Notes under the pieces: model-generated
The model's database searches: none
What the model saw: only the letters and a program-made list of their open reading frames with translations
What the model was told of the DNA's origin: nothing
Sequence record: MN850584.1
Origin: Escherichia phage arall
Length of the DNA stretch: 64,000 nt
Direction: 5' to 3' (one strand)
Made by a program: the position numbers and the translations under genes
Shown: piece after piece, positions 1 through 64,000 of the stretch
Layout of the letters: each line of letters opens with the position of its first letter
Position numbering within the stretch: position 1 is the stretch's first letter

Positions 1-784
1 AGTACGGCAGCACAGGAGAACAGATAATAGGAAGACCCTTTGCACCTGCTTCCAAAATCTTCAAATTGCTTTTACAGTTGTTGAAGTCATTATCTACTAG
101 GGGAGCAATTGCAATACTGTGACCGTCATACACAGACATATACTCACCTAAATTTTTAATAGCTGGTTTATACTGTGCATTTGGAATTTTACGTTTTATT
201 TTAACCCACTCCGCAGTAGTTAGATACTGACTATTATTTCCAACAGGTGCAGAAGGATACACTTCATACCCTGCAATTGTCAATAGTGTATCATCAAATG
301 TATTAGCTACAAGAGATAAATCAGGCTCATGGCTTGCTCCTCCAGCCCAGATAATAGGTGTGTCAGAACTACGGTCTTTTGTCAAAGTAAATTGACCTTC
401 GTCGTAAGGTAGTGCGTTTCTAATAACGACAACATTACGATTTAAATGACGAATTTTGTAAGCTAGGTATTCTGTTGTTACAGTAACCACATCTGCTAAC
501 TTAATCATCTCTACAATAGTCTTTGAGTGATTAGTAAATACGCCAGCCATATAATGTTCAGGATTAAGCGAATAAAAATCATCTAAATCAACAATAATCT
601 TAACACCTTGTGCCTTCAGGCGTTTAACTTCGTCTGATCCACGAGAATACACTCTATTAAAAACTAAAACGTCTTTCTTAGGTTTAAACGTATTTCCAGC
701 AAATGGCATTACAATACGATGGTAATCACAACCACTGCCTAACTTATTATCACACTTAAGTACAGGAGTATTAGGATTTACCAT
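1..784 (-). CDS. Glycosyltransferase-like protein, N-terminal part (gene runs off window start)
   Basis: Open minus-strand frame from ATG at 784-782 to position 1, translated by eye; segment KILEAGAKGLPIICS resembles the GT-B family 1/4 EAxAxGxPVI motif. Not in ORF track because no stop lies in window. Confidence 0.4.
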   Translation of the reverse strand, partial: MVNPNTPVLKCDNKLGSGCDYHRIVMPFAGNTFKPKKDVLVFNRVYSRGSDEVKRLKAQGVKIIVDLDDFYSLNPEHYMAGVFTNHSKTIVEMIKLADVVTVTTEYLAYKIRHLNRNVVVIRNALPYDEGQFTLTKDRSSDTPIIWAGGASHEPDLSLVANTFDDTLLTIAGYEVYPSAPVGNNSQYLTTAEWVKIKRKIPNAQYKPAIKNLGEYMSVYDGHSIAIAPLVDNDFNNCKSNLKILEAGAKGLPIICSPVLPY

Positions 785-1457
785 ATTTTTGAGCCTCCTC
801 ATAAGAGATAAAAGTTTTACCATTGCGAAGATCCTCCAGTGATTGTTTATATTGTTCCCAGTTTACACCAATCCCCTGTTCTTTCTCTTCTTTTGACAGA
901 TTCGCAAAAGGTAAAGGATTATCTCCAAACACATCGTCAGGATGGATAAACGCCATAATTCGAATAGGACATGGTACACCGAGAATGCCTCGGTTCAAAC
1001 CTGCCAGTGGAACGCGCTGAATCCACTCTGCATCTTCATATCCATAACCGTGGGTGTATGAGCGGAAATAGCCAGCTTTCTCAATAACTGCACGGGAATA
1101 CATACCAAACTGGCACATACCTAGTTCCCAAATAACCACCTCCCCTTCAATACCTTTTACTTTATCTTTAAAGTATTCAGGCATACCAAAGAAATCCCAA
1201 CCATTTTCCTTTGCCTGTTTTACAAAATATGTTTCCCACCCTGGAACAACAGGATAGCAATCATCATCAAAAATAAACCAGTAGTCATACCCTTCATCAT
1301 AAAACTTTTTCATCAGTTCATTACGGGCATATGCAACACCTTTTCGTTCACGATCATACTGTACAACAAAAGTAGCATTAGGATCAGTCACAAGATAATC
1401 TTTAAGAGGACGCTTACCTACAGTAATAACACCAACACCAATTTTTGTATTTTCCAA
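771..1457 (-). CDS. GT-A fold glycosyltransferase-like protein
   Basis: 228 aa ORF; FIFDDDC (DxD) and YGYEDAEW motifs typical of GT-A enzymes; TTG start preceded by AAGGAG. Confidence 0.55.
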   Translation of the reverse strand: MENTKIGVGVITVGKRPLKDYLVTDPNATFVVQYDRERKGVAYARNELMKKFYDEGYDYWFIFDDDCYPVVPGWETYFVKQAKENGWDFFGMPEYFKDKVKGIEGEVVIWELGMCQFGMYSRAVIEKAGYFRSYTHGYGYEDAEWIQRVPLAGLNRGILGVPCPIRIMAFIHPDDVFGDNPLPFANLSKEEKEQGIGVNWEQYKQSLEDLRNGKTFISYEEAQKYGKS

Positions 1458-1466
1458 AATAACTCC

Positions 1467-2030
1467 TTAAATAATTTTATTCATGTCTTGACAATGTAAA
1501 AGGTGTGAAACAGCTTTTCTAGGATCATCATTACCTAAACGGTAGGTGTGAAATAAATATAACCCACGTAATAAACCTAGCCTTTTGTTGTTAGCATGTA
1601 ATGCTTTAGAGAAAATTATATCAAACTGTATTGATCTTTCCTCAAAAGGAATTTCATTCCACAGACTCTTACGAAAGAGAAGAAAGAATCCTGCTAAGAT
1701 AGCATCTGTAGGTACTTCCTCTATTGAGTTTCCCCATTCTAGATGTGCTCTTTTTGCAATCTCAATGTGGTGTAATATATTCGGATCTTCACTTCTTTCA
1801 TTATTAAATAATTGATATGTTGATCCCAATCTGTTACAAGATGCACCAAGAACATCAAAATCAGGATTTGAACGGACAATTGATTCCAGCCAAGCAGGTT
1901 GTTCTGGAAGAAGAAACATTGTATCAATGTCTCTTAGGCAAATCCAACTATCTTCTGGTAAGACACTTATTGTGTCATTGATACCTTTTCCAATATCTCC
2001 AGAAAGATAGGGAGTTATGTGAAATATCAT
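1467..2030 (-). CDS. Putative glycosyltransferase (GT-A-like)
   Basis: 187 aa ORF with CLRDID DxD-like motif; third consecutive glycosyltransferase-like gene. Confidence 0.4.
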   Translation of the reverse strand: MIFHITPYLSGDIGKGINDTISVLPEDSWICLRDIDTMFLLPEQPAWLESIVRSNPDFDVLGASCNRLGSTYQLFNNERSEDPNILHHIEIAKRAHLEWGNSIEEVPTDAILAGFFLLFRKSLWNEIPFEERSIQFDIIFSKALHANNKRLGLLRGLYLFHTYRLGNDDPRKAVSHLLHCQDMNKII

Positions 2031-2087
2031 ACTCCCTCCGTATTATTACTTTAGCATTTTTAGACTAAAAAGTCCAAATGGTTTTAC

Positions 2088-2282
2088 CTATTGATTACGT
2101 TTTGCGAGTTCCATTTGGATAGCTAAACTGTGATCTCGTGCTTCCATATACTCTTTATATGTTTCATTAAGATGATCACGACAAACATCACGCAGTTTAA
2201 TCAGTTTATCTGTAGGGATACCACTAAGATCATCCCAAGATTTTACAACTTCACCAGTATCATTGATCCCAATGGTTTTCAT
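2088..2282 (-). CDS. Hypothetical protein
   Basis: 64 aa ORF co-oriented in minus-strand block. Confidence 0.4.
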   Translation of the reverse strand: MKTIGINDTGEVVKSWDDLSGIPTDKLIKLRDVCRDHLNETYKEYMEARDHSLAIQMELAKRNQ

Positions 2283-2490
2283 CTACAACCTCCTTAATTG
2301 CTACAGCACAGTTTTTGCAGATACACTGCCCTTTACCTTTAGAAATCTGGATGTAAGGTTCATTTTCATTTTCGCCCTTACGTGAGTCATATATTACAGT
2401 ATTGAAGCACACAACGCAAATATTTTTTAAGATTGTATACTTATCAACTTTCTTTTTTGTTTTAAAGTTAACTTCAATAACATCAGCCAT
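2260..2490 (-). CDS. Small Cys-rich (zinc-ribbon-like) protein
   Basis: ATG at 2490 overlaps upstream stop (ATGA); CxxC...CxxC pattern (CVVC, CICKNC). Confidence 0.45.
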   Translation of the reverse strand: MADVIEVNFKTKKKVDKYTILKNICVVCFNTVIYDSRKGENENEPYIQISKGKGQCICKNCAVAIKEVVDENHWDQ

Positions 2491-2768
2491 CAGTGTAACA
2501 CTCCCAGTATGTTGTTTTGTGACATAACCATAGAACATTCAACATTATCGTGACTACGTGAAAAACGTTCCCAAACATCTTCATCGACTCGTAAAGCTAT
2601 ACAAGGATAGACGTTATCATTGATCATTTCAATTGAATAAACATCCACATTGTCTTCGTCTTCGATGAACATCATTGCAAACTGTTCTAAATGTTTCCTA
2701 ATGTAATGTACATCCTCTTCTGTAAGACCAATAACAAGATAACTTGCAACGATAACGCCATCTTTCAT
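2490..2768 (-). CDS. Hypothetical acidic protein
   Basis: 92 aa ORF in gene block. Confidence 0.5.
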   Translation of the reverse strand: MKDGVIVASYLVIGLTEEDVHYIRKHLEQFAMMFIEDEDNVDVYSIEMINDNVYPCIALRVDEDVWERFSRSHDNVECSMVMSQNNILGVLH

Positions 2769-2778
2769 CTATATCTCC

Positions 2779-3288
2779 TTAGCGATAGAATTGATGTTCT
2801 TTGTAGCGGTACACTAGAACCATATCTTTTTCCCAGTGTGCTCTTATTGTAGATTTTTTAAAGTATAATGCTCCTTTTGTAATATCTAATGCAATTCGTA
2901 ATTCTGGAAAATGGTTATCGAGATAAAGTAGACGTTCTGCTATAGCTTTAGCGTCTTTCCACTTATCGTGTTCCATAACGTTGAATGTCTTTGTGTAAGA
3001 GAATTGTCCTTTCTGAAACAAAACTTCTTTTATAGTATCAGGGAAATATGAATCTTTAGCCCTATTCAATACTACATTACCAACAGCAGACATACCGCGC
3101 TTTCCTTGATTACGACTTTCTGCATAGATTGCACAAGCTAATAGATTTTCTTTACTATCACGCTTTGTACACTTGTGAACTACTTTAGCAGTTTTTACGT
3201 TTGCAGCTTCGGCTTGCGCCACAACAGGTGTAAATGTAAAAGCAGTTAAGGATAGTAACGCAATTGCGACAAAGGTTTTTATTGACAA
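2779..3288 (-). CDS. Secreted SleB-like cell wall hydrolase
   Basis: N-terminal signal peptide (ALLSLTAFTFTPVVAQA); ACAIYAESRNQ...VGNVVLNRAKD...QKGQFS matches cell-wall hydrolase (Hydrolase_2/SleB) signature. Confidence 0.7.
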   Translation of the reverse strand: MSIKTFVAIALLSLTAFTFTPVVAQAEAANVKTAKVVHKCTKRDSKENLLACAIYAESRNQGKRGMSAVGNVVLNRAKDSYFPDTIKEVLFQKGQFSYTKTFNVMEHDKWKDAKAIAERLLYLDNHFPELRIALDITKGALYFKKSTIRAHWEKDMVLVYRYKEHQFYR

Positions 3289-3380
3289 ACTTGCCTCCTA
3301 TTTTGTTAAACGAACTTTTATTGTAACACAGAAGAGGCTATTTTGCAAGTGGAGGGGGACTATCCCCCTCTTACACTCTG

Positions 3381-3983
3381 TTAGATATTGTAAACCTTTG
3401 TATGAGTTACTACACCATCTTCTACAAAATCAATACGTTCTTGATCCGTGACTAGTGCAGACAACACTTTAAATTTAATTTTTACACGTTCAAAAGCTGG
3501 TTGACCATCTTTAAGATAATTATGTTCGGTTGTCACTGTCTTGTTTACAAAATCAACTTTTGCTTTACCGTTTTCGCGTAGGTGGAATGTTTTTCCTGCT
3601 TTATACACAATTTCAACATTACCTTCGAGAGTAATTCCTTCAAAAAGTTCACCCTCTTCTTCATTTTCTTCGCTTTTGAACAGACGACGAAACTCTTCCA
3701 TATCAAGATAAACAACATCTTCAGAATAACTATCAGTAAGGTATGTCTTACCATCCATTAACCCGAAATATTGCCAGATCGCAGAATAAACATCACTAGT
3801 TGATCCAAGGGTATCTCTGAGTTTAGTTCCACGGATTACTTCATAAACTTCAAAATTGAAACCAGACTGCAAAGCATCAAACAGCACATCACTAACTTCT
3901 AAAGCATAATCTTCATTGTTGTCAATATCTACAAGAAAATTGCCGCTACGAATAAGTTTTTGACCTTCTAAAGTAATACTCAT
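3381..3983 (-). CDS. Hypothetical protein
   Basis: 200 aa ORF in gene block. Confidence 0.55.
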   Translation of the reverse strand: MSITLEGQKLIRSGNFLVDIDNNEDYALEVSDVLFDALQSGFNFEVYEVIRGTKLRDTLGSTSDVYSAIWQYFGLMDGKTYLTDSYSEDVVYLDMEEFRRLFKSEENEEEGELFEGITLEGNVEIVYKAGKTFHLRENGKAKVDFVNKTVTTEHNYLKDGQPAFERVKIKFKVLSALVTDQERIDFVEDGVVTHTKVYNI

Positions 3984-4035
3984 TGTTTTCTCCTCTTCTA
4001 TTTAAAATATGCGCCCCGAAGGGCACTATGATTTA

Positions 4036-4632
4036 TTACTCGAACCAATCGTCGCCAGCGCCAAACGCTTTAACTACATCATAAATGTCAAGTCCAGCTT
4101 TACCTACACCATATGCTTTCAGTTTCCATTCACTATCTTCCCGCACCAGGGAGGCAACGTGGCAAATGGTATTACCTGCAAGTTCTGGAGCCAAGAAGTC
4201 AAAATCCAGCAGTTCAACGTTACGTTCATCATCGAAGATTTTAAGGAAACCTTCGGTAGCGTGACCAAGGCGTTTCTTACCCGTTTCGTCATCAATAGTA
4301 ATTACGAATGCAATTTCCTGTGCTTCAGCAGAGATATTATCCAGTGTAACATCAATCTGCTCCATTTGTCCTACACCGTCACGAACATCTTCACCTGCAA
4401 AAGTAGAACGTTCAGGGTCAAATTTCTGTGCGTAGCATACCAGGTGGCGAGGAGACAACAGTTCCGGCAGACCAGATGCATTGTGTCGGCAAATCAGAGC
4501 ACTAACATCCAGATCCAGTTTTTCGTTAGATTTCCAAGAGAATTCCAGACGAATGCGTTTCAGTGCTGGTGCAATCTTTTTCAGAGAAACTTTTTCGCTA
4601 GAACCTTTTTTCAGGGAAATTTTCTGAGTCAT
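4036..4632 (-). CDS. TerD-domain protein (tellurite resistance TerD/TerE/KlaB family)
   Basis: ISLKKG...VSLKK N-terminus, DLDVSA, AFVITIDD and SEWKLKAYGVGKAGL segments align by eye with E. coli TerD. Confidence 0.8.
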   Translation of the reverse strand: MTQKISLKKGSSEKVSLKKIAPALKRIRLEFSWKSNEKLDLDVSALICRHNASGLPELLSPRHLVCYAQKFDPERSTFAGEDVRDGVGQMEQIDVTLDNISAEAQEIAFVITIDDETGKKRLGHATEGFLKIFDDERNVELLDFDFLAPELAGNTICHVASLVREDSEWKLKAYGVGKAGLDIYDVVKAFGAGDDWFE

Positions 4633-4704
4633 AATTTATTATCTCCTTTGTTGTTAATTTACGTTATCTATTTTACTAATCTTTTCTACAAAGTCAAGCG
4701 TTTT

Positions 4705-5499
4705 TTACGCTTTTGCTCCGAATTTTTTAACCCACTCGCCAAACTCTTCGGATAGCAGTTTATCGTAAAGTTCTTCGTCAGACAAGGACAAATCTGCAAT
4801 ACCGATAAAGTCAACGTTATCGTATTCTTTTGCCAAGTCTTTCAGGAATTTAAAGTTTGCATTACCTACACCAACCATAAACCAGTAAACAGGAGTGTTG
4901 CGGTGTTTGTTCAGCAAACTACGTACTGCTGAAGTATCCATGTTCTCCCCGTCAGTTTGGAAGAAAATCATTGCAGGAGTACGATCAACTTGTGCATCAG
5001 TATCTACAACCTGTTCTACAACAGTACGTGTAACTTCTACAAGTTCTTTTTTACCAGTTAGTTTAGCAAGGAAACCCTTAGCCGGAACTTCTTCATACTC
5101 AACGACTTCGCGTGTAATATTTTTCATAGGTACACTACCGAAGTATGTATCATAGATCTCTTGCATTACTGGAGCATAAGCTGTACCACCATTGATGCAA
5201 ACGTTAGACATACAAGAGCCGACATAATCATCATATACATCAGCCGTAGCAGGAGGCAGTTCAAAAGAAGAACTATTGAAAGCCCACATGTCAATCTGTG
5301 CATTATCATCAAACTTCATACCAAACGGCAGCAGCTTACCTACAAAATCACTAACAGTGCCATCACGATACAGCTCACACATACTACCCGAAATATCTAA
5401 GGCGCTACCGACACGAAGAACAACATCGTTAATCTTTTTCTTACGCAGAGATACGGTAAGAGTTTCTTGACGTTTTTTAAGACTGATTTTATTGGACAT
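4705..5499 (-). CDS. vWA-domain protein (TerY/TerF-like)
   Basis: MIDAS-like LDISGSM motif; TerD-like ISLKK...VSLRKK leader; adjacent to TerD gene. Confidence 0.6.
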   Translation of the reverse strand: MSNKISLKKRQETLTVSLRKKKINDVVLRVGSALDISGSMCELYRDGTVSDFVGKLLPFGMKFDDNAQIDMWAFNSSSFELPPATADVYDDYVGSCMSNVCINGGTAYAPVMQEIYDTYFGSVPMKNITREVVEYEEVPAKGFLAKLTGKKELVEVTRTVVEQVVDTDAQVDRTPAMIFFQTDGENMDTSAVRSLLNKHRNTPVYWFMVGVGNANFKFLKDLAKEYDNVDFIGIADLSLSDEELYDKLLSEEFGEWVKKFGAKA

Positions 5500-5500
5500 A

Positions 5501-5770
5501 TTATTTCTCCTTTCTGAGTGTAATGTTAGTAACTTCTAAATCCACTTCTACCATTTCTGTATCATACGAAATACAGCTAAGTTGACCTCTTTGCGAACCG
5601 TTCAGACACATTGCTTGGTTTGTATTAACTTTAATAAACACTAAGTTTCTGAATGTATCTAAACCAGAATCTTGATAGGCAACATAATATACAAATGTAT
5701 CACCTGCGTCAAGTTCTCCAAAACATTTAGGTTCATCTGATTTGTCGTCTTTGATATTAAATTTAAGCAC
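5501..5770 (-). CDS. Hypothetical protein
   Basis: 89 aa ORF in block. Confidence 0.45.
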   Translation of the reverse strand: MLKFNIKDDKSDEPKCFGELDAGDTFVYYVAYQDSGLDTFRNLVFIKVNTNQAMCLNGSQRGQLSCISYDTEMVEVDLEVTNITLRKEK

Positions 5771-6326
5771 TGTCTTCTCCTTTACCTGCTCTCAAGCCTA
5801 AATAGAAAGCCTCTCTGGTGATCTTTTGCAACTCGTTTAAAGAGATAGTTACAACTAAATCATCTTCAATTTCTAGCTTTGAGTCTTCTTCTGTCTCAAT
5901 GCAAGTATTATGCACTTTGTGGTAAGGATTGTCAACACGTTTAAATTTATTATTTTCAGTGCTGAAGAAGCAATCTGGATCTTCTTCCCCATCACCCCAA
6001 CCCTGGTTAGGATCTTCTTCAGATCTTTCTGTTGGGATCTCGCCTGTAAAGTGCTCTTCTAATACCAGAGCAATCCCATCTCCAAGATCGGAAGAGAACA
6101 TCAAATTACAAACTTCTTCCCAAGGCATAGACCACTTAAATCTTTTACGATTGCCATGTTTATCTTCTTCGTTAGAGAAAACACTACCATAACTATCATA
6201 ATTCCCATACATCTCTTCGACAACCTTACCACCTTTCAAAAGAAATAGGTAGCAAGGAGAGCCATCGAAAGAGGTAGAAAGAGCAGCATTACCAGACTCT
6301 TTGCACAAGAAACTAAAACACCCCAT
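5763..6326 (-). CDS. Hypothetical acidic protein
   Basis: 187 aa ORF in block. Confidence 0.5.
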   Translation of the reverse strand: MGCFSFLCKESGNAALSTSFDGSPCYLFLLKGGKVVEEMYGNYDSYGSVFSNEEDKHGNRKRFKWSMPWEEVCNLMFSSDLGDGIALVLEEHFTGEIPTERSEEDPNQGWGDGEEDPDCFFSTENNKFKRVDNPYHKVHNTCIETEEDSKLEIEDDLVVTISLNELQKITREAFYLGLRAGKGEDSA

Positions 6327-6526
6327 TATACACCAGCCTTAAGATCAATTAAAGCCAAAGTTGTTTCAGAGTGTGTTTGCTCGTCTACAGGTGCAGTCAT
6401 ATGATAATACAAAAAATCTTCGGCATCATACCAATCTGATTCTTGACCTTGTTTCCAACCATCAATGAAAGCATCTTCCATAATGGTTTGCAATTCTTCA
6501 CGAGTTAAGTGAATATCTTTACTCAT
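6326..6526 (-). CDS. Hypothetical protein
   Basis: 66 aa ORF, start/stop overlap with neighbours. Confidence 0.4.
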   Translation of the reverse strand: MSKDIHLTREELQTIMEDAFIDGWKQGQESDWYDAEDFLYYHMTAPVDEQTHSETTLALIDLKAGV

Positions 6527-6759
6527 TACACATTCTCCTCTTTTACCAATTCCATCGTTGAATTGTCAAAACCATCTTTAGAAGAATAGGTATAGACAGA
6601 ACGTAGTTCTCGCAGGACAGTGAATACATTAGGATCATCTAACCAAGCATCCTGGAGGAGAACATAACGATCTTCATTGTCATACTGAACAGCAATCATA
6701 GAACCAGACAGTTTGTAAATTTTAATATTCATAATATATTTCTCCTTAAAGTAGACCAC
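6526..6759 (-). CDS. Hypothetical protein
   Basis: 77 aa ORF in block. Confidence 0.4.
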   Translation of the reverse strand: MVYFKEKYIMNIKIYKLSGSMIAVQYDNEDRYVLLQDAWLDDPNVFTVLRELRSVYTYSSKDGFDNSTMELVKEENV

Positions 6760-7849
6760 GTTTAACAGTTTGAATCATACCATCTTCAAGAGATTGCACT
6801 TCTTGAATGTAATCAATACGAGCAGCACGGGCTTCAGTGTTGATTCGGTTAGTTTCTTCCAACATTTTAACTAAGTTTTCTTGATCACGACGCAATGTTT
6901 CAATATCCAATACTTGACGATTAGCAAGTTGTGTAGCTTCAATCTGGTTTTGTGCAGCCAGATCACTACCCATTGCAATAGCAGCATTAAATTCATTCAG
7001 TACGTTGTTCTGTGTATCGGCTGCTTTCTTCTGGCGTAGACTTTCAATATACATAGAAAAGTTTGCAGAGTAAGCAGGAATAACATTATTCACAATATTA
7101 CGGGCTGATCGCATCAAACTTGCAGATACTTTCTGCATACTTTGTACACGTGGCCCCATCTGAACACATAGTAAGCGTAGGGCTTTCAGGTCTGCAATAC
7201 GAATTTCAAGCAGATCCATAGTATCACGAGTACGTTGACGCTCTTCTACCTCATTTTCAGGTAGTGTATTAAGGCGAATTTCTTCTTTTTCATAAGTAGC
7301 TGTTAGAAGCTCTATATCCCTGTTTAAGCTAAGGGCATATTTTGCAATAGCCTCTTCTAAACGTTGCAGATATCGTAAAGAATCTTCTTCTTTTTTCAAG
7401 TCTGTTTGGAGTGTCTTTACCAAACCTTCAATACGGTTATTGATGGTGTCAAATTCTCCAAACAAATCTTCTTTCATACCTAAAACTTTCTTAACTAGTT
7501 TACCTAAACCTTTAGATTGTTTAATAGAGTTAGGATCAAGTTGCTTTGCTTGCTTAATAAGTGCAGTTAAACGTTCACTCATTTCATCTCCCTGAGATGA
7601 ACGCTGGTGTTTAAGCACTTCAGCATTAAGGTTACGAAGAGTAAGTCCTGCATCAGCACCAACCTGTTCAATCTCTTCACGAGACATTGGAGGCAGCATT
7701 TGTACAGGGCGTGCAACAGCAGGGGCATATACAGGGCTTGCATCCATAGCACTTGGAGCAAACAAAGACTTACTTTTTTCTGTTGTTGCCGTGAATACAC
7801 TCATTTCAGACGGTTTGCTTTTTACGGCACTGATAAAAGGACTGGACAT
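6746..7849 (-). CDS. TelA/KlaA-like toxic-anion-resistance protein (tentative)
   Basis: 367 aa, strongly coiled-coil, size and context match TelA, which pairs with TerD-like KlaB in kilA-type operons; assignment is by context and composition. Confidence 0.4.
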   Translation of the reverse strand: MSSPFISAVKSKPSEMSVFTATTEKSKSLFAPSAMDASPVYAPAVARPVQMLPPMSREEIEQVGADAGLTLRNLNAEVLKHQRSSQGDEMSERLTALIKQAKQLDPNSIKQSKGLGKLVKKVLGMKEDLFGEFDTINNRIEGLVKTLQTDLKKEEDSLRYLQRLEEAIAKYALSLNRDIELLTATYEKEEIRLNTLPENEVEERQRTRDTMDLLEIRIADLKALRLLCVQMGPRVQSMQKVSASLMRSARNIVNNVIPAYSANFSMYIESLRQKKAADTQNNVLNEFNAAIAMGSDLAAQNQIEATQLANRQVLDIETLRRDQENLVKMLEETNRINTEARAARIDYIQEVQSLEDGMIQTVKRGLL

Positions 7850-7917
7850 TCAATTTCCTCCATATTCTTTAGTAGATGGTGATACCTCTGTACCACCATC
7901 ATAACACAAATTAAGTA

Positions 7918-8769
7918 TTAAACAAACATATCTAAATAATTTGTAGTAATAAATGCTCCATCTGCTTCCAGATTAACATAACCCGTGGTATTAGCAGTTA
8001 AGAAATCCAGATCGAAGGACTCTTTAACACCCCGTACCTCAACACGAGAGATATCGAATACAGGTAGTGTAACAGCCTCTTCGTGCAATACCGTACCTTT
8101 GTAGGTTGCCTTAATGATAAACTTGATATTACCTGTTCCAGCATCATATAAAACACTTTCAAACCCTTTGAGAGTATATTTATCACCAGAAGTGAAGTGC
8201 AAAGTTGCTTTGTTTACAGTACGTTTCTTACGAGGAGTTCCTTTCACACATTTATGATCACTACGTTTTTTGTATTTAGGAATGAATACAAACGATACAC
8301 TCTCAAGAAAGGTATCAACATCAAGGATTTTAATATCCTCTGTTGCAGCAAATTTTGAAGTCGTTGCATCAAAATGCTTTTCCCTGCGATCATACATAAA
8401 GATATCAAACCGATCTTCTAAATCAAACAAATTATGTATTTTAATTTCAGAATGCTTGCGCATTGCAGCAACCTTGAACTCTTCAAAACGTGGGTGTTCT
8501 ACAAGTTCTTCAAGTTTTACACCAAAGATAGTATATTGCTTCGAAGTCTTTTCTGGTGTTGGCATTACAGAAGCATAGTCCCCGATTGCGCTCTTAAAGC
8601 AAAATTGTTCTTGACCTGTATTTTTACCAACGAATTTACAGTATTCGTCATCGTGCATACTTTCCTTGGTAGTACCAACAAACTCAAAACCATCTTTATT
8701 CTTCTCAAGGATTTCTTGATTAAAGATCCAACCTTCCAGGCGATATACTTTACCAACTTCTAGTTTCAT
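7918..8769 (-). CDS. Hypothetical protein
   Basis: 283 aa ORF in block. Confidence 0.55.
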   Translation of the reverse strand: MKLEVGKVYRLEGWIFNQEILEKNKDGFEFVGTTKESMHDDEYCKFVGKNTGQEQFCFKSAIGDYASVMPTPEKTSKQYTIFGVKLEELVEHPRFEEFKVAAMRKHSEIKIHNLFDLEDRFDIFMYDRREKHFDATTSKFAATEDIKILDVDTFLESVSFVFIPKYKKRSDHKCVKGTPRKKRTVNKATLHFTSGDKYTLKGFESVLYDAGTGNIKFIIKATYKGTVLHEEAVTLPVFDISRVEVRGVKESFDLDFLTANTTGYVNLEADGAFITTNYLDMFV

Positions 8770-8804
8770 CTGTTTCTCCTTCTTATTTAATCTGTATTAA
8801 ATTA

Positions 8805-9395
8805 TTAACGACGACGTGAGCTACTAAAACTACGTTTCGACGAAGAATAACTTTTCGAAGACTTACTATAAGAGCTAATAGGGCTTGAGTAAGACTTACG
8901 AGCAGAGTAATCACTATTCACTTTTGTTGTTGACGGGCGTGAATACGTTTGTACACTTTGCTGCTTAATTGTGTTTTGTTTAGTGGTTGTATATGTATTT
9001 CCTTGTTTATCATAAAAACTATGCTTTTGTGTTGTATATGCTTTACTGTTAGTTGTAGGAGCAGCGTTGTTATTAATAATTGTTGTGCTGCTACCACCAT
9101 CTCTATAACCGCCACCGCCACTATTACCACTCAACATATGACCAAGAAGCATACCTGTAGCAAACTCACCTACACCAGACGAACCACTGCCGCCTCCTTG
9201 CACAACAACTGTTGAAGGTTGTGCAGGTGCTGCTTGAACAACTTGAGGTGCAGGCTGGTTTACATATTGTTCATCTACCATCTGATTTGGTGTTTGTTGG
9301 TAACGTTGATTTTGTACATTTTCAGAATCATCACAACCTACCAGCAATGCACTACCTAAAACAACTGCAACAATAAAAGATTTAATGTTTTTCAT
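8805..9395 (-). CDS. Lipoprotein with Gly/Ser/Tyr-rich low-complexity region
   Basis: ATG at 9395; signal peptide plus lipobox (LLVGC); glycine-zipper and S/T/Y-rich tail. Confidence 0.55.
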   Translation of the reverse strand: MKNIKSFIVAVVLGSALLVGCDDSENVQNQRYQQTPNQMVDEQYVNQPAPQVVQAAPAQPSTVVVQGGGSGSSGVGEFATGMLLGHMLSGNSGGGGYRDGGSSTTIINNNAAPTTNSKAYTTQKHSFYDKQGNTYTTTKQNTIKQQSVQTYSRPSTTKVNSDYSARKSYSSPISSYSKSSKSYSSSKRSFSSSRRR

Positions 9396-9588
9396 TTGTA
9401 ACCCTCTCATTTAAAGTCTCAACACAATTTTTAAAATCCCTAGAGAAACAATACATCTGTTCTCCGTTCCTGTTGATAGTAATTGTATGGTTATCAATAT
9501 ATGTTGTCAAGATAAAAATCAAACAAAACAACCCTAGAGCAAAACAAATATTTTCAAACAGAATCCAAAGAACACGTAAAACCACCAT
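9382..9588 (-). CDS. Small putative membrane protein
   Basis: 68 aa ORF with hydrophobic N-terminus; overlaps start of downstream gene. Confidence 0.3.
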   Translation of the reverse strand: MVVLRVLWILFENICFALGLFCLIFILTTYIDNHTITINRNGEQMYCFSRDFKNCVETLNERVTNEKH

Positions 9589-9628
9589 CAGATCACCTCA
9601 ACAAAGCCCCCCGAAGGGGCTTAATGAA

Positions 9629-10606
9629 TTAAGCAACAGTCTGGTCTTCTTTTTCAGGGAAGATTAAACTTGCAAGAACACCCAGCCCAAGAGTACCTAA
9701 CACAATATACATACTGATCGTCGGGTCAATGTGTGCTGGCAGGAAACTCATTTTTGCGTGCAGAGTTTCTGCAAACGGATGATACATCAGTTTTACACCA
9801 ACAAATACCAGGACTACGATAACTGCTTTCTCCAGATGAACCAAATACTTCAGTGCAACACTAAGAACAAAGAACAGAGCACGTAAACCTAAGATTGCAC
9901 AGAGCATCGAAGAGAACACCAGCAGAGGTTCTTGTGTCACTGCAATTACTGCTGGAACAGAGTCTACTGCAAAGATTACGTCAACCATTTCCATTACAAA
10001 CACACAAACCAGAGCCGGAGTTGCTACACGAACACCATTTTTTATTGTGAAGAACTTCTCACCATTCATCTGATCAGATACAGGGAACAGCTTACGAACA
10101 ATGCGAGTAGCCCAGTGTTTAGAGTAATCAACTTCTGCATCATCATCCCCAGCGAATACCATTTTAGCCGCACAGAAAAGGATGACAGCACCGAAGAAGA
10201 TATTAACATACCAGCCCAAACTCAACAAGTAAGTACCTACTGCTACAAACACACCTCGGAAGACAATCGCACCTGCAATACCCCAAAGTAGAATTTTGTG
10301 CTGCAAGTGTGTGCTTTTAATACCAAAACTTGCGAAGACTGCCACAAATACTACTAAGTTATCTACAGAAAGAGATTTCTCCAACACATACCCACTCAAG
10401 AACAAGCTCGCAAAATCAGCACCGTGTTGGAAGTATACAAAACCATAGTAGGCTAATGATACCCCAATCCAGAAAATTGACCAGCCAATTGCAGATTTAA
10501 ATGAAATTTCTTTGTTTTCTCTGTGTCCAAAGAAGTCAATACAAATCGACAAGACTAAAATACCCACTAAAACAACCACATCAATAATTGGGAAACCCAG
10601 TTGCAT
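9629..10606 (-). CDS. TerC-family integral membrane protein
   Basis: Multi-pass membrane protein with LSVDNLVVF TerC signature. Confidence 0.8.
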   Translation of the reverse strand: MQLGFPIIDVVVLVGILVLSICIDFFGHRENKEISFKSAIGWSIFWIGVSLAYYGFVYFQHGADFASLFLSGYVLEKSLSVDNLVVFVAVFASFGIKSTHLQHKILLWGIAGAIVFRGVFVAVGTYLLSLGWYVNIFFGAVILFCAAKMVFAGDDDAEVDYSKHWATRIVRKLFPVSDQMNGEKFFTIKNGVRVATPALVCVFVMEMVDVIFAVDSVPAVIAVTQEPLLVFSSMLCAILGLRALFFVLSVALKYLVHLEKAVIVVLVFVGVKLMYHPFAETLHAKMSFLPAHIDPTISMYIVLGTLGLGVLASLIFPEKEDQTVA

Positions 10607-10683
10607 TCTTTTCTCCTCTTTAATGCGGAGGACAATCCTCCGCTCTATGTCTTATACTATAAACTGTTTTTAAAGAAAGTCAA

Positions 10684-10932
10684 CTAGTTCAGTTCTGTAA
10701 TTTTAAGTTTATCTTCTTTGTTAATGATAGGGAAAGCTACAGCATCACCTACGTCATCAATAAAGCAAATAGCAAGACCACCTTCCACTTTGCTAATCTG
10801 ACCATTAAAGGCGTGATACGGGGCAGGAACTTGATCTCCATCTTCAAGGAGAATAGCCTCGTAAACCTTGCCGATAGTACAATCACGAGTGTTTCTAAAT
10901 TTTTCAAGCACTTCAACATTTACTTTACGCAT
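10684..10932 (-). CDS. Hypothetical protein
   Basis: 82 aa ORF in block. Confidence 0.45.
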   Translation of the reverse strand: MRKVNVEVLEKFRNTRDCTIGKVYEAILLEDGDQVPAPYHAFNGQISKVEGGLAICFIDDVGDAVAFPIINKEDKLKITELN

Positions 10933-10946
10933 ATAAAAATCCTCTC

Positions 10947-11153
10947 TTATTTGTTAGATTGAAAGATACCACGGAGTACCGCAAGAATGAACGTCACACA
11001 GACTACACTCCAAAACGTTACAGGAACATGATGCCAGTCTAAGCCGATAATGTCAATCATATAGTTGTATGCTAAAAGCAGTAGCCAACTAGGGATTAAC
11101 ACAATCAAAAACACAACAATAAAACAACCTAATACTGCTAAAACACCTGCCAT
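10947..11153 (-). CDS. Small membrane protein
   Basis: 68 aa, two hydrophobic segments. Confidence 0.45.
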   Translation of the reverse strand: MAGVLAVLGCFIVVFLIVLIPSWLLLLAYNYMIDIIGLDWHHVPVTFWSVVCVTFILAVLRGIFQSNK

Positions 11154-11162
11154 ACTTTCTCC

Positions 11163-11879
11163 TTATTTCAGTTTGTAAACAATTACATTTAAACCTTTGT
11201 TTACTAGAGTTTCTTCGATCATAAGTTTTACAATATTCCAAGAACCTCCAGCCAAACCACAACCAAGCATTGGTAAACCTACAATTTTACCGCCTGAAGA
11301 TACAACATCGTCTCCCATACTATCTAACGCATTGTAGATAGCTTCATAATTCAGGTCACGCTTACCTTCCTCACGACGACTATAACCATATTGTCCATAT
11401 AAATTATAAATTGTCAAATTGTTTTCTGTATACTTAGTAAACGTACCTAATTTTTTATAATCACCACGTTTAGTGGCACAATCTGCTTTAAACGCACCAG
11501 GCCACTTGCTTTTAATTTTTGGTGCAATACCACTACCCATAGTGCAAAAACAGTTACAGCAGTGTGCTATAGCGTCTATATCGCCTCTCTCGGCTGCTGC
11601 TAAAAGATCACCGTATACCTCAATGATACCTGCTAGATAACTTGTTACAATTTCATCTTCCCAGTACATTTGCTCTACACCACCGATCAGTGCAAAGTTT
11701 TGTGTAAGGCGATCATCAATATAGTTAAGACCTGAAACATACACAGCATATTCATCCTGTGCTGTAATACCTTGTACACGAATTCTTAAGACACCATCTT
11801 TATCTGTTGCTACACGCCCAAAATCTTTTTCTGTAATATTGGTGATAGGATCTCCGAAAGTCATTACTTTATTAGACAT
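11163..11879 (-). CDS. Macro-domain protein (putative ADP-ribose binding/hydrolase)
   Basis: ATG at 11879 overlapping upstream stop; GDIDAIAHCCNC...GSGIA...VGLPMLGCGLAGG follows macro-domain motif order. Confidence 0.5.
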   Translation of the reverse strand: MSNKVMTFGDPITNITEKDFGRVATDKDGVLRIRVQGITAQDEYAVYVSGLNYIDDRLTQNFALIGGVEQMYWEDEIVTSYLAGIIEVYGDLLAAAERGDIDAIAHCCNCFCTMGSGIAPKIKSKWPGAFKADCATKRGDYKKLGTFTKYTENNLTIYNLYGQYGYSRREEGKRDLNYEAIYNALDSMGDDVVSSGGKIVGLPMLGCGLAGGSWNIVKLMIEETLVNKGLNVIVYKLK

Positions 11880-12729
11880 AATAATCCCCTTTAACATTAG
11901 ATTTGTTGATAATGTTGCTTTCAAAAAATTGACGTAGGAAATCAAAGTTCTCTTTATATTTTTCAATGTTATTGTAGCCTTCTGCAAGGCAACCAAAGAA
12001 CAGTTGTTCTACATAATACAAAGGAAGCTGTGAAAGTGCAATTTTAAAATCAACTTCGCTTTGACTCATTAGATACTTAATAGGACGAACCAAACATTTA
12101 GCATCAGTTTCTTGCTTAATCATTTTAATAAAAGCTGCCAGGTTATTGATATAGTTGAAGTTAAGTGCAGCTTCGGTATTGGCTTCTGTACCTTCATACT
12201 TTGCAAAGTACAGGAAAAACGTATCGTTTTCAACACCTTCTTTGTCTAAAATTTCAATAAGTTTTTCTTCGTGCGTTCCTGTAATATTAACATCATCAAT
12301 GAAAATCAGAGTTTTATTACCCCAGAAATCACGATTGATAGAGAAAGTGTCACCATCGATCAAAGCCTTACGATCTTCTTTGCTAAGAAATCCATAATCA
12401 TTGATATAGCTCACTTTACGATGAACGATATCCCACTCCACTGCTTTACCTCCTTTGATAGAGATTAGGTAGTTGAGGTGATCTACAAAATGTTCAGATA
12501 ACACTGTAGCTGCATTTTTCACATAGTTATATGGAGATGGAATAACAACAAAACTTTCATTTACCAGTCGTTCTTCATACTTGGAAAAGAAACTTTCAGC
12601 CAGAATGCGTCCCATTCTTTTTGCTGCTTGGTTACTACCAAACTTTAGTTTGGAATAATCTGCAATGTTAAATTTTGCTTCCTTCAGGTTAGTAAAAGTA
12701 TTAGCAAAATGTTGAATTTGATTACGCAT
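11872..12729 (-). CDS. Type I phosphoribosyltransferase-fold protein
   Basis: KTLIFIDDVNITGTHEE matches the PRPP-binding loop of type I PRTases; unusual N- and C-terminal extensions. Confidence 0.55.
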   Translation of the reverse strand: MRNQIQHFANTFTNLKEAKFNIADYSKLKFGSNQAAKRMGRILAESFFSKYEERLVNESFVVIPSPYNYVKNAATVLSEHFVDHLNYLISIKGGKAVEWDIVHRKVSYINDYGFLSKEDRKALIDGDTFSINRDFWGNKTLIFIDDVNITGTHEEKLIEILDKEGVENDTFFLYFAKYEGTEANTEAALNFNYINNLAAFIKMIKQETDAKCLVRPIKYLMSQSEVDFKIALSQLPLYYVEQLFFGCLAEGYNNIEKYKENFDFLRQFFESNIINKSNVKGDYYV

Positions 12730-13378
12730 TAATAAGTTCCTCTTTTTTAAGTTTAGCCAACAAGTCTTCTGGATTAATAATATGACAGAACTTCATCCCT
12801 ATGTCAACAGCTTTTCCATCATAAATCAAACTATCCCCAACGTGTAAAATCTCCTCTGGTGCGAGATCAAACGTTACCATTTCATCAAAAGAGAGTTTAA
12901 AAAACCTAGGATCTGGTTTACACAAGCAAAACTCATCAGAAAAATGCATAAAGTCAAATGGTAATTTTGTCAAGCCAGAATATACAGCTAAGAAACTACC
13001 AGGTACAAAATTGGTATTGCTTTTAATACTCAAAGAATAGGTTGAACTTAGCTCTTCCAACTTCTTGCAAAGTTCAGGGTTTAATATTGGAGGATGTTTT
13101 ATAAACATTGCTAAACAGTCTCTTTTTAACCCATCTACTTTATCAAGATCAATGTTCAAATGAGCAGAAAGTGTTTCCCAAGCATTTCTAGATGTTCCAC
13201 AAATGCCTTTTTCTGCTCTTAAATCCAGGAGAGTTTTTACTTCTTTATATACGGTAGCTGCTTCTACCTCAGAACAAGAGGCATACTCGGCAATAACCTT
13301 GTTGCGTTCTTCTGCATACAAAGGATTAGCAGTAATAAGAGTATTCCATACATCAAAAGAAATATGCTTAACAGTCAT
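12722..13378 (-). CDS. HAD-superfamily hydrolase-like protein
   Basis: ISFDVWNTL (motif I-like), KPDP (motif III), HVGDSLIYDGKA (motif IV); ATG at 13378; overlaps downstream gene. Confidence 0.55.
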   Translation of the reverse strand: MTVKHISFDVWNTLITANPLYAEERNKVIAEYASCSEVEAATVYKEVKTLLDLRAEKGICGTSRNAWETLSAHLNIDLDKVDGLKRDCLAMFIKHPPILNPELCKKLEELSSTYSLSIKSNTNFVPGSFLAVYSGLTKLPFDFMHFSDEFCLCKPDPRFFKLSFDEMVTFDLAPEEILHVGDSLIYDGKAVDIGMKFCHIINPEDLLAKLKKEELINA

Positions 13379-13547
13379 TTTTAATCCTCCGTCCAAAAGA
13401 ATATCATCTGCTTAATTTTATTGATCTCTTGATGTAGTAACTTTCCAGCATGTGATTGATCTTTAATATTGACAGCAAGAATTTCAAGCTCCGTTAGTTT
13501 TTCTTGGATAGCTTTATATTCATCATCTGTAAGCATTTTCTTCCCCT

Positions 13548-13751
13548 TTAGAATGGTAATCTTTGTATGTCACTTATCCCCACACCAAGAAGTCTAGCAA
13601 TATCCTTATCTAAAAGCAACTCTTTTTGTTCTAAAATGTTAATCAGATCTCCTAATACTTCTTTAATGTCACGATCATTTTTAGCAACGTGACCACCTGC
13701 GGTATCAACTTTATCTTTAAAAACAAAATAATGATCCATAATACCCTCCAT
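13548..13751 (-). CDS. Hypothetical protein
   Basis: 67 aa ORF. Confidence 0.4.
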   Translation of the reverse strand: MEGIMDHYFVFKDKVDTAGGHVAKNDRDIKEVLGDLINILEQKELLLDKDIARLLGVGISDIQRLPF

Positions 13752-13785
13752 ATAAATAAAGGAGGCTTTCGCCTCCTTTTATCAC

Positions 13786-14946
13786 TTAGTAAGAACGACC
13801 ACCAAACACATACTCTGTGTAGTTTTTACGTTCTTTGTTTTTAATAACAACTTCAATGTTGTTACCTTTATCATCGGTGAACATAAAGTGATAGCCGTCA
13901 CCACCCATTGTACGAATGTGTTTTTCATCATACGTTAGCAAGATACGGTCTACACCCCAGTAGTAGTCACCTTCTTCATCTTTATCTTCTACGGTAACAA
14001 TCCCTTCCATTTCAGGAAGATGCTCTTCACCTAGTTTATGGTCTACAGCTACAACATAACGATTACCGCTAAACAAACCTTGTGCTGTCATACCGTCAAT
14101 ATCGGTATCTGACGAAACATCTCCTGTACGATCTACACCGTTAACTTTCAGAAGTTTAACCTCTTTTGCAGCATAGCGGTGTTCAGTAATACTGATACCC
14201 ATCAATGCAAGTGCATCAGAGAATTTGTCATTAGGGTAACGGTTAAGTTCTTCTACTAATGACTGAACAATATCAAAGTTCAAATCCACGGAGAGATTAT
14301 AAAGCGTTTCAAAATCTGGTAAGAAGGCTTTGTTCTCCAGATTTTTAGCCAGATAATCATCCATAGTAGCTTTAGGTAGTTTCTTATAGCTAAAACTGTA
14401 GAAAATACGGCTAGGACGATTACGCAAAAATTCTGATACATAACCATCATTTTTAGTCAATACAAACAGTTTGTCGTAGCCACCAACACCATCCAGCAGG
14501 GTAAGCAAACCATCTTGTGCATCTTTTTCAGCATACAGTTTATCAAATTCATCGATCATAATCATCACAGGTTGTGTGATTTTAGACATAAAATTGATAA
14601 AGCCTTCACCATTAAAAGCACTACCGATAGAAATAGTAGGAATACCCATTTCACGAAGAGCAGAAGACAGCATTTTAGCTTGCAAAGTTTTACCGCTACC
14701 TTTCGTACCTTCAAGGAGAACACCTGTGTTTTTACCTTTGCGGCTAAGGAACGTTTTGATAATACGTTCTGATTTATCATCAGTATCACCGTATGTTACT
14801 GAAGGGACTTCCATATCGTTTTTAGGATACAGGAAGAACTCACCACTTTGAGTAACACCTACACCAAAAGTTCCTGCTGGAATTTCTTCAATATCTGTAC
14901 CAGATTTCTGACGCAGAAAGATTTGATTGCCGAATACTGTAAACAT
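13786..14946 (-). CDS. AAA+/P-loop ATPase-like protein (paralog of 30965-32092)
   Basis: Walker A GTKGSGKT and Walker B MIMIDEFD; clearly alignable with the plus-strand ORF at 30965-32092. Confidence 0.6.
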   Translation of the reverse strand: MFTVFGNQIFLRQKSGTDIEEIPAGTFGVGVTQSGEFFLYPKNDMEVPSVTYGDTDDKSERIIKTFLSRKGKNTGVLLEGTKGSGKTLQAKMLSSALREMGIPTISIGSAFNGEGFINFMSKITQPVMIMIDEFDKLYAEKDAQDGLLTLLDGVGGYDKLFVLTKNDGYVSEFLRNRPSRIFYSFSYKKLPKATMDDYLAKNLENKAFLPDFETLYNLSVDLNFDIVQSLVEELNRYPNDKFSDALALMGISITEHRYAAKEVKLLKVNGVDRTGDVSSDTDIDGMTAQGLFSGNRYVVAVDHKLGEEHLPEMEGIVTVEDKDEEGDYYWGVDRILLTYDEKHIRTMGGDGYHFMFTDDKGNNIEVVIKNKERKNYTEYVFGGRSY

Positions 14947-14966
14947 AGTTTTCTCCTCTATTTAAT

Positions 14967-15437
14967 TTAGTCAGATTCCCAAATGTTGTCTTTCTTAACC
15001 CACATTCGTTGATTATCTGAACCTCTATAACGTTTCGTTGTTGGTTGATTCATATCATACTTACCATCTATCACTATGTCAACCAGTTTTTTAATTTTCT
15101 CTGGAATTTCTTCAAAAAGATATCCTGTATATAAGACAATATCTTTTTTGTTTCCAAAACAATCTCTTACCTTCTCAAGAACATACTCTACAGTGTCAAT
15201 GTTCTCTTTGTCAAGAGGTTCACCACCTAAAACTGTTAATCCTTTAATGAAAGGTCGAGATAAATCTTCCAAGATAAGATCTAATGTTTCAGCAGTGAAC
15301 TCTTGTCCGTAGTTATACGACCAGGCTTTCTGGTTAAAGCAGCCACGGCAACCGTGGCTACAACCGCTCACCCACAAAGAGCATCTTACACCGTCACCGT
15401 TGAGCATGTCAACAGGTTCATATCCGGCGTAATTCAA
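14967..15437 (-). CDS. nrdG: Anaerobic ribonucleotide reductase activating protein (radical SAM)
   Basis: CSHGCRGC cysteine motif, about 156 aa, immediately downstream of nrdD. Confidence 0.85.
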   Translation of the reverse strand: MNYAGYEPVDMLNGDGVRCSLWVSGCSHGCRGCFNQKAWSYNYGQEFTAETLDLILEDLSRPFIKGLTVLGGEPLDKENIDTVEYVLEKVRDCFGNKKDIVLYTGYLFEEIPEKIKKLVDIVIDGKYDMNQPTTKRYRGSDNQRMWVKKDNIWESD

Positions 15438-16375
15438 AAGTGTTTCTCCCTTTCTAGTACCTCTTGCATTTTACCTTTATTATAAGGGCGAGAGTTAGGG
15501 GCAGAAAGGTATCCTGACACTCTTCTGATCACAGATATGGATTCTTCTTCGTGATTACCGCAACTTGGACACTCGAAGCCTTTAGCTGTTGCCTTAAATT
15601 CACCATGAAAACCACATTTGAAACACTGATCTACAGGTTGGTTCACGCCAAAATAAGGGATTTTGTTGTAGGCATAATCTACAAGAGTTTCCAGTGCTTG
15701 CAAGTTATTTTTAAGGTTCGGTGTTTCTACATAACCTATGTTCCCACCATTACTAATTTGTGCAAAACCTTCCTCATAATCCCACTTTTGGAACGGGGTA
15801 GTGTGCATCCATACAGGTTGATGGAAAGAGTTTGTCAAGTAGTCACGATCAATAGAGCCAGGATAGCGATCATTTAACGCTTTGGCAAATTTATAGCACA
15901 AGGATTCTGCTGGTGTTCCATACAAACTAAAAGCTAAACCAGAACGTTCTTTAAATGTGCAACAGATATCCTTCATATATTGAAGGATGTTTTTACCCAT
16001 TGCTTTTGGATTGGTGTTACCTGGGTATAAAATCTCCATAGCTTCTGCTAAACCTACATAACCGATACTAATAGAGGCATAACCACCTTCGAATAGCTTA
16101 CCAATCTCTTCATTAGCTTCTAGTCGAGCTAAAGCCCCTTCCATAAACAATGTAGGGTTTTGAGATGCTTTGGTATGTCTAATACGGTTAACACGTAGCA
16201 TATGTGCCTTATACGCCATCTCCATATGTTGTTCCAACAGTTCAGTAAATAAGATGCCCTTTTCACGGGACTCTGCTGCAATGATAGGTAAGTTTAAAGA
16301 AACTACGCCTAAGTTGAAACGACCATCATATTTTTCACCTTGCTCTGTTGCATAGTATGACAAGAAACTTCTACA
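15434..16375 (-). CDS. nrdD: Anaerobic ribonucleoside-triphosphate reductase, exon 2
   Basis: Begins CRSFL..., contains C-terminal zinc-ribbon cysteines (CFKCG...CPSCG) and ends with the RVSGYL glycyl-radical-region motif; upstream part of the track ORF is intron sequence. Confidence 0.85.
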   Translation of the reverse strand, partial: CRSFLSYYATEQGEKYDGRFNLGVVSLNLPIIAAESREKGILFTELLEQHMEMAYKAHMLRVNRIRHTKASQNPTLFMEGALARLEANEEIGKLFEGGYASISIGYVGLAEAMEILYPGNTNPKAMGKNILQYMKDICCTFKERSGLAFSLYGTPAESLCYKFAKALNDRYPGSIDRDYLTNSFHQPVWMHTTPFQKWDYEEGFAQISNGGNIGYVETPNLKNNLQALETLVDYAYNKIPYFGVNQPVDQCFKCGFHGEFKATAKGFECPSCGNHEEESISVIRRVSGYLSAPNSRPYNKGKMQEVLEREKHF

Positions 16376-17144
16376 CATTATGTTCAAAGTGGCTCGCAAG
16401 GCCACTCCCGCACCATTACGTGCTGCTGCATGTCACCATGCAGATCAGACTATATCTTCATGCTTAAAGCATGTCTACCATTTGGGGTGTCATAGGCTTA
16501 CACCCTACGCTGCTACATTCATCACAGCTAGTCGTTAGGCATTTCGTAACAGAACTCATAATCATAATTATTTGGTGCTCCGCGCTTTAAGATTGCAGAT
16601 ATTCTTTTTCTGTCCAACCCTAAAGCGTCAGCACAACATCTCAGACTTTTAAAGTAAAAAACTTCACCAGTAGCCTTATGAGTAGCTTTTACACTGTGAC
16701 ACCTTGTGTAGAAAGCATAACAGTTATTATCGTAACCCTCTTGCGTGTTGTCTGGACAAGATCCCCACTCAAGATTGTATACACTGTTGTCTTTCCTATT
16801 GTCACCTTTATGCTTCACATAAGGTAAATTGTCTGGATTGGGTAAAAACGCTTCAGCTACAAGTCTGTGCACCCGAAAGCAAACAGTTTTCTTGTTTTTA
16901 CGTATTCTGACAAGTTGGTATCCTGTGTTTATTTCTTCCCACGAGCGAAGGATTCTTTCATCCTTATACCTGGTACAATAAACATTTCCAAGCTCGTCAA
17001 TTTCATACCCTTCAAAATCACGAATTTGTTTTCTCATACCAGTACCCCCTTCTTCTGTGTTGGGAGTTCTGTTACGTTTAGCACGGGATTGTCTCGTTGA
17101 GAGTTCCCCCGTTTAGGCAGATTTTACATGAGCAGTTATAGTTT
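16376..17144 (-). mobile_element. Group I intron interrupting nrdD, carrying an HNH endonuclease ORF
   Basis: Exon 1 frame stops 2 codons after ...VTSMG; exon 2 resumes CRSFL; intron has the group I core recalled from T4 td-type introns (CTAAACGGGG...GACAATCCCGTGCTAAA), exon ends in U, intron ends in G. Confidence 0.75.
16528..17037 (-). CDS. HNH homing endonuclease (intron-encoded)
   Basis: VHRLVAEAF...VKHKGDNRKDNSVYNLEW matches the HNH_3 motif; lies inside the nrdD intron. Confidence 0.8.
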   Translation of the reverse strand: MRKQIRDFEGYEIDELGNVYCTRYKDERILRSWEEINTGYQLVRIRKNKKTVCFRVHRLVAEAFLPNPDNLPYVKHKGDNRKDNSVYNLEWGSCPDNTQEGYDNNCYAFYTRCHSVKATHKATGEVFYFKSLRCCADALGLDRKRISAILKRGAPNNYDYEFCYEMPND

Positions 17145-18002
17145 ACCCATGCTTGTGACGCGACCATCTGAAGATCCTGTAACTTCTTTGTTTAAAGGTA
17201 CAGAGATAAAATCAGGATAAATGCGTTCAGCACAACACTCCATTGCCAGTTGCTTCAAATCATAGTTTGGATCGCCAGCTTTCATGTTAACACCATCTTC
17301 CAAGAAGAAGATAACTTTAGGAAACACAGGAGTTACCCTATCTTTTCCTAATCCTTGTTTGTGCACCATTAGGTAGTTTTTAGTGATCATTCTACCAAAA
17401 GCAGAGGTATCCAAACCTAAACTAATTGTTATAAAAGGTGACTGACCATTTACACTCATTAGAGTGTTCACCTGGTAGATTAAAGTTTGCATTGCATCAT
17501 AGACCTGTTTATCTACCATACGCATAGCAATATCATAATCGCCAACATCGGCATATATTTTATTAAAACTTGCTTTAACGTATTGACTAAGCCCAGTATC
17601 AACATGTGCACAAGTTTGTCCACCATATTGGCTAGAAGCTACTGCTTGAATAATTTGAGTTAGGACAGTAGTCGCTACACCGATAGATTTTGGTTTTTCA
17701 ATATGTGCATTACCAATACGGAAACCGTTCTCAAGCATATCTTGGTAATTTACCAGGCAACAATTAGTTAAAGGTGAGAGTAAATAATCTAAATCGTGAA
17801 TGTGACCATACCCACTTTTATGCCATTCTGCCAGATCTTCCGGTAAAATATGGGTCATTGCCATGTGCTTGCTTAGGATACCTGCTAGTAAGTCTCGGTG
17901 AGTATTAACAATCATTGCAGGTTTGTTTGCATTTTCACGAGTAAATTCTTCGGATGTTTGTTCGAGGAATCCGATTACATCCTCATATAGTTTTTGGGTC
18001 AT
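17145..18002 (-). CDS. nrdD: Anaerobic ribonucleoside-triphosphate reductase, exon 1
   Basis: 286 aa N-terminal NrdD portion ending ...EVTGSSDGRVTSMG; exon1+exon2 about 600 aa, typical NrdD size. Confidence 0.85.
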
Positions 18003-18091
18003 TAATCCTCCGTGGAAAATAAAAGCCAGCTTAATGCTGGCTTTAGGGTGGATCTTTATTTTAAATCTTTTTCGTAAGATTGTCCTTGATC

Positions 18092-19042
18092 TTAGTCAAG
18101 GTTTTTGGTAATACGTGTACAACCGTCAGAAGTCAAACCGTCAACTTGAGTTTCCCAAGTGCCATGAATATTTCGGAACAATGTTGTTACACCTTTTGGT
18201 TCATTAATAATGATTGCCATAACAAGTTTAGGATCGATAACAGACATAATCTTTTCCTCAATACCCTCTGTAATAACATTATTGCGCACAATATTAATTG
18301 CATCTTCTTGTACAGTAAGAGCACTTACATTCTTAAGAGTATATACCTGCTGTGTAGTGTAAATGATACGAACATAGCTTACAGAACGAGTAGGCACAGG
18401 TTTACGCGGTCGGCGAAAACGTGGTTTTGGTGAAGATTCAGTCTTACTTTCATTTTTTGAATAATACTCCTCAAACAGTTTAGTAAATGTTTTTACATCA
18501 ACTACAAACCGATCTTTCCTATATGGAGAATTCTTATGTGCACCATTAATACCACTGTTTTCATCGAAGAAAGTAATGTTTTCTTCAGTTGAATACATTA
18601 GATAATGATCTGCATTTTTCCAATGTGGTTGTGGACAACGAGGATTACAAACGGAAAGCAGATAACTAATATCTTCTTCCGTGGCATCAGTATCCAGGAA
18701 ACACGTATTATGCACAGTCAGTTGTACTTTTTCAGCCATATCTTTTTCTTTATCCTCTTTAGCAAGATATTCAGTACGAATAATCTCCAGAAAACCTTCA
18801 GGTGTTACTTCCATAAATTTATATTCAGGATGAAGCTCCATATATTCAAATCCACAACCATCTAATTGCTGTAGGAAGTTAGGGTAGAAGAACAAATCAT
18901 TAACACTGTGAATCAGATCATTGATTTCTGCTTCAGTTGTGTAACCAAAACTCTTGTGAATTGCTTCGTTAAGAATATGCAGGATACCCATCTCTTCTGC
19001 TGCTTTTTTAACTTCCAGTTTATTAGCGTAAAATGCAATCAT
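18092..19042 (-). CDS. Hypothetical protein
   Basis: 316 aa ORF. Confidence 0.55.
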   Translation of the reverse strand: MIAFYANKLEVKKAAEEMGILHILNEAIHKSFGYTTEAEINDLIHSVNDLFFYPNFLQQLDGCGFEYMELHPEYKFMEVTPEGFLEIIRTEYLAKEDKEKDMAEKVQLTVHNTCFLDTDATEEDISYLLSVCNPRCPQPHWKNADHYLMYSTEENITFFDENSGINGAHKNSPYRKDRFVVDVKTFTKLFEEYYSKNESKTESSPKPRFRRPRKPVPTRSVSYVRIIYTTQQVYTLKNVSALTVQEDAINIVRNNVITEGIEEKIMSVIDPKLVMAIIINEPKGVTTLFRNIHGTWETQVDGLTSDGCTRITKNLD

Positions 19043-19059
19043 TATGTTCTCCTTCTAAA

Positions 19060-19494
19060 TTAGTTTAAAATTTCTTTGGCAATGGTAGAAGCAAGTTTTC
19101 CATCATATTGATTAGGATACTCTGCTTTAAGGTGTTTCATCATATCTGGCATTTTCTTGCCTGTCAAGGCAAATTCTTCAGCAATCGCTCGAAGGTCATC
19201 TTCAGATAGCATTTCTGGTAAATATTTTTCCAGGGTGGTGATATCCCGCATAGCTCGCTCACATTTGCTAATGGAGGCATTAACTTTCTTAAGCGAGTCT
19301 AGTTCCTCTTTAGCGTGTGCAATACCAATCTTAACAATGTTAATCATAATATCATCTTCTGATTTATTCAGATTTGCCTTTTGAGTACGAGCAAGGTCAA
19401 ACTCACCAATAATATTAGTTAACAAAGCAAAAGCACCCTTATCGGTTGTACGTGCTAAGATACGATCTGCTTTCATTTGTGTCACAATAGACAT
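19060..19494 (-). CDS. GatB/YqeY-domain protein
   Basis: 144 aa; YLPEMLSEDDLRAIAEE...DGKLASTIAKEIL resembles YqeY-family C-terminus. Confidence 0.55.
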   Translation of the reverse strand: MSIVTQMKADRILARTTDKGAFALLTNIIGEFDLARTQKANLNKSEDDIMINIVKIGIAHAKEELDSLKKVNASISKCERAMRDITTLEKYLPEMLSEDDLRAIAEEFALTGKKMPDMMKHLKAEYPNQYDGKLASTIAKEILN

Positions 19495-19506
19495 TCTATT
19501 CTCCTC

Positions 19507-20079
19507 TTATTTGCCAATGCTTTGAATCTTATTTACAACACGGTTTATTGCCAGTGAAGCCCTAGGCTCCGCAATACCTGTTGCATAGATATAAGGATGA
19601 CCTTTTGGAGACTCCCTCATACCGAATGAACCTAATTCTAAACCATATTCATCCTCTACGTCAACCCCAATATTAGTGGGTACTAAATATGTTTTAACTC
19701 CATAATAAGTAGAGAAGAAACAGCGCATAGAGTTAGCATACTCTTCAATTGTAGCATCAGGGTAGAACTCAATCAACTCCAATTTCAAGAAAATATTAAA
19801 ATGGGTATCATCTAAATTTTCTTCTGTACGGTAACATGGCGTTAGTGCCATATACGGATTACCTGCTGCAAATTCAAAACCATCCTTCTCCATTTGCAGG
19901 AAAGATTGTTCTGCACTAGCTACATAGTATTTACCGTTAGGATGCCCTAATGGGCGATCCTCTTTATTTTCTGGTAGTGTGTACGCCAGTATATCAGCAT
20001 CCACGAGATATGGAACTTCTAACATTTGTGCAAATCGACCATAGTACTCAATAGCTTGAGCTATTACTGCAACATTCAT
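19507..20079 (-). CDS. Hypothetical protein
   Basis: 190 aa ORF. Confidence 0.55.
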   Translation of the reverse strand: MNVAVIAQAIEYYGRFAQMLEVPYLVDADILAYTLPENKEDRPLGHPNGKYYVASAEQSFLQMEKDGFEFAAGNPYMALTPCYRTEENLDDTHFNIFLKLELIEFYPDATIEEYANSMRCFFSTYYGVKTYLVPTNIGVDVEDEYGLELGSFGMRESPKGHPYIYATGIAEPRASLAINRVVNKIQSIGK

Positions 20080-20327
20080 GATCGACCTCCATTGCGGAAT
20101 GCACGTTTAGTAATGTTTGACATAGTGATCAAATCTTGAAGCGTCATATCAGGAAAATGCTGTTCAAGAACACCTTCAACAGCGCCTACAATATCTGATA
20201 ACTCAATAAGTTGCATCAGCTTGCAATCTTGATCAATAGCATCTTGAAGTTCATAAAGCTCTTCTTGAATCTTAGCAACAGAACCATATTCCTCTTTGCT
20301 AATCTCCTTCAAATGATACCCTGCCAC
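20076..20327 (-). CDS. Small acidic helical protein (possibly MazG-like NTP pyrophosphatase)
   Basis: 83 aa; EELYELQDA...ELSDIVGAVE resembles the EExxE...D pattern of all-alpha NTP-PPases; weak. Confidence 0.35.
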   Translation of the reverse strand: MAGYHLKEISKEEYGSVAKIQEELYELQDAIDQDCKLMQLIELSDIVGAVEGVLEQHFPDMTLQDLITMSNITKRAFRNGGRS

Positions 20328-20337
20328 TTTAACCCCC

Positions 20338-23112
20338 TTAGTTTACCAGTTTATTTATATCTGGTAAAAGATTTATTTCACCTAAGAAATCACCTTCACC
20401 TTCCTCTAGCCAACTCTCATATGCTTGTGCATGATTATAGTTACCATCAAAAGAATCTGCAACAAATTTTTCTACAGTTTTTCGAGATGTGCCAGCGCCA
20501 AATACACCAAGTTTAATACCATTGATCGGTAAAGTGGTGCTTGTGGGTACTTTCTCTGTTGCAACACGGTTGATATCTATAATCTCCTGTACGGTTGTAT
20601 TCCATTGTAAGCATTTAACACAACGGGTGTGCGCTACATACAGTAGGTTTCGCTCTGCCTCTTCCAGTCCTACCCATTCACCAGTCTTTTTATCATAGTT
20701 GGAAGGAAAATCATTAGCAACAATAACCTGATCCCACTCCAAACCTTTAGACTTGTGTGCTGTAGTAAGTGTGACTTTTGCTGTAGGAGAATTTCTATGC
20801 GTTCTAAGTGTATGTGCTATAGTGTTTGCCTTACCAGAAACTACGATGTTTAACAAGCGTTTAGCATCTGGATCAGCCTCTGCACACTCAACAAATTCAT
20901 CCCAGTCTGCGTAAGGTAATACAGTTTCATGTTTTACTTTCTCAATATCTCCTCTCCGAAGAGCATTAACACTATCTACCATAGAGATAAAATCCCTGGT
21001 ATCTACGTTAATAATAATTTCTTCCCCATCTGCAATACGATCCATTGCCTCCATAAGCAAGGTTAAATTCTTGCGAAAGATGATAGTGTAAGGTTTTGTA
21101 TAGTCTACAACATCTGATTTGTAGCTACCTACTACAGTATCAAAGCCTTTACCAACCAAAGGGTGACGCAAAGGTTCTTTATCGCTTAAAATCATATTGG
21201 CAATGTTTGCCACTTTGGGGCCAAAACGGAAGCAAGCAGTTAATGGAAGCTCTGCCCCATACTTAGCTGTTTCAATCATCATATTAGAGCTACCTCTAAA
21301 TTGATAAATGCAGTTGTGGCTAAGAATTTCATTGCCAAAGAAGTTAGCAGTATCCTCTACTTCAATATCATAATAGATACCCTCACTATCTACAATGTCC
21401 ACAATCTCTTCTGCCGTTACAGTATCACCATCTTTTACCAACACAGACATGCCTTTAAACAAACCCGCTGCCGGAATTAAGTTATATTTGGCACTGTTCA
21501 CAGAGGACATGCATTCTTTTAAAGATGCAAACGGAACTATTTCAAGGATCTTTTGTGCAAAACTCAATGCTTCACGATAAGAATTGAAATATTTACGTAC
21601 ACGGTAACGACCTTCCAATTTAGCAGCACTTACGCTTACACCTGCTTTAATCAGTGAAGAATAGATCGGCATTTCACTTTCTGTCCACTCAAAACTAACT
21701 TGTGTTCCTTTACAACTTTGTGCTCGCAAAGTCACTGTTAGCATTTTTCTTTCATCTACTGCACAATTGATGCTGTGCCAGTGTGGATAAGCAAAATGAT
21801 AATCTTTATCCTCTAAAAGTTTAAAACCATTTTGTCCGAATTGTTCAAAGATGTTATTGATCCTTTCTTGATTAATGCCGCGTGAACTTGCTTCAAATAC
21901 ACAAGTAGGAATGCCATATTGTAAACTGTATGCCATTTCTTTTTCCATAGCAGCTTCACGGTTTTCAACAATATCCAACACCCATAATTTCTGTGCTTTT
22001 TCAGAACGTGTACGTTGCCCCAGTTTAGAAAAACCTTCTTTATCATCGAATTTGTTAGTGATCCCTACTCGGAAACCTAAATCTTTCCTCCACATTAGGT
22101 ATACCACCATCTGATCATCTTTCAGAACATAGGATGAAGCCCAAATACGATGGTTATGTGTCATATCTAAAGTTTTACCTGTGGCAGTAATAATATTCCT
22201 ACCTTTTGTACGTGTAGATAAAGTCTTATTTGTTACTTTTCTAAATGTAACTTTACCATTAGAGTAAGACTCTACCTTATCACCGATTTGCAGGTCTTTC
22301 ATTGTAACCTGACCATTCTCGGTATTAAGTACCGTGTTTTCCGACACACATTGGAATTCATCGCCCACTACCACAATTTGTTTTGCAGATTTAGCATTTC
22401 GCAGAATAGACAAGAATGCAGGGTTAACATCCTGGAATTCATCACCAAAAATAATATCATAACCAAGATCAGCACCAGACAATTCAAACAATTTTACATA
22501 GGTGTCATGCGTCATCAAAGTATCTGTATTAGGATCAATGCGCTCTCGCCACAATTGTTTTGCATACTTAACTACTTCTGTAATTAGTTTGTGTTCGTTA
22601 ATACCTTTTCTTTTAATATCTGCAAGATGTACACTAGGAAAATGTTTACGGCTGATAAAAGGATCATCCGAAAATTCAAACTTACCTACGGTTTGTTTGA
22701 TCATTAAACCAATCATAGCACGAGTTAACAGTGTTTTCCCTCGTTTATCAATAAGATTATTAATCTTAAATTTCTTTGCTATCTCGCTACCTGTACCTGC
22801 AACGTTAACATACTGTCCTTCTGGTCGTGACAGTTTTGCACGTAAACGATGATCCAGGAATTGATAGCAAATAGAATGCAATGTACGGCATTCTACATTT
22901 AGTGGCATCTTACGTCGTGCTTCTTCTGCCATGCTTTTATTGAAAGCTAAGTAAAGAATGCGATCTTCTGTACTGTTAGCCAGCAAATAAAGTGTTGACG
23001 TTTTGCCTGATCCAGATTTAGCTTGGATAGTTAAAAAGCGATGGTCTGGAAAAGCCTCCTTAATAGCTGTTTGCTCTTCTGTTGGAGTGAAGCTCAACTC
23101 TTTCTTAGCCAT
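20338..23112 (-). CDS. UvrD/Rep-like SF1 DNA helicase interrupted by an intein
   Basis: Walker A AKSGSGKTS, motif II FGDEFQD, motif III VGDEFQ|CIYQFRG split by insert, motif VI TTAHKSKGLEWD; likely ATG start at 23112. Confidence 0.8.
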   Translation of the reverse strand: MAKKELSFTPTEEQTAIKEAFPDHRFLTIQAKSGSGKTSTLYLLANSTEDRILYLAFNKSMAEEARRKMPLNVECRTLHSICYQFLDHRLRAKLSRPEGQYVNVAGTGSEIAKKFKINNLIDKRGKTLLTRAMIGLMIKQTVGKFEFSDDPFISRKHFPSVHLADIKRKGINEHKLITEVVKYAKQLWRERIDPNTDTLMTHDTYVKLFELSGADLGYDIIFGDEFQDVNPAFLSILRNAKSAKQIVVVGDEFQCVSENTVLNTENGQVTMKDLQIGDKVESYSNGKVTFRKVTNKTLSTRTKGRNIITATGKTLDMTHNHRIWASSYVLKDDQMVVYLMWRKDLGFRVGITNKFDDKEGFSKLGQRTRSEKAQKLWVLDIVENREAAMEKEMAYSLQYGIPTCVFEASSRGINQERINNIFEQFGQNGFKLLEDKDYHFAYPHWHSINCAVDERKMLTVTLRAQSCKGTQVSFEWTESEMPIYSSLIKAGVSVSAAKLEGRYRVRKYFNSYREALSFAQKILEIVPFASLKECMSSVNSAKYNLIPAAGLFKGMSVLVKDGDTVTAEEIVDIVDSEGIYYDIEVEDTANFFGNEILSHNCIYQFRGSSNMMIETAKYGAELPLTACFRFGPKVANIANMILSDKEPLRHPLVGKGFDTVVGSYKSDVVDYTKPYTIIFRKNLTLLMEAMDRIADGEEIIINVDTRDFISMVDSVNALRRGDIEKVKHETVLPYADWDEFVECAEADPDAKRLLNIVVSGKANTIAHTLRTHRNSPTAKVTLTTAHKSKGLEWDQVIVANDFPSNYDKKTGEWVGLEEAERNLLYVAHTRCVKCLQWNTTVQEIIDINRVATEKVPTSTTLPINGIKLGVFGAGTSRKTVEKFVADSFDGNYNHAQAYESWLEEGEGDFLGEINLLPDINKLVN
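21313..22350 (-). mobile_element. Intein (about 346 aa) within helicase motif III
   Basis: Insert starts with Cys (CVSENTVL...), has block B TxxH (MTHNH) and ends ...FFGNEILSHN followed by Cys; flanks rejoin as GDEFQ-CIYQFRG. Confidence 0.7.
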
Positions 23113-23113
23113 T

Positions 23114-23590
23114 TCAACCTCTCTTAATTTGTTTAACAAGCATAGGAACAAAATCTCGTTTTAAAATTTGTTCAATAATATGATCAGGTAGCTGTTGGAA
23201 ATTATAATTAAAAGCTACTGTCTCACCTTTAGGTGTTTCTACCCGCACATATAACATGTTACGAAGTTTATCCACTTGTGCTGTGTATTCTAAACCATGT
23301 AATTGATGCATTGCAAACATCAAATCATCAGTTTCAGTTTGGAATCTATCATTTGCTTGCATTAAGGACAAGGTAAAAGGTAGATTTTCCCTAAGAGCCA
23401 CCTTCTTAGGAACTAGTGAAGGAAAATACTCACCAATAACTTCCTGTGTAAGCTGGATACACTCTTTTTCAAGTTGGTTTTGTTCCTTAAGTTCACAAAC
23501 ACTTTTTTGTAAAGTGTTAACCTCTTTTTGCAAAGCTGCTAGTTGAGCACTTAACTTTCTTTTTTGATTACGACCAAAACGTTTAGACAT
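23114..23590 (-). CDS. Hypothetical coiled-coil protein
   Basis: 158 aa ORF. Confidence 0.5.
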   Translation of the reverse strand: MSKRFGRNQKRKLSAQLAALQKEVNTLQKSVCELKEQNQLEKECIQLTQEVIGEYFPSLVPKKVALRENLPFTLSLMQANDRFQTETDDLMFAMHQLHGLEYTAQVDKLRNMLYVRVETPKGETVAFNYNFQQLPDHIIEQILKRDFVPMLVKQIKRG

Positions 23591-23598
23591 ATTTCCCC

Positions 23599-24114
23599 CT
23601 AGTAAAACCCTTTAACAATCTGTATTAACTCGGCACAACGGTTGACCAACTTTTCCTCATACAATACACGTTGTGGCATATGTTGTATAATATACTCCAT
23701 TTGCTCATGCCATGTCCACTTTTCTTTTTTGTCCGGGATAACATCACTAGCACGAGAATTATCTTTTAATGTTTGTATAATCCAATTGCTTGGAAAGTGC
23801 TCTCCACCTTTCTTAAATGGTTTATAGTGGCCTAGAGTGAATTGAGAATCCCCTGTTAGAGCACCCAATTTATTTAGATGGATAATCAAACTACGAAACA
23901 CATAGTATTCATAGATGTTATCCACCGTATAGCAAGCATAATATTTCAAGATGCCCTTATCTCGCGGATACTTACCAACATCCAGATTGCACCAGTTGAC
24001 ATTTTCTGGATCATAGTGGTGTTCCTTAAGCCATATTTCTCTTTCATCAAAGTCTGGATATATTACCGCTCTGCTTACAGAGTCAACAAGTGGAGATTGA
24101 GCATCAAAAAACAT
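23599..24114 (-). CDS. Hypothetical protein
   Basis: 171 aa ORF. Confidence 0.5.
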   Translation of the reverse strand: MFFDAQSPLVDSVSRAVIYPDFDEREIWLKEHHYDPENVNWCNLDVGKYPRDKGILKYYACYTVDNIYEYYVFRSLIIHLNKLGALTGDSQFTLGHYKPFKKGGEHFPSNWIIQTLKDNSRASDVIPDKKEKWTWHEQMEYIIQHMPQRVLYEEKLVNRCAELIQIVKGFY

Positions 24115-24135
24115 TATATTTTCCTTATTGGTTTG

Positions 24136-24501
24136 TTAAACGTTTTCTAAATCTTTTAAGGCATTACCCAACGTTAGAACAATAACATCGTTTGCTGCCT
24201 CTTCCCCATTGATATTGGTGAAATTTGGTGTGACAAAAGTAACCATATAAAACTCGTCCACCTGGAAGATAGCAATAACACCATCCATCTTAACATCTTG
24301 ACGAAAGGAAAAACCAAGCATCTTCTCTTGCAAAGGCATATCCCCTTCCTTCATTACTGCCAGGGAGTTTTCAGGAATGTTATATTTATCTGCTCCGATG
24401 TAGATGTACGTAATGTTATCTTTATCGTGATGATACAGGGTTGCTTTTTCCATATCTAAACCTGACAGATCAAATACGTTAATTTCTTGTGTAGTCTTCA
24501 T
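24136..24501 (-). CDS. Hypothetical protein
   Basis: Internal ATG (MKTTQEINVF) chosen to limit overlap with upstream gene. Confidence 0.45.
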   Translation of the reverse strand: MKTTQEINVFDLSGLDMEKATLYHHDKDNITYIYIGADKYNIPENSLAVMKEGDMPLQEKMLGFSFRQDVKMDGVIAIFQVDEFYMVTFVTPNFTNINGEEAANDVIVLTLGNALKDLENV

Positions 24502-24865
24502 AAATATCCTCCCAAATCCAATAATCATCTGTGTAAGTAGGATGCCTTTTATCCCACTCTGTTCTAGCCCAAGCAACCGCTGCTACCAACACATCACCAT
24601 GACAAGGTTGAGGTGCGCAGAAGCAAACTAAGTCTTTCCCTTCTAATTCTAACAAATCCTCAAGAGTGATTTTACCACAACGAATTTGTTCCCACAACCA
24701 CTCTTTATATCTTTGTATAGTTGATCCTCGTGGTTCATCATCCTTTAACTTAAAAGGATTTGCAAACTTTGAGGCTTTTAACCCCATATGAGGCATAGCT
24801 CTGCCAATGTAAACTGCACCTTCAGGTATTACTTTACCTAAGTGGTAAAAATTTAATACTTTCAT
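24479..24865 (-). CDS. DUF4326-like protein
   Basis: MKVLNFYHLGK...ANPF...CFCAPQPCHGDVL pattern; ATG at 24865. Confidence 0.5.
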   Translation of the reverse strand: MKVLNFYHLGKVIPEGAVYIGRAMPHMGLKASKFANPFKLKDDEPRGSTIQRYKEWLWEQIRCGKITLEDLLELEGKDLVCFCAPQPCHGDVLVAAVAWARTEWDKRHPTYTDDYWIWEDIYEDYTRN

Positions 24866-24866
24866 A

Positions 24867-25217
24867 TTAACCCAAACACATCTGTGCAATCAAGCCCTGT
24901 ATAAATTTATTAGCTTCTTTACTGTCGTAGTCAGTCTCTTCTGGATATCCATCTTCATCGTACACAACTGTACCTTCAATATACCCTGCCTCAATTAAGG
25001 CGCGGATCATATCAAATTGCCAGCATGAGTTACCAAATGGACGTTTACCATTAAAACACTCTTCTTCTCTCCATAACGTAGAGAGTAGTTGTCGGAAATA
25101 TTCCCGTACAGTGACAGTACCAAGATCTGAATCCTCAAACATAACATCCAGGGCATCAGGATTGCTTTTCTCTACATAAGGGATATATTTAACACCGTTA
25201 ATAGTTACATCAAGCAT
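24867..25217 (-). CDS. Hypothetical protein
   Basis: 116 aa ORF. Confidence 0.5.
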   Translation of the reverse strand: MLDVTINGVKYIPYVEKSNPDALDVMFEDSDLGTVTVREYFRQLLSTLWREEECFNGKRPFGNSCWQFDMIRALIEAGYIEGTVVYDEDGYPEETDYDSKEANKFIQGLIAQMCLG

Positions 25218-25580
25218 TTATTTCTCCTTATCATCATATTCTAAGAACATATCTGCACGATATGCTTTACGCTCTTCAAACTTAGCAGGATCTACAACAA
25301 TAAGCAATACAAGGTTAATATCTAAATACTTCTTAACAAATAGAAATAAATCTTTTCCACAGTTAAAACCTACACCAGTATAGGCATCCCCATATTGATC
25401 TACTGATTTAATCTTCTTACTAACCGTACACTCTATGCTATTCTTTTCTTCTTGGTATAAGGCTTTCCCACCCCAATATGTAAAGAATTTAGTACCGTCA
25501 GCACCAAGTTTAAAACCCTCTGTTGCATGTCCCGCAAATGAAAGTAAGCATAACCAAGTGATCATCAGGTACTTTAGCAT
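25218..25580 (-). CDS. Putative secreted protein
   Basis: ATG at 25580 gives N-terminal signal peptide (MLKYLMITWLCLLSFAGHA). Confidence 0.5.
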   Translation of the reverse strand: MLKYLMITWLCLLSFAGHATEGFKLGADGTKFFTYWGGKALYQEEKNSIECTVSKKIKSVDQYGDAYTGVGFNCGKDLFLFVKKYLDINLVLLIVVDPAKFEERKAYRADMFLEYDDKEK

Positions 25581-25581
25581 T

Positions 25582-26064
25582 TTAACCACCCAATTGCAAA
25601 TGTTTAGAAAGAACAATATCCCACTGATCACCACAACCGTTATCTATGCGGAACATAATGTACGTATCATCTTCTTCTACGACATATAATACCTCATAGG
25701 AATTACAACAGCCTTCCCAATTTTTAACAGCTTCTGGTGTATCATGTGTAAAAATTTCATTACCATCATATGACCAAAACAAAGGGGTAAGGTTTTCGAA
25801 GGTCAGTGAAGTAGGGTTTACTTCATCTTTAACTGCTTCCTCATATTCTTTATGCGTTTGTACTGCTTTAGTTAGTGTACTCATGTCTATCTCCTTTTCT
25901 CCTTCTTGACTATGGAGGATAGCAAACTCTCTAAACTCCACTTCACGCCATGTTTTCAGGTAGTGCTTTATAATTTTATCAACATCTGCCTGTTCAACAT
26001 TACTTTTCAAGCAATAGTAATCATGGTCTTCGCCCATTCTACCCCATATGCTATACATTGTCAT
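25582..26064 (-). CDS. Hypothetical protein
   Basis: 160 aa ORF. Confidence 0.5.
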   Translation of the reverse strand: MTMYSIWGRMGEDHDYYCLKSNVEQADVDKIIKHYLKTWREVEFREFAILHSQEGEKEIDMSTLTKAVQTHKEYEEAVKDEVNPTSLTFENLTPLFWSYDGNEIFTHDTPEAVKNWEGCCNSYEVLYVVEEDDTYIMFRIDNGCGDQWDIVLSKHLQLGG

Positions 26065-26332
26065 CTGATTGATCCTTTACATTGTTCTTGGCATACACAG
26101 GAATAACATCGTCGTGATCTTTATTACTTTCATCTGTTAAAGCCCAAAACAATTTACCTGCTGGATGTTTAAAGATGTAAGCAATAGGTTCCTCTTCCTG
26201 GGCTTCTTTGCTACGGATACCATCCCGCCAGGCAAGCCAAGTGTAGATCATCACTTCTTGACGTTCTTCTTCGTTAGGCCACATATGTGGTGGAAAGTTT
26301 TTATCAAACCATTGCTTAAATTCTTCAGTCAT
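26051..26332 (-). CDS. Hypothetical protein
   Basis: 93 aa ORF. Confidence 0.45.
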   Translation of the reverse strand: MTEEFKQWFDKNFPPHMWPNEEERQEVMIYTWLAWRDGIRSKEAQEEEPIAYIFKHPAGKLFWALTDESNKDHDDVIPVYAKNNVKDQSDDNV

Positions 26333-26342
26333 AGTCTACTCC

Positions 26343-26507
26343 TTAACGTACAAAGTTAACCTCTGCTTCTTTCAGCTTTGACACTTCTACATAACCACCA
26401 TGATCATCTTTAATCCATTCTTTTCCTTTACGGATGATAACAGGATATGTAGAGTGAGTAAGTTTAGGTACAGATCTTTTTGTTTTAGTGATAGAAATGT
26501 TTTGCAT
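26343..26507 (-). CDS. Small hypothetical protein (about 54 aa)
   Basis: ATG preceded by AAGGAG at 6 nt spacing; below ORF-track size cutoff; translated by eye. Confidence 0.35.
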   Translation of the reverse strand: MQNISITKTKRSVPKLTHSTYPVIIRKGKEWIKDDHGGYVEVSKLKEAEVNFVR

Positions 26508-26567
26508 AGTAGTCTCCTTAGTAAATTTTACAAAGAGTCTAGATTATTTAGTAGATAGAGTCAATAA

Positions 26568-26834
26568 CTAATTACTGTTAGATCTGTATTCTGTCTTCCA
26601 TTCACAATGGTAAACTTCAACAGGTTCTAACTTCCAATGTTCAGGAACTAATTCAGGACAATATCTACAAAAGAGAAATAGATAGATAACTAAGACAGGT
26701 ATTAAATAGTAAAATGGTATACGATCATAACCATACTTACGAGATAACATGTAGACGTATAGATAGGGTATAACAATTAATCCTATAACTATAAGTAAGA
26801 AGAGAAGTATAAACCTTAGTGTAGTAACATCCAT
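26568..26834 (-). CDS. Small membrane protein
   Basis: 88 aa, two hydrophobic helices. Confidence 0.45.
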   Translation of the reverse strand: MDVTTLRFILLFLLIVIGLIVIPYLYVYMLSRKYGYDRIPFYYLIPVLVIYLFLFCRYCPELVPEHWKLEPVEVYHCEWKTEYRSNSN

Positions 26835-26998
26835 AGTATTCTCCTATACAGTAATATACTCTGTTCCTGCCCCTCCATGAGTGACAGGAACAATATCTAT
26901 AGAGAATACTAACTCGCTTCGCTCGTCACCTTTCAGGTTTAGGGTAGCATGTTTTTCTGAAAAAGTCAATACTCTCCACAAAACTTTACAAAATACTT

Positions 26999-27271
26999 TT
27001 ACATAGGTACAACAGAGTCTGTTTTGAAGTCGTACATATGATTTACACCTGTGATTTTTGACATAGAGATTGCACGTTTAGCACCTGCAATTACCTGGTC
27101 TGTCTTCTTAATCTCTTCACGGAACTTACGTACAGTTAAAGAGAAGAAACGATGATCCATCCATTGACGATTCACACGATCACGCTTGAAGTGACGGAAA
27201 TCTTCAATCTGTTTATTGCGCAATCGGCGCAGTACATGCAATAGTTGATAGTAAGGGTGTTTATTTTTCAT
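26999..27271 (-). CDS. Hypothetical basic protein
   Basis: 90 aa ORF. Confidence 0.45.
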   Translation of the reverse strand: MKNKHPYYQLLHVLRRLRNKQIEDFRHFKRDRVNRQWMDHRFFSLTVRKFREEIKKTDQVIAGAKRAISMSKITGVNHMYDFKTDSVVPM

Positions 27272-27274
27272 AAA

Positions 27275-27703
27275 TTATTCTCCAAATCGAAAATCGTCAA
27301 TATCATCAAACCATACACAATGGCGAGTCCTTTCTTTTTCTGTTGCAGACATTGTTTCAACAGCTTTAGGACTAAGCACAACAGGAATGTAACGAACAGG
27401 TCGTTCATAATAGTAGCCATACTTTTCTGTATTAGCTGCCTCAAAGACTTTACGGCGTTCTTCAAGATCTTCTATGGTGAATCCTACCATATAACCATCA
27501 TGTTTGCTACCCCATCCTTCCTCACTTTCAACAATCGGGATATAAAAGCCGTTACGAGTCCCTGACACTGGTTTTTCTTGAGCCTGAAGGCAAGCCTCCC
27601 ATCCTGCTTTAAAGACGTTATAGAGCGATTTACGCACATTATGAGTGCCGCTTTCGCTTGCTGGATATAGTTCATTAAATTTGTCTTGAATTTGTTGTGT
27701 CAT
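27275..27703 (-). CDS. Hypothetical protein
   Basis: 142 aa ORF. Confidence 0.5.
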   Translation of the reverse strand: MTQQIQDKFNELYPASESGTHNVRKSLYNVFKAGWEACLQAQEKPVSGTRNGFYIPIVESEEGWGSKHDGYMVGFTIEDLEERRKVFEAANTEKYGYYYERPVRYIPVVLSPKAVETMSATEKERTRHCVWFDDIDDFRFGE

Positions 27704-27846
27704 ACTCGCCCCTTAGTGATTATTTGACCAGCTAAACAAATAGCTTGTAGTACAATAAAGAAGTAGCCTAATTTTACACTACCCAATACCCAAAATGCAA
27801 TGTTTGCAAACAAACAAAAAGCAATATTAAGTCTAAAGAATAACAT

Positions 27847-28047
27847 TTAATCCCCTTCATATTTAGGTAAAGGCATATATGCCACAATAGGAGGGTAATC
27901 AAAGTGAAAATGATGGTTCACCACAATAATCTTACCAGACATACTTTTATGCACTTCACAATACCCTTTTTCACCATCTTCCATTACCACCACATACTCA
28001 CCTAGTGGGATATCGTATGGATCTTCTACTTTTACCCATTCTGTCAT
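27847..28047 (-). CDS. Hypothetical protein
   Basis: 66 aa ORF. Confidence 0.4.
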   Translation of the reverse strand: MTEWVKVEDPYDIPLGEYVVVMEDGEKGYCEVHKSMSGKIIVVNHHFHFDYPPIVAYMPLPKYEGD

Positions 28048-28058
28048 TTTGGAAACAC

Positions 28059-28313
28059 CTATTGTCCATCTTCATGCATTTGTAGTAAAGTTTCACAGAT
28101 TTCATACACATCTTGGTATGTTACAACTGAGAGATCAGAGTCTTGATCTTCGACAAGCATAGCACAAAGAGCTTTAATATCAATACCTTTACAATGTTCC
28201 GTAGCTATACGGTACATTTCACCATCCTCCCAAACAATTGGTTGCGGAAGCAAAACGTCTGTACCATCTTCACAAGTTACAATGTAATCTGCAATATTAT
28301 CACGAATTTTCAT
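28059..28313 (-). CDS. Hypothetical acidic protein
   Basis: 84 aa ORF. Confidence 0.4.
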   Translation of the reverse strand: MKIRDNIADYIVTCEDGTDVLLPQPIVWEDGEMYRIATEHCKGIDIKALCAMLVEDQDSDLSVVTYQDVYEICETLLQMHEDGQ

Positions 28314-28567
28314 TGTACTACCCCCTTAAATCCAGATGTGCTGCCAGTTTTAACTTTTGCTTTAAGATGTTCCAACTCTACCATAGGTGTTGCTACTTGT
28401 ATAGGATTTTCCTCAACCTTATGAATATAATATTCATAATAAGCATACTTACCAATAGAGTGCAGATACTTAATTGCATGTTCAGGCGAATCTGCTTCGA
28501 CATACCCTAAATCTTTTGTGGTACGACCTTCGCAATCACCTTCGGTAGTTACATGATAAAGTGTCAT
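28310..28567 (-). CDS. Hypothetical protein
   Basis: 85 aa ORF. Confidence 0.4.
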   Translation of the reverse strand: MTLYHVTTEGDCEGRTTKDLGYVEADSPEHAIKYLHSIGKYAYYEYYIHKVEENPIQVATPMVELEHLKAKVKTGSTSGFKGVVQ

Positions 28568-28716
28568 AAAACCTCCTCATAGTAAGGTAAAGCCTTGATC
28601 AGTTGTTCTGAAGTGCCATTTTGCACCCACGTAACCCCGTTGTCAACAGAAACATACCCTTTTTTGTCAATAAATTTACGCAGACAGCCAGTGAACTTAT
28701 TTTTGTAGATAACCAT
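28564..28716 (-). CDS. Small hypothetical protein (about 50 aa)
   Basis: ATG with AAGGAG 5 nt upstream; stop overlaps next ATG (ATGA); translated by eye. Confidence 0.35.
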   Translation of the reverse strand: MVIYKNKFTGCLRKFIDKKGYVSVDNGVTWVQNGTSEQLIKALPYYEEVL

Positions 28717-28728
28717 GTTCACTCCTTG

Positions 28729-29082
28729 TTACATCCACAGATTATGAAAATACTTAGCAAACAAAATGCGACCTTCTAAACGATCTTGCCGCTGTTTTTC
28801 ATTAACCTCTTCTGGTGGAGTTGAGTCCTTAAAAGAAGACTCCATTTTTTCAAGAATTTCTAACCAGTGTTCTGCTGCTCGTTCTTCCATATAAGGTAGA
28901 TAGTCACCTTTAGCGTGTGGGTACATCCGACGAAGTAACCCACTAGGAATTTTAACATTGTTTGTGGCTATCACTTTTGCACGATATGCAGAAAGTGCAT
29001 TGTAGATCAGTTTACTTAGTGTCACATCTAGATCAAGAAGATCACTCTCTTCAAATTGAATTTCATCGTGTACAATTTTCAT
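28729..29082 (-). CDS. Hypothetical protein
   Basis: 117 aa ORF. Confidence 0.45.
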   Translation of the reverse strand: MKIVHDEIQFEESDLLDLDVTLSKLIYNALSAYRAKVIATNNVKIPSGLLRRMYPHAKGDYLPYMEERAAEHWLEILEKMESSFKDSTPPEEVNEKQRQDRLEGRILFAKYFHNLWM

Positions 29083-29093
29083 ATCACTCTCCT

Positions 29094-29384
29094 TTATAGT
29101 AAAACACGTTTTGCACTGCTTGGTGCATTGTCGAACATGTTTATCACTTTGTCAAGTTTGTGTATTAACTCGTTCGTAATGTTCCACTCTTTGTATGATC
29201 TCCATTGTTTCTTATTCTCACCTACCTGGTGTAAAACTTTGATGGGTGCATTCAAACGTACATTGCGTTCTTTGTCCTCTTCAAAAGAGGCTAACCATTT
29301 TTCGTTATGCCCATGAACAGCAATAATAATGCCAAAACCATCAAAAGTTTCTGTAATATTCTTAGTTGCTAGTGTGATGTTCAT
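29094..29384 (-). CDS. Hypothetical protein
   Basis: 96 aa ORF; first gene of the minus block at the strand-switch. Confidence 0.45.
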   Translation of the reverse strand: MNITLATKNITETFDGFGIIIAVHGHNEKWLASFEEDKERNVRLNAPIKVLHQVGENKKQWRSYKEWNITNELIHKLDKVINMFDNAPSSAKRVLL

Positions 29385-29443
29385 ATCTAACCTCTTTTGT
29401 TACGATGCACACAGAGTACCAGAAATTAATTTCAGATCAAGTA

Positions 29444-29471
29444 TTGACATACTGTTTTATTGTGCTAATCT
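29444..29471 (+). promoter_or_regulatory. Sigma70-like promoter (TTGACA-16-TAATCT) at the divergent strand-switch
   Basis: Read from sequence; drives plus-strand block starting 29504. Confidence 0.4.
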
Positions 29472-29503
29472 TAATGCATACACAAATGAGAGGAGATAAA
29501 CGA

Positions 29504-30055
29504 ATGCAAAACACCAATCTGACTTGGATAGAAGCCAAAGAAGCAATGTTAAAAGGCAAACGCGTTAAACATAAATACTTTTGCGAAGGAGAATGGTTTG
29601 AAATGCGTAACCGATCCCTTGTAGATGAAAAAGGGAATGACATGGAACAATGGTTCAAAAATGAAATTTGGCAGGGGACAGGTTGGTCTATAGTTGAAGA
29701 GCAGCCTAGCCCAAGCGCACTGTTTAGCCCTATTATGTATCGCGTTATCGGTGCTTTAGTTGTTGATCACGGAATTGCAGTGGAAAAAGAATGCTGGGAA
29801 AAGGTATCTTTTTTCAACCTGGCTTCTTATGCAAAAAGCCATATGCACTTGTTTGAAGAAGGGGATGAATTTGTTCTTCGTATGCGATATGGCAAAGAAT
29901 TCAGATTACCACTTGATAATGATGTAGACACTGTTGTAAAATGGTTAGCAGAGCATTACGCTTACGATGCAATTTGTGGTCGCAGCTTCGGCAACGAACG
30001 CTGGGACATGATTTGTGAAAAATATGATTTTGAGCCAGAGTACGGAGTTTTATAA
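29504..30055 (+). CDS. Hypothetical protein with possible N-terminal DUF2829 (Tad2-like) segment
   Basis: ATG at 29504 with GAGGAG upstream; LTWIEAKEAMLKGKRVKHKYFCEGEWF resembles the W-x-EA-x-K-G-K-x-V-R pattern of DUF2829; weak. Confidence 0.5.
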   Translation: MQNTNLTWIEAKEAMLKGKRVKHKYFCEGEWFEMRNRSLVDEKGNDMEQWFKNEIWQGTGWSIVEEQPSPSALFSPIMYRVIGALVVDHGIAVEKECWEKVSFFNLASYAKSHMHLFEEGDEFVLRMRYGKEFRLPLDNDVDTVVKWLAEHYAYDAICGRSFGNERWDMICEKYDFEPEYGVL

Positions 30056-30306
30056 TGTTAAGTATCAAACCTAAAATGATAACAGAAGACGAAGCAGACT
30101 TTATTTTCAAATGTGGACGTGTATGGAGAGAATTCACAAAAGGGAATGAAGTGGTTGTTGTTGTCGAACACAAGATATCTATCCAGGATCTGTTTGGACA
30201 ATATGTTGATGTTATTAAATTAGGTATTGACAAGGGTTTAGTTGAGGTGTTAACATTAGATCAAGTTGAAGCAGAGCACCTCGATAAAGTGGTGGTTGAA
30301 TTTTAA
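30055..30306 (+). CDS. Hypothetical protein
   Basis: 83 aa ORF. Confidence 0.45.
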   Translation: MLSIKPKMITEDEADFIFKCGRVWREFTKGNEVVVVVEHKISIQDLFGQYVDVIKLGIDKGLVEVLTLDQVEAEHLDKVVVEF

Positions 30307-30326
30307 AATACAGACGGGAGAAAGGT

Positions 30327-30500
30327 ATGAGTTTCTTTGTTACAGTATTTATGGCTATCTGGATTGTAGTCTCACTCGTTCTTTTCCTGGTGGGTTGTCT
30401 GGAAGAGATTAAGAAAGCGGTTATTTGCGGTTTCTTTGGCTTTATTATCTCTCCTGCCTGGATGTGGTTCTTCATTATGATTGGTTTCCTTAAAAGGTAA
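30327..30500 (+). CDS. Small membrane protein (57 aa)
   Basis: ATG after AGGT; two hydrophobic segments; below track cutoff. Confidence 0.35.
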   Translation: MSFFVTVFMAIWIVVSLVLFLVGCLEEIKKAVICGFFGFIISPAWMWFFIMIGFLKR

Positions 30501-30514
30501 GTGAGGAATAAAGA

Positions 30515-30952
30515 ATGAGTAAAACAAACGCAATCGCAGATAAAGCAACGGATGTACTTCTGAACATGGTTAACGTCACTATTCAAACAATGAGTGATGT
30601 TGTGGAGTTTGGAAAACAACAAATTCCAGAAGTAATCCATCAATTATTAGTGTGGAAAGCAGTATCCGCAGGTTTATGGCAACTTTTTAGTATTTGCTTT
30701 ATGTTTATTACTTTTATTGCTGTGCGGAACCTCGTAAAAGCAATTAAAGATAAAGAATGCCTGTGGTCACGAGATCGCTATGGTGAAGTATCTGCTTTAC
30801 CTATTGTTGGTCTTGTTGTCTGTGCTTTCTTTTTCTTTTTAGGATTTGTTATTTTCTTTTCGAATTTTGATTGGCTAAAAATTATTATTGCACCAAAAGT
30901 GTATCTGATTGAATTTGCTGCTGATTTAATTCGTTCATCTCAACAAAGATAA
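30515..30952 (+). CDS. Membrane protein
   Basis: 145 aa with two long hydrophobic helices. Confidence 0.5.
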   Translation: MSKTNAIADKATDVLLNMVNVTIQTMSDVVEFGKQQIPEVIHQLLVWKAVSAGLWQLFSICFMFITFIAVRNLVKAIKDKECLWSRDRYGEVSALPIVGLVVCAFFFFLGFVIFFSNFDWLKIIIAPKVYLIEFAADLIRSSQQR

Positions 30953-30964
30953 AAGGGGGTTAAA

Positions 30965-32092
30965 ATGAAATACACGATTTATGGTGATATTGTAAGTGTA
31001 AATAAAGATATGGGCGTGGAATCTAACTATCTTCCACCTGGATTCTATACTGTTAGTCGTGATCCCCTTGGCAATTACTTTTTAAGCCGTGGTAATCTAA
31101 CAGGTGTACCGGATGTTCTGTATGGTGAAACAGAAAAACGAGCAAATCACGTTATTCGTACATTCCATCGCCGGAGTGCACAAGGTAAAAATACAGGTTT
31201 GCTCCTGACAGGAACTAAGGGCAGTGGTAAAACTATGTTAGCCAAACTCATTAGTCGTGACCTTGTAGAAGAAGGTATTCCAACTATTATGGTTACTCAA
31301 GCCTACAGTGATGCTAATTTCATTGAACTTATTAGCAAGATCACAGACAAAGCAGTCATTATTTTTGACGAGTTTGATAAAGTATATGAGAAGAAACAAG
31401 ATCAAGAAGCACTTCTCACTTTGTTAGATGGTACTGGCAGTGGTAATAAACTGTTTATTCTGACTAAAAACAGTGGTTTTATCTCTGAATTCTTTTTAAA
31501 TCGTCCTAGTCGTGTGTTTTATAATTTTAATTATGATAAAATCTCACTAGAAACTATGATTGACTATTTAGATAAAAACCTGGATAACAAAGCACACTTT
31601 GATAATTTCCAAAGACTTTGGGATGTAAGTTTAGAGTTGTCCTTTGATGTGATCCAAGGTATAGTAGAAGAACTTAATTTCTATCCTGATTTATCCTTTA
31701 AAGAATGCATCTCTATGATGGGCGTTTCTTTGGGTGGTGGTAATAAATGGGATATCAGCAGCGTTGTTATTAATGGAAAACTTCAGAAAGTTAGCTGGGT
31801 ATCTAGTTGGCATAACTTCACACCTGCAATCTTTTTAGGTGGTTCGTGCACACTAGACGTGTACTTGTCATCTCCAAGTGATGCAGACTCTAAAGAAGCC
31901 CTTGCTAATAGCTCTTACGTGGTTTTTGATGATGAAGGCGATGCTCGAATTCCATTGAATGCGACAAAAATGAAAGCAGATCTTATTACAGGCGGTAAAA
32001 TCGTTGTGTTTAGTGATGATCCAGAAGATTCTTTCCGTATTGTTCTGGAACCAACTATCACCAATGGTGCAACTTTGGCAAGTGTGTTTTAA
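30965..32092 (+). CDS. AAA+/P-loop ATPase-like protein (paralog of 13786-14946)
   Basis: Walker A GTKGSGKT, Walker B IIFDEFD; collinear similarity to minus-strand paralog. Confidence 0.6.
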   Translation: MKYTIYGDIVSVNKDMGVESNYLPPGFYTVSRDPLGNYFLSRGNLTGVPDVLYGETEKRANHVIRTFHRRSAQGKNTGLLLTGTKGSGKTMLAKLISRDLVEEGIPTIMVTQAYSDANFIELISKITDKAVIIFDEFDKVYEKKQDQEALLTLLDGTGSGNKLFILTKNSGFISEFFLNRPSRVFYNFNYDKISLETMIDYLDKNLDNKAHFDNFQRLWDVSLELSFDVIQGIVEELNFYPDLSFKECISMMGVSLGGGNKWDISSVVINGKLQKVSWVSSWHNFTPAIFLGGSCTLDVYLSSPSDADSKEALANSSYVVFDDEGDARIPLNATKMKADLITGGKIVVFSDDPEDSFRIVLEPTITNGATLASVF

Positions 32093-32106
32093 GTAAGCCA
32101 GCAAAT

Positions 32107-32131
32107 AAAAACCCGCTTCGGCGGGTTTTCT
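32107..32131 (+). terminator. Rho-independent terminator
   Basis: AACCCGC-TTCG-GCGGGTT hairpin followed by TTTTCTTG; identical hairpin recurs at 57026. Confidence 0.6.
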
Positions 32132-32166
32132 TGCATTAATGCCAGATTTAATAAGAGGAGTAGTAG

Positions 32167-33360
32167 ATGGCAGCACCAAAATCATGGGAACAATATAAAG
32201 AAGAGTGTCAACCTATTGCGAATAATAAAGGGATTGAGATCCTAGGATATGTTGAACCGTTTATAGGTTGTGATACGAAAATGATTCTACGCTGTAGGCA
32301 GGAACATGAATGGAAGACTTGTAGTATTAGTAATTTCAAGCACGGTAACAGTTGTCCTATCTGTTCTGGTAAGAAGCCGTTAACATGGGAAACAGAATTG
32401 CCGATCTTGGAAGAGATAGCACAGAAGAAGGGGTATCAGGTGTTAGGGTACGTTGGAGAATGGAAAGGGAATAAAACAAAACTTGATTTGTTGTGCCATT
32501 GTGGGAATAGATGGCAAAGTACAGCAATTCATCAATTTAAAGGCGGTCGAGGTTGTCCACAATGTAGGGGGGAGAATACAAGGAAGGCACTAACAATGTC
32601 CGACGATCAACATATTGCAGATTTCTTTTCTACAGGGAAATTTAAGGAAGGCACTATCTTCACTAACACAGGAACACGGAGTAAAGGATGCAGGCATAGT
32701 ATCTGGATGGTTGAATGTCCTGTTTGCTCTCATGATGAATATGTTCAAGCAGGTGTTTGTGATGGTAAATTTTACTCTGAAGGAAATAACCTTAAACGAG
32801 GGTGCATTCCGTGTCGTTGTGGGAACTATCGGTATACAGAAGACCAGATCACCTATAGGGTAAAAAAGGAAGTAGAAGGGCAAGGGTATGTCTGGGTAGG
32901 TTGGATCGGTAAACCGTCTAGAAGTCACGGTAAGTTTAAATATCTTTGTCTTGTGCATGGGGAACAGACAGGGAGGGCTAATAACTTATTAAGCCTCGGT
33001 CAAGGTTGTCCACAGTGTGCTGGTCATAATCAACAGCAATTATATATTAATATTGTTAAAGATAATGATATTATAGTGGCTCTTAAGTTTGGTATAGCTA
33101 AAGATAGTGATAGGCGATTAAATAGTCAAAATAGTTGTAATATGTTTTTTATGGAGCGTATTTGTTTATATGATTTTAGCACAGTGAAACAATGTAAGGC
33201 TGCTGAAAGAGCTATAAAGAAAAAATTAAAAACTGGTATTTTAACGGAAAGAGAGTTGAAAGACGGTTATACAGAAACAGTAAGTGTTTCTGATTTGGAA
33301 AATCTTCAAGAAATTATTACACAACATGGTGGCAAATTAGTATATAATAAGGAGATGTAA
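32167..33360 (+). CDS. Zinc-ribbon repeat protein with C-terminal T5orf172/GIY-YIG-like domain (putative free-standing homing endonuclease)
   Basis: Four repeated modules each ending in a CPxC zinc ribbon (CPICSG, GCPQCRG, CPVCSH, GCPQCAG); C-terminal YINIVKDNDIIVALKFGIAKD...RR resembles T5orf172 domain. Confidence 0.45.
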   Translation: MAAPKSWEQYKEECQPIANNKGIEILGYVEPFIGCDTKMILRCRQEHEWKTCSISNFKHGNSCPICSGKKPLTWETELPILEEIAQKKGYQVLGYVGEWKGNKTKLDLLCHCGNRWQSTAIHQFKGGRGCPQCRGENTRKALTMSDDQHIADFFSTGKFKEGTIFTNTGTRSKGCRHSIWMVECPVCSHDEYVQAGVCDGKFYSEGNNLKRGCIPCRCGNYRYTEDQITYRVKKEVEGQGYVWVGWIGKPSRSHGKFKYLCLVHGEQTGRANNLLSLGQGCPQCAGHNQQQLYINIVKDNDIIVALKFGIAKDSDRRLNSQNSCNMFFMERICLYDFSTVKQCKAAERAIKKKLKTGILTERELKDGYTETVSVSDLENLQEIITQHGGKLVYNKEM

Positions 33361-33912
33361 ATGCGGATTACTGATAAGTATGTGTTCTTCTTTTCGGCAA
33401 AAGATGAATTTAGCAACTGGTATCTATCATCTTTTATTGAACCTTTAGCTCCCAAGTATAATAATTCTATCACAAGTTCTGTCGAATTTACTTGTGTGGA
33501 ACAATATATGATGTGGAGAAAAGCATGTTTGTTTTATGATTACAATATTGCATCTTCTATTTTAACCGGAGATCTAAGATATACAGGAGAAAAAGAACAA
33601 GCATATTATAAGCGACTAGGTAGATTAGTTAAAGATTATGATGAAGACACCTGGACTTCTTTACGGGAGAAGATTGTCAAACGTGGTTTGTATCTTAAAT
33701 ACACACAAAATGAAGATCTCAAAAATAAACTTATTGCTTACGCAGATAAGGAGTTCGTAGAGGCAAGCCCTTATGATTCTATTTATGGTATCAAAATGGG
33801 GATGTGGGATCGGGACGTGGAAAATAAGGATTGTTGGAAAGGACAAAATCTTTTAGGAAAATGGCATACAGACCTTGCTGTTTATCTAAAAACACAATCT
33901 GATATTTCCTGA
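33361..33912 (+). CDS. NADAR (DUF1768, YbiA-like) domain protein
   Basis: FFFS..DEFSNWY...EQYMMWRKA...EASPYDSIYGIKMG follows the NADAR pattern. Confidence 0.7.
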   Translation: MRITDKYVFFFSAKDEFSNWYLSSFIEPLAPKYNNSITSSVEFTCVEQYMMWRKACLFYDYNIASSILTGDLRYTGEKEQAYYKRLGRLVKDYDEDTWTSLREKIVKRGLYLKYTQNEDLKNKLIAYADKEFVEASPYDSIYGIKMGMWDRDVENKDCWKGQNLLGKWHTDLAVYLKTQSDIS

Positions 33913-34130
33913 TATTTTGAAAATTTTTATTTTTATAAAAAGGGGTGTGGTTTCATGTACGGAAATCCACCCTCTGAATAATATATCCAGAGTAAATATT
34001 ATTCTGTACTCTGTTAATAAAGTATTTAATTTGTTTGTTGGACTATGGTATCTGATCTTTAAAAGGTATACTATCTCTTAACTACTACTTATAACAGAAC
34101 AGTAAAATCATTTTTATAAAAAGGATAAAA

Positions 34131-34330
34131 TTATTTAAAGTTTTTACAGATTTTTGGATACAAATTTTGAAAATGAAAAGTTCAAGTTTGGTCAAAATTA
34201 TTTAAAGTTTTTGTACGTATTTCTATCCAGATTTTGAAAATGAAAACTTCAATTTTTTAAAAATTCCCCAGTTTATTTAAAGTTTTTTTGCCTTTTTCCG
34301 TAGAAAAATCAAAAATGAAAAGTTCAATTT
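34131..34330. repeat. Three iteron-like direct repeats (period about 66-75 bp)
   Basis: Each unit has TTATTTAAAGTTTTT followed by (A)TTTTGAAAATGAAAAGTTCAA-like motif (34164-34185, 34231-34252, 34308-34327). Confidence 0.6.
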
Positions 34331-34350
34331 CGTGTTTTTATGGGTGTGCG

Positions 34351-34412
34351 GATGATAATCATTCTCACTAAGAGAATGAGAATCATTAGCAAATGAGAAT
34401 TTTTCTCATTTA
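34351..34412. promoter_or_regulatory. Nested palindromes including two Fur-box-like sites
   Basis: GATGATAATCATTCTCAC and GAGAATGAGAATCATTAGC resemble the Fur consensus GATAATGATAATCATTATC; plus perfect palindrome AAATGAGAA-TTT-TTCTCATTT. Confidence 0.4.
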
Positions 34413-34429
34413 GAGAATAACGCGCAGGG

Positions 34430-34641
34430 GTGGTGTTTGTCTCGCGCTCCCGTGTCCCCTCGCCATACAATAAGAATAGCATAACCAACAACAAAAGCAA
34501 GCGATTATTTTTATCTTTACATTTCTTTACAAATTTATTTTAGACGAGCTACCGGCGATCAACCTTCCAACCAGTGCCCCCTGGTATGTTAGCCCCGCCT
34601 TTACGCCGTGGGGGTGGCGTTTCCTCTTCTGTATGTAAAAC
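34430..34641 (-). ncRNA. Candidate structured non-coding RNA downstream of a minus-strand promoter
   Basis: GC-rich segment in AT-rich context, no ORF, directly downstream of TTGACA-17-TATACT; speculative. Confidence 0.2.
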
Positions 34642-34670
34642 AGTATAAGCCCGATCCCTGGGCTTGTCAA
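34642..34670 (-). promoter_or_regulatory. Sigma70-like promoter (TTGACA-17-TATACT), minus strand
   Basis: Consensus -35 and near-consensus -10; spacer contains GC hairpin AAGCCC-AGGGATC-GGGCTT. Confidence 0.45.
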
Positions 34671-34672
34671 GA

Positions 34673-34939
34673 TTATTTTTTGTTTTCTTGCCAGGATAGG
34701 ACACCTAACCAAAAATACATGTCGCCCCGCGCCCCTGGCGGGATCTTGCTTTCCCCGCCGCCACTGCAAGCCCATAGATAACCATTTACGAACGTATCAA
34801 AGTGATCTATCTCTTCCACCTTATGATTGCCCAGGTTGAGAACGGTTTCAACCTTTAAGCCCGTTGCGCTTGCTACCTGGTGCACCGTGCCGCCTTGCCA
34901 GCCCAATGAGTGCATGAGGTGTAAAGTAGTATTTGTCAT
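34673..34939 (-). CDS. Hypothetical protein (88 aa) in GC-rich island
   Basis: ATG with AAAGGGCG SD-like sequence; own promoter and 5' hairpin upstream; local GC content higher than surroundings. Confidence 0.5.
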   Translation of the reverse strand: MTNTTLHLMHSLGWQGGTVHQVASATGLKVETVLNLGNHKVEEIDHFDTFVNGYLWACSGGGESKIPPGARGDMYFWLGVLSWQENKK

Positions 34940-34961
34940 GGTATCGCCCTTTCTTTGATGT

Positions 34962-34977
34962 GCGCCCTGGTTGGCGC
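34962..34977 (-). promoter_or_regulatory. 5'-UTR hairpin (GCGCC-AACCAG-GGCGC) of minus-strand gene
   Basis: Inverted repeat between promoter and start codon. Confidence 0.35.
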
Positions 34978-34986
34978 GGTAGAAAG

Positions 34987-35015
34987 ATAATAGCCCTTTC
35001 CTTTATAGATAGCAA
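34987..35015 (-). promoter_or_regulatory. Sigma70-like promoter (TTGCTA-17-TATTAT), minus strand
   Basis: Back-to-back with plus promoter at 35056; shared A-tract (35016-35050) could act as UP element for both. Confidence 0.45.
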
Positions 35016-35055
35016 GCAAAAAAAAAGAAATGAAAAAAAGATTAAAAAAAAGGGG

Positions 35056-35084
35056 TTGACGTTCCTCACCTGGTAGCGTATTAT
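35056..35084 (+). promoter_or_regulatory. Sigma70-like promoter (TTGACG-17-TATTAT), first plus-strand early promoter
   Basis: Preceded by long A-tract. Confidence 0.5.
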
Positions 35085-35211
35085 TCATCTTGTCGAGGGG
35101 GGCGAGGCACAACGACAATAAACAAAAGGAGGGCGCAATGTAGGACGGGCAAAGGTGAGGATCTCCATAATCCACCGTCACAATAACATTACTTATAAAA
35201 GGTTGATAACG

Positions 35212-35307
35212 ATGATCAAGAAAGAAAACAGCTTGACGGTTGGAACGATTAACGCTATCATTCTAGCCGTTCCATTTTGGGTTGTAGTAGCGGTTATTAT
35301 CTTTTAA
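35212..35307 (+). CDS. Small hydrophobic peptide (31 aa)
   Basis: ATG 9 nt after AAGG; single TM-like segment; low confidence. Confidence 0.25.
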   Translation: MIKKENSLTVGTINAIILAVPFWVVVAVIIF

Positions 35308-35315
35308 AAATATTC

Positions 35316-35343
35316 TTGACAACGTTTTTTAATCTGATAAGAT
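35316..35343 (+). promoter_or_regulatory. Sigma70-like promoter (TTGACA-16-TAAGAT)
   Basis: Upstream of hairpin and gene 35396. Confidence 0.45.
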
Positions 35344-35353
35344 GTATCACATA

Positions 35354-35373
35354 GGGCGGCAATAGTGCCGCTC
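35354..35373 (+). promoter_or_regulatory. Conserved 5'-UTR hairpin (family member 1)
   Basis: CATAGG-GCGGCA-ATAG-TGCCGC; 40-nt element identical to copy at 38448-38487. Confidence 0.6.
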
Positions 35374-35395
35374 ATAACAGAAGAGAGAAATAATC

Positions 35396-35668
35396 ATGGC
35401 ATCATATAGCGCATCAATGATCGTAATGGGTATCACTGGTAAACCTATGCGCGGTGGCGGATCTTTCGCTAACATCAATATTGATGGGCGTTTATCCCTG
35501 GATGCAGCGATCACCGTGGCACGGGAAACATTTAAAAAAGAATGTAATTTCAATAAACAAGATTATCTCGGTTTCGCTATTGAAAAAACCGCGCGCTTTG
35601 TTGATTATAAAAGCCCGAAAATGGTTGATACTACACTAAAAGCGCAAGATGTAGCATTTTTGCTTTAA
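35396..35668 (+). CDS. Hypothetical early protein
   Basis: 90 aa ORF, ATG start. Confidence 0.55.
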   Translation: MASYSASMIVMGITGKPMRGGGSFANINIDGRLSLDAAITVARETFKKECNFNKQDYLGFAIEKTARFVDYKSPKMVDTTLKAQDVAFLL

Positions 35669-35671
35669 GGC

Positions 35672-35701
35672 TTGACACTGAAAAATAATTTGGTAATATA
35701 T
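35672..35701 (+). promoter_or_regulatory. Sigma70-like promoter (TTGACA-17/18-AATATA)
   Basis: Upstream of hairpin and gene 35755. Confidence 0.45.
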
Positions 35702-35710
35702 ACTACATAG

Positions 35711-35732
35711 GGCGGGGAAATGGTTTCCCGCC
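35711..35732 (+). promoter_or_regulatory. Conserved 5'-UTR hairpin (family member 2)
   Basis: GGCGGGGAA-ATGG-TTTCCCGCC, 9-bp stem. Confidence 0.6.
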
Positions 35733-35754
35733 AAATCAAAGAAAGGGTAACACA

Positions 35755-36117
35755 ATGAGCAAGCAAATCAATACTATCATGTTAAACCTGGTATCTTTCC
35801 GCGACGACGTGAAAAATCTTCCACGTGATGCAGTGGATGCACGTATCGAAAGCTATCGCTCACAGATCGCAACGCTACCGCTAAAACGTGATCAACATGC
35901 CGCTAATATGATGCTTAATGCTATGCTTAAAAAGATGATTCAATGTGATCTTACCCTGGCTTATGAATATGCTGGCGATCTCTTTGTAACATATAGCAAG
36001 CCCGTACCAGGTATGAGCACAACCGAAGAATTGCATGCCTTAAATCTGCGACAAGATGCATGGGATAACATGCGCCGTGTTATGGTATGGGTAGAAAGCG
36101 GTAAAATTTACGAATAA
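35755..36117 (+). CDS. Hypothetical early protein
   Basis: 120 aa ORF. Confidence 0.55.
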   Translation: MSKQINTIMLNLVSFRDDVKNLPRDAVDARIESYRSQIATLPLKRDQHAANMMLNAMLKKMIQCDLTLAYEYAGDLFVTYSKPVPGMSTTEELHALNLRQDAWDNMRRVMVWVESGKIYE

Positions 36118-36123
36118 AAACGG

Positions 36124-36151
36124 TTGACATTGCACTAAAACCTGATAAGCT
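36124..36151 (+). promoter_or_regulatory. Sigma70-like promoter (TTGACA-16-TAAGCT)
   Basis: Upstream of hairpin 36158. Confidence 0.4.
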
Positions 36152-36157
36152 ATCTTA

Positions 36158-36178
36158 AAGCGGGAATAGTTCCCGCTT
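36158..36178 (+). promoter_or_regulatory. Conserved 5'-UTR hairpin (family member 3)
   Basis: AAGCGGGAA-TAG-TTCCCGCTT, 9-bp stem, 3-nt loop. Confidence 0.6.
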
Positions 36179-36195
36179 ACATAGGATAAAACTTT

Positions 36196-36342
36196 ATGAA
36201 ACAATATGTAATGAGTATTCACACCAAAAACGGCGCTACTGTTACGACTCCGGCACGGTTTGCACTTGTAAACCGTTGCAAGAGACTAAAACGAGAGCTA
36301 AAAAACAACCGTGCAACGGGCTTTAAACGCTGGGGAGGATAA
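36196..36342 (+). CDS. Small basic protein (48 aa)
   Basis: ATG downstream of hairpin; below track cutoff. Confidence 0.4.
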   Translation: MKQYVMSIHTKNGATVTTPARFALVNRCKRLKRELKNNRATGFKRWGG

Positions 36343-36344
36343 TC

Positions 36345-36605
36345 TTGTTTTTTCTAAAAGTTTTTGATAATGTGATCGCTTTTGAACATGCTGCAACGTT
36401 CAACCTGGCGAGATACGCTATCAGGTTTAAAGATAATGTTTATCCCCGTGCTGGTGGCGGTTACACTATCTTTAATCATCGTAACGCTCAATTAACGGAT
36501 ATAACGAATCCAGATCCTGGAGTGTATCGCATAGGTTGGCTACCGTCAAAAGACGCGGCAAGCATGTTTAAGGTATGTAAACTACTAACAGAAGAGGCAA
36601 ATTAG
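36345..36605 (+). CDS. Hypothetical protein (start uncertain, TTG or GTG)
   Basis: 86 aa ORF with no in-frame ATG near 5' end. Confidence 0.4.
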   Translation: MFFLKVFDNVIAFEHAATFNLARYAIRFKDNVYPRAGGGYTIFNHRNAQLTDITNPDPGVYRIGWLPSKDAASMFKVCKLLTEEAN

Positions 36606-36606
36606 C

Positions 36607-37161
36607 ATGGGGCGTGAGTATGTGATCCAGTCCTGGGTAAAGCATGACGCTAATGATCCGCGCATAATACCAGATGACATGATCGATCACATGGTAGGGT
36701 ATAGCGGGGAGCAGATAGGAAATCGAGCGGCAAAGAGCAACGGCAACACAAAGGCGCGATCCGTTCGCCCTGGTTGGCTGGCAAATGGTAACGCTGACAT
36801 TACAAGCGCCGCAGATCCAAGCGATGACGCTAAAAATAATCCCTTATACAGCATTGATCCGGCTTTTAAGGTGTTAGAAGAATATCCCGCTAAATTAGCC
36901 GCACTAGATAAAGCATACGAAGAAAAACGGGTGGCATGGACTGTATACAACACCGCTAAAATGGTGCTAGATGCAAAATTGATTAAAGCCCAGGAGAAGA
37001 TCAATAAACTTGTTACCATAGCGCAAGAGGAAGACCAGGACGACCAGGAGGAAGAGGAAGAAATCATGCCTATCCTGGAAGAGGAAGAGATCCAGCCATA
37101 CATGCCGACGGAAGAGGAAAAAAGACAAGCCTTAAAAAATTACGAAAATTGTATTGTGTAA
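36607..37161 (+). CDS. Hypothetical protein with acidic C-terminal tail
   Basis: 184 aa ORF. Confidence 0.55.
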   Translation: MGREYVIQSWVKHDANDPRIIPDDMIDHMVGYSGEQIGNRAAKSNGNTKARSVRPGWLANGNADITSAADPSDDAKNNPLYSIDPAFKVLEEYPAKLAALDKAYEEKRVAWTVYNTAKMVLDAKLIKAQEKINKLVTIAQEEDQDDQEEEEEIMPILEEEEIQPYMPTEEEKRQALKNYENCIV

Positions 37162-37164
37162 GGC

Positions 37165-37193
37165 TTGACATATGCAAACAAGCCCCGTAATAT
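37165..37193 (+). promoter_or_regulatory. Sigma70-like promoter (TTGACA-17-TAATAT), first of tandem pair
   Basis: Followed by hairpin but no ORF before second promoter. Confidence 0.4.
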
Positions 37194-37207
37194 GTACCAC
37201 ATAAAGC

Positions 37208-37220
37208 GGGGCAACGCCCC
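37208..37220 (+). promoter_or_regulatory. 5'-UTR-type hairpin (family member 4)
   Basis: GGGGC-AAC-GCCCC. Confidence 0.4.
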
Positions 37221-37242
37221 ATAAGGTGAAATAAAAAATCAC

Positions 37243-37270
37243 TTGACACCTGAAATCAGTAAGCTATAAT
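37243..37270 (+). promoter_or_regulatory. Consensus sigma70 promoter (TTGACA-16-TATAAT)
   Basis: Perfect -35 and -10 hexamers. Confidence 0.6.
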
Positions 37271-37307
37271 GCTTATATAAATTAAAGCGTTACTAAGGAA
37301 TAAAATC

Positions 37308-37673
37308 ATGGCTAAAAATATCAATGTTTCTGCTTATGCTACCCTGGCTAACACTGCTAAAATTGAACTATCCAGCATTGAAGCGGTACATATTAGCGCC
37401 CGTCGCTGGTTTCAAAAGTCTTATGGTAATACTTATTTCTCTTTGATGGTTGACGTTGAGATCGGCGGTAAATTGGTCGAAGTGGTTAACGTTCCGTTTC
37501 AATATGGTTATGGTGATCATTTTGATACCGTCGCCCTGGAAGAGTTTAGCAAGGTTATCAACCTGGAAGGTAAAGACTTTTCAAATTATGCTTACCTTTC
37601 CCGTTTTTGCCGTGACAATGGGATCGCTGTATACAGTCATGCAAGCGATGTTAAACGTAAAAAAGATTTATAA
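37308..37673 (+). CDS. Hypothetical early protein
   Basis: 121 aa ORF. Confidence 0.55.
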   Translation: MAKNINVSAYATLANTAKIELSSIEAVHISARRWFQKSYGNTYFSLMVDVEIGGKLVEVVNVPFQYGYGDHFDTVALEEFSKVINLEGKDFSNYAYLSRFCRDNGIAVYSHASDVKRKKDL

Positions 37674-37679
37674 AAAGCA

Positions 37680-37707
37680 TTGACAGCACGAATAAAAAGC
37701 ATATAAT
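37680..37707 (+). promoter_or_regulatory. Consensus sigma70 promoter (TTGACA-16-TATAAT)
   Basis: Perfect hexamers. Confidence 0.6.
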
Positions 37708-37720
37708 ACTTATATCGAGA

Positions 37721-37737
37721 GCGGGAATAGTTCCCGC
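37721..37737 (+). promoter_or_regulatory. Conserved 5'-UTR hairpin (family member 5)
   Basis: GCGGGAA-TAG-TTCCCGC. Confidence 0.6.
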
Positions 37738-37761
37738 CTCACTGAAAAAGAGATTAACATC

Positions 37762-38001
37762 ATGGCTAAATCTAAAATGTACAACGGTCACAAAAATAAA
37801 ACTCATTGGAATGTAAGCCTTTGGATCAACAACGATGAAGGTTTTTATAATCTTGCGCGTGAATTTATCGCAGCTAACACCAATAAGAATGACGCAGCGC
37901 GTGATATGATGTTATTTCTTGAAAGTATGGATCAAGATAAAACGCCAGACGGATTCAAGTTCAGTAAAACCGCGATCCGTGCCGCTATGGTTGGAATGTA
38001 A
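37762..38001 (+). CDS. Hypothetical early protein
   Basis: 79 aa ORF. Confidence 0.5.
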   Translation: MAKSKMYNGHKNKTHWNVSLWINNDEGFYNLAREFIAANTNKNDAARDMMLFLESMDQDKTPDGFKFSKTAIRAAMVGM

Positions 38002-38014
38002 AGGAGACATAAAA

Positions 38015-38095
38015 ATGAAACATCGTTCGACCTATCTCACAAAACGTTTTAGCTTAGATCATAAATTGGGCTACTACGGAAGAAATAGAAAATAA
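38015..38095 (+). CDS. Small basic peptide (26 aa)
   Basis: AAGGAG 8 nt upstream of ATG; very short. Confidence 0.25.
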   Translation: MKHRSTYLTKRFSLDHKLGYYGRNRK

Positions 38096-38096
38096 T

Positions 38097-38124
38097 TTGA
38101 CAACGTTTTAAATTAGTGTAAGAT
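38097..38124 (+). promoter_or_regulatory. Sigma70-like promoter (TTGACA-16-TAAGAT)
   Basis: Upstream of hairpin 38136. Confidence 0.45.
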
Positions 38125-38135
38125 ATATCACATAA

Positions 38136-38156
38136 GGCGGGAAATGGTTTCCCGCC
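38136..38156 (+). promoter_or_regulatory. Conserved 5'-UTR hairpin (family member 6)
   Basis: GGCGGGAA-ATGG-TTTCCCGCC; near-identical to member 2. Confidence 0.6.
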
Positions 38157-38178
38157 AAATCAAAGAAAGGTTATAATT

Positions 38179-38406
38179 ATGGCTATCGTTATTGTTCGCG
38201 TATCCGGTACGGTTGGAAGCTCCCAGGTAGTAGCAGTTATCACAGAGAAGAAAGGGGATGATCTTCACTCTTCCTTGAATAGCTGGGCGGTCGCTAATTT
38301 TGGTCAGTGGTCGAGCGTCGAGTATATCGAATCCTACCAGGTGCCAACGATTAGCCTGACCGATCTCAACGTTGATCGTCTGTTATGCCTGGATGAATTA
38401 ATCTGA
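38179..38406 (+). CDS. Hypothetical early protein
   Basis: 75 aa ORF. Confidence 0.5.
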   Translation: MAIVIVRVSGTVGSSQVVAVITEKKGDDLHSSLNSWAVANFGQWSSVEYIESYQVPTISLTDLNVDRLLCLDELI

Positions 38407-38415
38407 AAAAGATTG

Positions 38416-38443
38416 TTGACACGGGAAAGAAAAAGAGTAAACT
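38416..38443 (+). promoter_or_regulatory. Sigma70-like promoter (TTGACA-16-TAAACT)
   Basis: Upstream of hairpin 38454. Confidence 0.4.
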
Positions 38444-38453
38444 GTATTACATA

Positions 38454-38473
38454 GGGCGGCAATAGTGCCGCTC
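38454..38473 (+). promoter_or_regulatory. Conserved 5'-UTR hairpin (family member 7)
   Basis: Identical to member 1. Confidence 0.6.
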
Positions 38474-38496
38474 ATAACAGAAGAGAGATTATCACG

Positions 38497-38712
38497 ATGG
38501 CTAATATCCGCACACTGTTAAAAAATGCAAAGCAAGTTTTATTTTCAGATGACGAATATTTTAATAAAGATATCACAGGCGTGAAAAATCTTAAAGATGT
38601 GAAAGATGTGATAGGTATTCGCGGATCTTTACGTAAAGGTGACACATACGGTAACAAGGTGCAATATAAGTTAGATCAGTTTTATGATTTTACTTTGACA
38701 ATTATTTCATAA
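38497..38712 (+). CDS. Hypothetical early protein
   Basis: 71 aa ORF. Confidence 0.5.
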   Translation: MANIRTLLKNAKQVLFSDDEYFNKDITGVKNLKDVKDVIGIRGSLRKGDTYGNKVQYKLDQFYDFTLTIIS

Positions 38713-38718
38713 AACCGC

Positions 38719-38746
38719 TTGCAATCTTAATAAAATAAAGTAAACT
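38719..38746 (+). promoter_or_regulatory. Sigma70-like promoter (TTGCAA-16-TAAACT)
   Basis: Upstream of hairpin 38757. Confidence 0.35.
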
Positions 38747-38756
38747 AAATTCATCA

Positions 38757-38780
38757 AGGCGGTGGAATAGCCCACCGCCT
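38757..38780 (+). promoter_or_regulatory. Conserved 5'-UTR hairpin (family member 8)
   Basis: AGGCGGTGG-AATAGC-CCACCGCCT, 9-10 bp stem, different stem sequence. Confidence 0.55.
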
Positions 38781-38803
38781 AACAAAGAGAAGAGGAAAAT
38801 ATC

Positions 38804-38974
38804 ATGATCACTTTCGCCACCCGTGAAGCCGCTCGCAACGTTGCACGTAAAGTTAACGCCGCCAACCTGGGCGCTACGCTTAAAGCCCCGGTGAAAGATG
38901 AATCAGGTAAATGGATCTTCCCTGGTCTGCGTCACGCTGATAAGCTGGGAACGTTAACGCTAAAAAATAAATAA
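38804..38974 (+). CDS. Small hypothetical protein (56 aa)
   Basis: ATG after AGAGGAAAA; below track cutoff. Confidence 0.45.
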   Translation: MITFATREAARNVARKVNAANLGATLKAPVKDESGKWIFPGLRHADKLGTLTLKNK

Positions 38975-38981
38975 GATCCGC

Positions 38982-39010
38982 TTGACAGTAGCATCATTTA
39001 TAAGTAAAGT
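38982..39010 (+). promoter_or_regulatory. Sigma70-like promoter (TTGACA-17-TAAAGT)
   Basis: Upstream of hairpin 39020. Confidence 0.4.
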
Positions 39011-39019
39011 AACAACAAC

Positions 39020-39040
39020 GGCGGGAAATGGTTTCCCGCC
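39020..39040 (+). promoter_or_regulatory. Conserved 5'-UTR hairpin (family member 9)
   Basis: GGCGGGAAA-TGG-TTTCCCGCC. Confidence 0.6.
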
Positions 39041-39060
39041 ATCAATAAAGAGATAAAATC

Positions 39061-39420
39061 ATGAAATCAGTAAAAGCAATTAAAACCTACATTGTGTCGG
39101 CTATTTCTTTTGAAGGTACTACAACAGAAAAAGAAAAGATCACCGAACTGATGCGCCGTTTTAACTCTGAATACTGGTATCCCGATAATCAAAAACGTTA
39201 CAATTATAACGTGATCAAGGCGATAGCCTCATGGTTACAAGGTTTACCGTCAGACATTAACATCGCCTTTGATTATAACGAGATTGATCATTTATTAATT
39301 GAATGGAAGTACATAAAAGAAACAAGCAAAGAAACAACCGTTACCCGTGAGCGGGAAAATTATTGGTTATATATTGCAAGCATGATCGTAATCCTGGCAA
39401 AACAGCATAACGTGGCGTAA
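39061..39420 (+). CDS. Hypothetical early protein
   Basis: 119 aa ORF. Confidence 0.55.
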   Translation: MKSVKAIKTYIVSAISFEGTTTEKEKITELMRRFNSEYWYPDNQKRYNYNVIKAIASWLQGLPSDINIAFDYNEIDHLLIEWKYIKETSKETTVTRERENYWLYIASMIVILAKQHNVA

Positions 39421-39435
39421 TTAAGAGGAAGAAAC

Positions 39436-39573
39436 ATGAACGCATCACAGCAGATCGAAAAATTCAACCGCAGCAAGGCGCGTAAAGATTGGAACGAAGA
39501 GATCACCAAAAAAGGCGACAAGCGGAACAAAACAAAGAGAGATCGCAGCACAAAAAGATACTGGAACGAATAA
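39436..39573 (+). CDS. Small highly basic protein (45 aa)
   Basis: AAGAGGA SD; Lys/Arg-rich; followed by terminator. Confidence 0.4.
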   Translation: MNASQQIEKFNRSKARKDWNEEITKKGDKRNKTKRDRSTKRYWNE

Positions 39574-39574
39574 C

Positions 39575-39602
39575 AAAAAAGGGCGCAATAAGCGCCCTTT
39601 TA
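39575..39602 (+). terminator. Rho-independent terminator
   Basis: AAAAAAGGGCGC-AATAA-GCGCCCTTTT. Confidence 0.65.
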
Positions 39603-39612
39603 GCTTATATAG

Positions 39613-39654
39613 AGGCTTGTTACCCATAGGCAATGGTAACGCCAGGATAAGCCT
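39613..39654 (+). promoter_or_regulatory. Nested inverted repeats upstream of gene 39693
   Basis: AGGCTT-GTTACC-cataggcaat-GGTAAC-gccaggata-AGCCT. Confidence 0.3.
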
Positions 39655-39692
39655 ATAAATCAACGTTAAACGGCTTTACAGGAGCTTTAAAA

Positions 39693-39875
39693 ATGAAATT
39701 AGACGAAATAAGCAAGGCACTAGCCCAGGGGCAAAGGTTATGCGCCCGATATCGTGATCAATATGGCTTCATAACTAGCGGCGTGATCCTGGGGATTGAA
39801 GGCAATAAGATTTTTATTGACACGTTGAAAAACGTTGTATATAGTGACAATATAATCTCAATAAAACATATATGA
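39693..39875 (+). CDS. Hypothetical protein
   Basis: 60 aa ORF, GGAG SD. Confidence 0.45.
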   Translation: MKLDEISKALAQGQRLCARYRDQYGFITSGVILGIEGNKIFIDTLKNVVYSDNIISIKHI

Positions 39876-39883
39876 GGCAAGAA

Positions 39884-40285
39884 ATGAAAAAATTATTGAT
39901 CGCTGGTTTAATCTCTTTTGGCATGGTTGGAACATCTAGCGCGGCGATATCCTCCACAGTAGCAGAATTAAGCGCCGTTGATGCAATGGAAAACGTCATG
40001 CTTATTAATAATGCGATCCCCGATGAAATCATGGAGGATTCACACATGATCGCTTATGGTGCTGTTACACAACTAACGGCAAAAATAGATAAATCTATTG
40101 TTAACGGCTTAAATGAAGATGTGCCATGTGAAATTATTACCAGTGTGCTGACTACTCAAAATTTTACGCCGTGGTTAAAAAGTATTCAAAAAGTACACAG
40201 TACAGCCGCAGATCGTAGCAATGAAAAACTAGTGTCAGCACTTGCAACGTATACCCTAGCAAAATGCACCGAGATAAAAGATTGA
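39884..40285 (+). CDS. Putative secreted/periplasmic protein
   Basis: Signal peptide MKKLLIAGLISFGMVGTSSA; ATG at 39884 (alternative 39872 overlaps upstream stop). Confidence 0.55.
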   Translation: MKKLLIAGLISFGMVGTSSAAISSTVAELSAVDAMENVMLINNAIPDEIMEDSHMIAYGAVTQLTAKIDKSIVNGLNEDVPCEIITSVLTTQNFTPWLKSIQKVHSTAADRSNEKLVSALATYTLAKCTEIKD

Positions 40286-40310
40286 CAACATAGAAAGCAC
40301 GTTATAAGAT
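40282..40310 (+). promoter_or_regulatory. Sigma70-like promoter (TTGACA-17-TAAGAT)
   Basis: No hairpin in this 5' UTR. Confidence 0.45.
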
Positions 40311-40332
40311 ACACACAACAAAGGAGAACTAC

Positions 40333-40635
40333 ATGAACGGCATAGCTAAAACGTTTTTTCTTTTTTCTGGTGTAAATGATCCATCAATAAAAGTCGATAG
40401 TGTAAAAGAAAACAATACTATCACCGCTAAATTGTTTCAAGATGAAACAAATAACGTGCTAATCATTAATCTTAAAGAAATAACGAAAGGTTATTATACT
40501 ATTGCTTACCATGCGATCTATCATGCGGGTACTAGTGAGGAAGTGCAAACAAGCAACAACGAAAGCGCGGCGCTACCTGGTGATCTGGTGCTGGGCGTTA
40601 TCAGTTTAATTGTCAATGATTTTTTTAAGGAGTAA
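40333..40635 (+). CDS. Hypothetical protein
   Basis: 100 aa ORF, AAGGAG SD. Confidence 0.5.
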   Translation: MNGIAKTFFLFSGVNDPSIKVDSVKENNTITAKLFQDETNNVLIINLKEITKGYYTIAYHAIYHAGTSEEVQTSNNESAALPGDLVLGVISLIVNDFFKE

Positions 40636-40639
40636 AACC

Positions 40640-40735
40640 ATGCCCTATTTACATTTATTTTTCGGTATCTTATTGACAGGATCTTTTTTCTTCTGTATGC
40701 TTGTTTCTATTGTAAACCACGTTTTAAGACATTAA
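40640..40735 (+). CDS. Small hydrophobic peptide (31 aa)
   Basis: AAGGAG 7 nt upstream. Confidence 0.3.
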   Translation: MPYLHLFFGILLTGSFFFCMLVSIVNHVLRH

Positions 40736-40744
40736 GGAAACAGC

Positions 40745-40864
40745 ATGAAAATTATTCCCGTACAGTATAGCGTAATAAATCCAGCATATGAGGAAGGAAG
40801 GAAAACAAGCATGGCTTTATGTTGTATTGCTACTATAGCCATGTTGTTATATATTGTGTTTTAA
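40745..40864 (+). CDS. Small hydrophobic peptide (39 aa)
   Basis: AAGGAA upstream; C-terminal TM segment. Confidence 0.3.
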   Translation: MKIIPVQYSVINPAYEEGRKTSMALCCIATIAMLLYIVF

Positions 40865-40964
40865 TAGGTTTTATAGTTGTACGCTTTAAAGGCTTGACAA
40901 TTTTTTGTTATGCTTTAAAATATATCTTGAAAACGGCAAAGGCCGCAAACAAAAGGGTAAAATT

Positions 40965-41288
40965 ATGAAATCTGTGATCGGTGTTTATTTGGATAACTCT
41001 GATTTTTTCTATCATCGCGCTCGTTTCCTTGATGCGATTGAAATGATAGAATCAGGCTTTAAAGAGTATCGCCTTGCACATGATGACCTAGAAGCATTAC
41101 AGGGCAATAGTGTTTTTACATTGCAAGCGAAAGCACTATGCAAAAGCCGGATCGACATTGCGAGCAAAAAGATAGAACGCGGCATGTCCTGGTTACGCAC
41201 CGCAGAAATCAACATGGGGCAATGGTACGGCGAAAACTTAGAAAATAAACGCACTTTTGTAAATGTAGAAAATCTTAAAGATTATTGA
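40965..41288 (+). CDS. Hypothetical protein
   Basis: ATG at 40965 (track start 40905 is inside the promoter). Confidence 0.5.
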   Translation: MKSVIGVYLDNSDFFYHRARFLDAIEMIESGFKEYRLAHDDLEALQGNSVFTLQAKALCKSRIDIASKKIERGMSWLRTAEINMGQWYGENLENKRTFVNVENLKDY

Positions 41289-41317
41289 TTGACAGCACAC
41301 CTAACAGATAGTATATT
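41289..41317 (+). promoter_or_regulatory. Sigma70-like promoter (TTGACA-17-TATATT)
   Basis: Upstream of hairpin 41330. Confidence 0.5.
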
Positions 41318-41329
41318 GTATCTCATAGA

Positions 41330-41350
41330 GCGGGGAAATGGTTTCCCCGC
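41330..41350 (+). promoter_or_regulatory. Conserved 5'-UTR hairpin (family member 10)
   Basis: GCGGGGAAA-TGG-TTTCCCCGC. Confidence 0.6.
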
Positions 41351-41370
41351 CTTAACAGAAGAGATAAGCT

Positions 41371-41655
41371 ATGAAGATCACAAAAGCACTTTCCAACTAT
41401 GCAGCACGTCGCGGATTATGTTTAACCGTTGAAAATTTAGGGAAAGAAGATTTTTTGTGCTTTTGGGAGCTTGAGAATGATAATGAGTGGATCTTCTCTT
41501 ATTCTATCTGCGAAGATCAAAACGGTTGTTTATTAACCTGGCGCGGTAATATCTATCTACCGGAAGAAATCAAAGAAGAATTACCAGGCACGATCATGAC
41601 TGAGAAACAGCTTAAGGAAGTGATCAATTTTGTAGGGCAAAACATTAAAAAATAA
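41371..41655 (+). CDS. Hypothetical early protein
   Basis: 94 aa ORF. Confidence 0.5.
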   Translation: MKITKALSNYAARRGLCLTVENLGKEDFLCFWELENDNEWIFSYSICEDQNGCLLTWRGNIYLPEEIKEELPGTIMTEKQLKEVINFVGQNIKK

Positions 41656-41656
41656 T

Positions 41657-41685
41657 TTGACACTAGGCAAACAACGTAGTAAAGT
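41657..41685 (+). promoter_or_regulatory. Sigma70-like promoter (TTGACA-17-TAAAGT)
   Basis: Upstream of hairpin 41696. Confidence 0.45.
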
Positions 41686-41695
41686 TTATCACATA

Positions 41696-41718
41696 GGGCG
41701 GGAAATGGTTTCCCGCTC
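41696..41718 (+). promoter_or_regulatory. Conserved 5'-UTR hairpin (family member 11)
   Basis: GCGGGAAA-TGG-TTTCCCGC. Confidence 0.6.
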
Positions 41719-41739
41719 ACAACAGAAGAGAAACAAATC

Positions 41740-41910
41740 ATGATCCCAACTATGTTTTATGTATCGCGCAAAGGTCACAATATTTTTTGGTCTGAAGATT
41801 TAAATGAAGCCATGACGTTTGCCCGTGATCGTGTTGCTATCGGTGGCGTTAACATTACTGTAACCGATGAAAACGGCATTGAATACTATAACGGCGACGA
41901 TGAAGAGTAA
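41740..41910 (+). CDS. Small hypothetical protein (56 aa)
   Basis: ATG after hairpin; below track cutoff. Confidence 0.45.
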   Translation: MIPTMFYVSRKGHNIFWSEDLNEAMTFARDRVAIGGVNITVTDENGIEYYNGDDEE

Positions 41911-41917
41911 TTAATGA

Positions 41918-41939
41918 GGCGGGGGGAGTATTCCCCGCC
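41918..41939 (+). promoter_or_regulatory. Hairpin (family member 12) between co-transcribed genes
   Basis: GGCGGGGGG-AGTA-TTCCCCGCC directly after stop codon, no promoter of its own. Confidence 0.5.
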
Positions 41940-41958
41940 GTCAATAAAGAGGTAAATC

Positions 41959-42228
41959 ATGAAAATATCATTGGACGTTGCAATCAAGGCCATCGAATCC
42001 GGTTACACCCTGGTAAAAGATGATAAGGCTAAAATAGTGCATCATGTTAACAAGGAAACAGGCGAAAGCATGATCACATATAAAGCCGCCTACTTTCTCC
42101 AATCAGTAGCAGATCCGCGCGTACAACGCCAGGTTACAGCGGCTATTGCTAAAAAATTATGTGCTTTACAGGGCACAAGTTTTAACGAGATCGCCCCGTG
42201 TTTTGACTGGTCGAGCTTGAAAAAATAG
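41959..42228 (+). CDS. Hypothetical early protein
   Basis: 89 aa ORF. Confidence 0.5.
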   Translation: MKISLDVAIKAIESGYTLVKDDKAKIVHHVNKETGESMITYKAAYFLQSVADPRVQRQVTAAIAKKLCALQGTSFNEIAPCFDWSSLKK

Positions 42229-42229
42229 T

Positions 42230-42257
42230 TTGATAATATGCTGTTATCTGGTAAAGT
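42230..42257 (+). promoter_or_regulatory. Sigma70-like promoter (TTGATA-16-TAAAGT)
   Basis: Upstream of hairpin 42268. Confidence 0.35.
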
Positions 42258-42267
42258 GTACGACATA

Positions 42268-42291
42268 GGGCGAGGCAATAAGGCAACGCCC
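42268..42291 (+). promoter_or_regulatory. 5'-UTR hairpin variant (family member 13, large loop)
   Basis: GGGCG-(14 nt)-CGCCC. Confidence 0.35.
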
Positions 42292-42310
42292 ATTAATGAG
42301 GGGTAGAATC

Positions 42311-42415
42311 ATGTTAGAGAAAATTTTCACGGTTGTAATAGTGGGCCTGGCGTTATCGGTTGGATTGGTTGCAACTATGGCTAACATGATCCTATCTTCC
42401 CACGGTATCGGCTAA
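42311..42415 (+). CDS. Small membrane peptide (34 aa)
   Basis: Single hydrophobic helix. Confidence 0.3.
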   Translation: MLEKIFTVVIVGLALSVGLVATMANMILSSHGIG

Positions 42416-42429
42416 AAGAGAAACACAAC

Positions 42430-42594
42430 ATGAAAACAGAAATCATTATTGAAATCATCAACGGTTATAAAGAAGCCTTTATTTTTGCCGAACCAGCGAC
42501 GGATAACAATGGGGAATATATTGAGAATCTAGACGATTATGATTTTTCTCCTAGCGCCCTGAAATATACACTACTAACACCGCCAACCGTTTAA
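42430..42594 (+). CDS. Small acidic protein (54 aa)
   Basis: ATG after AAGAG; below track cutoff. Confidence 0.35.
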   Translation: MKTEIIIEIINGYKEAFIFAEPATDNNGEYIENLDDYDFSPSALKYTLLTPPTV

Positions 42595-42671
42595 CTGATG
42601 CAGCTAAATTAATGCCATCGGTGCATGCTTACATTGGTGAAGATAATTTGATTTATATTGAATAAAAAGTA

Positions 42672-42699
42672 TTGACACCGATCCCCAATATGTTATTAT
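42672..42699 (+). promoter_or_regulatory. Sigma70-like promoter (TTGACA-16-TATTAT)
   Basis: Upstream of hairpin 42710. Confidence 0.5.
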
Positions 42700-42709
42700 T
42701 TACCACGTA

Positions 42710-42730
42710 AGCGGGAAATGGTTTCCCGCT
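42710..42730 (+). promoter_or_regulatory. Conserved 5'-UTR hairpin (family member 14)
   Basis: AGCGGGAAA-TGG-TTTCCCGCT. Confidence 0.6.
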
Positions 42731-42753
42731 AGGTAATCAAAAAGGTAAATACT

Positions 42754-43143
42754 ATGCGCAACCTGGTTTCTGTTTCTAACGTTGAAAAATTCCAATCTTT
42801 ACATGGTATCGTTAACAACGTGGCGCCTTTTTTAGTAAACGGCTTGATTGCAAAGATGAAAAATAAACATCATGCGGCATGGTCTGCTTACTGCTTTGAT
42901 AATGATGAAAAAGCGGCTGAAATGATGTTAAATATGCTGTTAGACAGTGTAGAATCATCTTTACCGGAAAACATCGCAGAAGAGATCACCTATCGTTATA
43001 ATATGGCGATCACTTACCAGGAGGTTGCGCAATTCAATATGATGGACGATGACGAACAACAGGATCAGGAAATGTTTTGGGAGTATGCAGATCGTAAATC
43101 GGCTTTTGATGAAAAGTTAGCGATGTATTATAACGAATATTAA
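42754..43143 (+). CDS. Hypothetical early protein
   Basis: 129 aa ORF. Confidence 0.55.
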   Translation: MRNLVSVSNVEKFQSLHGIVNNVAPFLVNGLIAKMKNKHHAAWSAYCFDNDEKAAEMMLNMLLDSVESSLPENIAEEITYRYNMAITYQEVAQFNMMDDDEQQDQEMFWEYADRKSAFDEKLAMYYNEY

Positions 43144-43156
43144 TACACGGTAAAAG

Positions 43157-43184
43157 AAAGGGGCGCACTAAGCGCCCTTTTTTG
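43157..43184 (+). terminator. Rho-independent terminator
   Basis: AAAGGGGCGC-ACTA-AGCGCCCTTTTTT. Confidence 0.65.
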
Positions 43185-43528
43185 TATTCTTTTTTCACAA
43201 TGGAAGCGACACGTAAAGAATAGGCGTAAAGGTGGCGTAAAACCATCTAAAACCGACTGTAACCGCTTAAACAAGGTAGGAATGATTAATCACCTTACCA
43301 GGATGAAAAAGCTGTTATAAAGCTATCTAGGGCGTTTAAAGCACATAGGAAATAATTTGCTTTTTATCTTGCCTTTTATCCTGCTTTTGATTATTATTAT
43401 GGAACGGGCGGCACCTGGGGACAGGGGAAGATAATCACCGGAAGATCCCGCTATATATTAATAGCTAATACCTATTAAACAACAAAACATCAAAGGTATA
43501 AACTATCAAATCTTTACAATTCTACCTA

Positions 43529-43557
43529 TTGACACCGGATCACGCTTACACTATTAT
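43529..43557 (+). promoter_or_regulatory. Sigma70-like promoter (TTGACA-17-TATTAT)
   Basis: No hairpin here. Confidence 0.5.
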
Positions 43558-43603
43558 TTATCACGTAGGGCAAATCATTTTAAACGGTAAACGAGGAATC
43601 ACC

Positions 43604-43987
43604 ATGAGCAATATCATCAACCTGGCAGCGACTGTAAACGGTAAAGATTTTAACGGCGCTGTAGATCGTGATCCTATGTGGTGCTTATCAGTGTTTAAAG
43701 GCGATCTGGTTGAAGTTAGAACAACCGAAGGTTATAGCGACGATTATAAATGCGAGATCCATTTACATAACTGGTACACGGGTAAAACTTATGCGCTGAA
43801 TCATGCGTTTATCGGGAAAATTGAATATCGCGAGATGATCGACGAAGAAACCGGGCAAGATTTTAGCGAAAACGTTTATATTCGTTCAGAAACATTAGCC
43901 GAACGTTTGATCGAGAAAATGAAAGCAAAAAATAAAATTAATTTAACTCATTGGATTGATATAACAAACGATCCAGCTTATCAGTAA
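43604..43987 (+). CDS. Hypothetical protein
   Basis: ATG at 43604 (track start 43529 is the TTG of the -35 hexamer). Confidence 0.55.
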   Translation: MSNIINLAATVNGKDFNGAVDRDPMWCLSVFKGDLVEVRTTEGYSDDYKCEIHLHNWYTGKTYALNHAFIGKIEYREMIDEETGQDFSENVYIRSETLAERLIEKMKAKNKINLTHWIDITNDPAYQ

Positions 43988-44001
43988 ATAACATTCCATA
44001 C

Positions 44002-44029
44002 AAGGGCGCACAAAGCGCCCTTTCTTTTT
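44002..44029 (+). terminator. Rho-independent terminator
   Basis: AAGGGCGC-ACAAA-GCGCCCTTTCTTTTT. Confidence 0.65.
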
Positions 44030-44233
44030 ACCTCAATAAAGATGATAGCTTTTACCTATCAAAAACGTTCACCGAAAAAAGTGAATAGATCGCGGTATCG
44101 AGCTAATCAAGGAGCAGATGAATAACCATACCATGAAGATCATAAGGCGCTTACAACGTGTTTTAGACCGCTTATTTTTAATTTCTTCATGCAACTATCT
44201 GGCAAAAACAGCCTTTTTCTTGTCTTTCCTCTT

Positions 44234-44250
44234 AAATGATAATCATTCTT
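44234..44250. promoter_or_regulatory. Fur-box-like site
   Basis: AAATGATAATCATTCTT; core AATGATAATCATT matches Fur consensus. Confidence 0.35.
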
Positions 44251-44290
44251 ATTTATAGCTGATTATTTATGCAATAAACTGCATAATTCA

Positions 44291-44308
44291 ATAATGATAA
44301 TCATTCTT
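44291..44308. promoter_or_regulatory. Fur-box-like site
   Basis: ATAATGATAATCATTCTT. Confidence 0.35.
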
Positions 44309-44329
44309 AACTTATGACCATCTAACCTA

Positions 44330-44640
44330 TAAAATAATAAGTTATCTAACTAAATTAAAACTAATTATCTTACTTTTATTTATAACTTACTGTTACTATC
44401 TCATTGATAACCTTATATTAAACAACAATAACTAATATAAATCATTACTAAGCTAACTATAATCTATCTAACCCTTAAAACTACAACTATAATCTATCGA
44501 ATTGTTGCACAAAGTAACTATTAAATTGTTAGTAACATTGCTAAATAATTAATATCCTATCTATTTATGATCTAATCTTTACCTTCCTATTTATTACCTA
44601 ACTAATCATTTCATACAGTAATCATTGCATACAGTAACTA
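44330..44640. repeat. G-depleted AT-rich repeat tract
   Basis: Plus strand almost lacks G; repeated CTAACT/AACTATAATCTATC (44454-44467, 44486-44499) and AATCATT-CATACAGTAA (44605-44640) motifs. Confidence 0.5.
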
Positions 44641-44676
44641 TGACAAGAAATATAATTCGCAAGCGTATCATTAGCA

Positions 44677-44845
44677 GCCTATGCCGGACACATAGGCGGC
44701 TAATATTAACGCAACTACACACCCCACATAATAACCATCGGTGATGGTTATTATTTGTGTTTATGTAGCTTGCAACAATTGCAAGCGCAACAATATACAT
44801 GGTATATTGTATTCCCTTACATTGTTGCGGTGCGTTAATATTAGC
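44677..44845. repeat. Cluster of perfect palindromes flanked by an 18-bp inverted repeat
   Basis: Hairpin GCCTATG-ccggaca-CATAGGC (44677-44697); flanking IR GGCTAATATTAACGCAAC / GTTGCG(gtgc)GTTAATATTAGC; internal palindromes ATAACCATC-ggt-GATGGTTAT (44731-44751), CTTGCAA-caa-TTGCAAG (44769-44785), CAATATAC-atg-GTATATTG (44791-44809). Confidence 0.6.
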
Positions 44846-45112
44846 TAATGTTTAGAACATTGGCTATAATATAAGCTGCATATAATAAGCTATACAATAA
44901 TAAACATGGTGAATAATGACCCTGATGATCATAATGCGCCACCCTCCAGGGGGCGCTATGTGTACACAAAAAATCTTTCTTGTCAAGAAAATATTAACAC
45001 TATTGCGCAAAATTATTTACAACTGAATAGATGATTTTTCATACTATTGCCCCTATAACATACCTCATTTGTTGAGCCTACTTTCTTAAAAGCGCAATAA
45101 ATCAGAATTATC

Positions 45113-45141
45113 TTGATTTTTAGGGCGTTTTATAGTATAGA
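45113..45141 (+). promoter_or_regulatory. Candidate promoter (TTGATT-17-TATAGA) with Fur box at predicted start site
   Basis: Weak hexamers; Fur-like 19-mer immediately downstream. Confidence 0.25.
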
Positions 45142-45147
45142 AAATAT

Positions 45148-45166
45148 GCAAATGATAATCATTATC
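45148..45166. promoter_or_regulatory. Fur-box-like operator (best match)
   Basis: GCAAATGATAATCATTATC vs Fur consensus GATAATGATAATCATTATC, 17/19. Confidence 0.45.
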
Positions 45167-45330
45167 AGCTATCTTCCACGGGTGGCACTATTTCACGCCA
45201 GATCATTTCATTTGGCAAGGTGTATATAGATGTTTAGACTTGCCAAGCCATTGATTTACTTAGAATTTATCTGTTTTGTTGTGAGTAGTACCTTTCTTGC
45301 TTAGAAAATAATCAAAAGTCTTATAAGTCA

Positions 45331-45365
45331 TTGAATGATAATGCAAATGATAATTATTCTCATTG
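45331..45365 (+). promoter_or_regulatory. Candidate promoter overlapped by tandem GATAAT Fur-like repeats
   Basis: TTGAATGATAATGCAAATGATAATTATTCTCATTG; -35-like TTGAAT, AT-rich -10 region. Confidence 0.35.
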
Positions 45366-45445
45366 ATATTTGAGGGGGACGGTCGGCAGAAATCGGGGGG
45401 CGCTGAAAATCGCGTTAAGCACCTCTCGCAAGCGAGCAGTGTTTT
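45366..45445 (+). ncRNA. Candidate small RNA (about 80 nt) between Fur-like operator and terminator-like hairpin
   Basis: GC-rich segment with no ORF, ending in CACCTCTCGC-AA-GCGAGCAGTG hairpin followed by TTTT (45420-45445); speculative. Confidence 0.25.
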
Positions 45446-45809
45446 GCGGCAAGTTATTGATATTATTGACTTTACGCTTATGAAAAGGGGGTGTGTCGAA
45501 ATAAATCGGGTATACCGGAAAATTTTTGTGGCATAGATATTTATTTGTCTATATTATGTACAAAGGGGTGTATTAAAAATAATAGGTATATATAGAATAA
45601 TTGATAGGGAAATCCTATACTAAATCCTTCATTAATGATGTTCCTATGTTGCTGTTCTTGTAACAGATGAAAAGACGCTATATGATGTGTGGCATGAGAC
45701 GTAAATTTATAAGATGCAAATAATGCTTGCATTGAATAGAAATGTCTATACACTGTGTTTCATAAGATATGCAATATCGCGCATAACAAACTACTAATGA
45801 GAGGTGTAA

Positions 45810-46127
45810 ATGAGAACCTTAGCTTTGTATATTGATCCTCACTCCATTCGAGAAATGCGAGATGTACAACAGGATTACGAATTCTACCCAGAAATTTGTG
45901 AACGCTATGAAACTATTCTTAGTTCTGTAGAAGATCCAGATACTAGTGAAACAGGTGCTTCCCACTTACTGTGGATGTTGAATGAAATTCAGGATGTGTG
46001 TAATGGTATGTCTGAAACCAAACACCATCGTTGGCTAGGCTATATTCAGGGTGTTATGGTTATGAAAAACCTTATTACAGTGAACGATGAACGTAATGCT
46101 ACACGCCCCGTCTTTAATGGAGCATAA
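45810..46127 (+). CDS. Hypothetical protein
   Basis: 105 aa ORF, ATG with GAGAGG SD. Confidence 0.55.
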   Translation: MRTLALYIDPHSIREMRDVQQDYEFYPEICERYETILSSVEDPDTSETGASHLLWMLNEIQDVCNGMSETKHHRWLGYIQGVMVMKNLITVNDERNATRPVFNGA

Positions 46128-46128
46128 C

Positions 46129-46344
46129 ATGAAAAGCATTCAGGTGTGTATTGAAAATAATTGTGGTTATCTGGGATTGACACACGTTGCTTTCCCTCTT
46201 ATGTTAGATGCCGATATCGCTTACAGCGGAGTTGCTTATGTGTCATTCAAGACAATGAGCCAAGTACCTGGCTGGAAGTGGGGAGTAGTTGATGTTGTTG
46301 AAGGAGAAGATTATGTTTTCCTTCCACACGAATATACTGTTTAA
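46129..46344 (+). CDS. Hypothetical protein
   Basis: ATG at 46129 with GGAG upstream. Confidence 0.5.
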   Translation: MKSIQVCIENNCGYLGLTHVAFPLMLDADIAYSGVAYVSFKTMSQVPGWKWGVVDVVEGEDYVFLPHEYTV

Positions 46345-46359
46345 AGAGAGGAAAAGAAG

Positions 46360-46530
46360 ATGGATAAACAAACTACTGTGTACTTAGTAACAAAGAATAC
46401 CCCAGGCTGGAGCCAATGCAGCACTGTCCCTTACAAGATCTGTGCAACACTAGCACAACGTGCAGAAGCAGAAGTGAATGCCATGCAATACAGCTATGGT
46501 GAGATCATTCCTTTTACTCTTGAACAATAA
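46360..46530 (+). CDS. Small hypothetical protein (56 aa)
   Basis: ATG after GAGAGGAAAAG; below track cutoff. Confidence 0.4.
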   Translation: MDKQTTVYLVTKNTPGWSQCSTVPYKICATLAQRAEAEVNAMQYSYGEIIPFTLEQ

Positions 46531-46541
46531 GGAGTTGTGTA

Positions 46542-46994
46542 ATGTTTGAAATTGGTAAAGTGTATCGTTTTAAGAACGCATCTTATATCCGTAAGTTTGC
46601 TAATGTGTCTGAGTGCAATAGCAGGATTGCTTCTTTCTTAGGTGATTCCTATTTTCGTGTATTAGATGTGGATGACTGGTATGGTGTCACTGCTTTGCAA
46701 TCCTTAGCAGGAGAACAAGAAATTATCGCTCAAAATGAAGGAGACTTTCTTCAGTGTTACACGTTACTTGCAAAAAGTGAGTTTGAGTATTTTGTAGAAG
46801 TCTTAGAGGAAGCACCAAAAAGTAAACACGAAGAGAAATACCTGCTTGTAGTGGATGGAGTTCCGATCATGGAAACCATCTCCCGTGAGGAAGTTGAAAA
46901 AGAGGCAAAACGTTACAAGCTGGATCGTACACAGAGTGTAGTTGAAGTCTATTCTCTTGTTGGTGTTGCAGATATTAATGTGACCATTGTATAA
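46542..46994 (+). CDS. Hypothetical protein
   Basis: 150 aa ORF. Confidence 0.55.
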   Translation: MFEIGKVYRFKNASYIRKFANVSECNSRIASFLGDSYFRVLDVDDWYGVTALQSLAGEQEIIAQNEGDFLQCYTLLAKSEFEYFVEVLEEAPKSKHEEKYLLVVDGVPIMETISREEVEKEAKRYKLDRTQSVVEVYSLVGVADINVTIV

Positions 46995-46997
46995 TAT

Positions 46998-47210
46998 ATG
47001 TGTAATGACAGATACATTCTTCGTGTATCTGATAAGTCTCCTATGTTTGACTGGCGGGGCTGGTGGCTACTAGCTCCGATGCAAGGTCTGACAGACGTGG
47101 AAAAGGAGGCTTATGTGTATACAAAAGAAGAGATAGAAGATAACCTTTATTTGACAGATAACATTAAGAATGGTATCTTTGAGTGTAAATTGAAAGGAGA
47201 GGAAGAATGA
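46998..47210 (+). CDS. Hypothetical protein
   Basis: 70 aa ORF. Confidence 0.45.
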   Translation: MCNDRYILRVSDKSPMFDWRGWWLLAPMQGLTDVEKEAYVYTKEEIEDNLYLTDNIKNGIFECKLKGEEE

Positions 47211-47506
47211 CTATTACAGAAAAACTGCGCTGTATTGCAAAGCAAAGTGGAGAAGGTTTATGGTTTCCTATTGAGGAAATTATTCAGGACTGTTATGATC
47301 AGGCTAAGACTGGCAAATACTCCAAAGCATTTAAACCATCTGTTTTCGGTTTGGATGATTATCCAAAAAATAAACAAGCAAAGAAACGCCAAGTTGATTT
47401 GATTGATCTTGCTATGGAAGCACTACGAGAGCGTGGACTTAGTAAGGTGTATGCTTTAAACACCAAAGAGGGTTTTGTAGATTCAGTGATCGTAGATTGG
47501 CATTAA
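47207..47506 (+). CDS. Hypothetical protein
   Basis: 99 aa ORF, ATGA overlap with upstream. Confidence 0.5.
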   Translation: MTITEKLRCIAKQSGEGLWFPIEEIIQDCYDQAKTGKYSKAFKPSVFGLDDYPKNKQAKKRQVDLIDLAMEALRERGLSKVYALNTKEGFVDSVIVDWH

Positions 47507-47515
47507 GGAGAAACC

Positions 47516-47884
47516 ATGCAAGAGAATAGTAAAGTGTGTAGCATGAAAAGCAGCCCCTATTTGCTACAATTTTATGAGTGGTGGTTAGAACAAGAAGATA
47601 CAAACTTTAGCAAAAAGCATTATGGTCTTTGCACGTGTCTTGTAGACTTTTTGTACAATATTGCTTGGATAAAAGATGTTGAGAATGTATCAAAGCTCCA
47701 ATCCTCTGTACGAGAGGAAATGAAGGAACAATTTAAGAAAGCGGGTTTGAACCATTTACATCCGTTTAATACGGATTTCTCGCACTACTTTACGGAAACA
47801 GAACTAGGCATTGCACACCTTAATAAAGAACGTGTACAATGGGTGATTGATCGTATTCGTGATATGGAGGAATACAATGGTTAA
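47516..47884 (+). CDS. Hypothetical protein (paralog of 48794-49378)
   Basis: Shared LLQFY...HPFN...HLN..R..WV..R pattern with 48794 ORF. Confidence 0.55.
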   Translation: MQENSKVCSMKSSPYLLQFYEWWLEQEDTNFSKKHYGLCTCLVDFLYNIAWIKDVENVSKLQSSVREEMKEQFKKAGLNHLHPFNTDFSHYFTETELGIAHLNKERVQWVIDRIRDMEEYNG

Positions 47885-48086
47885 GTTTAAAACTTTCTGT
47901 GCAATCACTGTTTGTCTTATTCTTGCATACGTGTTATTCTCTAGTATCATTCGTTTAGGTGAGTATATGGCAAGAGAAGCTCGTGAAAGTGAAGCTAAAA
48001 AAGAACAGTGCATCGTGTTAAAGCACCAAAGGGATGCTGAAAAATTTCTTGAACAGGATTGTGGGCGCTATGTGAATTATAATTAG
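47877..48086 (+). CDS. Small membrane-anchored protein (paralog of 52875-53099)
   Basis: ATG at 47877 with GGAGG SD; N-terminal TM; shared KE(K/Q)CI(I/V)LKH...AE.FL...C..Y(I/V).Y with 52875 ORF. Confidence 0.5.
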   Translation: MVKFKTFCAITVCLILAYVLFSSIIRLGEYMAREARESEAKKEQCIVLKHQRDAEKFLEQDCGRYVNYN

Positions 48087-48095
48087 GAGGGAAGT

Positions 48096-48344
48096 ATGTT
48101 AGATATTTTTACCTTTGATCGTGTTGGTACACCGATTACCGAAGAAGAACGTACCAAAATTGAACAAGAATTGGATGCTTTACGTGCGTCTCTTACAGAC
48201 ACAGCCTCACTACAACGTGAAGCTGCACATCTCACAGAGATCACTGGTATTCAGTGGAGCACGGAGTGGGTTGTAATTACAATTGAAGCGGATATTTGGG
48301 GACATGAAGAGACGCTACGTACCGGAGTAGTAACGGTTTGGTGA
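48096..48344 (+). CDS. Hypothetical protein
   Basis: 82 aa ORF. Confidence 0.5.
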   Translation: MLDIFTFDRVGTPITEEERTKIEQELDALRASLTDTASLQREAAHLTEITGIQWSTEWVVITIEADIWGHEETLRTGVVTVW

Positions 48345-48390
48345 TAGATGTTATTCTTTTGTGTTTCTTGATATATAAATAGGAGGGTTT

Positions 48391-48615
48391 ATGGTAAAAC
48401 GTCTGGAATGGGATGCGTGTACTGCTCACGCTTGCCACTGTGATATTGTTGAAGATCCTAATGGAGAGATGGTGTATTATGAAGATTACGAAGCATTGCA
48501 CAATGCTGTGATTGCTTTACTGGATGATATTAGCTCACGCTATCCAGGACAACAATTCACGTGTCCACATATCCAACTATTAGCCGAACTTACGGAGTAT
48601 CCAAGTGTTCCATAA
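48391..48615 (+). CDS. Hypothetical protein
   Basis: 74 aa ORF. Confidence 0.5.
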   Translation: MVKRLEWDACTAHACHCDIVEDPNGEMVYYEDYEALHNAVIALLDDISSRYPGQQFTCPHIQLLAELTEYPSVP

Positions 48616-48793
48616 TATGGGTGTCCCTGAACAACTGCTCTTTATTGTAGGATTAGTAGGCTTATTGGCGGCTGGCGCTAAAGCCGCTTCTCACACGCAT
48701 CACATAATGTTAAGATTTCTGTTCCTACTCCCTTCTATCCTTGTATTATTAGTCATATTGATTGATAACATTTTTCACAATTAAGGAGAGGTT

Positions 48794-49378
48794 ATGAATA
48801 AAATTATACCAAGCAGTTATGAATTATTGCAGTTTTATGTATATTACTTAGACTGGGTTAATAGATCGAATGTTAAAGACAATGCGATGTTTAGTAAAAA
48901 CATCTGTTTAACAGAAAGTATCTTCCGTTATTGGCACACAGGTAGAAAGTGTACACACAGTGAAGCTATGCGCATTGTAGGAGAATATCTGGAGCAATTG
49001 CAAAAAGCAGAGCTACCTGTCCTTCACCCATTCAATGAATCTAAAGAAGAATTAGAACAAGAGTGTAGAGAAGGTAAGTGCCATTTGAATGAAAAACGTA
49101 TCGAATGGGTGAGGCAACGTTTAGCCGATGCAGGAAAGCCTCCTAGTGACTCTGACTATACGTGGTATGATGTAGAGGGTTTAGTTCAAGGTTTTGAGGC
49201 TTGTGCTATAGATAATACCAACTTTGCCAAAGTTTTATGTGAGGCTTATGATCTGGCAGATAAAATCCGAAATCACGGATGGAAACAAGAGCATAAAGAA
49301 TCATATGAACGCCTTGACAAGATTTTCAAACAGATCTATTCTAACCACAAGAAGATGTTCCAAATGGAGGATGTGTAA
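48794..49378 (+). CDS. Hypothetical protein (paralog of 47516-47884)
   Basis: 194 aa ORF. Confidence 0.55.
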   Translation: MNKIIPSSYELLQFYVYYLDWVNRSNVKDNAMFSKNICLTESIFRYWHTGRKCTHSEAMRIVGEYLEQLQKAELPVLHPFNESKEELEQECREGKCHLNEKRIEWVRQRLADAGKPPSDSDYTWYDVEGLVQGFEACAIDNTNFAKVLCEAYDLADKIRNHGWKQEHKESYERLDKIFKQIYSNHKKMFQMEDV

Positions 49379-50064
49379 TGAAAGAGATTATGTTTGAAGG
49401 GCATTGTTACGAAGTTCCAGACAATGCAAATTTCATGGCTCGTGATATCACTGGAGATGTGTTCTGGTTTGAAGATGAACCTATGTTTTCTTCGAACAAA
49501 CACTGGTTTTCACAACAATCTTCTTCGGAAAATATGACTTTTGGCTACGTAGAGCCTAAAGTGCGCTGCAAAGCAGCTTCTTCTTTGGTAAAAATTTCCC
49601 AAGATGATCAAGAAAATACTCAAGATGTTGTTAGTGCGCTACTGAAGTACATTGCAGAACTTGAGAAGAAAATTAAAGAAGCAGAAACTAAGGTGAAAGC
49701 ACGATCAGCAATCATCGAAGCCATGTCTGAACGTATTTTAGAACTAGAAGATTTGTGTGGAGAGGCTTATCAAGTGGTTGGTGCGCTGGCTTGTGAAGCA
49801 CAAATGTTTGAAACTTCAGAACAAGTTTCACATATGTTAGATAATTTGAGTGAATGTAAAATGATTCATGATGATGTATTGCCATTTTGTTGCAATGTTA
49901 ACAAAACAGAGCAAACACAAGATTCAGAAACAGTTTATGTTCCGCTAATGTGTGTTCCAGATCATCTAAAAGGTGTATTCTCTTGTAAATGGTCGCTGTT
50001 GAGCGTTACTAATTGTGGTGAAAACTATTCTGCCAACATTGAATTGCTAAAACACGTTAAATAA
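49378..50064 (+). CDS. Hypothetical protein
   Basis: 228 aa ORF, ATG overlapping upstream stop. Confidence 0.55.
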   Translation: MKEIMFEGHCYEVPDNANFMARDITGDVFWFEDEPMFSSNKHWFSQQSSSENMTFGYVEPKVRCKAASSLVKISQDDQENTQDVVSALLKYIAELEKKIKEAETKVKARSAIIEAMSERILELEDLCGEAYQVVGALACEAQMFETSEQVSHMLDNLSECKMIHDDVLPFCCNVNKTEQTQDSETVYVPLMCVPDHLKGVFSCKWSLLSVTNCGENYSANIELLKHVK

Positions 50065-50074
50065 GGAGAGTAAT

Positions 50075-50479
50075 ATGTGGTCTGTTAAAATCAAATATAA
50101 TGCGCAGTATTATGGTGGAAAGCCTTACGAAGTTGTTATTTGTGACTGTATCTCTAAAGAAGTTGCACAGCTTTGTGGCGCTGGTGTTAGTGAAGCTATG
50201 AACAAAATGCATAACTCTACTGTGCGTTACCTGGATCAAGATATTCCAGAAGATGTAAATGACTATGCTTACGAAATTATTTACAGTGAAGGTAAAAAGC
50301 TCTCTATTGAAGATGCACTTAAAGCACTACCTGCTATGTGCAACCCGACACCAGAAGCAGTTAAAGAGATTTTACCAGAATCCAACCCCGATGAATATGC
50401 CTCTATGGTTGCTTCAGATATGTGGAATCTCTGTCGAGAAACTATGATTAAAAATCTGGTGGAAATGGCGCATGAGTAA
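50075..50479 (+). CDS. Hypothetical protein
   Basis: 134 aa ORF. Confidence 0.55.
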   Translation: MWSVKIKYNAQYYGGKPYEVVICDCISKEVAQLCGAGVSEAMNKMHNSTVRYLDQDIPEDVNDYAYEIIYSEGKKLSIEDALKALPAMCNPTPEAVKEILPESNPDEYASMVASDMWNLCRETMIKNLVEMAHE

Positions 50480-50690
50480 AACGCACTTTATACATCCGTT
50501 TGATCCAAAGAACAAGGCGGTTATACACCGCCGTTGGACTGAAACGCGCATTACAAAATGTCCTGTGCCAGCAGCACAGGAATATAACAAAACATATAAA
50601 GCAGAATTTGTGGAGTACACCTTTGTAAATAACAAAGGGAAGGAGGTTTATGTTCCAGAATACTGCCTTTGGATAAAATGGGAGGAATAA
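50472..50690 (+). CDS. Hypothetical protein
   Basis: 72 aa ORF. Confidence 0.45.
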   Translation: MSKTHFIHPFDPKNKAVIHRRWTETRITKCPVPAAQEYNKTYKAEFVEYTFVNNKGKEVYVPEYCLWIKWEE

Positions 50691-50857
50691 TGCAAACATT
50701 TTTTATCGACAAGTTTAATAAAAATATGAACACGTGGATGGCAACATTCACTATGCAATTTGCGTCATTTAAAGAGGCTCAAGAATGGTGCGATCAGCAC
50801 AAGGATTTTGATTTTTACTATCAAATTAATACAAATCTTTCTCCAGAGGATAAATAA
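50690..50857 (+). CDS. Small hypothetical protein
   Basis: ATG at 50690 with GGGAGG SD, overlapping upstream stop. Confidence 0.45.
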   Translation: MQTFFIDKFNKNMNTWMATFTMQFASFKEAQEWCDQHKDFDFYYQINTNLSPEDK

Positions 50858-50858
50858 T

Positions 50859-51203
50859 ATGTTGGCTGATATTGAAATCCTTATGTACCGCCAAGGTATG
50901 ATCAAAATGTGGCTGGATTCTTTTAGCAACATATACTGCACAGTGCGATCAGCAGAGGAGCGTAAAACGCTTATTTTATCTGCTATTGTTGATAAACAAC
51001 GTTTCTTCAAAGAAGTTTTGCAAACAGGCTTCTCCGATGCAGGAGTAGAGATTGCAACTCTTAGTCTTGGGGTGCTGTCTTACTTGGAATCCGTTGTTTT
51101 ATATGTCTTCTCTTTAGAAGAACACTTGCAATTTGAAGCATTAAAACTTATCTTAGACGCTGCAATTGACATAGAACAAAATCGAATTGATTCTTTTGAA
51201 TAA
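50859..51203 (+). CDS. Hypothetical protein
   Basis: ATG at 50859 just after upstream stop. Confidence 0.5.
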   Translation: MLADIEILMYRQGMIKMWLDSFSNIYCTVRSAEERKTLILSAIVDKQRFFKEVLQTGFSDAGVEIATLSLGVLSYLESVVLYVFSLEEHLQFEALKLILDAAIDIEQNRIDSFE

Positions 51204-51219
51204 AAATAAGGAGAAAACC

Positions 51220-51678
51220 ATGCAAGAGGTTAAACATTATCCACATGGTCGTAGTTTTGTAGCTGTATGGCATGTTCCTGCTCGTAATGAACTGTTTTGT
51301 GCATCTTTTCATTACAAAGATGGACAATATTTCACCTATGACGAGACGATGGATGATTTTATCCCAGAGTGCGATCATGGGTATACACCAATGTTCTTTA
51401 AACGTATGAAAGCTCGTTTCTTCGTTACAGATGTTGATGGTGAACCTACTTGGCACATCGAAGAAGATTGGCAAGATTCTGTGGATATTAAAGAAGCCCC
51501 AGAATGGGCTACACTACTGGTACACGTGAAAACCCCTACCCTTGACATTATGGCGTGGGTTAATCATGATGATACCCATTACCAATACATAAACAGTAGC
51601 ACAGAGATTTCTGGTGAGATTATTGGTCGTTGGAAGCCTACGAATCAGGTTGCTATTGTCGGATATAAGACAGTATAA
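51220..51678 (+). CDS. Hypothetical protein
   Basis: ATG at 51220 with AAGGAG SD. Confidence 0.55.
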   Translation: MQEVKHYPHGRSFVAVWHVPARNELFCASFHYKDGQYFTYDETMDDFIPECDHGYTPMFFKRMKARFFVTDVDGEPTWHIEEDWQDSVDIKEAPEWATLLVHVKTPTLDIMAWVNHDDTHYQYINSSTEISGEIIGRWKPTNQVAIVGYKTV

Positions 51679-51679
51679 T

Positions 51680-51874
51680 ATGAAAAGTAGCGTAGATTGG
51701 GATGATTTATCCGCTTTTGAAAAATGGTTCTTAGGTAGTGGTTGTTATGCAGATGGGGATCTCGAAAGAGATCCTTCTGGAAACTACATTATGCCATTAA
51801 CCCAAGGTTTTTATGAGTGCTGGTGCGCAGCACAAAACAACGTACTGAATAAGGAGACAACACAATGCAATTAA
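51680..51874 (+). CDS. Small hypothetical protein
   Basis: ATG at 51680. Confidence 0.45.
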   Translation: MKSSVDWDDLSAFEKWFLGSGCYADGDLERDPSGNYIMPLTQGFYECWCAAQNNVLNKETTQCN

Positions 51875-52104
51875 ACATCGGACAACCAATTTTTGATGCA
51901 GATACTGGTCAATATGCAGTGATTGTTGCTCGTATGAGCGGTGATGACTTTATTGTTTCAGAACTACTGGAATCAGATCCGCAACTGCGTGTGGTTTGTG
52001 ACCTATATCTTCGAGACGAAAGTGATCGCATTGCACTGAAAGAAGATGGTATGCTTTACTACACCTGGACTAGAGATCCTGGTGTAAAGGAGGTAGAGGT
52101 ATAA
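51865..52104 (+). CDS. Hypothetical protein
   Basis: 79 aa ORF. Confidence 0.5.
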   Translation: MQLNIGQPIFDADTGQYAVIVARMSGDDFIVSELLESDPQLRVVCDLYLRDESDRIALKEDGMLYYTWTRDPGVKEVEV

Positions 52105-52403
52105 TGGTAAGGAATAGGGGTTTACATAAAAGAAGACACCTTACTTACTGGCATCGCAAAGTACATGAACCTGTATCAAAGAAAGAATGGCAATACCTTC
52201 CTTATGGAAAGGAGCGAAGGAAGTATTTGTTAGCTCATTTAAGGGTACATGGTTCGCTTCCTGTTAACAGTAAGTGGCAATTGCAAACAGCTTATGACGA
52301 AGATATGAAATATCTGTTAAAGAGAGGCATTATTTGCCTTGTTAAGATAGGACGATGGAAATCTCGTCAATCTTATATCGTACTTAAACAGGAGAAACGA
52401 TGA
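52104..52403 (+). CDS. Basic protein (possible nucleic-acid binding)
   Basis: 99 aa, Arg/Lys/His-rich. Confidence 0.5.
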   Translation: MVRNRGLHKRRHLTYWHRKVHEPVSKKEWQYLPYGKERRKYLLAHLRVHGSLPVNSKWQLQTAYDEDMKYLLKRGIICLVKIGRWKSRQSYIVLKQEKR

Positions 52404-52651
52404 ATATCAAAGATGTTGTAGCATACGTAGAAGATGAAGTTAAAAACCATACAAGTTTACTGAAAGTAATGGTTGTGGTTAAAGATGGTATTGGACAAGT
52501 AAACGTACAACATGTCTTATCTGACACTGTATATAATGTGTTTGAATGTAAAGAAACACCTCATGGAGTACGTGTGGTTTATATTGATAACAATTTCAAA
52601 GAATGTGTGAGACATACCTTAGAAAATGAACTAAGGATCACAATCTTATGA
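52400..52651 (+). CDS. Hypothetical protein
   Basis: 83 aa ORF. Confidence 0.5.
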   Translation: MNIKDVVAYVEDEVKNHTSLLKVMVVVKDGIGQVNVQHVLSDTVYNVFECKETPHGVRVVYIDNNFKECVRHTLENELRITIL

Positions 52652-52821
52652 GTTATTATGTTGTACCTTATGCCAATAAGTGGAGAGTAAGAGAAACTTG
52701 TTTTCTGTTCTCCTGGTGGGCTACATTCGGAGATGGCTGTGGAAATGATACAGGGAAGCCTGTAGAGTATGACACAAAAGAAGAATGTGAACAGTGGATA
52801 AAATTAACACAAAGATGTTGA
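52648..52821 (+). CDS. Small hypothetical protein (57 aa)
   Basis: ATGA overlap with upstream gene. Confidence 0.35.
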   Translation: MSYYVVPYANKWRVRETCFLFSWWATFGDGCGNDTGKPVEYDTKEECEQWIKLTQRC

Positions 52822-52846
52822 CACGATCTTAACTTCTTGTTAGTAT
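52818..52846 (+). promoter_or_regulatory. Sigma70-like promoter (TTGACA-17-TAGTAT)
   Basis: Upstream of gene 52875. Confidence 0.45.
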
Positions 52847-52874
52847 CAATGTGTACTAACGATAAGGAGGGTTT

Positions 52875-53099
52875 ATGAAGTCTGTAAACAAGTTGCAACA
52901 ATTTTTGTTATCAACAGCAATCTTTTTGCTTTTGTTAATTGGTATTCTGTATGGTGCATCTAACTTATACAATCTACATAATGATGTAGAACAGAATAAA
53001 GAGAAGTGCATCATTCTAAAACACAAGAAACAAGCAGAAGATTTCTTAAAGAATAAGTGTTACAACTACATTGATTATGAGGAGACAAACAATGATTAA
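52875..53099 (+). CDS. Small membrane-anchored protein (paralog of 47877-48086)
   Basis: N-terminal TM; conserved C-terminal motif. Confidence 0.5.
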   Translation: MKSVNKLQQFLLSTAIFLLLLIGILYGASNLYNLHNDVEQNKEKCIILKHKKQAEDFLKNKCYNYIDYEETNND

Positions 53100-53334
53100 A
53101 GAATTAGGTATGCGAGTATACAGTGAGTGGACTCCAAGCAATGGCCCAGGAGTTGTTGCAGCTAAATGTATCAATGGTCGTATTGAGTACCTGGAAGGGT
53201 ATGAAGATAATGAAGAATTAGTAGATTATGCTAAATCTTTTATTGAAGATGATACAGACTTTATTGTATTATATGATACAGGAGAGTTAGAGTATGGATA
53301 TGATGGAGATGGGGATATCTTTGAACTTCAATAA
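53092..53334 (+). CDS. Hypothetical acidic protein
   Basis: ATG at 53092 with GAGGAG SD. Confidence 0.5.
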   Translation: MIKELGMRVYSEWTPSNGPGVVAAKCINGRIEYLEGYEDNEELVDYAKSFIEDDTDFIVLYDTGELEYGYDGDGDIFELQ

Positions 53335-53352
53335 GAGTAGTAAGTAAGGTAT

Positions 53353-53416
53353 AAAGAGTATATAGTTAGTTATAGAGTTAGTAACATTACATATACTCTT
53401 TCCATGTATAACATGG
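53353..53416. repeat. Inverted repeat plus near-palindrome in intergenic gap
   Basis: AAGAGTATAT...ATATACTCTT (10-bp arms) followed by CCATGTATAACATGG. Confidence 0.4.
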
Positions 53417-53541
53417 AATATTCTCTACCTCGCTATCGCTCGGTATATAAGATTAGGGTAGCATGTTTTTTACGAAAAGTAAAACTGTTTATACCGATTG
53501 ATAGCAGGTTTTTAATAGATTCTATCTGTGAGGAGTAGAAA

Positions 53542-53760
53542 GTGTACAAATTATATAAAGGAAAAGATAAGTTTACGGGTAATACATCTGGTTTCTATGT
53601 AACACCACGCGGCGTTGCCGTATTTGATTGGATTCCTGGTACTCCAGATCGTGAAATGATCTCTCTTGTAAAACTGTCGGAACAAGAGTACACTTACGGT
53701 GACATTACAACATTCTATTCTCGTGCAGAAAATCCAAAACTGATTGCGGAGTGGGAATAA
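53542..53760 (+). CDS. Hypothetical protein (GTG start)
   Basis: GAGGAG SD upstream of GTG. Confidence 0.45.
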   Translation: MYKLYKGKDKFTGNTSGFYVTPRGVAVFDWIPGTPDREMISLVKLSEQEYTYGDITTFYSRAENPKLIAEWE

Positions 53761-54023
53761 TGGTTACACGATATGATTTAGAGGTGTACAGCCAAGGTGC
53801 TGCTGGTCAATGTGATATTGTACCAGATCCAGAAGGAGACTATGTTCTTCTTGCTGATTACAACAAGCTAGAAGAAAGACTTCTGGCTGTGTATGCTAAA
53901 GAGAACAAAACAATCTGTCCTTATTGCAATGGAATGGGTTGGGTGGTTGCAGATGTTGGACAAATGTATGAGTGTGTACCTTGTAAAACCACAGGCTTTA
54001 TTGAAAAGGATACTGACAAATGA
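53760..54023 (+). CDS. Cys-containing hypothetical protein
   Basis: ATG at 53760; CPYCNG...CVPC motif suggests zinc ribbon. Confidence 0.5.
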   Translation: MVTRYDLEVYSQGAAGQCDIVPDPEGDYVLLADYNKLEERLLAVYAKENKTICPYCNGMGWVVADVGQMYECVPCKTTGFIEKDTDK

Positions 54024-54268
54024 CTGTAGCAGATAAAATGAGAGAACTGGCAGAAAACGCAGAACTTAACAAAGCAAAGGAGAGTTTACAAAACATCTAC
54101 GCGTATATTGAAAGAGCAGCTAAAGATGGAGACAGAGAAGCCGCTATATACACGCTTTATCCAACTTTTGTAAAAGTTAGTTTGGATGCTGAAGGTTTTT
54201 CAACTTTTATTGATACAGAAACATCTCATTACGATGAAAACTTTACTCGAATAGTTATTCGATGGTAA
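54020..54268 (+). CDS. Hypothetical protein
   Basis: 82 aa ORF. Confidence 0.5.
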   Translation: MTVADKMRELAENAELNKAKESLQNIYAYIERAAKDGDREAAIYTLYPTFVKVSLDAEGFSTFIDTETSHYDENFTRIVIRW

Positions 54269-54373
54269 ATTTCTGATATTTATGCGCCCTGGCTACCTGG
54301 GCGTAATAAATTCAGCTTATATTTGATCCGCGCCTTCGGCGCTTAGGCAAAGCCACGCCACATAGGAGAGTTT

Positions 54374-54784
54374 ATGTTCAAATGGTTAAAAGAGTTTCTA
54401 ACATCTTTGGCAGAACCTAAGCAAGATGTTATTAAAAGCTCTATCACAGGAAAACCGCTTGTTATAGTTACAGGCGTCTTTGGTCATGGGTTTTCTCTTA
54501 AACAAACAGACATAGGTTTACAGGGATGTTTGATTAGTTTTAGAATCACTCAATTAGGAGATAATAGACAAACAATCTTAGACCTTTTCAATGGGGAGTT
54601 TGATGATTATTTATCTAAGAGTGGTAAAGAACGTCTGATCGAACATATAAAACACCGCTATGAGCATGGTGGTTACTACTTAGATACAAAACGTAATGCA
54701 CAAGGTGATCTTGACATAGTTCGTATAGCGTGGGATAATGAATTTAAAACTAAACTTGGTAAACTTCTGGAGGAGTTGTGGTAA
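54374..54784 (+). CDS. Hypothetical protein
   Basis: 136 aa ORF. Confidence 0.55.
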   Translation: MFKWLKEFLTSLAEPKQDVIKSSITGKPLVIVTGVFGHGFSLKQTDIGLQGCLISFRITQLGDNRQTILDLFNGEFDDYLSKSGKERLIEHIKHRYEHGGYYLDTKRNAQGDLDIVRIAWDNEFKTKLGKLLEELW

Positions 54785-54960
54785 ATATTAAAACAGGTGA
54801 TATTGTACGTCTTGCCAGTGAAGAAATGTTAATGACTGTAATGGTATCTACCTATGATACTTGCGAAGTGGTATGGTTTGATGTTAATGAACAACTACAG
54901 AAAGCTACATTTGATAAACGTATGCTTCGTAAAGTTGAAGAAGTGAAGGAGGAAGAATAA
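54778..54960 (+). CDS. Small hypothetical protein (GTG start)
   Basis: 60 aa ORF. Confidence 0.4.
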   Translation: MVNIKTGDIVRLASEEMLMTVMVSTYDTCEVVWFDVNEQLQKATFDKRMLRKVEEVKEEE

Positions 54961-54961
54961 T

Positions 54962-55174
54962 ATGACAATGTTGCTTCGTATGTTTGTGTTTCTTATGTTC
55001 TGGATTATCGTTGGTAACGGTATTGTGTTTTTGATTTTTCCTGAAGTAATGACAGGTAATGAAAATAAGGCAGTGCCTTACATTATGCTTATCGGTTACG
55101 GTATTGGTACACTCGGATTACTGTTTGCTGACTGGTTAGTCAATACTTTGTTCTCTAAGTACAGGAACAACTAA
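54962..55174 (+). CDS. Small membrane protein
   Basis: 70 aa, two TM helices. Confidence 0.45.
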   Translation: MTMLLRMFVFLMFWIIVGNGIVFLIFPEVMTGNENKAVPYIMLIGYGIGTLGLLFADWLVNTLFSKYRNN

Positions 55175-55175
55175 T

Positions 55176-55448
55176 ATGTCGGAAAAATTACCTAATGTTT
55201 TCTTTTGTTTTGTAGATTGTGTTACACAAGAAATTATAGTTGACGAAGAAGGTATGTTTACTTATTTTGCATCTGAAGAAGAGGCAAAACTGTCAGCTAT
55301 GAAATGTATAAGCCAATTGTCAGTACCTGCTGTCAACAGGTTCGGTATTGCACAGGTGTATAAAACAGTAACAGAGTTTACACCAGATCGAAAACTAACT
55401 TTTCTTAACGTTCACTTTGTTTGTAAGTTTAGTGAACTACGACATTAA
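55176..55448 (+). CDS. Hypothetical protein
   Basis: 90 aa ORF. Confidence 0.5.
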   Translation: MSEKLPNVFFCFVDCVTQEIIVDEEGMFTYFASEEEAKLSAMKCISQLSVPAVNRFGIAQVYKTVTEFTPDRKLTFLNVHFVCKFSELRH

Positions 55449-55461
55449 ATCAGGAGTGAAA

Positions 55462-56061
55462 ATGAAAGAATATTGGAGTGGTGAGAAGGGCTTACTAAAG
55501 CCAGGAATGCTTTTGCGAGTAAAGAACATGTTGATCACACAGGATTACATAATGCCTAATCCTGGGGCATTAGTAGAATTCCTTACTGCACGAGATCAAC
55601 CTGGGGTTGGTGAAATGTGGATTGTAACGTGGATATCTCTTGATGGTAAGTTGCGCGTTGCTCCTATCGACCCAAAACATTTGGAATCTCCTTACGCCAG
55701 CATTGATTCTCGGATCATAGATTTGGCTAGAGTTTATAAGGCTAGGACTGGTGTAGAATTAGATGTAGAAATTTTAAATCAATGTATTGACTTCTTACCT
55801 GAAAAAGTGCATAATGCACAACAAGAAGATAGCGGTTTAGAAGTTATTCTTCTGAATGATGGGATGTTCTCTGGTTTGGCATCTGTAGATTTTCCAATAA
55901 CATTAAGATTGTTACCTGGGGAATACGTACTGGATGAAACAACTATTGCTATATCCTCTAAAATTTTAGAACTCATTCCAGGTGCAAGGTGTGTTGGTGA
56001 TACCTCTTCCTTGCTGTTTACTCTGAATGAAGAAGCCATTATAGTTAAAAAGGAGAAGTAA
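55462..56061 (+). CDS. Hypothetical protein
   Basis: ATG at 55462 with AGGAG SD. Confidence 0.55.
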   Translation: MKEYWSGEKGLLKPGMLLRVKNMLITQDYIMPNPGALVEFLTARDQPGVGEMWIVTWISLDGKLRVAPIDPKHLESPYASIDSRIIDLARVYKARTGVELDVEILNQCIDFLPEKVHNAQQEDSGLEVILLNDGMFSGLASVDFPITLRLLPGEYVLDETTIAISSKILELIPGARCVGDTSSLLFTLNEEAIIVKKEK

Positions 56062-56166
56062 ATGATGACGTTTATTGTTGGTGTTGTTGTTGGTTATTTT
56101 GGTCACAAGTACCAGGATGTTATCATCGCTAAAGTTGACGAAGTAATCGAAAAATTTAAACACTAA
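56062..56166 (+). CDS. Small peptide (34 aa)
   Basis: ATG immediately after upstream stop; hydrophobic N-terminus. Confidence 0.3.
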   Translation: MMTFIVGVVVGYFGHKYQDVIIAKVDEVIEKFKH

Positions 56167-56176
56167 TTTTCTAAAA

Positions 56177-56196
56177 GGCTGTACTATTGTGCAGCC
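56177..56196 (+). terminator. Possible terminator hairpin
   Basis: GGCTGTAC-TATT-GTGCAGCC followed by TATCTTT; weak U-tract. Confidence 0.3.
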
Positions 56197-56217
56197 TATC
56201 TTTCAAAGGAGAGTAAA

Positions 56218-56391
56218 ATGTTCAAAGATACCAATTATAAATGTGTACATTGTGGTAAATCTTTTGGTGATCACCAAGCTAAAACATTCAATTGTCCACG
56301 AAAAGGGCGAGGTAGCTTTAAAGGTTTTAATCCATCCCACGTTTATTCTCCCAACTACGAGAAACCAGAAGAAGAAAAATTTGTAATCTGA
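56218..56391 (+). CDS. Small zinc-ribbon-like protein (57 aa)
   Basis: AAGGAGAG SD; CVHCG...CPRKG cysteine pairs. Confidence 0.4.
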   Translation: MFKDTNYKCVHCGKSFGDHQAKTFNCPRKGRGSFKGFNPSHVYSPNYEKPEEEKFVI

Positions 56392-56400
56392 GGAGGCAAT

Positions 56401-56688
56401 ATGGAACTAGTACAAGAAGTTTATGAAAAACTAAAAGAAGAGAATCTTGATTGGCCTGAACATGCTCTTATTGTCGTCAAAGATACTAATGGTGAAATAA
56501 AATTCTCAAGTGTAAGTGAAGACGATGTTGTTTTAAGTCCTACAGGATATTATATGAGAGGTGTTACGTGCCTATTCAACACCAAAGTGTATCCTGAAGT
56601 TAAACTTAGTTACGGTGAACCTGATCATCCAGAAATCGTTACACGTAATGAATATGAAAATTATTATTTTGCTCGTGAAAGCAAATAA
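56401..56688 (+). CDS. Hypothetical protein
   Basis: 95 aa ORF. Confidence 0.5.
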   Translation: MELVQEVYEKLKEENLDWPEHALIVVKDTNGEIKFSSVSEDDVVLSPTGYYMRGVTCLFNTKVYPEVKLSYGEPDHPEIVTRNEYENYYFARESK

Positions 56689-56696
56689 GGAAAGCT

Positions 56697-57020
56697 ATGC
56701 AAAAAATAAACACTGGTTCTCGTCCTAAACAGAAGCAAACAAAAGCAAGGGTATCTTATGTTGACAACTCTTGTTATAATTTCAAAAATGTTAAAGAAGT
56801 TATCATTGATGAAAAAGAAGGTTTGATTCACATTTCATCTGAACGTTTGAAAGGTAGTGTTACTCTTCGTGAGAATGTATCTATACCTATGAAAGTTGTG
56901 GCTACACTCTGTGTTGATAAACCAGATGTTGTTAACTACTATGTGTTCCGTGATAGTTGTATTTCATTACATAATAAGATTTTTAAATCTTCGCACGTTA
57001 AAACAAAACACATTGTATAA
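56697..57020 (+). CDS. Hypothetical protein
   Basis: 107 aa ORF. Confidence 0.5.
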   Translation: MQKINTGSRPKQKQTKARVSYVDNSCYNFKNVKEVIIDEKEGLIHISSERLKGSVTLRENVSIPMKVVATLCVDKPDVVNYYVFRDSCISLHNKIFKSSHVKTKHIV

Positions 57021-57025
57021 CACAT

Positions 57026-57047
57026 AAACCCGCTTCGGCGGGTTTTC
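57026..57047 (+). terminator. Rho-independent terminator
   Basis: AAACCCGC-TTCG-GCGGGTTTTCTTG; same hairpin as 32107. Confidence 0.6.
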
Positions 57048-57094
57048 TTGTATGTGTGTTTTTATTTGTCTTAGCATAAACAATAGGAGGTATT

Positions 57095-57316
57095 ATGTCT
57101 GTAGTTGTAGAAGGTAGTATTGGTTTCTTAGTAGATAACCCTCACCCTTTCGTGGTTAAGGTTCATATTCAAGAAAAGGTAAGCAACAATACGTGGTTGT
57201 GCTTGTTAGATAGTAAGATACACTCTTATACAGAGGTTTATCTTCACACTTGGCAAATTGGTACGATAACAGCAGAGGATGAATTGATAATTGAACTATA
57301 TGAACGAGATCTGTAG
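57095..57316 (+). CDS. Hypothetical protein
   Basis: 73 aa ORF; last gene of plus block. Confidence 0.5.
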   Translation: MSVVVEGSIGFLVDNPHPFVVKVHIQEKVSNNTWLCLLDSKIHSYTEVYLHTWQIGTITAEDELIIELYERDL

Positions 57317-57397
57317 ATGACTTTATTAGAGAGTATCGTAGTGTTAATCATCTTTATCATTGTTGTCATAGGATATTTTACAGAAGACTAAAATAAA

Positions 57398-57430
57398 GCC
57401 CCTAGAATCGCTTCTAGGGGCTTTTGTTTG
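57398..57430. terminator. Bidirectional rho-independent terminator at convergence point
   Basis: 11-bp perfect stem AGCCCCTAGAA-tcgc-TTCTAGGGGCT with T-runs on both strands. Confidence 0.6.
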
Positions 57431-57491
57431 CATTAGATAGGGAAACGTATTACTAAAATAAAAAGTGCGTTAGAATGCGTTACAGGAGGTT

Positions 57492-57749
57492 TTAAGAATG
57501 CATAAAATCTTCTTCAGGGCAGGTTGAGAGATAAGAGATGCACGTTGGGACAACAACAACATTATCTTTAAGGTTTGCAACCAAGCCTTTTGTGATTCCA
57601 GCCACTGCCCCGTTAATATCTGCTTGACGGATACCAAAACCTTGTTGTGCGGATAGATAACAAAATCCCTCACCTTTCTGTTGATTATTATTGAAGTAAT
57701 AAACGTAGTGCATCATAAAATGGTCTTTAACGATTTGTTCTGTGGTCAT
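57492..57749 (-). CDS. Hypothetical protein
   Basis: 85 aa ORF. Confidence 0.45.
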   Translation of the reverse strand: MTTEQIVKDHFMMHYVYYFNNNQQKGEGFCYLSAQQGFGIRQADINGAVAGITKGLVANLKDNVVVVPTCISYLSTCPEEDFMHS

Positions 57750-57792
57750 AATATTCTCCTATAAGAAAAGGGGCTTTCGCCCCTTGGTCAAG

Positions 57793-58605
57793 TTACTTAG
57801 TCAAATGATCTTCTATCATTTTTATGAAAGCAGGATTGCTAAAAGCATCTGCTGCCTTTTCTCTGTAAACAAAGACTCCTCTATCTTCGTAAAGAAGAGT
57901 TTCTTCGTAATTAATTCCTGGGTTAACAACAATCATTTTTGTACCCATATTAAGTGCAGGGAATAATTCCCAATTAAAATTGATAACTTGGTTTGAACAT
58001 CCTACTACAACAACCAAATCTTGCATGGTCAAAGTATCAAACAAGTGAGCCATATCTGCATACAAAGGTGCAGCCTCACCAAAAAATACAACATTAGGCT
58101 TCACCCAGTTATAATCATCTATGTTTATACTATTGTAACCAATATCTACCAGTGTTTTGTAATCTCCAGGATGCATACGGTAAACTACTTCAGGAAGATA
58201 CCCGTGCACGTGAATAACAGAATCCCTGTCCACACCTGCTCGCTCTAGTAGATCATCAACGTTTGTTGTCAAGTTTACTACTTGGTTAGGATATTCCTTA
58301 AACCACTTTGCTATTTGAATATGTGCAGCATTAGGTTGTACATCTTTAAGCTCAACACGTCTTTTGTTATAAAATTCGTGTGTTTTGGCATACAAGTCCA
58401 TACCGTTCTCGTCTACACCACCGACCACTGGAAGATCTGGAGATGTTCTCACACGATAACCTGCTTGGAAAGCTCCAATATCGCAGACCTCTTCTAAGTC
58501 ATATTCTTCCCATAAGGCACGACCACTATCTGTGTCTGTTCGGAACGTTCGAATCCCACTGTCTGCACTTAAACCTGCGCCACTAACAAAAATTACTCTT
58601 CGCAT
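57793..58605 (-). CDS. Sir2-family (sirtuin-like) protein lacking the zinc-binding module
   Basis: GAGLSADSGIRTFR, TTNVDDLLERAG, VHG, KPNVVFFGE and VVGCS motifs in sirtuin order; no CxxC...CxxC. Confidence 0.75.
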   Translation of the reverse strand: MRRVIFVSGAGLSADSGIRTFRTDTDSGRALWEEYDLEEVCDIGAFQAGYRVRTSPDLPVVGGVDENGMDLYAKTHEFYNKRRVELKDVQPNAAHIQIAKWFKEYPNQVVNLTTNVDDLLERAGVDRDSVIHVHGYLPEVVYRMHPGDYKTLVDIGYNSINIDDYNWVKPNVVFFGEAAPLYADMAHLFDTLTMQDLVVVVGCSNQVINFNWELFPALNMGTKMIVVNPGINYEETLLYEDRGVFVYREKAADAFSNPAFIKMIEDHLTK

Positions 58606-58616
58606 TCAATATCCTC

Positions 58617-59147
58617 TTAGTAATCATCATCCCAAGAAGATGCGTCGTAACGCTCTTCCTCTTCGAAATCCCAATTAATTTCTACTCCAAAATCTAAAAA
58701 CAATTTAACAATGTTTTCTGTAGAGTAGTATTTATCATAAGCATTAGCTAGTTCCCAATACTTGTCACTCAATTTTTTATATTTAGGATCATTATAGTCA
58801 TAATCTACTTTATAACCATAATCATACATCTCTTGTTTAGCTTTAAGCATAGCTTCTGGTGTAAGAAGATTAGGGAACGGACGATTTCTTTCTTTTAACT
58901 TAGAAGCAATCCAGTTTGCAACATTCGCCACTTCACCATCTCGATTATCACCTAAACAACTTGCATAATCTCCATCTTCGTAAGTGCCTAAATCCCCACA
59001 GACCACATGTACAATACTTGAATACGATCCACACGTTTCACAATCTGAAAAAGTGTCTACTGTTGTAATATCAATAGATAAAACTGGTAAAGCCATAGCT
59101 TCTTTCACACAAGCCTCCTCATATAATAACATATCATCAAAACCCAT
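58617..59147 (-). CDS. Hypothetical acidic protein
   Basis: ATG at 59147 with GGAGG upstream (track start is TTG). Confidence 0.5.
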   Translation of the reverse strand: MGFDDMLLYEEACVKEAMALPVLSIDITTVDTFSDCETCGSYSSIVHVVCGDLGTYEDGDYASCLGDNRDGEVANVANWIASKLKERNRPFPNLLTPEAMLKAKQEMYDYGYKVDYDYNDPKYKKLSDKYWELANAYDKYYSTENIVKLFLDFGVEINWDFEEEERYDASSWDDDY

Positions 59148-59201
59148 ATATCCTCCACACAAATAAAGCCCCTGATTGGGGCTTTGGTTAAGTTTTATGG
59201 A

Positions 59202-59813
59202 TTATACCAGACTTTTAAGGTACTTGTCAAGGGCTTCTTGATCACCTTGACAAACATAGCAACGGAAGTCTTGAGCAGAAGGTTCTTTGTCCTCGTCCCA
59301 ATCCCAATAAACAGTACCTTTATAACGTGAACCTGGGAACTCGAAATATGCCACATGAGTAATATGGTGTGGGCCACCCCAAAATTCTGTAAAAGTAAAT
59401 TGAGGATACGCTGCTTTAACTGTATTCTCAAACCAAGTTTTACGATCTAATGCTTCGTTTATAAAATAAGCATGGCGTTCCATTTCATCCCAATCTTTCC
59501 AAACGCATTTTTCATCCAGAGAAAAAACAAAATCTTCACTGTTAAAATCGTCTGTATCTGATTCCAAAATATCATAATCATGTGCACTAGGTATCCACCA
59601 TCCAGCTTCTAATAGTGCTTTTGCAGGTACAAAACCTTTTTCAGCATATTGATCAAATTCTTTTACTCTACGTACAGTGCAGTATTCATCTTCACCACCA
59701 ATGTCCAGCAGACAAGCACCTTTGCGTCTTGCTGCAAGACCATGTGTATCAAAAACTACAACACTACCTTCACCATCTTCACGATCTACTTGATATGCAA
59801 CTTTTTGAGTCAT
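59202..59813 (-). CDS. Hypothetical protein
   Basis: 203 aa ORF. Confidence 0.5.
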   Translation of the reverse strand: MTQKVAYQVDREDGEGSVVVFDTHGLAARRKGACLLDIGGEDEYCTVRRVKEFDQYAEKGFVPAKALLEAGWWIPSAHDYDILESDTDDFNSEDFVFSLDEKCVWKDWDEMERHAYFINEALDRKTWFENTVKAAYPQFTFTEFWGGPHHITHVAYFEFPGSRYKGTVYWDWDEDKEPSAQDFRCYVCQGDQEALDKYLKSLV

Positions 59814-59936
59814 ATTACCCCCAATGTATATGGGAAATTAACCAAAAGATAAATTCCCAAAAACACCAACCAAGAAAAGTTAATGGAATTATAAAAGCTA
59901 TCAGAGCAGTCTTCCAGCCTTTCCACAATGTTTCCA

Positions 59937-60926
59937 CTATTCCTCCATACATTTAAGAATATGTGCAATGACAGGTATAGTCCAACCGTTGCCTAACATC
60001 TTATATGCTTGTGTGTTACTACTCACTTTAAAGTAATCATCTGGAACACCTTGTAAGCGGCAACACTCTTTAACCGTTAACTTTCTGTAATGTACGCCTT
60101 CACTCAATTTTTCAAAGGCATCTAGATATCTTCCAGGTGGAATGTAAGCTAATAGTACGTCTTTCGGCACAGTCGTGAGGCAACGAGTTTTTTCACTGTC
60201 CTGAACTTCCAAACAATGTACCAAACGATCAGTTTTAGATGTACTACGTTTGCCATTCTCATTAATTCTACGCCCATATATTGCTGCCGGATAAAAAACC
60301 AGTTGTCTGCGACTCTTTTCAAAATACTGTTCTATATTACCACCTTTGGCATAATTTGCATCTATGCAATAAGCCTTATCTCTGTCTACAATACTATCAT
60401 CTTCAATAATATCTTGCAACACTTCATTGGTAATCTCCCAGGGTTTTATTTCCCAGTTGCACCAGTATAAACGTTGTCTATTCTGTGCCGTGAAATCTGC
60501 GGAGTTAATGAATACGGGATCAACACCTAAGTAACTTGTGATCACGTTTTCCCACTCCACTTTCATCTTAACGTTTTCAAGCATGAACTTAACATTAGGA
60601 TTAAACTTTTTAATATGTTCAAGAATTTCAACATATTCGAAGAATAGCTTAGATCGCGGATCTTGAAAGTTCAAACCCTTACCAGAAGAAGAGAAGCCTT
60701 GACACGGACTACCACCTAACAAAAGATCAATTTCTCCCCACGGGATATCCCATTCTCTCCATTTTGTAACATCACCTAACTGAATAATATCTGGAAAATT
60801 TGCTTGGCTTTCAGCTATGGCAAATTTGTCTAATTCTGAAGCATAATATGTATCTACTTCAATACCTGCACTTTTTAGCGCAAGCATTCCTCCTGACATA
60901 CCATCAAAAAGACTTAAAACTTTCAT
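59937..60926 (-). CDS. DNA (cytosine-5)-methyltransferase
   Basis: Motif I LSLFDGMSGG, motif IV GGSPCQGFS, motif VI ENV, motif X GNGWTIPV. Confidence 0.85.
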   Translation of the reverse strand: MKVLSLFDGMSGGMLALKSAGIEVDTYYASELDKFAIAESQANFPDIIQLGDVTKWREWDIPWGEIDLLLGGSPCQGFSSSGKGLNFQDPRSKLFFEYVEILEHIKKFNPNVKFMLENVKMKVEWENVITSYLGVDPVFINSADFTAQNRQRLYWCNWEIKPWEITNEVLQDIIEDDSIVDRDKAYCIDANYAKGGNIEQYFEKSRRQLVFYPAAIYGRRINENGKRSTSKTDRLVHCLEVQDSEKTRCLTTVPKDVLLAYIPPGRYLDAFEKLSEGVHYRKLTVKECCRLQGVPDDYFKVSSNTQAYKMLGNGWTIPVIAHILKCMEE

Positions 60927-60928
60927 TA

Positions 60929-61339
60929 TTACTTCTTCTCCTTAACACTAGCTGGTAATTCTGCCTTGAGGCAGAAGTTTAAACGGTAAGCCTCATTCTC
61001 ATTTAAAAGTACAGATTCACACGATAACCAGAACAAGAGATCCTCAATACCAGGGCTGTTAAGCCAACAGTGCAGAAGAGAATGTTGTTCTATATCAATG
61101 TAATTTAGTAACAAGGCTTGTAAGGCGTAACTAGTTCCTGTCGTTTTTGCTTTTTCAAGGATGATATTGTGTTTACTAACAACTTTCTTCTTAAGACCAA
61201 ACCATTTATTAACAACAACAGTCTCTTCTTGTAGTTGTTTTCTTATTTTCTCACATTCTTTAACTACAATCTGCATCTTATCCACTGCTGATTGAAGTTG
61301 TTCTTTTGTTGGGTTTACAAAATAGTCACTATAGTACAT
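60929..61339 (-). CDS. Hypothetical protein
   Basis: 136 aa ORF. Confidence 0.5.
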   Translation of the reverse strand: MYYSDYFVNPTKEQLQSAVDKMQIVVKECEKIRKQLQEETVVVNKWFGLKKKVVSKHNIILEKAKTTGTSYALQALLLNYIDIEQHSLLHCWLNSPGIEDLLFWLSCESVLLNENEAYRLNFCLKAELPASVKEKK

Positions 61340-61398
61340 GCTAATCTTCTCCTCTTCTGTTTTTCTGTAGTTTATTCGAAAAAACTGGTGTTGTCAAC

Positions 61399-61421
61399 AA
61401 AAAACCCGCCGAAGCGGGTTT
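61399..61421 (-). terminator. Rho-independent terminator (minus strand)
   Basis: On minus strand AACCCGC-TTCG-GCGGGTTTTTTG; same stem as plus-strand terminators at 32107 and 57026. Confidence 0.55.
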
Positions 61422-61424
61422 ATA

Positions 61425-61682
61425 TTATTCTACAGGAACTTCTTCACCAAGAGAAACTTCTAAACGGAATGCTTTACTTTCAATACACTCACTACCTTTT
61501 AGAAAATCAAATTGCACTATAGACTGACTTAATAGGATAGATAGAATCACATCACAATCTTCACTAGGAGCTAGATGTTTGTATTCTTCCTTCAAGGTAA
61601 CATCATAAAAACATAAATCCCCTACTCCTAGTTCATCCCATCCTTCCCACGCATCTACAAAGTTAAACTCTAAACCTTTCAT
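61425..61682 (-). CDS. Hypothetical protein
   Basis: 85 aa ORF. Confidence 0.45.
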   Translation of the reverse strand: MKGLEFNFVDAWEGWDELGVGDLCFYDVTLKEEYKHLAPSEDCDVILSILLSQSIVQFDFLKGSECIESKAFRLEVSLGEEVPVE

Positions 61683-62203
61683 ACAACCTCCTCGTAGTTG
61701 TTATTGTGTTTTACTGTCTCAACATACAATAAAGATTCCATCTGTAATACATTACCAGAAATAATAAACCCGTAAGCCATTTCAGATGTGTCTATATCAT
61801 ATGCCCCGTCTTCCGGTTTAGCAAAGTGTAAAACTATTTCATCTGGGTTTTCTTCATCCCATAGTTTAGAAATTTTCCGAACCAGAATGTTAGCTAAAAT
61901 AGTTGACATTCGGGATAAAGCTGTATCCTCGTATCTTTTAAAACCTAACCAATAGAGGTTAAGAATTTCTACTTCTTCTTGTGTTAAGTTTTTGTCTAAA
62001 GTAATCAGATCTGTAGGATACATCGTTTTTGTTGAACCTACTGTTACAAAACCTGGAGTGTTATGAAAAACAATCTTAACTTTATCACGTATAAAGTTTA
62101 AACCTTGTGCCTCAACTATATATTGTATTGTAGGTACAATATCGTTTGTTACATCAATAAAACTATCTTTAATGACGCTTATATTATTTCTGGACAAGAC
62201 CAT
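61679..62203 (-). CDS. Hypothetical protein
   Basis: 174 aa ORF. Confidence 0.5.
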   Translation of the reverse strand: MVLSRNNISVIKDSFIDVTNDIVPTIQYIVEAQGLNFIRDKVKIVFHNTPGFVTVGSTKTMYPTDLITLDKNLTQEEVEILNLYWLGFKRYEDTALSRMSTILANILVRKISKLWDEENPDEIVLHFAKPEDGAYDIDTSEMAYGFIISGNVLQMESLLYVETVKHNNNYEEVV

Positions 62204-62762
62204 TCTCCTCTAAAATAGGCTTAATAAATTCGAAAATTTGTTTTTTACTTTTATCTCGAATATTAAAACAAGGAACATTAAACTTTTTAGCCAACATCCA
62301 AGCTGTTCTTGTACCACCTAAAGGATCTCCATTTTTATCTGTATTTGCACAAGCTAAAAGAAAACAAGATGGTTTTGGATTCTCAAGATCTCTTCCAAGA
62401 ACTTGGTGGATATTTCTTTGATGTAATTTTTTAGCACCTTGAGATAATCTGTCCCAAGCTGGATGCAATTCTTTTGCATATTGCAAGGTTAGAGCATAGT
62501 TTACACTATCTGGTCTGTCAAGAACAATAACCTCTCCCTCTATTTCATTACCTTTAAACGAGAGCCAAGGGATGTATATTTCTTTCTTTGTATTGTTCCC
62601 ACTATCATATACCCCGCATTCAAATGCGGAATCTGCACCTTCTGCTTTACCAGATCGCAAAATGAACCATGTAGATAACCATTTTGCAACAGATACCATA
62701 GTATCCCATTCTTCGTCTGTAATATCTCTGCTACCAACACCTGTGTAGAATAAATCGCTCAT
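62184..62762 (-). CDS. SLOG-superfamily (DprA/Smf-like) Rossmann-fold protein (tentative)
   Basis: ATG at 62762; YTGVGSRDIT...SGKAEGADSAFE resembles the GSR...G.A.G.D pattern of DprA/SLOG domains; weak. Confidence 0.35.
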   Translation of the reverse strand: MSDLFYTGVGSRDITDEEWDTMVSVAKWLSTWFILRSGKAEGADSAFECGVYDSGNNTKKEIYIPWLSFKGNEIEGEVIVLDRPDSVNYALTLQYAKELHPAWDRLSQGAKKLHQRNIHQVLGRDLENPKPSCFLLACANTDKNGDPLGGTRTAWMLAKKFNVPCFNIRDKSKKQIFEFIKPILEENGLVQK

Positions 62763-62772
62763 GGTTTTCTCC

Positions 62773-63093
62773 TTAACAAGTAATATTGGGAGTAACAATT
62801 GGATTAACAATTGGAGTAATAGGGTACGTAAACCAAGGGCTTCCAATTTCCCAAGGATAATAAGGTCTACGAGGATCGTATGGAGGAGTTACTTCAGGCT
62901 TTTTCCAAATCTCCGCTAATTGTTTCTTCCATTTATCCCTTGCTGTCTCATTATCTTCATCCAACTGTTCATCATTATCTTTTATTTCTGGTTTTGGAAA
63001 TAAAAGCTCTTTGACTAATTCAACATCTTCCGTCTCAATAGTAGTTTCTTTCGTAAGTTCTCCTACTGTTTCTTTAATTGTGATTTTATACAT
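62773..63093 (-). CDS. Pro-rich hypothetical protein
   Basis: 106 aa ORF. Confidence 0.4.
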   Translation of the reverse strand: MYKITIKETVGELTKETTIETEDVELVKELLFPKPEIKDNDEQLDEDNETARDKWKKQLAEIWKKPEVTPPYDPRRPYYPWEIGSPWFTYPITPIVNPIVTPNITC

Positions 63094-63836
63094 TAGTCCT
63101 CCTCTAAAGTAGAATAAAATTGTAACGTATTTGAATCATCAAAATATGCAAAGGTTAAATTACCATTGAAGCAAGATCCTGTGTCCATATATACCCTATT
63201 ACTGCTAATCACAGGTTTAGGAACATAAGAATGCCCGTGAAATACATAATCTACTCCTGAAACCCTAGGAAGAAGAATCCCTTCAAGTGCGCAATCTATC
63301 ATATCACGATCCCACATTAAAGATTCTGTGAATTGAGAAACTTGCTCTTTATTCATATTCAAACAAAATGGCAAAACTTCTGTCACTGGTAAATGTTCCA
63401 AAACTGAAGGATACCCACCGTGAATAAAGCCTAGTTTCATATTACGATAATTGACAACAAGTACAACAGGTAAATCTTCTAGCATCAAAGCAAGAGCAGT
63501 TGCACCCTCTTCTCCACACTCGTCTAGAACTGTATGGCCTCCGTTCTGAAACCAACATTCGTAATATCGTCTATCACCTTCTAACAACCCTTTAATCATC
63601 ATATCTTCATGATTTCCACGAATACCATAACGATTTAGCTTTCTGGTGAATTCAACAACACAACGAAAATTCTGCTTGCCGCGATCTGTAAGATCTCCTA
63701 AAGATACAACAACATCTTGATCTCGGATACCTAAAGTATTAACACCTTTCTGGTACAAATCAAAGCAACCATGTAAATCACCAATAATAAACAGGTCTTG
63801 ATCATCTTTTACACTAATTTCTTGATATACTAACAT
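63093..63836 (-). CDS. PPP-family metallophosphatase (Ser/Thr protein phosphatase-like)
   Basis: GDLHGC, GDLTDRG and GNHE motifs in canonical order; ATG at 63836. Confidence 0.8.
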   Translation of the reverse strand: MLVYQEISVKDDQDLFIIGDLHGCFDLYQKGVNTLGIRDQDVVVSLGDLTDRGKQNFRCVVEFTRKLNRYGIRGNHEDMMIKGLLEGDRRYYECWFQNGGHTVLDECGEEGATALALMLEDLPVVLVVNYRNMKLGFIHGGYPSVLEHLPVTEVLPFCLNMNKEQVSQFTESLMWDRDMIDCALEGILLPRVSGVDYVFHGHSYVPKPVISSNRVYMDTGSCFNGNLTFAYFDDSNTLQFYSTLEED

Positions 63837-64000
63837 CAACTCTCCTCAAAATCCATAAGTATAAAGATATTAACTTTACCTTCTATATTATGTTCTACAA
63901 CAAGATCTGCAAATTCTTTGTAGGCTTTTTCTTCTATTTGTTCAATGTGAGACGCTACATCTTTGTATATAGCGTCACCATCTACTTTAACAAGGAGGAA
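63836..64000 (-). CDS. Hypothetical protein, C-terminal fragment (gene starts beyond window end)
   Basis: Open minus-strand frame ending at TGA overlapping downstream ATG (ATGA). Confidence 0.35.
   Translation of the reverse strand, partial: FLLVKVDGDAIYKDVASHIEQIEEKAYKEFADLVVEHNIEGKVNIFILMDFEES

What the first reader, a model, noticed from the sequence alone, without database searches (positions are those of the whole stretch)
15434..18002. nrdD split by a group I intron carrying an HNH homing endonuclease
The NrdD reading frame breaks two codons after ...VTSMG and resumes 769 nt downstream at CRSFL, matching the contiguous MGCRSFL region recalled from bacterial NrdD. The intervening sequence has the T4 td-like group I core (CTAAACGGGGG...GACAATCCCGTGCTAAA), follows U at the 5' splice site, ends in G, and has an HNH ORF looped out. 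The endonuclease is HNH-type rather than the GIY-YIG type associated with the classical T4 nrdD intron.
Basis: partly seen in the sequence, partly recalled or inferred. Interest (0 to 1): 0.5.

Follow-up and report, generated by a model that had tools for sequence, protein, structure and literature searches.

The report
Mobile group I intron splitting nrdD

Summary
On the minus strand, nrdD exon 1 (18002..17145) ends at GGT (Gly286), a 769-nt insert follows (17144..16376), and exon 2 (16375..15434) starts at TGT (Cys). Pfam NRDD covers profile positions 1-263 in exon 1 and 264-562 in exon 2. The joined 599-aa protein aligns end to end with T4 NrdD, and the junction falls at T4 G289|C290. A related phage (J-01) lacks exactly these 769 nt.

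The insert is a group I intron. Rfam RF00028 scores 70.6 bits on the natural ORF-less copy in phi92 and 39.3 bits on the 3' half here. In 7 homologues, 96% of cells pair and 33 of 77 pairs show compensatory changes. The U·G pair at the 5' splice site is invariant.

The 169-aa ORF sits in the P6a loop and is an I-HmuI-like HNH endonuclease. The intron is 99.5% identical between phage genera whose exons are 73-76% identical, has a patchy distribution and carries a co-converted 3' exon flank, so it is mobile.

It differs from the T4 nrdD intron in insertion site, ORF position and endonuclease family. It is ordinary and already in the databases: phi92 and ECGD1 annotate a spliced CDS. Splicing and cleavage were not tested here.

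The parts
17145..18002 (-). nrdD exon 1 (286 codons, ends GGT = Gly286)
   Evidence: Pfam NRDD profile 1-263, E 9e-73. Aligns to T4 NrdD residues 5-289. The reading frame stops two codons into the intron.
16376..17144 (-). Group I intron, 769 nt (subgroup IA2-like, with P7.1/P7.2 and P9.1/P9.2). Starts AAACUAUAAC and ends CAUAAUG; the terminal G is at 16376.
   Evidence: RF00028: 39.3 bits on the 3' half here and 70.6 bits on the ORF-less phi92 copy. Exactly absent from J-01 and inny. Covariation: 96% of cells paired and 33 of 77 pairs compensatory.
17069..17144 (-). 5' part of the ribozyme core: P10 strand CUAUA (17141..17137), internal guide sequence GCUCAUG (17133..17127), P3, P4, P5, P6 and the P6a 5' strand
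   Evidence: The MFE fold of the ORF-less form recovers P1, P3-P6a, P7.1, P7.2, P8 and P9-P9.2. Helices were mapped and counted.
17145..17151 (-). Exon strand of P1 (CAUGGGU), pairing with the guide sequence GCUCAUG; U·G wobble at the splice site
   Evidence: U·G is present in 7 of 7 homologues. The JSE copy has a compensatory C-G to G-C change at the base of P1.
17044..17067 (-). Hairpin ACUCCC/GGGGGU (P6b) that encloses the Shine-Dalgarno sequence of the HNH ORF
   Evidence: Predicted at -7.7 kcal/mol. The equivalent hairpins in HMD-6 (ACUCCU/AGGAGU) and F97 also enclose the SD, with compensatory changes; the JSE hairpin (UCUCUU/AAGAGG) was read by eye only. Regulatory role inferred by analogy with the T4 introns (PMC2988022).
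16528..17037 (-). Intron-encoded I-HmuI-like HNH homing endonuclease ORF (169 aa) in the P6a loop
   Evidence: PDB 1u3e I-HmuI, E 8e-9 over residues 3-166. PHROG 59 HNH endonuclease, E 2e-34. Pfam HNH_3 and I-HmuI NUMOD-like fall just below their cut-offs. AF2 pLDDT 90.9; the only significant PDB fold hit is 1u3e. H57, H76, N88 and N97 are invariant in 50 homologues.
16376..16552 (-). 3' part of the ribozyme core: P6a', P6', J6/7, P7 (16533..16529 with 16452..16448), P7.1, P7.2, P3' (16479..16474), P8, P9, P9.1, P9.2 and the terminal G. Its first 25 nt are also the last 8 codons plus stop of the HNH ORF.
   Evidence: Rfam alignment. Helix mapping and pair counts. The C-terminal motif EMPND* is conserved in the intron ORFs of divergent phages.
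15434..16375 (-). nrdD exon 2 (313 codons). It starts with TGT, the Cys equivalent to T4 C290, and contains the glycyl-radical domain and the Zn ribbon. Its first 5 nt, UGUAG, form P10.
   Evidence: Pfam NRDD profile 264-562 (E 2e-85) and Gly_radical. Aligned to T4 NrdD 290-604. All intron-containing alleles sharing the AAACU 5' end share TGTAGAAGTTTC here.
14967..15437 (-). nrdG (NrdD activase, radical SAM), overlapping the nrdD stop codon by 4 nt; context only
   Evidence: Pfam Fer4_12 E 1e-41 and Radical_SAM.

Best explanation
This is a mobile, self-splicing group I intron (IA2-like, related to the T4 sunY/nrdD intron) inserted in the phage nrdD gene between the codons for Gly286 and Cys287. 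Those codons correspond to T4 G289 and C290, the active-site finger-loop cysteine.

Proposed mechanism (steps 1-4 are inferred from the anatomy, not shown):
1. The gene is transcribed as one pre-mRNA.
2. The intron folds into P1-P10. P1 pairs exon CAUGGGU with the guide sequence GCUCAUG, with a U·G at the splice site. P10 pairs intron CUAUA with exon-2 UGUAG.
3. Guanosine-initiated transesterification removes the 769 nt and joins the exons into a 599-codon nrdD mRNA.
4. The loop of P6a carries a 169-aa I-HmuI-like HNH endonuclease.
5. In mixed infections the enzyme probably nicks or cuts intron-less nrdD alleles near the ATGGGT|TGY site. Recombinational repair then copies in the intron together with a short stretch of 3' exon.
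For: - Exon continuity: Pfam profile 263|264 at the junction and a full-length alignment to T4 NrdD with the junction at G289|C290.
- Boundaries: exact 769-nt absence in J-01 and inny.
- RNA family: RF00028 at 70.6 bits in the ORF-less natural copy and 39.3 bits here.
- RNA structure: 96% of cells paired against 30-46% in slid controls, 33 of 77 pairs with compensatory changes, every helix from P1 to P9.2 supported, U·G in 7 of 7.
- Endonuclease: I-HmuI homology by sequence and by fold, with catalytic H/N residues invariant.
- Mobility, identity contrast: the intron is 99.5% identical to that of Phapecoctavirus nepoznato, whose exons are 73-76% identical. It is 85% identical to that of rV5-like HMD-6, whose exons are 63-66% identical.
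- Mobility, distribution: about 28 records have the intron with ORF and about 19 have an ORF-less intron (estimated from the listed rows). 233 records cover at least 80% of a 300-nt junction-spanning probe in one place; this count includes some ORF-less intron records whose two pieces were joined, but most listed rows are contiguous intron-less alleles.
- Mobility, flank: the six copies sharing the AAACU 5' end (Justusliebigvirus, Phapecoctavirus, Vequintavirus, Avunavirus, Krischvirus JSE, Vibrio phage 1.084.O) share the 3' exon flank TGTAGAAGTTTC, whereas intron-less alleles differ synonymously.
- Mobility, co-conversion: nepoznato has an asymmetric tract from +4 to about +48.
- Homing cycle: two independent ORF deletions, leaving 279 nt and 290 nt, both keep the RNA core intact.
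- Prior annotation: phi92 and ECGD1 carry a joined 'spliced variant' CDS.
Against: - No RNA or protein data were available, so splicing, endonuclease activity and the cleavage site are inferred.
- The window itself does not reach the Rfam gathering score, although the ORF insertion explains this.
- Both Pfam HNH-related hits on the ORF are just below their curated cut-offs.
- The residue before the catalytic His is Lys where I-HmuI has Asp74, a metal ligand (from memory of the I-HmuI structure paper). That column is variable across the family and is mostly Asn.
- A GGGAG followed by GUG inside P9.2 could in principle start independent translation of exon 2. phi92 annotates such a CDS.
Confidence: 0.93

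Rival explanations
1. The intron is a self-splicing relic that is no longer mobile. The HNH ORF is intact but inactive or not expressed, and the patchy distribution reflects past spread plus ordinary recombination between co-infecting phages.
For: Many close relatives have lost the ORF by deletion, in two independent events (about 19 records). Lys replaces the Asp found before the catalytic His in I-HmuI. The Shine-Dalgarno sequence is sequestered in a hairpin.
Against: The ORF is full length with all invariant family residues. The intron plus ORF is 99.5% identical across genera whose exons differ by about 25%, which points to very recent transfer. The position before the His is variable in a family that has hundreds of members.
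Confidence: 0.2
2. There is no splicing. nrdD is expressed as two polypeptides that assemble after translation, as for phage Aeh1 NrdA split by mobE, and the insert is simply an endonuclease cassette.
For: Most records annotate two separate CDS. phi92 lists an RBS-like GGAG before a GTG start of the exon-2 ORF. A precedent for a split ribonucleotide reductase is described in PMC3653736 and PMC7344957.
Against: The insert has a complete, covarying group I ribozyme core. The ORF-less derivatives keep that core precisely, which would be pointless without splicing. The proposed GTG lies 1 nt after the GGGAG and inside the P9.2 stem. The split would fall at the tip of the catalytic finger loop.
Confidence: 0.04
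3. The insert is an intein or another protein-level element, or the break is a frameshift or assembly artefact.
For: Inteins are common in ribonucleotide reductase genes (PMC3653736).
Against: The frame closes two codons into the insert. There are no intein motifs and the only Pfam hits are HNH-related. The same structure occurs in dozens of independently sequenced genomes.
Confidence: 0.01

Closest known systems
nrdD intron of phage phi92 (NC_023693, gene 192A 'spliced variant') and ECGD1 (gene 200A), Justusliebigvirus
   Same: Same gene, same insertion site, same RNA core (277 of 279 nt identical), same host-phage genus. The records already annotate a joined CDS.
   Different: Those copies have lost the HNH ORF through 490-nt and 479-nt deletions inside the P6a loop. 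The window carries the full 769-nt form, as do VEcB, SD2, phiWec187 and nepoznato, where the ORF is mostly labelled 'hypothetical protein' and the exons are annotated as two genes.
T4 nrdD (sunY) group I intron with I-TevII
   Same: Same host gene. It is the closest classical relative of the RNA (70.5% identity over 75% of the ORF-less intron), with the same IA2-type extra helices P7.1/P7.2. The RBS of its endonuclease is also sequestered (PMC2988022).
   Different: The insertion site is about 110 codons upstream (AYE|YEVNTL, against MG|CRSFL here). The ORF lies after P9 rather than in the P6a loop. The endonuclease is GIY-YIG I-TevII, not HNH.
I-HmuI / I-HmuII / I-BasI: HNH nicking endonucleases of group I introns in Bacillus phage DNA polymerase genes
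   Same: The ORF is a full-length homologue of I-HmuI (174 aa against 169 aa). It has the same three-part layout: N-terminal sheet, HNH motif and C-terminal helix-turn-helix. It is likewise intron-encoded in a phage.
   Different: Only about 25% identity. The host gene, target site and phage group differ. Lys stands where I-HmuI has Asp74. Nicking versus double-strand cleavage was not tested.
nrdD introns with an HNH ORF in rV5-like phages (HMD-6, 241Ecol014PP), RB49-like JSE and Vibrio phage 1.084.O
   Same: Same MG|C insertion site, homologous core and homologous ORF in P6a, and the same 3' exon flank TGTAGAAGTTTC. In HMD-6 and 241Ecol014PP the ORF is already annotated 'HNH homing endonuclease'.
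   Different: The HMD-6 intron is 85% identical. The ORFs are 91% (HMD-6) and 50% (JSE) identical. These are divergent members of the same intron lineage.

Membership tests
Group I self-splicing intron (Rfam RF00028) | Match to the family covariance model at or above the gathering score | tested here: inconclusive
   The window itself scores 39.3 bits against a gathering score of 50 (E 2.7e-8), and only on the 3' half, because the ORF splits the core. The natural ORF-less copy, which differs at 2 of 279 nt, scores 70.6 bits (E 3e-17).
Group I self-splicing intron (Rfam RF00028) | Conserved core helices P3-P8, including the P3/P7 pseudoknot, supported by covariation | tested here: met
   96% of 526 cells pair; 33 of 77 pairs have changes on both sides; slid controls give 30-46% paired and at most 5 such pairs. 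P3, P4, P5, P6, P6a, P7 and P8 each contain compensatory pairs.
Group I self-splicing intron (Rfam RF00028) | P1 with a U·G wobble at the 5' splice site, formed with an internal guide sequence; terminal G at the 3' end; P10 with the 3' exon | tested here: met
   CAUGGGU/GCUCAUG, with U·G in 7 of 7 homologues and a compensatory change in JSE. The last intron base is G. CUAUA/UGUAG forms P10 and is paired in 88.6% of cells.
Group I self-splicing intron (Rfam RF00028) | Removal restores an uninterrupted, functional-looking host gene | tested here: met
   Pfam NRDD 263|264 at the junction. 599 aa collinear with T4 NrdD. Intron-less alleles have exactly this junction.
Group I self-splicing intron (Rfam RF00028) | GTP-dependent self-splicing, or spliced RNA in vivo | not testable with these tools
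   No RNA data available. Only database annotations of a 'spliced variant' exist.
HNH homing endonuclease, I-HmuI-like | HNH (beta-beta-alpha-metal) motif with the catalytic His and the conserved Asn residues | tested here: met
   H76, N88 and N97 (and H57) are invariant in alignments of 20 and 50 homologues. Pfam HNH_3 scores 22.0 bits against a cut-off of 24.8. PHROG 59 gives E 2e-34.
HNH homing endonuclease, I-HmuI-like | Full-length similarity to I-HmuI, including the N-terminal DNA-binding sheet and the C-terminal helix-turn-helix (NUMOD-like) domain | tested here: met
   phmmer against 1u3e covers residues 3-166 against 4-172, E 8e-9. Foldseek E 2e-11, probability 1.0, on a model with pLDDT 90.9. 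Pfam I-HmuI_NUMOD-like scores 25.4 bits against a cut-off of 27.
HNH homing endonuclease, I-HmuI-like | Site-specific nicking or cleavage of the intron-less allele and endonuclease-dependent homing | not testable with these tools
   Only indirect evidence: the contrast between intron and exon identity, the co-conversion tract and the patchy distribution.
T4 nrdD (sunY) intron / I-TevII element | Same insertion site in nrdD | tested here: not met
   T4 is split at AYE|YEVNTL (about codon 178), whereas this element is at the position equivalent to T4 G289|C290.
T4 nrdD (sunY) intron / I-TevII element | GIY-YIG endonuclease I-TevII encoded downstream of the core | tested here: not met
   Here the ORF is HNH-type and sits in the P6a loop. 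In T4 the I-TevII ORF follows P9.

The most novel reading that the evidence does not exclude
The intron with its ORF may be a currently active, cross-family invader. On this reading, one I-HmuI-like nicking endonuclease that recognises the DNA coding for the NrdD active-site loop (ATGGGT|TGY CGN/AGR) is moving the same intron, together with 12 or more nt of 3' exon, among Stephanstirmvirinae, Vequintavirinae, RB49-like Straboviridae and marine Vibrio phages. The shared TGTAGAAGTTTC flank would then serve two purposes: P10 pairing and immunity of the occupied site. The last 8 codons of the ORF would be held fixed (EMPND*) because they are also P6a'/P6'/J6-7/P7 of the ribozyme.
Probability: 0.5. 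Interest if true: 0.3.

Novelty: already known. Interest (0 to 1): 0.18.

Why it matters
The practical value is for annotation. In most public records of these phages, nrdD appears as two 'NrdD-like' genes with a 'hypothetical protein' between them. They should be one spliced CDS plus an intron-encoded HNH homing endonuclease.

Biologically it is a clean textbook example of the homing cycle within one phage subfamily. Intron-less alleles, invaded alleles and two independently ORF-deleted alleles coexist. The insertion lies at the catalytic cysteine codon, and a short co-converted exon flank travels with the intron.

It does not open a new question. A specialist in phage introns would not be surprised.

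Tried and rejected
- The Rfam gathering scan of the whole window found nothing. This was a false negative caused by the ORF. It was resolved with an E-value scan and with the ORF-less phi92 copy.
- The whole-window E-value scan found no second intron or other RNA family at E up to 0.01. There are no tRNAs.
- The sigma-70 promoter and terminator scan around the gene gave no more sites than shuffled sequence (10 against 8.5±2.9). No promoter could therefore be assigned to the endonuclease ORF. The late-promoter consensus of this phage group is not known to me.
- I first assumed that the T4 nrdD intron shares this insertion site. Translating the T4 locus showed that it does not.
- I asked whether Lys before the catalytic His marks a dead enzyme. 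That column is variable across the family (mostly Asn; Asp in I-HmuI), so it is not diagnostic.
- Literature: no paper in the held library describes this particular nrdD intron. The phi92 genome paper (PMC3457257) is not held. The rV5 paper mentions only terminase introns. The T4-related genome review notes only a gene 43 intron for JSE. The phage ribonucleotide reductase survey lists six split nrdD genes but not these phages.
- I did not build my own covariance model, because calibrating a model of about 280 nt would exceed the time limit. I used a hand-specified structure with pair counting instead.
Full report
**What is in the sequence**

The feature lies on the minus strand. An ORF from 18002 to 17136 reads ...GSSDGRVTSMGKL*. 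A second ORF ends at 15434 and contains ...MCRSFLSYYATEQ.... I place the exon 1 end at 17145, the T of GGT (Gly286). The insert is then 17144..16376, which is 769 nt, starting AAACTATAAC and ending CATAATG. Exon 2 starts at 16375 with TGT (Cys).

**The two ORFs are halves of one nrdD**

- Pfam NRDD matches exon 1 over profile positions 1-263 (E 9e-73) and exon 2 over 264-562 (E 2e-85). The two halves abut with no gap or overlap.
- Exon 2 also carries the glycyl-radical domain.
- The joined 599-aa protein aligns from residue 7 to 598 with T4 NrdD (PDB 1h78, E 1.6e-164). Across the junction, vtsmgcrsfls aligns with T4 vspmgcrsfls.
- Counting along that alignment puts the junction between T4 G289 and C290. 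From my memory of the T4 NrdD literature, C290 is the finger-loop cysteine of the active site.
- nrdG follows and overlaps the nrdD stop by 4 nt.

**Natural alleles fix the boundaries**

The window is a phi92-like coliphage of genus Justusliebigvirus, 99.0% identical to VEcB over this gene. Three allele types exist:
- Phages J-01 and inny carry an uninterrupted nrdD reading ...ACAAGCATGGGT|TGCCGTAGCTTCTTG.... This is exactly the window minus the 769 nt, and no alternative register fits.
- phi92 carries the same insert without its ORF (279 nt). Its RefSeq record has a joined CDS labelled 'spliced variant'. ECGD1 has a 290-nt form that is also annotated as a join.
- VEcB, SD2, phiWec187 and Phapecoctavirus nepoznato carry the full 769-770-nt form. 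There it is annotated as two NrdD genes plus a hypothetical protein.

**The insert is a group I intron**

The default Rfam scan of the window is empty. The E-value scan finds RF00028 on 16533..16426 (minus strand) at 39.3 bits, with E 2.7e-8 locally and 1.7e-6 over the whole window. That hit covers P8, J8/7, P7' and P9. On the ORF-less phi92 copy, which differs at 2 of 279 positions, the model matches end to end at 70.6 bits against a gathering score of 50, E 3e-17.

An unconstrained MFE fold of the ORF-deleted sequence recovers P1, P3, P4, P5, P6, P6a, a P6b hairpin, P7.1, P7.2, P8, P9, P9.1 and P9.2. P7 (GACUA/UAGUC) is the pseudoknot partner that such a fold cannot show.

I excised the ORF from seven homologues and aligned them: the window, nepoznato, rV5-like HMD-6, RB49-like JSE, Avunavirus 18-1-2, and Vibrio phages 1.084.O and F97. 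I then counted pairs on a hand-written structure:
- 96.0% of 526 cells form standard pairs, against 30-46% when partners are slid by 1-3 columns.
- 33 of 77 pairs have changes on both sides, against at most 5 in the slid controls and 13.9±2.6 in shuffles.
- Every helix except P9 and P10 contains compensatory pairs.
- The U·G pair at the 5' splice site is present in 7 of 7.
- JSE compensates C-G to G-C at the base of P1 (exon GAUGGGU with guide GCUCAUC).
- P10 (intron CUAUA with exon-2 UGUAG) is paired in 88.6% of cells.

P7.1/P7.2 and P9.1/P9.2 are the extra helices typical of the T4-type IA2 introns; that subgroup assignment rests on my background knowledge.

**The internal ORF**

ORF 17037..16528 (169 aa) starts in the loop of P6a. 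Its last 25 nt (CUGUUACGAAAUGCCUAACGACUAG) are also P6a', P6', J6/7 and the 5' strand of P7. This explains why the C-terminal EMPND* is conserved in otherwise divergent intron ORFs.

Evidence that it is an I-HmuI-like HNH endonuclease:
- Pfam gives HNH_3 (22.0 bits, cut-off 24.8) and I-HmuI_NUMOD-like (25.4 bits, cut-off 27), both just under threshold.
- PHROG 59 'HNH endonuclease' gives E 2e-34.
- phmmer against the PDB finds only I-HmuI (1u3e), over the full length, E 8e-9.
- 613 homologues were found in the protein collection, mostly carrying NUMOD4, NUMOD1 and HNH_3 domains.
- H57, H76, N88 and N97 are invariant in alignments of 20 and 50 sequences.
- An AlphaFold model (pLDDT 90.9) has I-HmuI as its only significant PDB fold match (E 2e-11, probability 1.0).
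- The residue before the catalytic His is Lys where I-HmuI has Asp. That column varies across the family and is mostly Asn, so it does not signal decay.

The Shine-Dalgarno sequence GGGGG lies 7 nt upstream of the AUG, inside a hairpin ACUCCC/GGGGGU (-7.7 kcal/mol). HMD-6 (ACUCCU/AGGAGU) and F97 have equivalent SD-enclosing hairpins with different sequences; I read the JSE hairpin (UCUCUU/AAGAGG) by eye from the sequence. The three T4 intron endonucleases use the same device (PMC2988022). A regulatory role here is an inference.

**Evidence that the element moves**

- Identity contrast: against nepoznato the exons are 73.2% and 76.4% identical but the intron is 99.5% identical. Against HMD-6 the exons are 65.9% and 62.9% and the intron 85.4%.
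- Distribution: about 28 records cover at least 80% of the 769 nt. About 19 have only the ORF-less core; that figure is estimated from the listed rows. 233 records cover at least 80% of a 300-nt probe spanning the intron-less junction in one place. That count includes some ORF-less intron records whose two pieces were joined, but most listed rows are contiguous intron-less alleles from Justusliebigvirus, Phapecoctavirus, Vequintavirus, Seunavirus and others.
- Shared flank: the six aligned copies with the AAACU 5' end, from six lineages, begin exon 2 with TGTAGAAGTTTC. Intron-less alleles read TGCCGTAGCTTC, TGTCGTTCCTTT, TGCAGGAGTTTT or TGCAGAAGCTTC, all coding CRSF. The more divergent Vibrio F97 copy has a different flank (TGCCGATCC).
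- Co-conversion: in nepoznato every informative site from +4 to +33, and again at +48, matches the Justusliebigvirus-type allele. Upstream sites match its own genus almost up to the junction. This looks like a short, one-sided co-conversion tract.
- ORF loss: the two ORF-less forms have different deletion endpoints. The phi92 type lacks intron nt 103-592, flanked by CTG repeats. The ECGD1 type breaks after nt 98. The ORF was therefore lost at least twice while the ribozyme was kept.

Together these fit the usual cycle of invasion, fixation and endonuclease decay.

**Comparison with what is known**

The T4 nrdD (sunY) intron is the closest classical RNA relative (70.5% over 75% of the ORF-less intron). 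It differs in three ways:
- It splits T4 nrdD at AYE|YEVNTL, about 110 codons upstream.
- It carries its ORF after P9.
- That ORF is the GIY-YIG enzyme I-TevII.

The T4 td intron shares only a 33-nt identical stretch running from the 3' strand of P8 through the 3' strand of P7 into P9. The protein resembles the I-HmuI class of intron-encoded HNH enzymes of Bacillus phages, which nick one strand (PMC2988022). Insertion at functionally critical codons is a recognised habit of phage introns (same review).

I found no paper in the held library that describes this particular intron, and the phi92 genome paper is not held. The phi92 and ECGD1 records, and the 'HNH homing endonuclease' labels in rV5-like phages, show that annotators have already recognised it.

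**Rivals**

- A split, unspliced NrdD as in Aeh1 NrdA is very unlikely. The ribozyme core covaries and is precisely retained when the ORF is deleted.
- An intein is excluded by the closed reading frame.
- The one real uncertainty is whether the endonuclease is still active. I put that at roughly even to likely, given the intact ORF and the near-identical copies in different genera.

**Verdict**

The element is an ordinary mobile group I intron with an I-HmuI-like HNH gene, already present and partly annotated in public genomes. Interest is low. Its value is correct annotation and a tidy natural example of the homing cycle. Splicing, cleavage and homing remain to be shown experimentally.

Noticed in passing
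GenBank MG0656xx records (e.g. A145, A110a, A140, A12a) matched by window 15434-18002: Twelve to twenty-three records named 'Campylobacter phage' are about 99% identical to phi92-like or rV5-like coliphages over nrdD and the intron. The host label looks doubtful.
   Followed up: no
L002 (phi92) 1359-1637 and L016 (ECGD1) 201-490, corresponding to window 16376-17144: There are two different ORF-less derivatives of the intron, 279 nt and 290 nt, with different deletion endpoints inside the P6a loop. The endonuclease gene was therefore lost independently at least twice.
   Followed up: yes
L008 (Vibrio phage F97) 1-3169: nrdD is annotated in at least three CDS pieces with two HNH ORFs nearby. One intron sits at the same MG|C site but with a different 3' exon flank. 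There is probably a second interruption as well.
   Followed up: partly
L015 (Aeromonas phage 4L372D) about 1425-1805: The terminase large subunit gene is split by an ORF-less insert whose core is homologous to this intron (68% over 60% of the query), so the same ribozyme lineage occurs in a different gene.
   Followed up: no
L006 (JSE) 1589-1612: The annotated start of the JSE intron ORF is probably 7 codons too early. The ATG preceded by AAGAGGA aligns with the start of the homologues.
   Followed up: partly
window 18022-18044 (minus strand): A terminator-like hairpin (AAAGCCAGC...GCTGGCTTT followed by a T run) sits just upstream of the nrdD RBS, between the preceding 316-aa gene and nrdD.
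   Followed up: no
window 16401-16410 (minus strand), inside P9.2: A GGGAG followed one base later by GTG opens the exon-2 ORF (MALRATLNIM-CRSFL). phi92 annotates it as an RBS and start codon. The spacing and the stem make independent initiation unlikely, but it was not excluded.
   Followed up: partly

What the first reader, a model, noticed from the sequence alone, without database searches (positions are those of the whole stretch)
20338..23112. Intein inserted in helicase motif III of a UvrD-like helicase
The SF1 helicase ORF is interrupted after VVVGDEFQ by an insert of about 346 aa that starts with Cys, carries a TxxH block and ends in HN followed by Cys; removing it restores the canonical motif III GDEFQ-CIYQFRG. 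The middle of the insert may be a degenerate homing endonuclease domain. Together with the nrdD intron this marks a genome colonised by self-splicing elements in essential genes.
Basis: partly seen in the sequence, partly recalled or inferred. Interest (0 to 1): 0.55.

Follow-up and report, generated by a model that had tools for sequence, protein, structure and literature searches.

The report
Mobile intein in phage helicase gene
The helicase gene of this phi92-like coliphage really is interrupted by a self-splicing, still-mobile intein, which sister phages in GenBank already annotate as such; what is less ordinary is its conserved middle domain, which matches no catalogued endonuclease family and looks like a GIY-YIG nuclease.

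Summary
Gene 20338..23112 (-) encodes a 924-aa precursor, and a 346-aa insert (window 21313..22350) lies after Gln254 of SF1 helicase motif III (VVVGDEFQ|C...SHN|CIYQFRG).

The window is a phi92-like Justusliebigvirus. GenBank records of near-identical BASEL phages already annotate an "intein-containing UvrD / Rep family helicase precursor", so the core finding is already known.

- **Not degenerate.** The middle domain is under strong purifying selection and has invariant residues across a family of more than 1000 protein clusters.
- **Recently mobile.** Extein differences cluster at the insertion site. A Phapecoctavirus carries the same intein with a one-sided 266-nt tract of donor flank.
- **Unclassified domain.** It matches no Pfam, PHROG or NCBIfam family. 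Its predicted beta-beta-alpha-beta-alpha core and invariant Tyr, Arg and Glu resemble GIY-YIG nucleases, a type the papers read here do not report in-frame in inteins. That assignment is suggestive, not proven.

Free-standing derivatives without splicing residues sit beside intact helicase genes.

The parts
20338..23112 (-). Precursor gene: intein-containing UvrD/Rep-like (FBH1-like) SF1 helicase, 924 aa plus stop
   Evidence: ORF listing and start-codon analysis. It is 99% identical in DNA to phi92-like phages, where the same span is annotated as a CDS.
22351..23112 (-). N-extein, aa 1-254: Walker A (AKSGSGKT), motif II (GDEFQD) and the first half of motif III (VVVGDEFQ)
   Evidence: Pfam UvrD-helicase and AAA_19 matches on the spliced protein. 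The alignment with FBH1 and UvrD runs through the junction.
21313..22350 (-). Intein, 346 aa (1038 nt), class-1 signature: C1, T64xxH67, D328, H345-N346, +1 Cys
22126..22350 (-). Hint N-terminal lobe (intein aa 1-75, blocks A and B)
   Evidence: Matches to TIGR01445, Pfam Hint and Intein_splicing. The profile aligns with the gp41-1 intein.
21775..22125 (-). Putative endonuclease catalytic subdomain (intein aa 76-192). Predicted beta-beta-alpha-beta-alpha core; invariant Y84, G92, R94, G96, R113, E138; GIY-YIG-like
21460..21774 (-). Second alpha/beta subdomain of the insert (intein aa 193-297), presumed DNA-binding module; conserved R.R..F..Y..A..FA motif
   Evidence: AF2 models. Only weak, mixed fold matches such as SUI1, BMC shell, KH and ACT-like proteins. 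pN/pS 0.19. The role is inferred.
21313..21459 (-). Hint C-terminal lobe (intein aa 298-346, blocks F and G, ends ...NEILSHN)
   Evidence: TIGR01443 above its cut-off. Profile matches to C-terminal halves of solved inteins.
20338..21312 (-). C-extein, aa 601-924 plus stop. Begins with the +1 Cys and the rest of motif III (CIYQFRG); holds the UvrD_C domain
   Evidence: Pfam UvrD_C and UvrD_C_2. Junction analysis.
22351..22377 (-). 5' flank of the insertion site that differs from intein-free alleles (donor-type co-conversion tract, positions -27 to -1)
   Evidence: 25 of the 40 extein differences from phage alia lie between -27 and +50. All 5 intein-plus Justusliebigvirus alleles share one flank type and all 5 intein-free alleles share another.
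21262..21312 (-). 3' flank co-conversion tract (positions 0 to +50), including the Ser-to-Cys change at +1
   Evidence: In Phapecoctavirus DIJ07P2 the donor-type tract runs to +266.

Best explanation
This is a mobile class-1 intein of 346 aa, inserted in frame between Gln254 and the following Cys of motif III (GDxxQ|S/C-IYxFRG) of the phage's UvrD/Rep-like SF1 helicase.

**Splicing (inferred from conserved residues).** The 104.6-kDa precursor is translated whole. Cys1 makes the N-S acyl shift, the +1 Cys attacks the thioester, Asn346 cyclises, and the 65.3-kDa helicase is ligated with an intact motif III. A 39.3-kDa intein is released.

**The middle of the intein (aa 76-297)** is an in-frame, two-part module inserted into the Hint fold:
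- a catalytic subdomain with a GIY-YIG-like beta-beta-alpha-beta-alpha core (invariant Y84, R94-x-G96, R113, E138);
- an alpha/beta subdomain that probably helps bind DNA.

**Homing (inferred).** In mixed infections this module is thought to cut intein-free helicase alleles near motif III. Repair from the intein-carrying genome copies in the intein plus some flanking extein sequence.

**What is shown here:** the anatomy, the family, the precise presence/absence polymorphism, the co-conversion tracts, transfer between genera, and purifying selection. **What is inferred:** actual splicing, nuclease activity, and the GIY-YIG assignment.
For: **Intein identity**
- C1, T64xxH67, H345-N346 and +1 Cys are present.
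- TIGR01443 scores above its cut-off. Intein_splicing and TIGR01445 match just below theirs, and Pfam Hint is just above its cut-off.
- A 25-sequence family profile hits solved inteins, for example gp41-1 at 2e-17.

**Host site**
- The spliced protein matches UvrD-helicase as one stretch across the junction.
- It aligns through the junction with FBH1 (1.7e-31) and UvrD.
- Of 91 full-length family members, all but three sit at GDxxQ|(S/C)IYxFRG.

**Mobility**
- About 36-37 phi92-like records carry the intein and about 17-18 lack it. The intein-free alleles examined are exactly 1038 nt shorter.
- 25 of 40 extein differences from phage alia lie within -27..+50 of the site. The flank type tracks intein presence in 10 of 10 alleles.
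- Phapecoctavirus DIJ07P2 carries a copy 4 of 1038 nt different from the phi92 copy, in an otherwise Phapecoctavirus-type gene. Donor-type bases occupy 86 of 87 informative sites from -1 to +266.

**The middle domain is functional**
- pN/pS is 0.07 for the intein. Residues 76-192 show 0 nonsynonymous against 54 synonymous differences.
- Nine columns are invariant across relatives 26-50% identical to the window copy.
- Free-standing homologues have lost C1 and the terminal Asn but keep this domain. They lie directly after intact UvrD-like helicase genes.

**GIY-YIG likeness**
- The model has the beta-beta-alpha-beta-alpha order, with Y84 in strand 1, R94 and G96 in strand 2, R113 in helix 1 and E138 in helix 2.
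- In the domain-only search, six GIY-YIG entries are in the top 35 of 48,164 chains.
- Foldseek against BFVD gives probabilities of 0.91-0.96 for phage GIY-YIG enzymes.
- hhalign places VYLMYR on UvrC GVYRMY, RVG on YVG, and E138 on the UvrC catalytic Glu.
Against: - No experiment here shows splicing or DNA cleavage.
- The GIY-YIG assignment is weak at sequence level. No Pfam, PHROG or NCBIfam hit was found for 25 members or for the consensus.
- The domain profile beats 98.4% of shuffles for UvrC and about 93% for YhbQ, and shows no signal for I-TevI or Slx1.
- The second motif reads R-V-G rather than Y-I-G.
- In phages, recombination alone can spread an insert without a nuclease, although the sharply bounded tracts argue otherwise.
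Confidence: 0.85

Rival explanations
1. It is an intein, but the middle region is a decayed, inactive remnant of a homing endonuclease. The element would persist only by vertical descent and general recombination.
For: No known endonuclease family is detected by Pfam, PHROGs or NCBIfam. Many inteins do carry decayed endonucleases (general knowledge; mini-inteins are noted in bioRxiv 10.1101/2025.01.02.630785).
Against: Residues 76-192 show 0 nonsynonymous against 54 synonymous differences, and the whole intein has pN/pS 0.07. Nine residues are invariant across distant relatives. The domain model is confident, pLDDT 91.9. There is recent transfer between genera with a co-conversion tract. Free-standing derivatives keep this domain after losing the splicing residues.
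Confidence: 0.07
2. It is a mobile intein whose middle domain is an active nuclease or DNA-binding module, but of a fold class unrelated to GIY-YIG. The structural matches would then be a coincidence of a common small alpha/beta topology.
Confidence: 0.2
3. The insert is not an intein but a lineage-specific accessory domain that stays in the mature helicase, or it has made the gene a pseudogene.
For: The phi92 annotators described only 'discontinuous domains'. Splicing was not tested here.
Confidence: 0.02
4. The intein has also been co-opted as a switch. With Cys at both position 1 and +1, splicing could be held back by a disulfide or by stress, so that helicase activity appears only under certain conditions. 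This does not exclude the best explanation.
For: All six phage intein-carrying alleles examined have Cys at +1, whereas the intein-free alleles have Ser. Across the family most +1 residues are Ser. Inteins cluster in ATPase motifs, and this has been read as a hint of function (PMC4760082).
Against: There is no direct evidence. The Cys arrives with the co-converted donor flank. About a third of sister phages do without the intein.
Confidence: 0.1

Closest known systems
Intein annotated in BASEL coliphages PaulScherrer (Bas60, MZ501100) and JohannJBalmer (MZ501084): 'intein-containing UvrD / Rep family helicase precursor'
   Same: It is the same element at the same site. The gene is 97.6-98.8% identical in DNA and the intein is 99.4% identical in protein to the PaulScherrer copy.
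   Different: The GenBank feature ends one codon later, so it includes the +1 Cys: L001 3973-5013 against 3976-5013 here. The records give no endonuclease type, and no experiment was found in the papers searched. Most sister records call the gene 'DNA helicase' or 'hypothetical protein'.
UvrD-family helicase inteins of bacteria and phages (16 UvrD inteins counted in PMC4760082; Bacillus phage CampHawk UvrD-like helicase intein in PMC8785237)
   Same: An intein in a conserved ATPase motif of an SF1 repair or recombination helicase, with intein-free homologues next door.
   Different: Whether those sit at the same motif III position, or carry the same middle domain, was not checked here. The family found here holds at least 1167 cluster representatives, nearly all at GDxxQ|S/C.
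GIY-YIG homing endonucleases (I-TevI, Seg proteins) and GIY-YIG repair nucleases (UvrC N-terminal domain, SLX1)
   Same: The predicted beta-beta-alpha-beta-alpha core, a Tyr in strand 1, x-x-Gly in strand 2, an Arg in helix 1 and a Glu in helix 2. The architecture is bipartite, with catalytic and DNA-binding parts. The one-sided co-conversion fits cleavage away from the insertion site.
   Different: There is no significant profile match. The second motif is R-V-G rather than Y-I-G. The domain is embedded in frame inside a Hint domain rather than in an intron or a free-standing gene. PMC1564403 (2006) and PMC2677866 (2009) state that GIY-YIG enzymes were not known in inteins.
Canonical LAGLIDADG inteins (PI-SceI, PI-PfuI) and HNH inteins
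   Same: The overall plan is the same: a Hint splicing domain with an endonuclease inserted between blocks B and F, spread by homing.
Yeast HO endonuclease (a free-standing nuclease derived from an intein; PMC3384342)
   Same: The free-standing relatives found here (P0069, P0053, P0056, P0061, P0094, P0271, P0001) keep Hint-like flanks plus the middle domain but lack the splicing nucleophile and the terminal Asn.
   Different: The nuclease type differs. They lie next to their presumed target, an intact helicase gene, and look like selfish free-standing homing genes rather than a host function.

Membership tests
Intein (Hint-domain protein-splicing element, class 1) | Nucleophile (Cys or Ser) as first residue | tested here: met
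   Cys1. Invariant in the 25-sequence alignment.
Intein (Hint-domain protein-splicing element, class 1) | Block B TxxH | tested here: met
   T64-H-N-H67. H67 is invariant in the family, whose consensus is SPNH.
Intein (Hint-domain protein-splicing element, class 1) | C-terminal His-Asn followed by a Cys, Ser or Thr at +1 | tested here: met
   H345-N346, then Cys. TIGR01443 scores 20 bits against a cut-off of 15.6.
Intein (Hint-domain protein-splicing element, class 1) | Hint fold | tested here: met
Intein (Hint-domain protein-splicing element, class 1) | In-frame insertion in a conserved host motif, with intein-free homologues that have the motif unbroken | tested here: met
   The alia, Nernie, JLBYU50, KKE7M and 92CQ alleles are exactly 1038 nt shorter and read GDEYQSIYQFRG.
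Intein (Hint-domain protein-splicing element, class 1) | Protein splicing actually occurs | not testable with these tools
   Needs expression and detection of the 65.3-kDa and 39.3-kDa products.
Mobile (homing) intein | Patchy presence at one site among close relatives, and transfer between lineages | tested here: met
   About 36-37 intein-plus against about 17-18 intein-free phi92-like records. A near-identical copy sits in Phapecoctavirus DIJ07P2.
Mobile (homing) intein | Co-conversion of flanking extein sequence | tested here: met
   Differences cluster at -27..+50. The donor-type tract in DIJ07P2 runs from -1 to +266, 86 of 87 informative sites.
Mobile (homing) intein | Site-specific endonuclease activity on the empty allele | not testable with these tools
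   Needs a cleavage assay or a phage cross.
GIY-YIG nuclease superfamily | Domain of about 100 aa with a beta-beta-alpha-beta-alpha core similar to solved members | tested here: inconclusive
GIY-YIG nuclease superfamily | 'GIY' motif Tyr in the first strand | tested here: met
   V-Y84-L. Y84 is invariant and lies in predicted strand 81-88.
GIY-YIG nuclease superfamily | 'YIG' motif (Tyr-x-Gly) in the second strand | tested here: not met
   The motif reads R94-V-G96. The Gly is invariant, but the Tyr is replaced by an invariant Arg.
GIY-YIG nuclease superfamily | Conserved Arg in the first helix and catalytic Glu in the second helix | tested here: inconclusive
   R113 (helix 110-116) and E138 (helix 131-145) are invariant. 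hhalign puts E138 on the UvrC catalytic Glu. Three-dimensional equivalence could not be checked without coordinates.
GIY-YIG nuclease superfamily | Significant sequence or profile match to PF01541 or related models | tested here: not met
   No hit for 25 members or for the consensus at E up to 10. Against shuffles: UvrC p about 0.016, YhbQ about 0.07, I-TevI and Slx1 no signal.
LAGLIDADG or HNH intein endonucleases | LAGLIDADG or HNH motifs, Pfam match or fold | tested here: not met
SF1 UvrD/Rep/PcrA-like helicase (host protein) | Walker A, motif II DExQD, motif III GDxxQxIYxFRG and the UvrD_C domain | tested here: met
   PF00580 scores 65.9 bits (cut-off 23), PF13245 45 bits, PF13361 42.7 bits. 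FBH1 at 1.7e-31; UvrD aligns across motifs II-III.

The most novel reading that the evidence does not exclude
The middle domain may define a large, uncatalogued family of intein endonucleases with a divergent GIY-YIG-type catalytic core fused in frame inside a Hint domain.

The papers read here report only LAGLIDADG and HNH as in-frame intein endonucleases. They state that GIY-YIG enzymes were unknown in inteins.

The family would be specialised on motif III of SF1 helicases, with offshoots in motif II and in DNA methyltransferase genes. It would still be moving between coliphage genera. It would also have repeatedly given rise to free-standing 'ex-intein' homing genes parked beside intact helicase genes.
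Probability: 0.4. Interest if true: 0.55.

Novelty: already known. Interest (0 to 1): 0.35.

Why it matters
As an intein call this is housekeeping. It confirms an annotation that exists for a few sister phages, and it could correct about 30 GenBank records that call the gene 'DNA helicase' or 'hypothetical protein'. A 2024 paper (PMC11162368) still states that no inteins have been reported in E. coli or coliphages, so the case deserves to be better known.

Three things make it more useful than routine:
- **Natural pairs.** Intein-plus and intein-free phages about 98% identical, all growing on E. coli K-12, make homing, co-conversion and any fitness cost directly testable in crosses.
- **A caught transfer.** The move from Justusliebigvirus into Phapecoctavirus, with a one-sided 266-nt tract, is an unusually clean footprint of a recent homing event.
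- **A possible new endonuclease type.** If the middle domain is a GIY-YIG-type enzyme, it adds a third in-frame endonuclease type to inteins. It would also be a compact new scaffold of splicing domain plus nuclease, with free-standing derivatives that show how such elements leave their host gene.

Tried and rejected
- **Family scans of the middle domain.** Pfam, PHROGs and NCBIfam scans of the intein, the middle domain, 25 family members and consensus sequences found no endonuclease family.
- **PDB sequence search.** A profile search of PDB sequences found only the Hint halves.
- **The search for homologous proteins.** The middle domain alone returned 1 hit, and the 25-sequence profile returned 3. 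Exhaustive phmmer over the representative library with the whole 346-aa intein found 1167. The word-indexed search is therefore not a measure of rarity here.
- **Building a GIY-YIG profile from YhbQ.** The hits were all at least 75% identical, so the profile was too shallow. hhalign aligned only the GIY..YIG hairpin.
- **hhalign against single sequences.** I-TevI gave nothing. UvrC gave an in-register but weak alignment.
- **Shuffle test.** An hhalign-based test timed out. The hmmsearch version gave only marginal support.
- **Unavailable library.** Foldseek against AFDB50 was not available.
- **Rfam.** At gathering thresholds Rfam found nothing in the window. The nrdD insert gave a group I intron hit only at a relaxed threshold.
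- **Out-of-frame or antisense endonuclease ORF inside the intein**, as described for actinophage inteins. Rejected: alternative-frame ORFs in 21313..22350 are at most 79 aa, and the in-frame domain is the conserved one.
- **Accessory-domain and pseudogene readings.** Rejected on the evidence listed under the rival explanations.
Full report
**1. What is in the window**

The window is 97-99% identical in DNA to phi92-like E. coli myophages (Justusliebigvirus, Stephanstirmvirinae).

The ORF 20338..23151 (-) has its likely start at the ATG at 23112. That ATG follows a GAGAGG ribosome-binding site and lies one base after the stop of the upstream gene. It is the start annotated in sister phages. The product is 924 aa.

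After VVVGDEFQ (Gln254) comes a 346-aa segment (window 21313..22350). It starts with Cys, carries T64-H-N-H67, and ends in H345-N346, followed by CIYQFRG. Calculated masses are 104.6 kDa (precursor), 65.3 kDa (ligated exteins) and 39.3 kDa (insert).

**2. It is an intein in motif III of an SF1 helicase**

With the insert removed:
- The protein matches Pfam UvrD-helicase as a single stretch spanning the junction (residues 23-270, 65.9 bits), plus AAA_19 and UvrD_C.
- It aligns through the junction with human FBH1 (E 1.7e-31) and with UvrD structures. GDEFQ-CIYQFRG lies on FBH1 GDPHQQIYTFRG and on UvrD GDPDQSIYKFRG.

The insert on its own:
- It matches TIGR01443 above its cut-off. Intein_splicing and TIGR01445 match just below theirs, and Pfam Hint is just above its cut-off.
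- A profile of 25 family members hits solved inteins: gp41-1 at 2e-17, plus PhoCDC21-1, NpuDnaB, Ssp DnaB and the Mtu RecA intein (PI-MtuI).

Every class-1 splicing residue is present and conserved in the family.

**3. Intein-free alleles and already-existing annotation**

Among phi92-like records, about 36-37 carry the insert and about 17-18 lack it.

In alia, Nernie, JLBYU50, KKE7M and 92CQ the gene is 1737 nt, exactly 1038 nt shorter, and reads VVVVGDEYQSIYQFRG.

GenBank records of the BASEL phages PaulScherrer and JohannJBalmer already carry 'intein-containing UvrD / Rep family helicase precursor' with mat_peptide features. The BASEL paper says inteins were delimited by comparative genomics (PMC8594841). 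Phage vB_EcoM_ZYD is annotated likewise.

The phi92 record itself only notes 'discontinuous domains'. Most other records say 'DNA helicase' or 'hypothetical protein'. A 2024 paper still writes that no inteins are reported in coliphages (PMC11162368).

The BASEL intein feature runs one codon further at its C-terminal end than splicing chemistry dictates, so it includes the +1 Cys.

The core finding is thus correct but already known.

**4. The element is, or very recently was, mobile**

- *Clustered differences.* Between the window's exteins and the alia allele there are 40 nucleotide differences in 1737 nt. Of these, 25 lie between -27 and +50 of the insertion site. They include Ser to Cys at +1.
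- *Flank type tracks the intein.* All five intein-carrying Justusliebigvirus alleles share one flank type and all five intein-free alleles share the other. The intein-linked flank matches neither the intein-free Justusliebigvirus sequence nor the Phapecoctavirus ukendt sequence. It therefore came in with the intein from another donor.
- *Transfer between genera.* Phapecoctavirus DIJ07P2 (OZ035771) carries a copy that differs at 4 of 1038 nt from the phi92 copy. Its helicase gene is otherwise Phapecoctavirus-type; genes of the two genera are only about 77% identical. At sites that tell the two lineages apart, DIJ07P2 switches to the Justusliebigvirus state at 86 of 87 sites from -1 to +266, and is Phapecoctavirus-type elsewhere.

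This is the footprint expected of homing by double-strand-break repair. The one-sidedness hints that the break is made 3' of the insertion site; that step is inference.

**5. The middle domain is not degenerate**

The six pairwise comparisons among four phage copies (counts summed, so not independent) gave:

| Region (intein aa) | pN/pS | Nonsyn. / syn. differences |
|---|---|---|
| Whole intein (1-346) | 0.07 | 40 / 145 |
| Middle, first subdomain (76-192) | 0.00 | 0 / 54 |
| Middle, second subdomain (193-297) | 0.19 | 26 / 39 |
| Exteins | 0.02-0.11 | not tabulated |

An exhaustive phmmer search of 1.84 billion cluster representatives found 1167 relatives at E<=1e-3, 498 at <=1e-10 and 124 at <=1e-30. 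Of 91 full-length copies, all but three sit at GDxxQ|(S/C)IYxFRG. The exceptions (P0059, P0065, P0073) lie elsewhere, two of them in or just after motif II.

Related copies also occur in:
- Klebsiella phage KP13-16 (60% identical). Its helicase additionally has a LAGLIDADG-type intein in the Walker A loop.
- An uncultured jumbo phage, and DNA methyltransferase genes of Streptococcus suis prophages.

Across 25 members that are 26-50% identical to the window copy, Y84, M86, G92, R94, G96, R113, W123, E138 and P189 are invariant.

**6. What the middle domain is**

No Pfam, PHROG or NCBIfam model matches it, whether as the window sequence, 25 members or the consensus. No LAGLIDADG or HNH signature is detected.

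The domain-only model is confident (pLDDT 91.9). It shows two subdomains.

*First subdomain.* Its order of elements is strand 81-88, strand 92-98, helix 110-116, strand 121-128, helix 131-145, then two more helices. That is the order of the GIY-YIG core. Y84 lies in strand 1, R94-V-G96 in strand 2, R113 in helix 1 and E138 in helix 2.

Structural matches to GIY-YIG enzymes:
- Foldseek against BFVD returns several phage GIY-YIG endonucleases at probability 0.91-0.96, though at E about 0.1.
- hhalign places VYLMYR on UvrC GVYRMY, RVG on YVG, and E138 on the UvrC catalytic Glu. It places the hairpin on YhbQ LYLIRT..LYTGIT.

Points against the assignment:
- Sequence statistics are marginal: p about 0.016 for UvrC, 0.07 for YhbQ, and no signal for I-TevI or Slx1.
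- The Tyr of the YIG motif is replaced by Arg.
- Catalytic residues could not be superposed, because coordinates are not exposed.

I therefore call it GIY-YIG-like, with about 0.65 confidence, and do not file it as a member.

The literature read here says GIY-YIG enzymes were not known in inteins (PMC1564403, 2006; PMC2677866, 2009). A 2025 survey describes only LAGLIDADG and HNH as in-frame intein endonucleases; its discussion also names GIY-YIG among intein-associated types, citing the older papers (bioRxiv 10.1101/2025.01.02.630785).

*Second subdomain (aa 193-297).* It has no informative match. A DNA-binding role is inferred only from the bipartite design of homing enzymes.

**7. Free-standing derivatives**

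Several relatives are intein-sized ORFs of 302-366 aa: P0069, P0053, P0056, P0061, P0094, P0124, P0271 and P0001. They lack Cys1 and the terminal Asn, and block B is often degraded, but they keep the middle-domain motifs.

- P0069 starts 13 nt after an intact 485-aa UvrD-like helicase gene. Its motif III reads GDDRQAIYGFRG, with Ala at +1, so that site could not support splicing.
- P0001 likewise follows the 3' end of a helicase gene.
- P0271 lies next to an Mrr_cat/nSTAND3 gene.

Keeping the middle domain after splicing is lost argues that the domain is the selected, working part. This parallels yeast HO, which derives from a LAGLIDADG intein (PMC3384342).

**8. Mechanism proposed**

The precursor is translated and the intein splices out through the class-1 pathway (C1, +1 Cys, N346). 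This restores motif III, including the conserved Gln next to the junction; by my recollection, not checked here, that Gln contacts the ATP gamma-phosphate in PcrA and UvrD.

During co-infection the free intein, or the precursor, cuts intein-free helicase alleles near motif III. Recombinational repair then copies in the intein together with tens to hundreds of nt of donor flank.

Shown here: the structure prediction, family, polymorphism, co-conversion, transfer and selection. Inferred: splicing, cleavage, the position of the cut, and the nuclease chemistry.

**9. Verdict**

The idea of a 'degenerate' endonuclease is not. As a discovery it is already in GenBank for sister phages, so novelty is low.

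The unclassified, probably GIY-YIG-like endonuclease module, its free-standing offshoots and the clean homing footprint between genera are the parts worth a specialist's time.

Noticed in passing
window 15434..18002 (-): The anaerobic ribonucleotide reductase gene nrdD is split into 17136..18002 (288 aa) and 15434..16405 (323 aa) by an insert of about 730 nt. The insert holds a 169-aa HNH_3/I-HmuI-like ORF (16528..17037) and a sub-threshold group I intron match at 16426..16533 (39.3 bits, gathering score 50, with the AUGAAGAUAUAGUCU core). In phage PaulScherrer nrdD is one uninterrupted 1830-nt CDS, so this element is polymorphic too.
   Followed up: partly
L007 (Phapecoctavirus DIJ07P2, OZ035771) 1501-2538 and flanks: The same intein (4 of 1038 nt different from the phi92 copy) sits in a Phapecoctavirus-type helicase gene, with a donor-type tract from -1 to +266 nt on the 3' side only. 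This is a recent transfer between genera.
   Followed up: yes
L006 (Klebsiella phage KP13-16, OP617741) 740-4336: This 1198-aa 'hypothetical protein' is a UvrD-like helicase with two inteins. One is LAGLIDADG-type, inside the Walker A loop (GTGK|...THN|TST). The other belongs to the family studied here (60% identical) and sits in motif III (GDKHQ|C...SHN|CIYGWRG).
   Followed up: partly
L015 4001-5014 (P0069); L005 510-1418 (P0001); L014 4001-5074 (P0271): Free-standing, intein-derived ORFs keep the middle domain but lack Cys1 and the terminal Asn. Two lie directly downstream of intact or 3'-terminal UvrD-like helicase genes, one of which has Ala at the +1 position of motif III. A third lies beside an Mrr_cat/nSTAND3 gene.
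   Followed up: partly
L001 (PaulScherrer, MZ501100) 3973-5013: The GenBank mat_peptide 'intein' is 1041 nt, one codon longer at its C-terminal end than the 1038-nt element. It therefore includes the +1 Cys, which splicing chemistry assigns to the C-extein.
   Followed up: yes
phage records MG065639, MG065645, MG065656, MG065689: Four records named 'Campylobacter phage' with host C. jejuni are 99% identical over this gene to E. coli phi92-like phages. The host label looks doubtful.
   Followed up: no
Streptococcus suis prophage records, e.g. KX077896 32029-32703; BFVD A0A8S5TZY8: Hint-N plus the same middle-domain type (29% identical over intein aa 1-213) occurs inside adenine DNA methyltransferase genes. 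The endonuclease family is therefore not confined to helicases.
   Followed up: no
window 20338..23112 spliced product: The best solved-structure match of the spliced helicase is human F-box DNA helicase 1 (FBH1, E 1.7e-31), far ahead of bacterial UvrD (E about 1e-5 to 1e-4).
   Followed up: no
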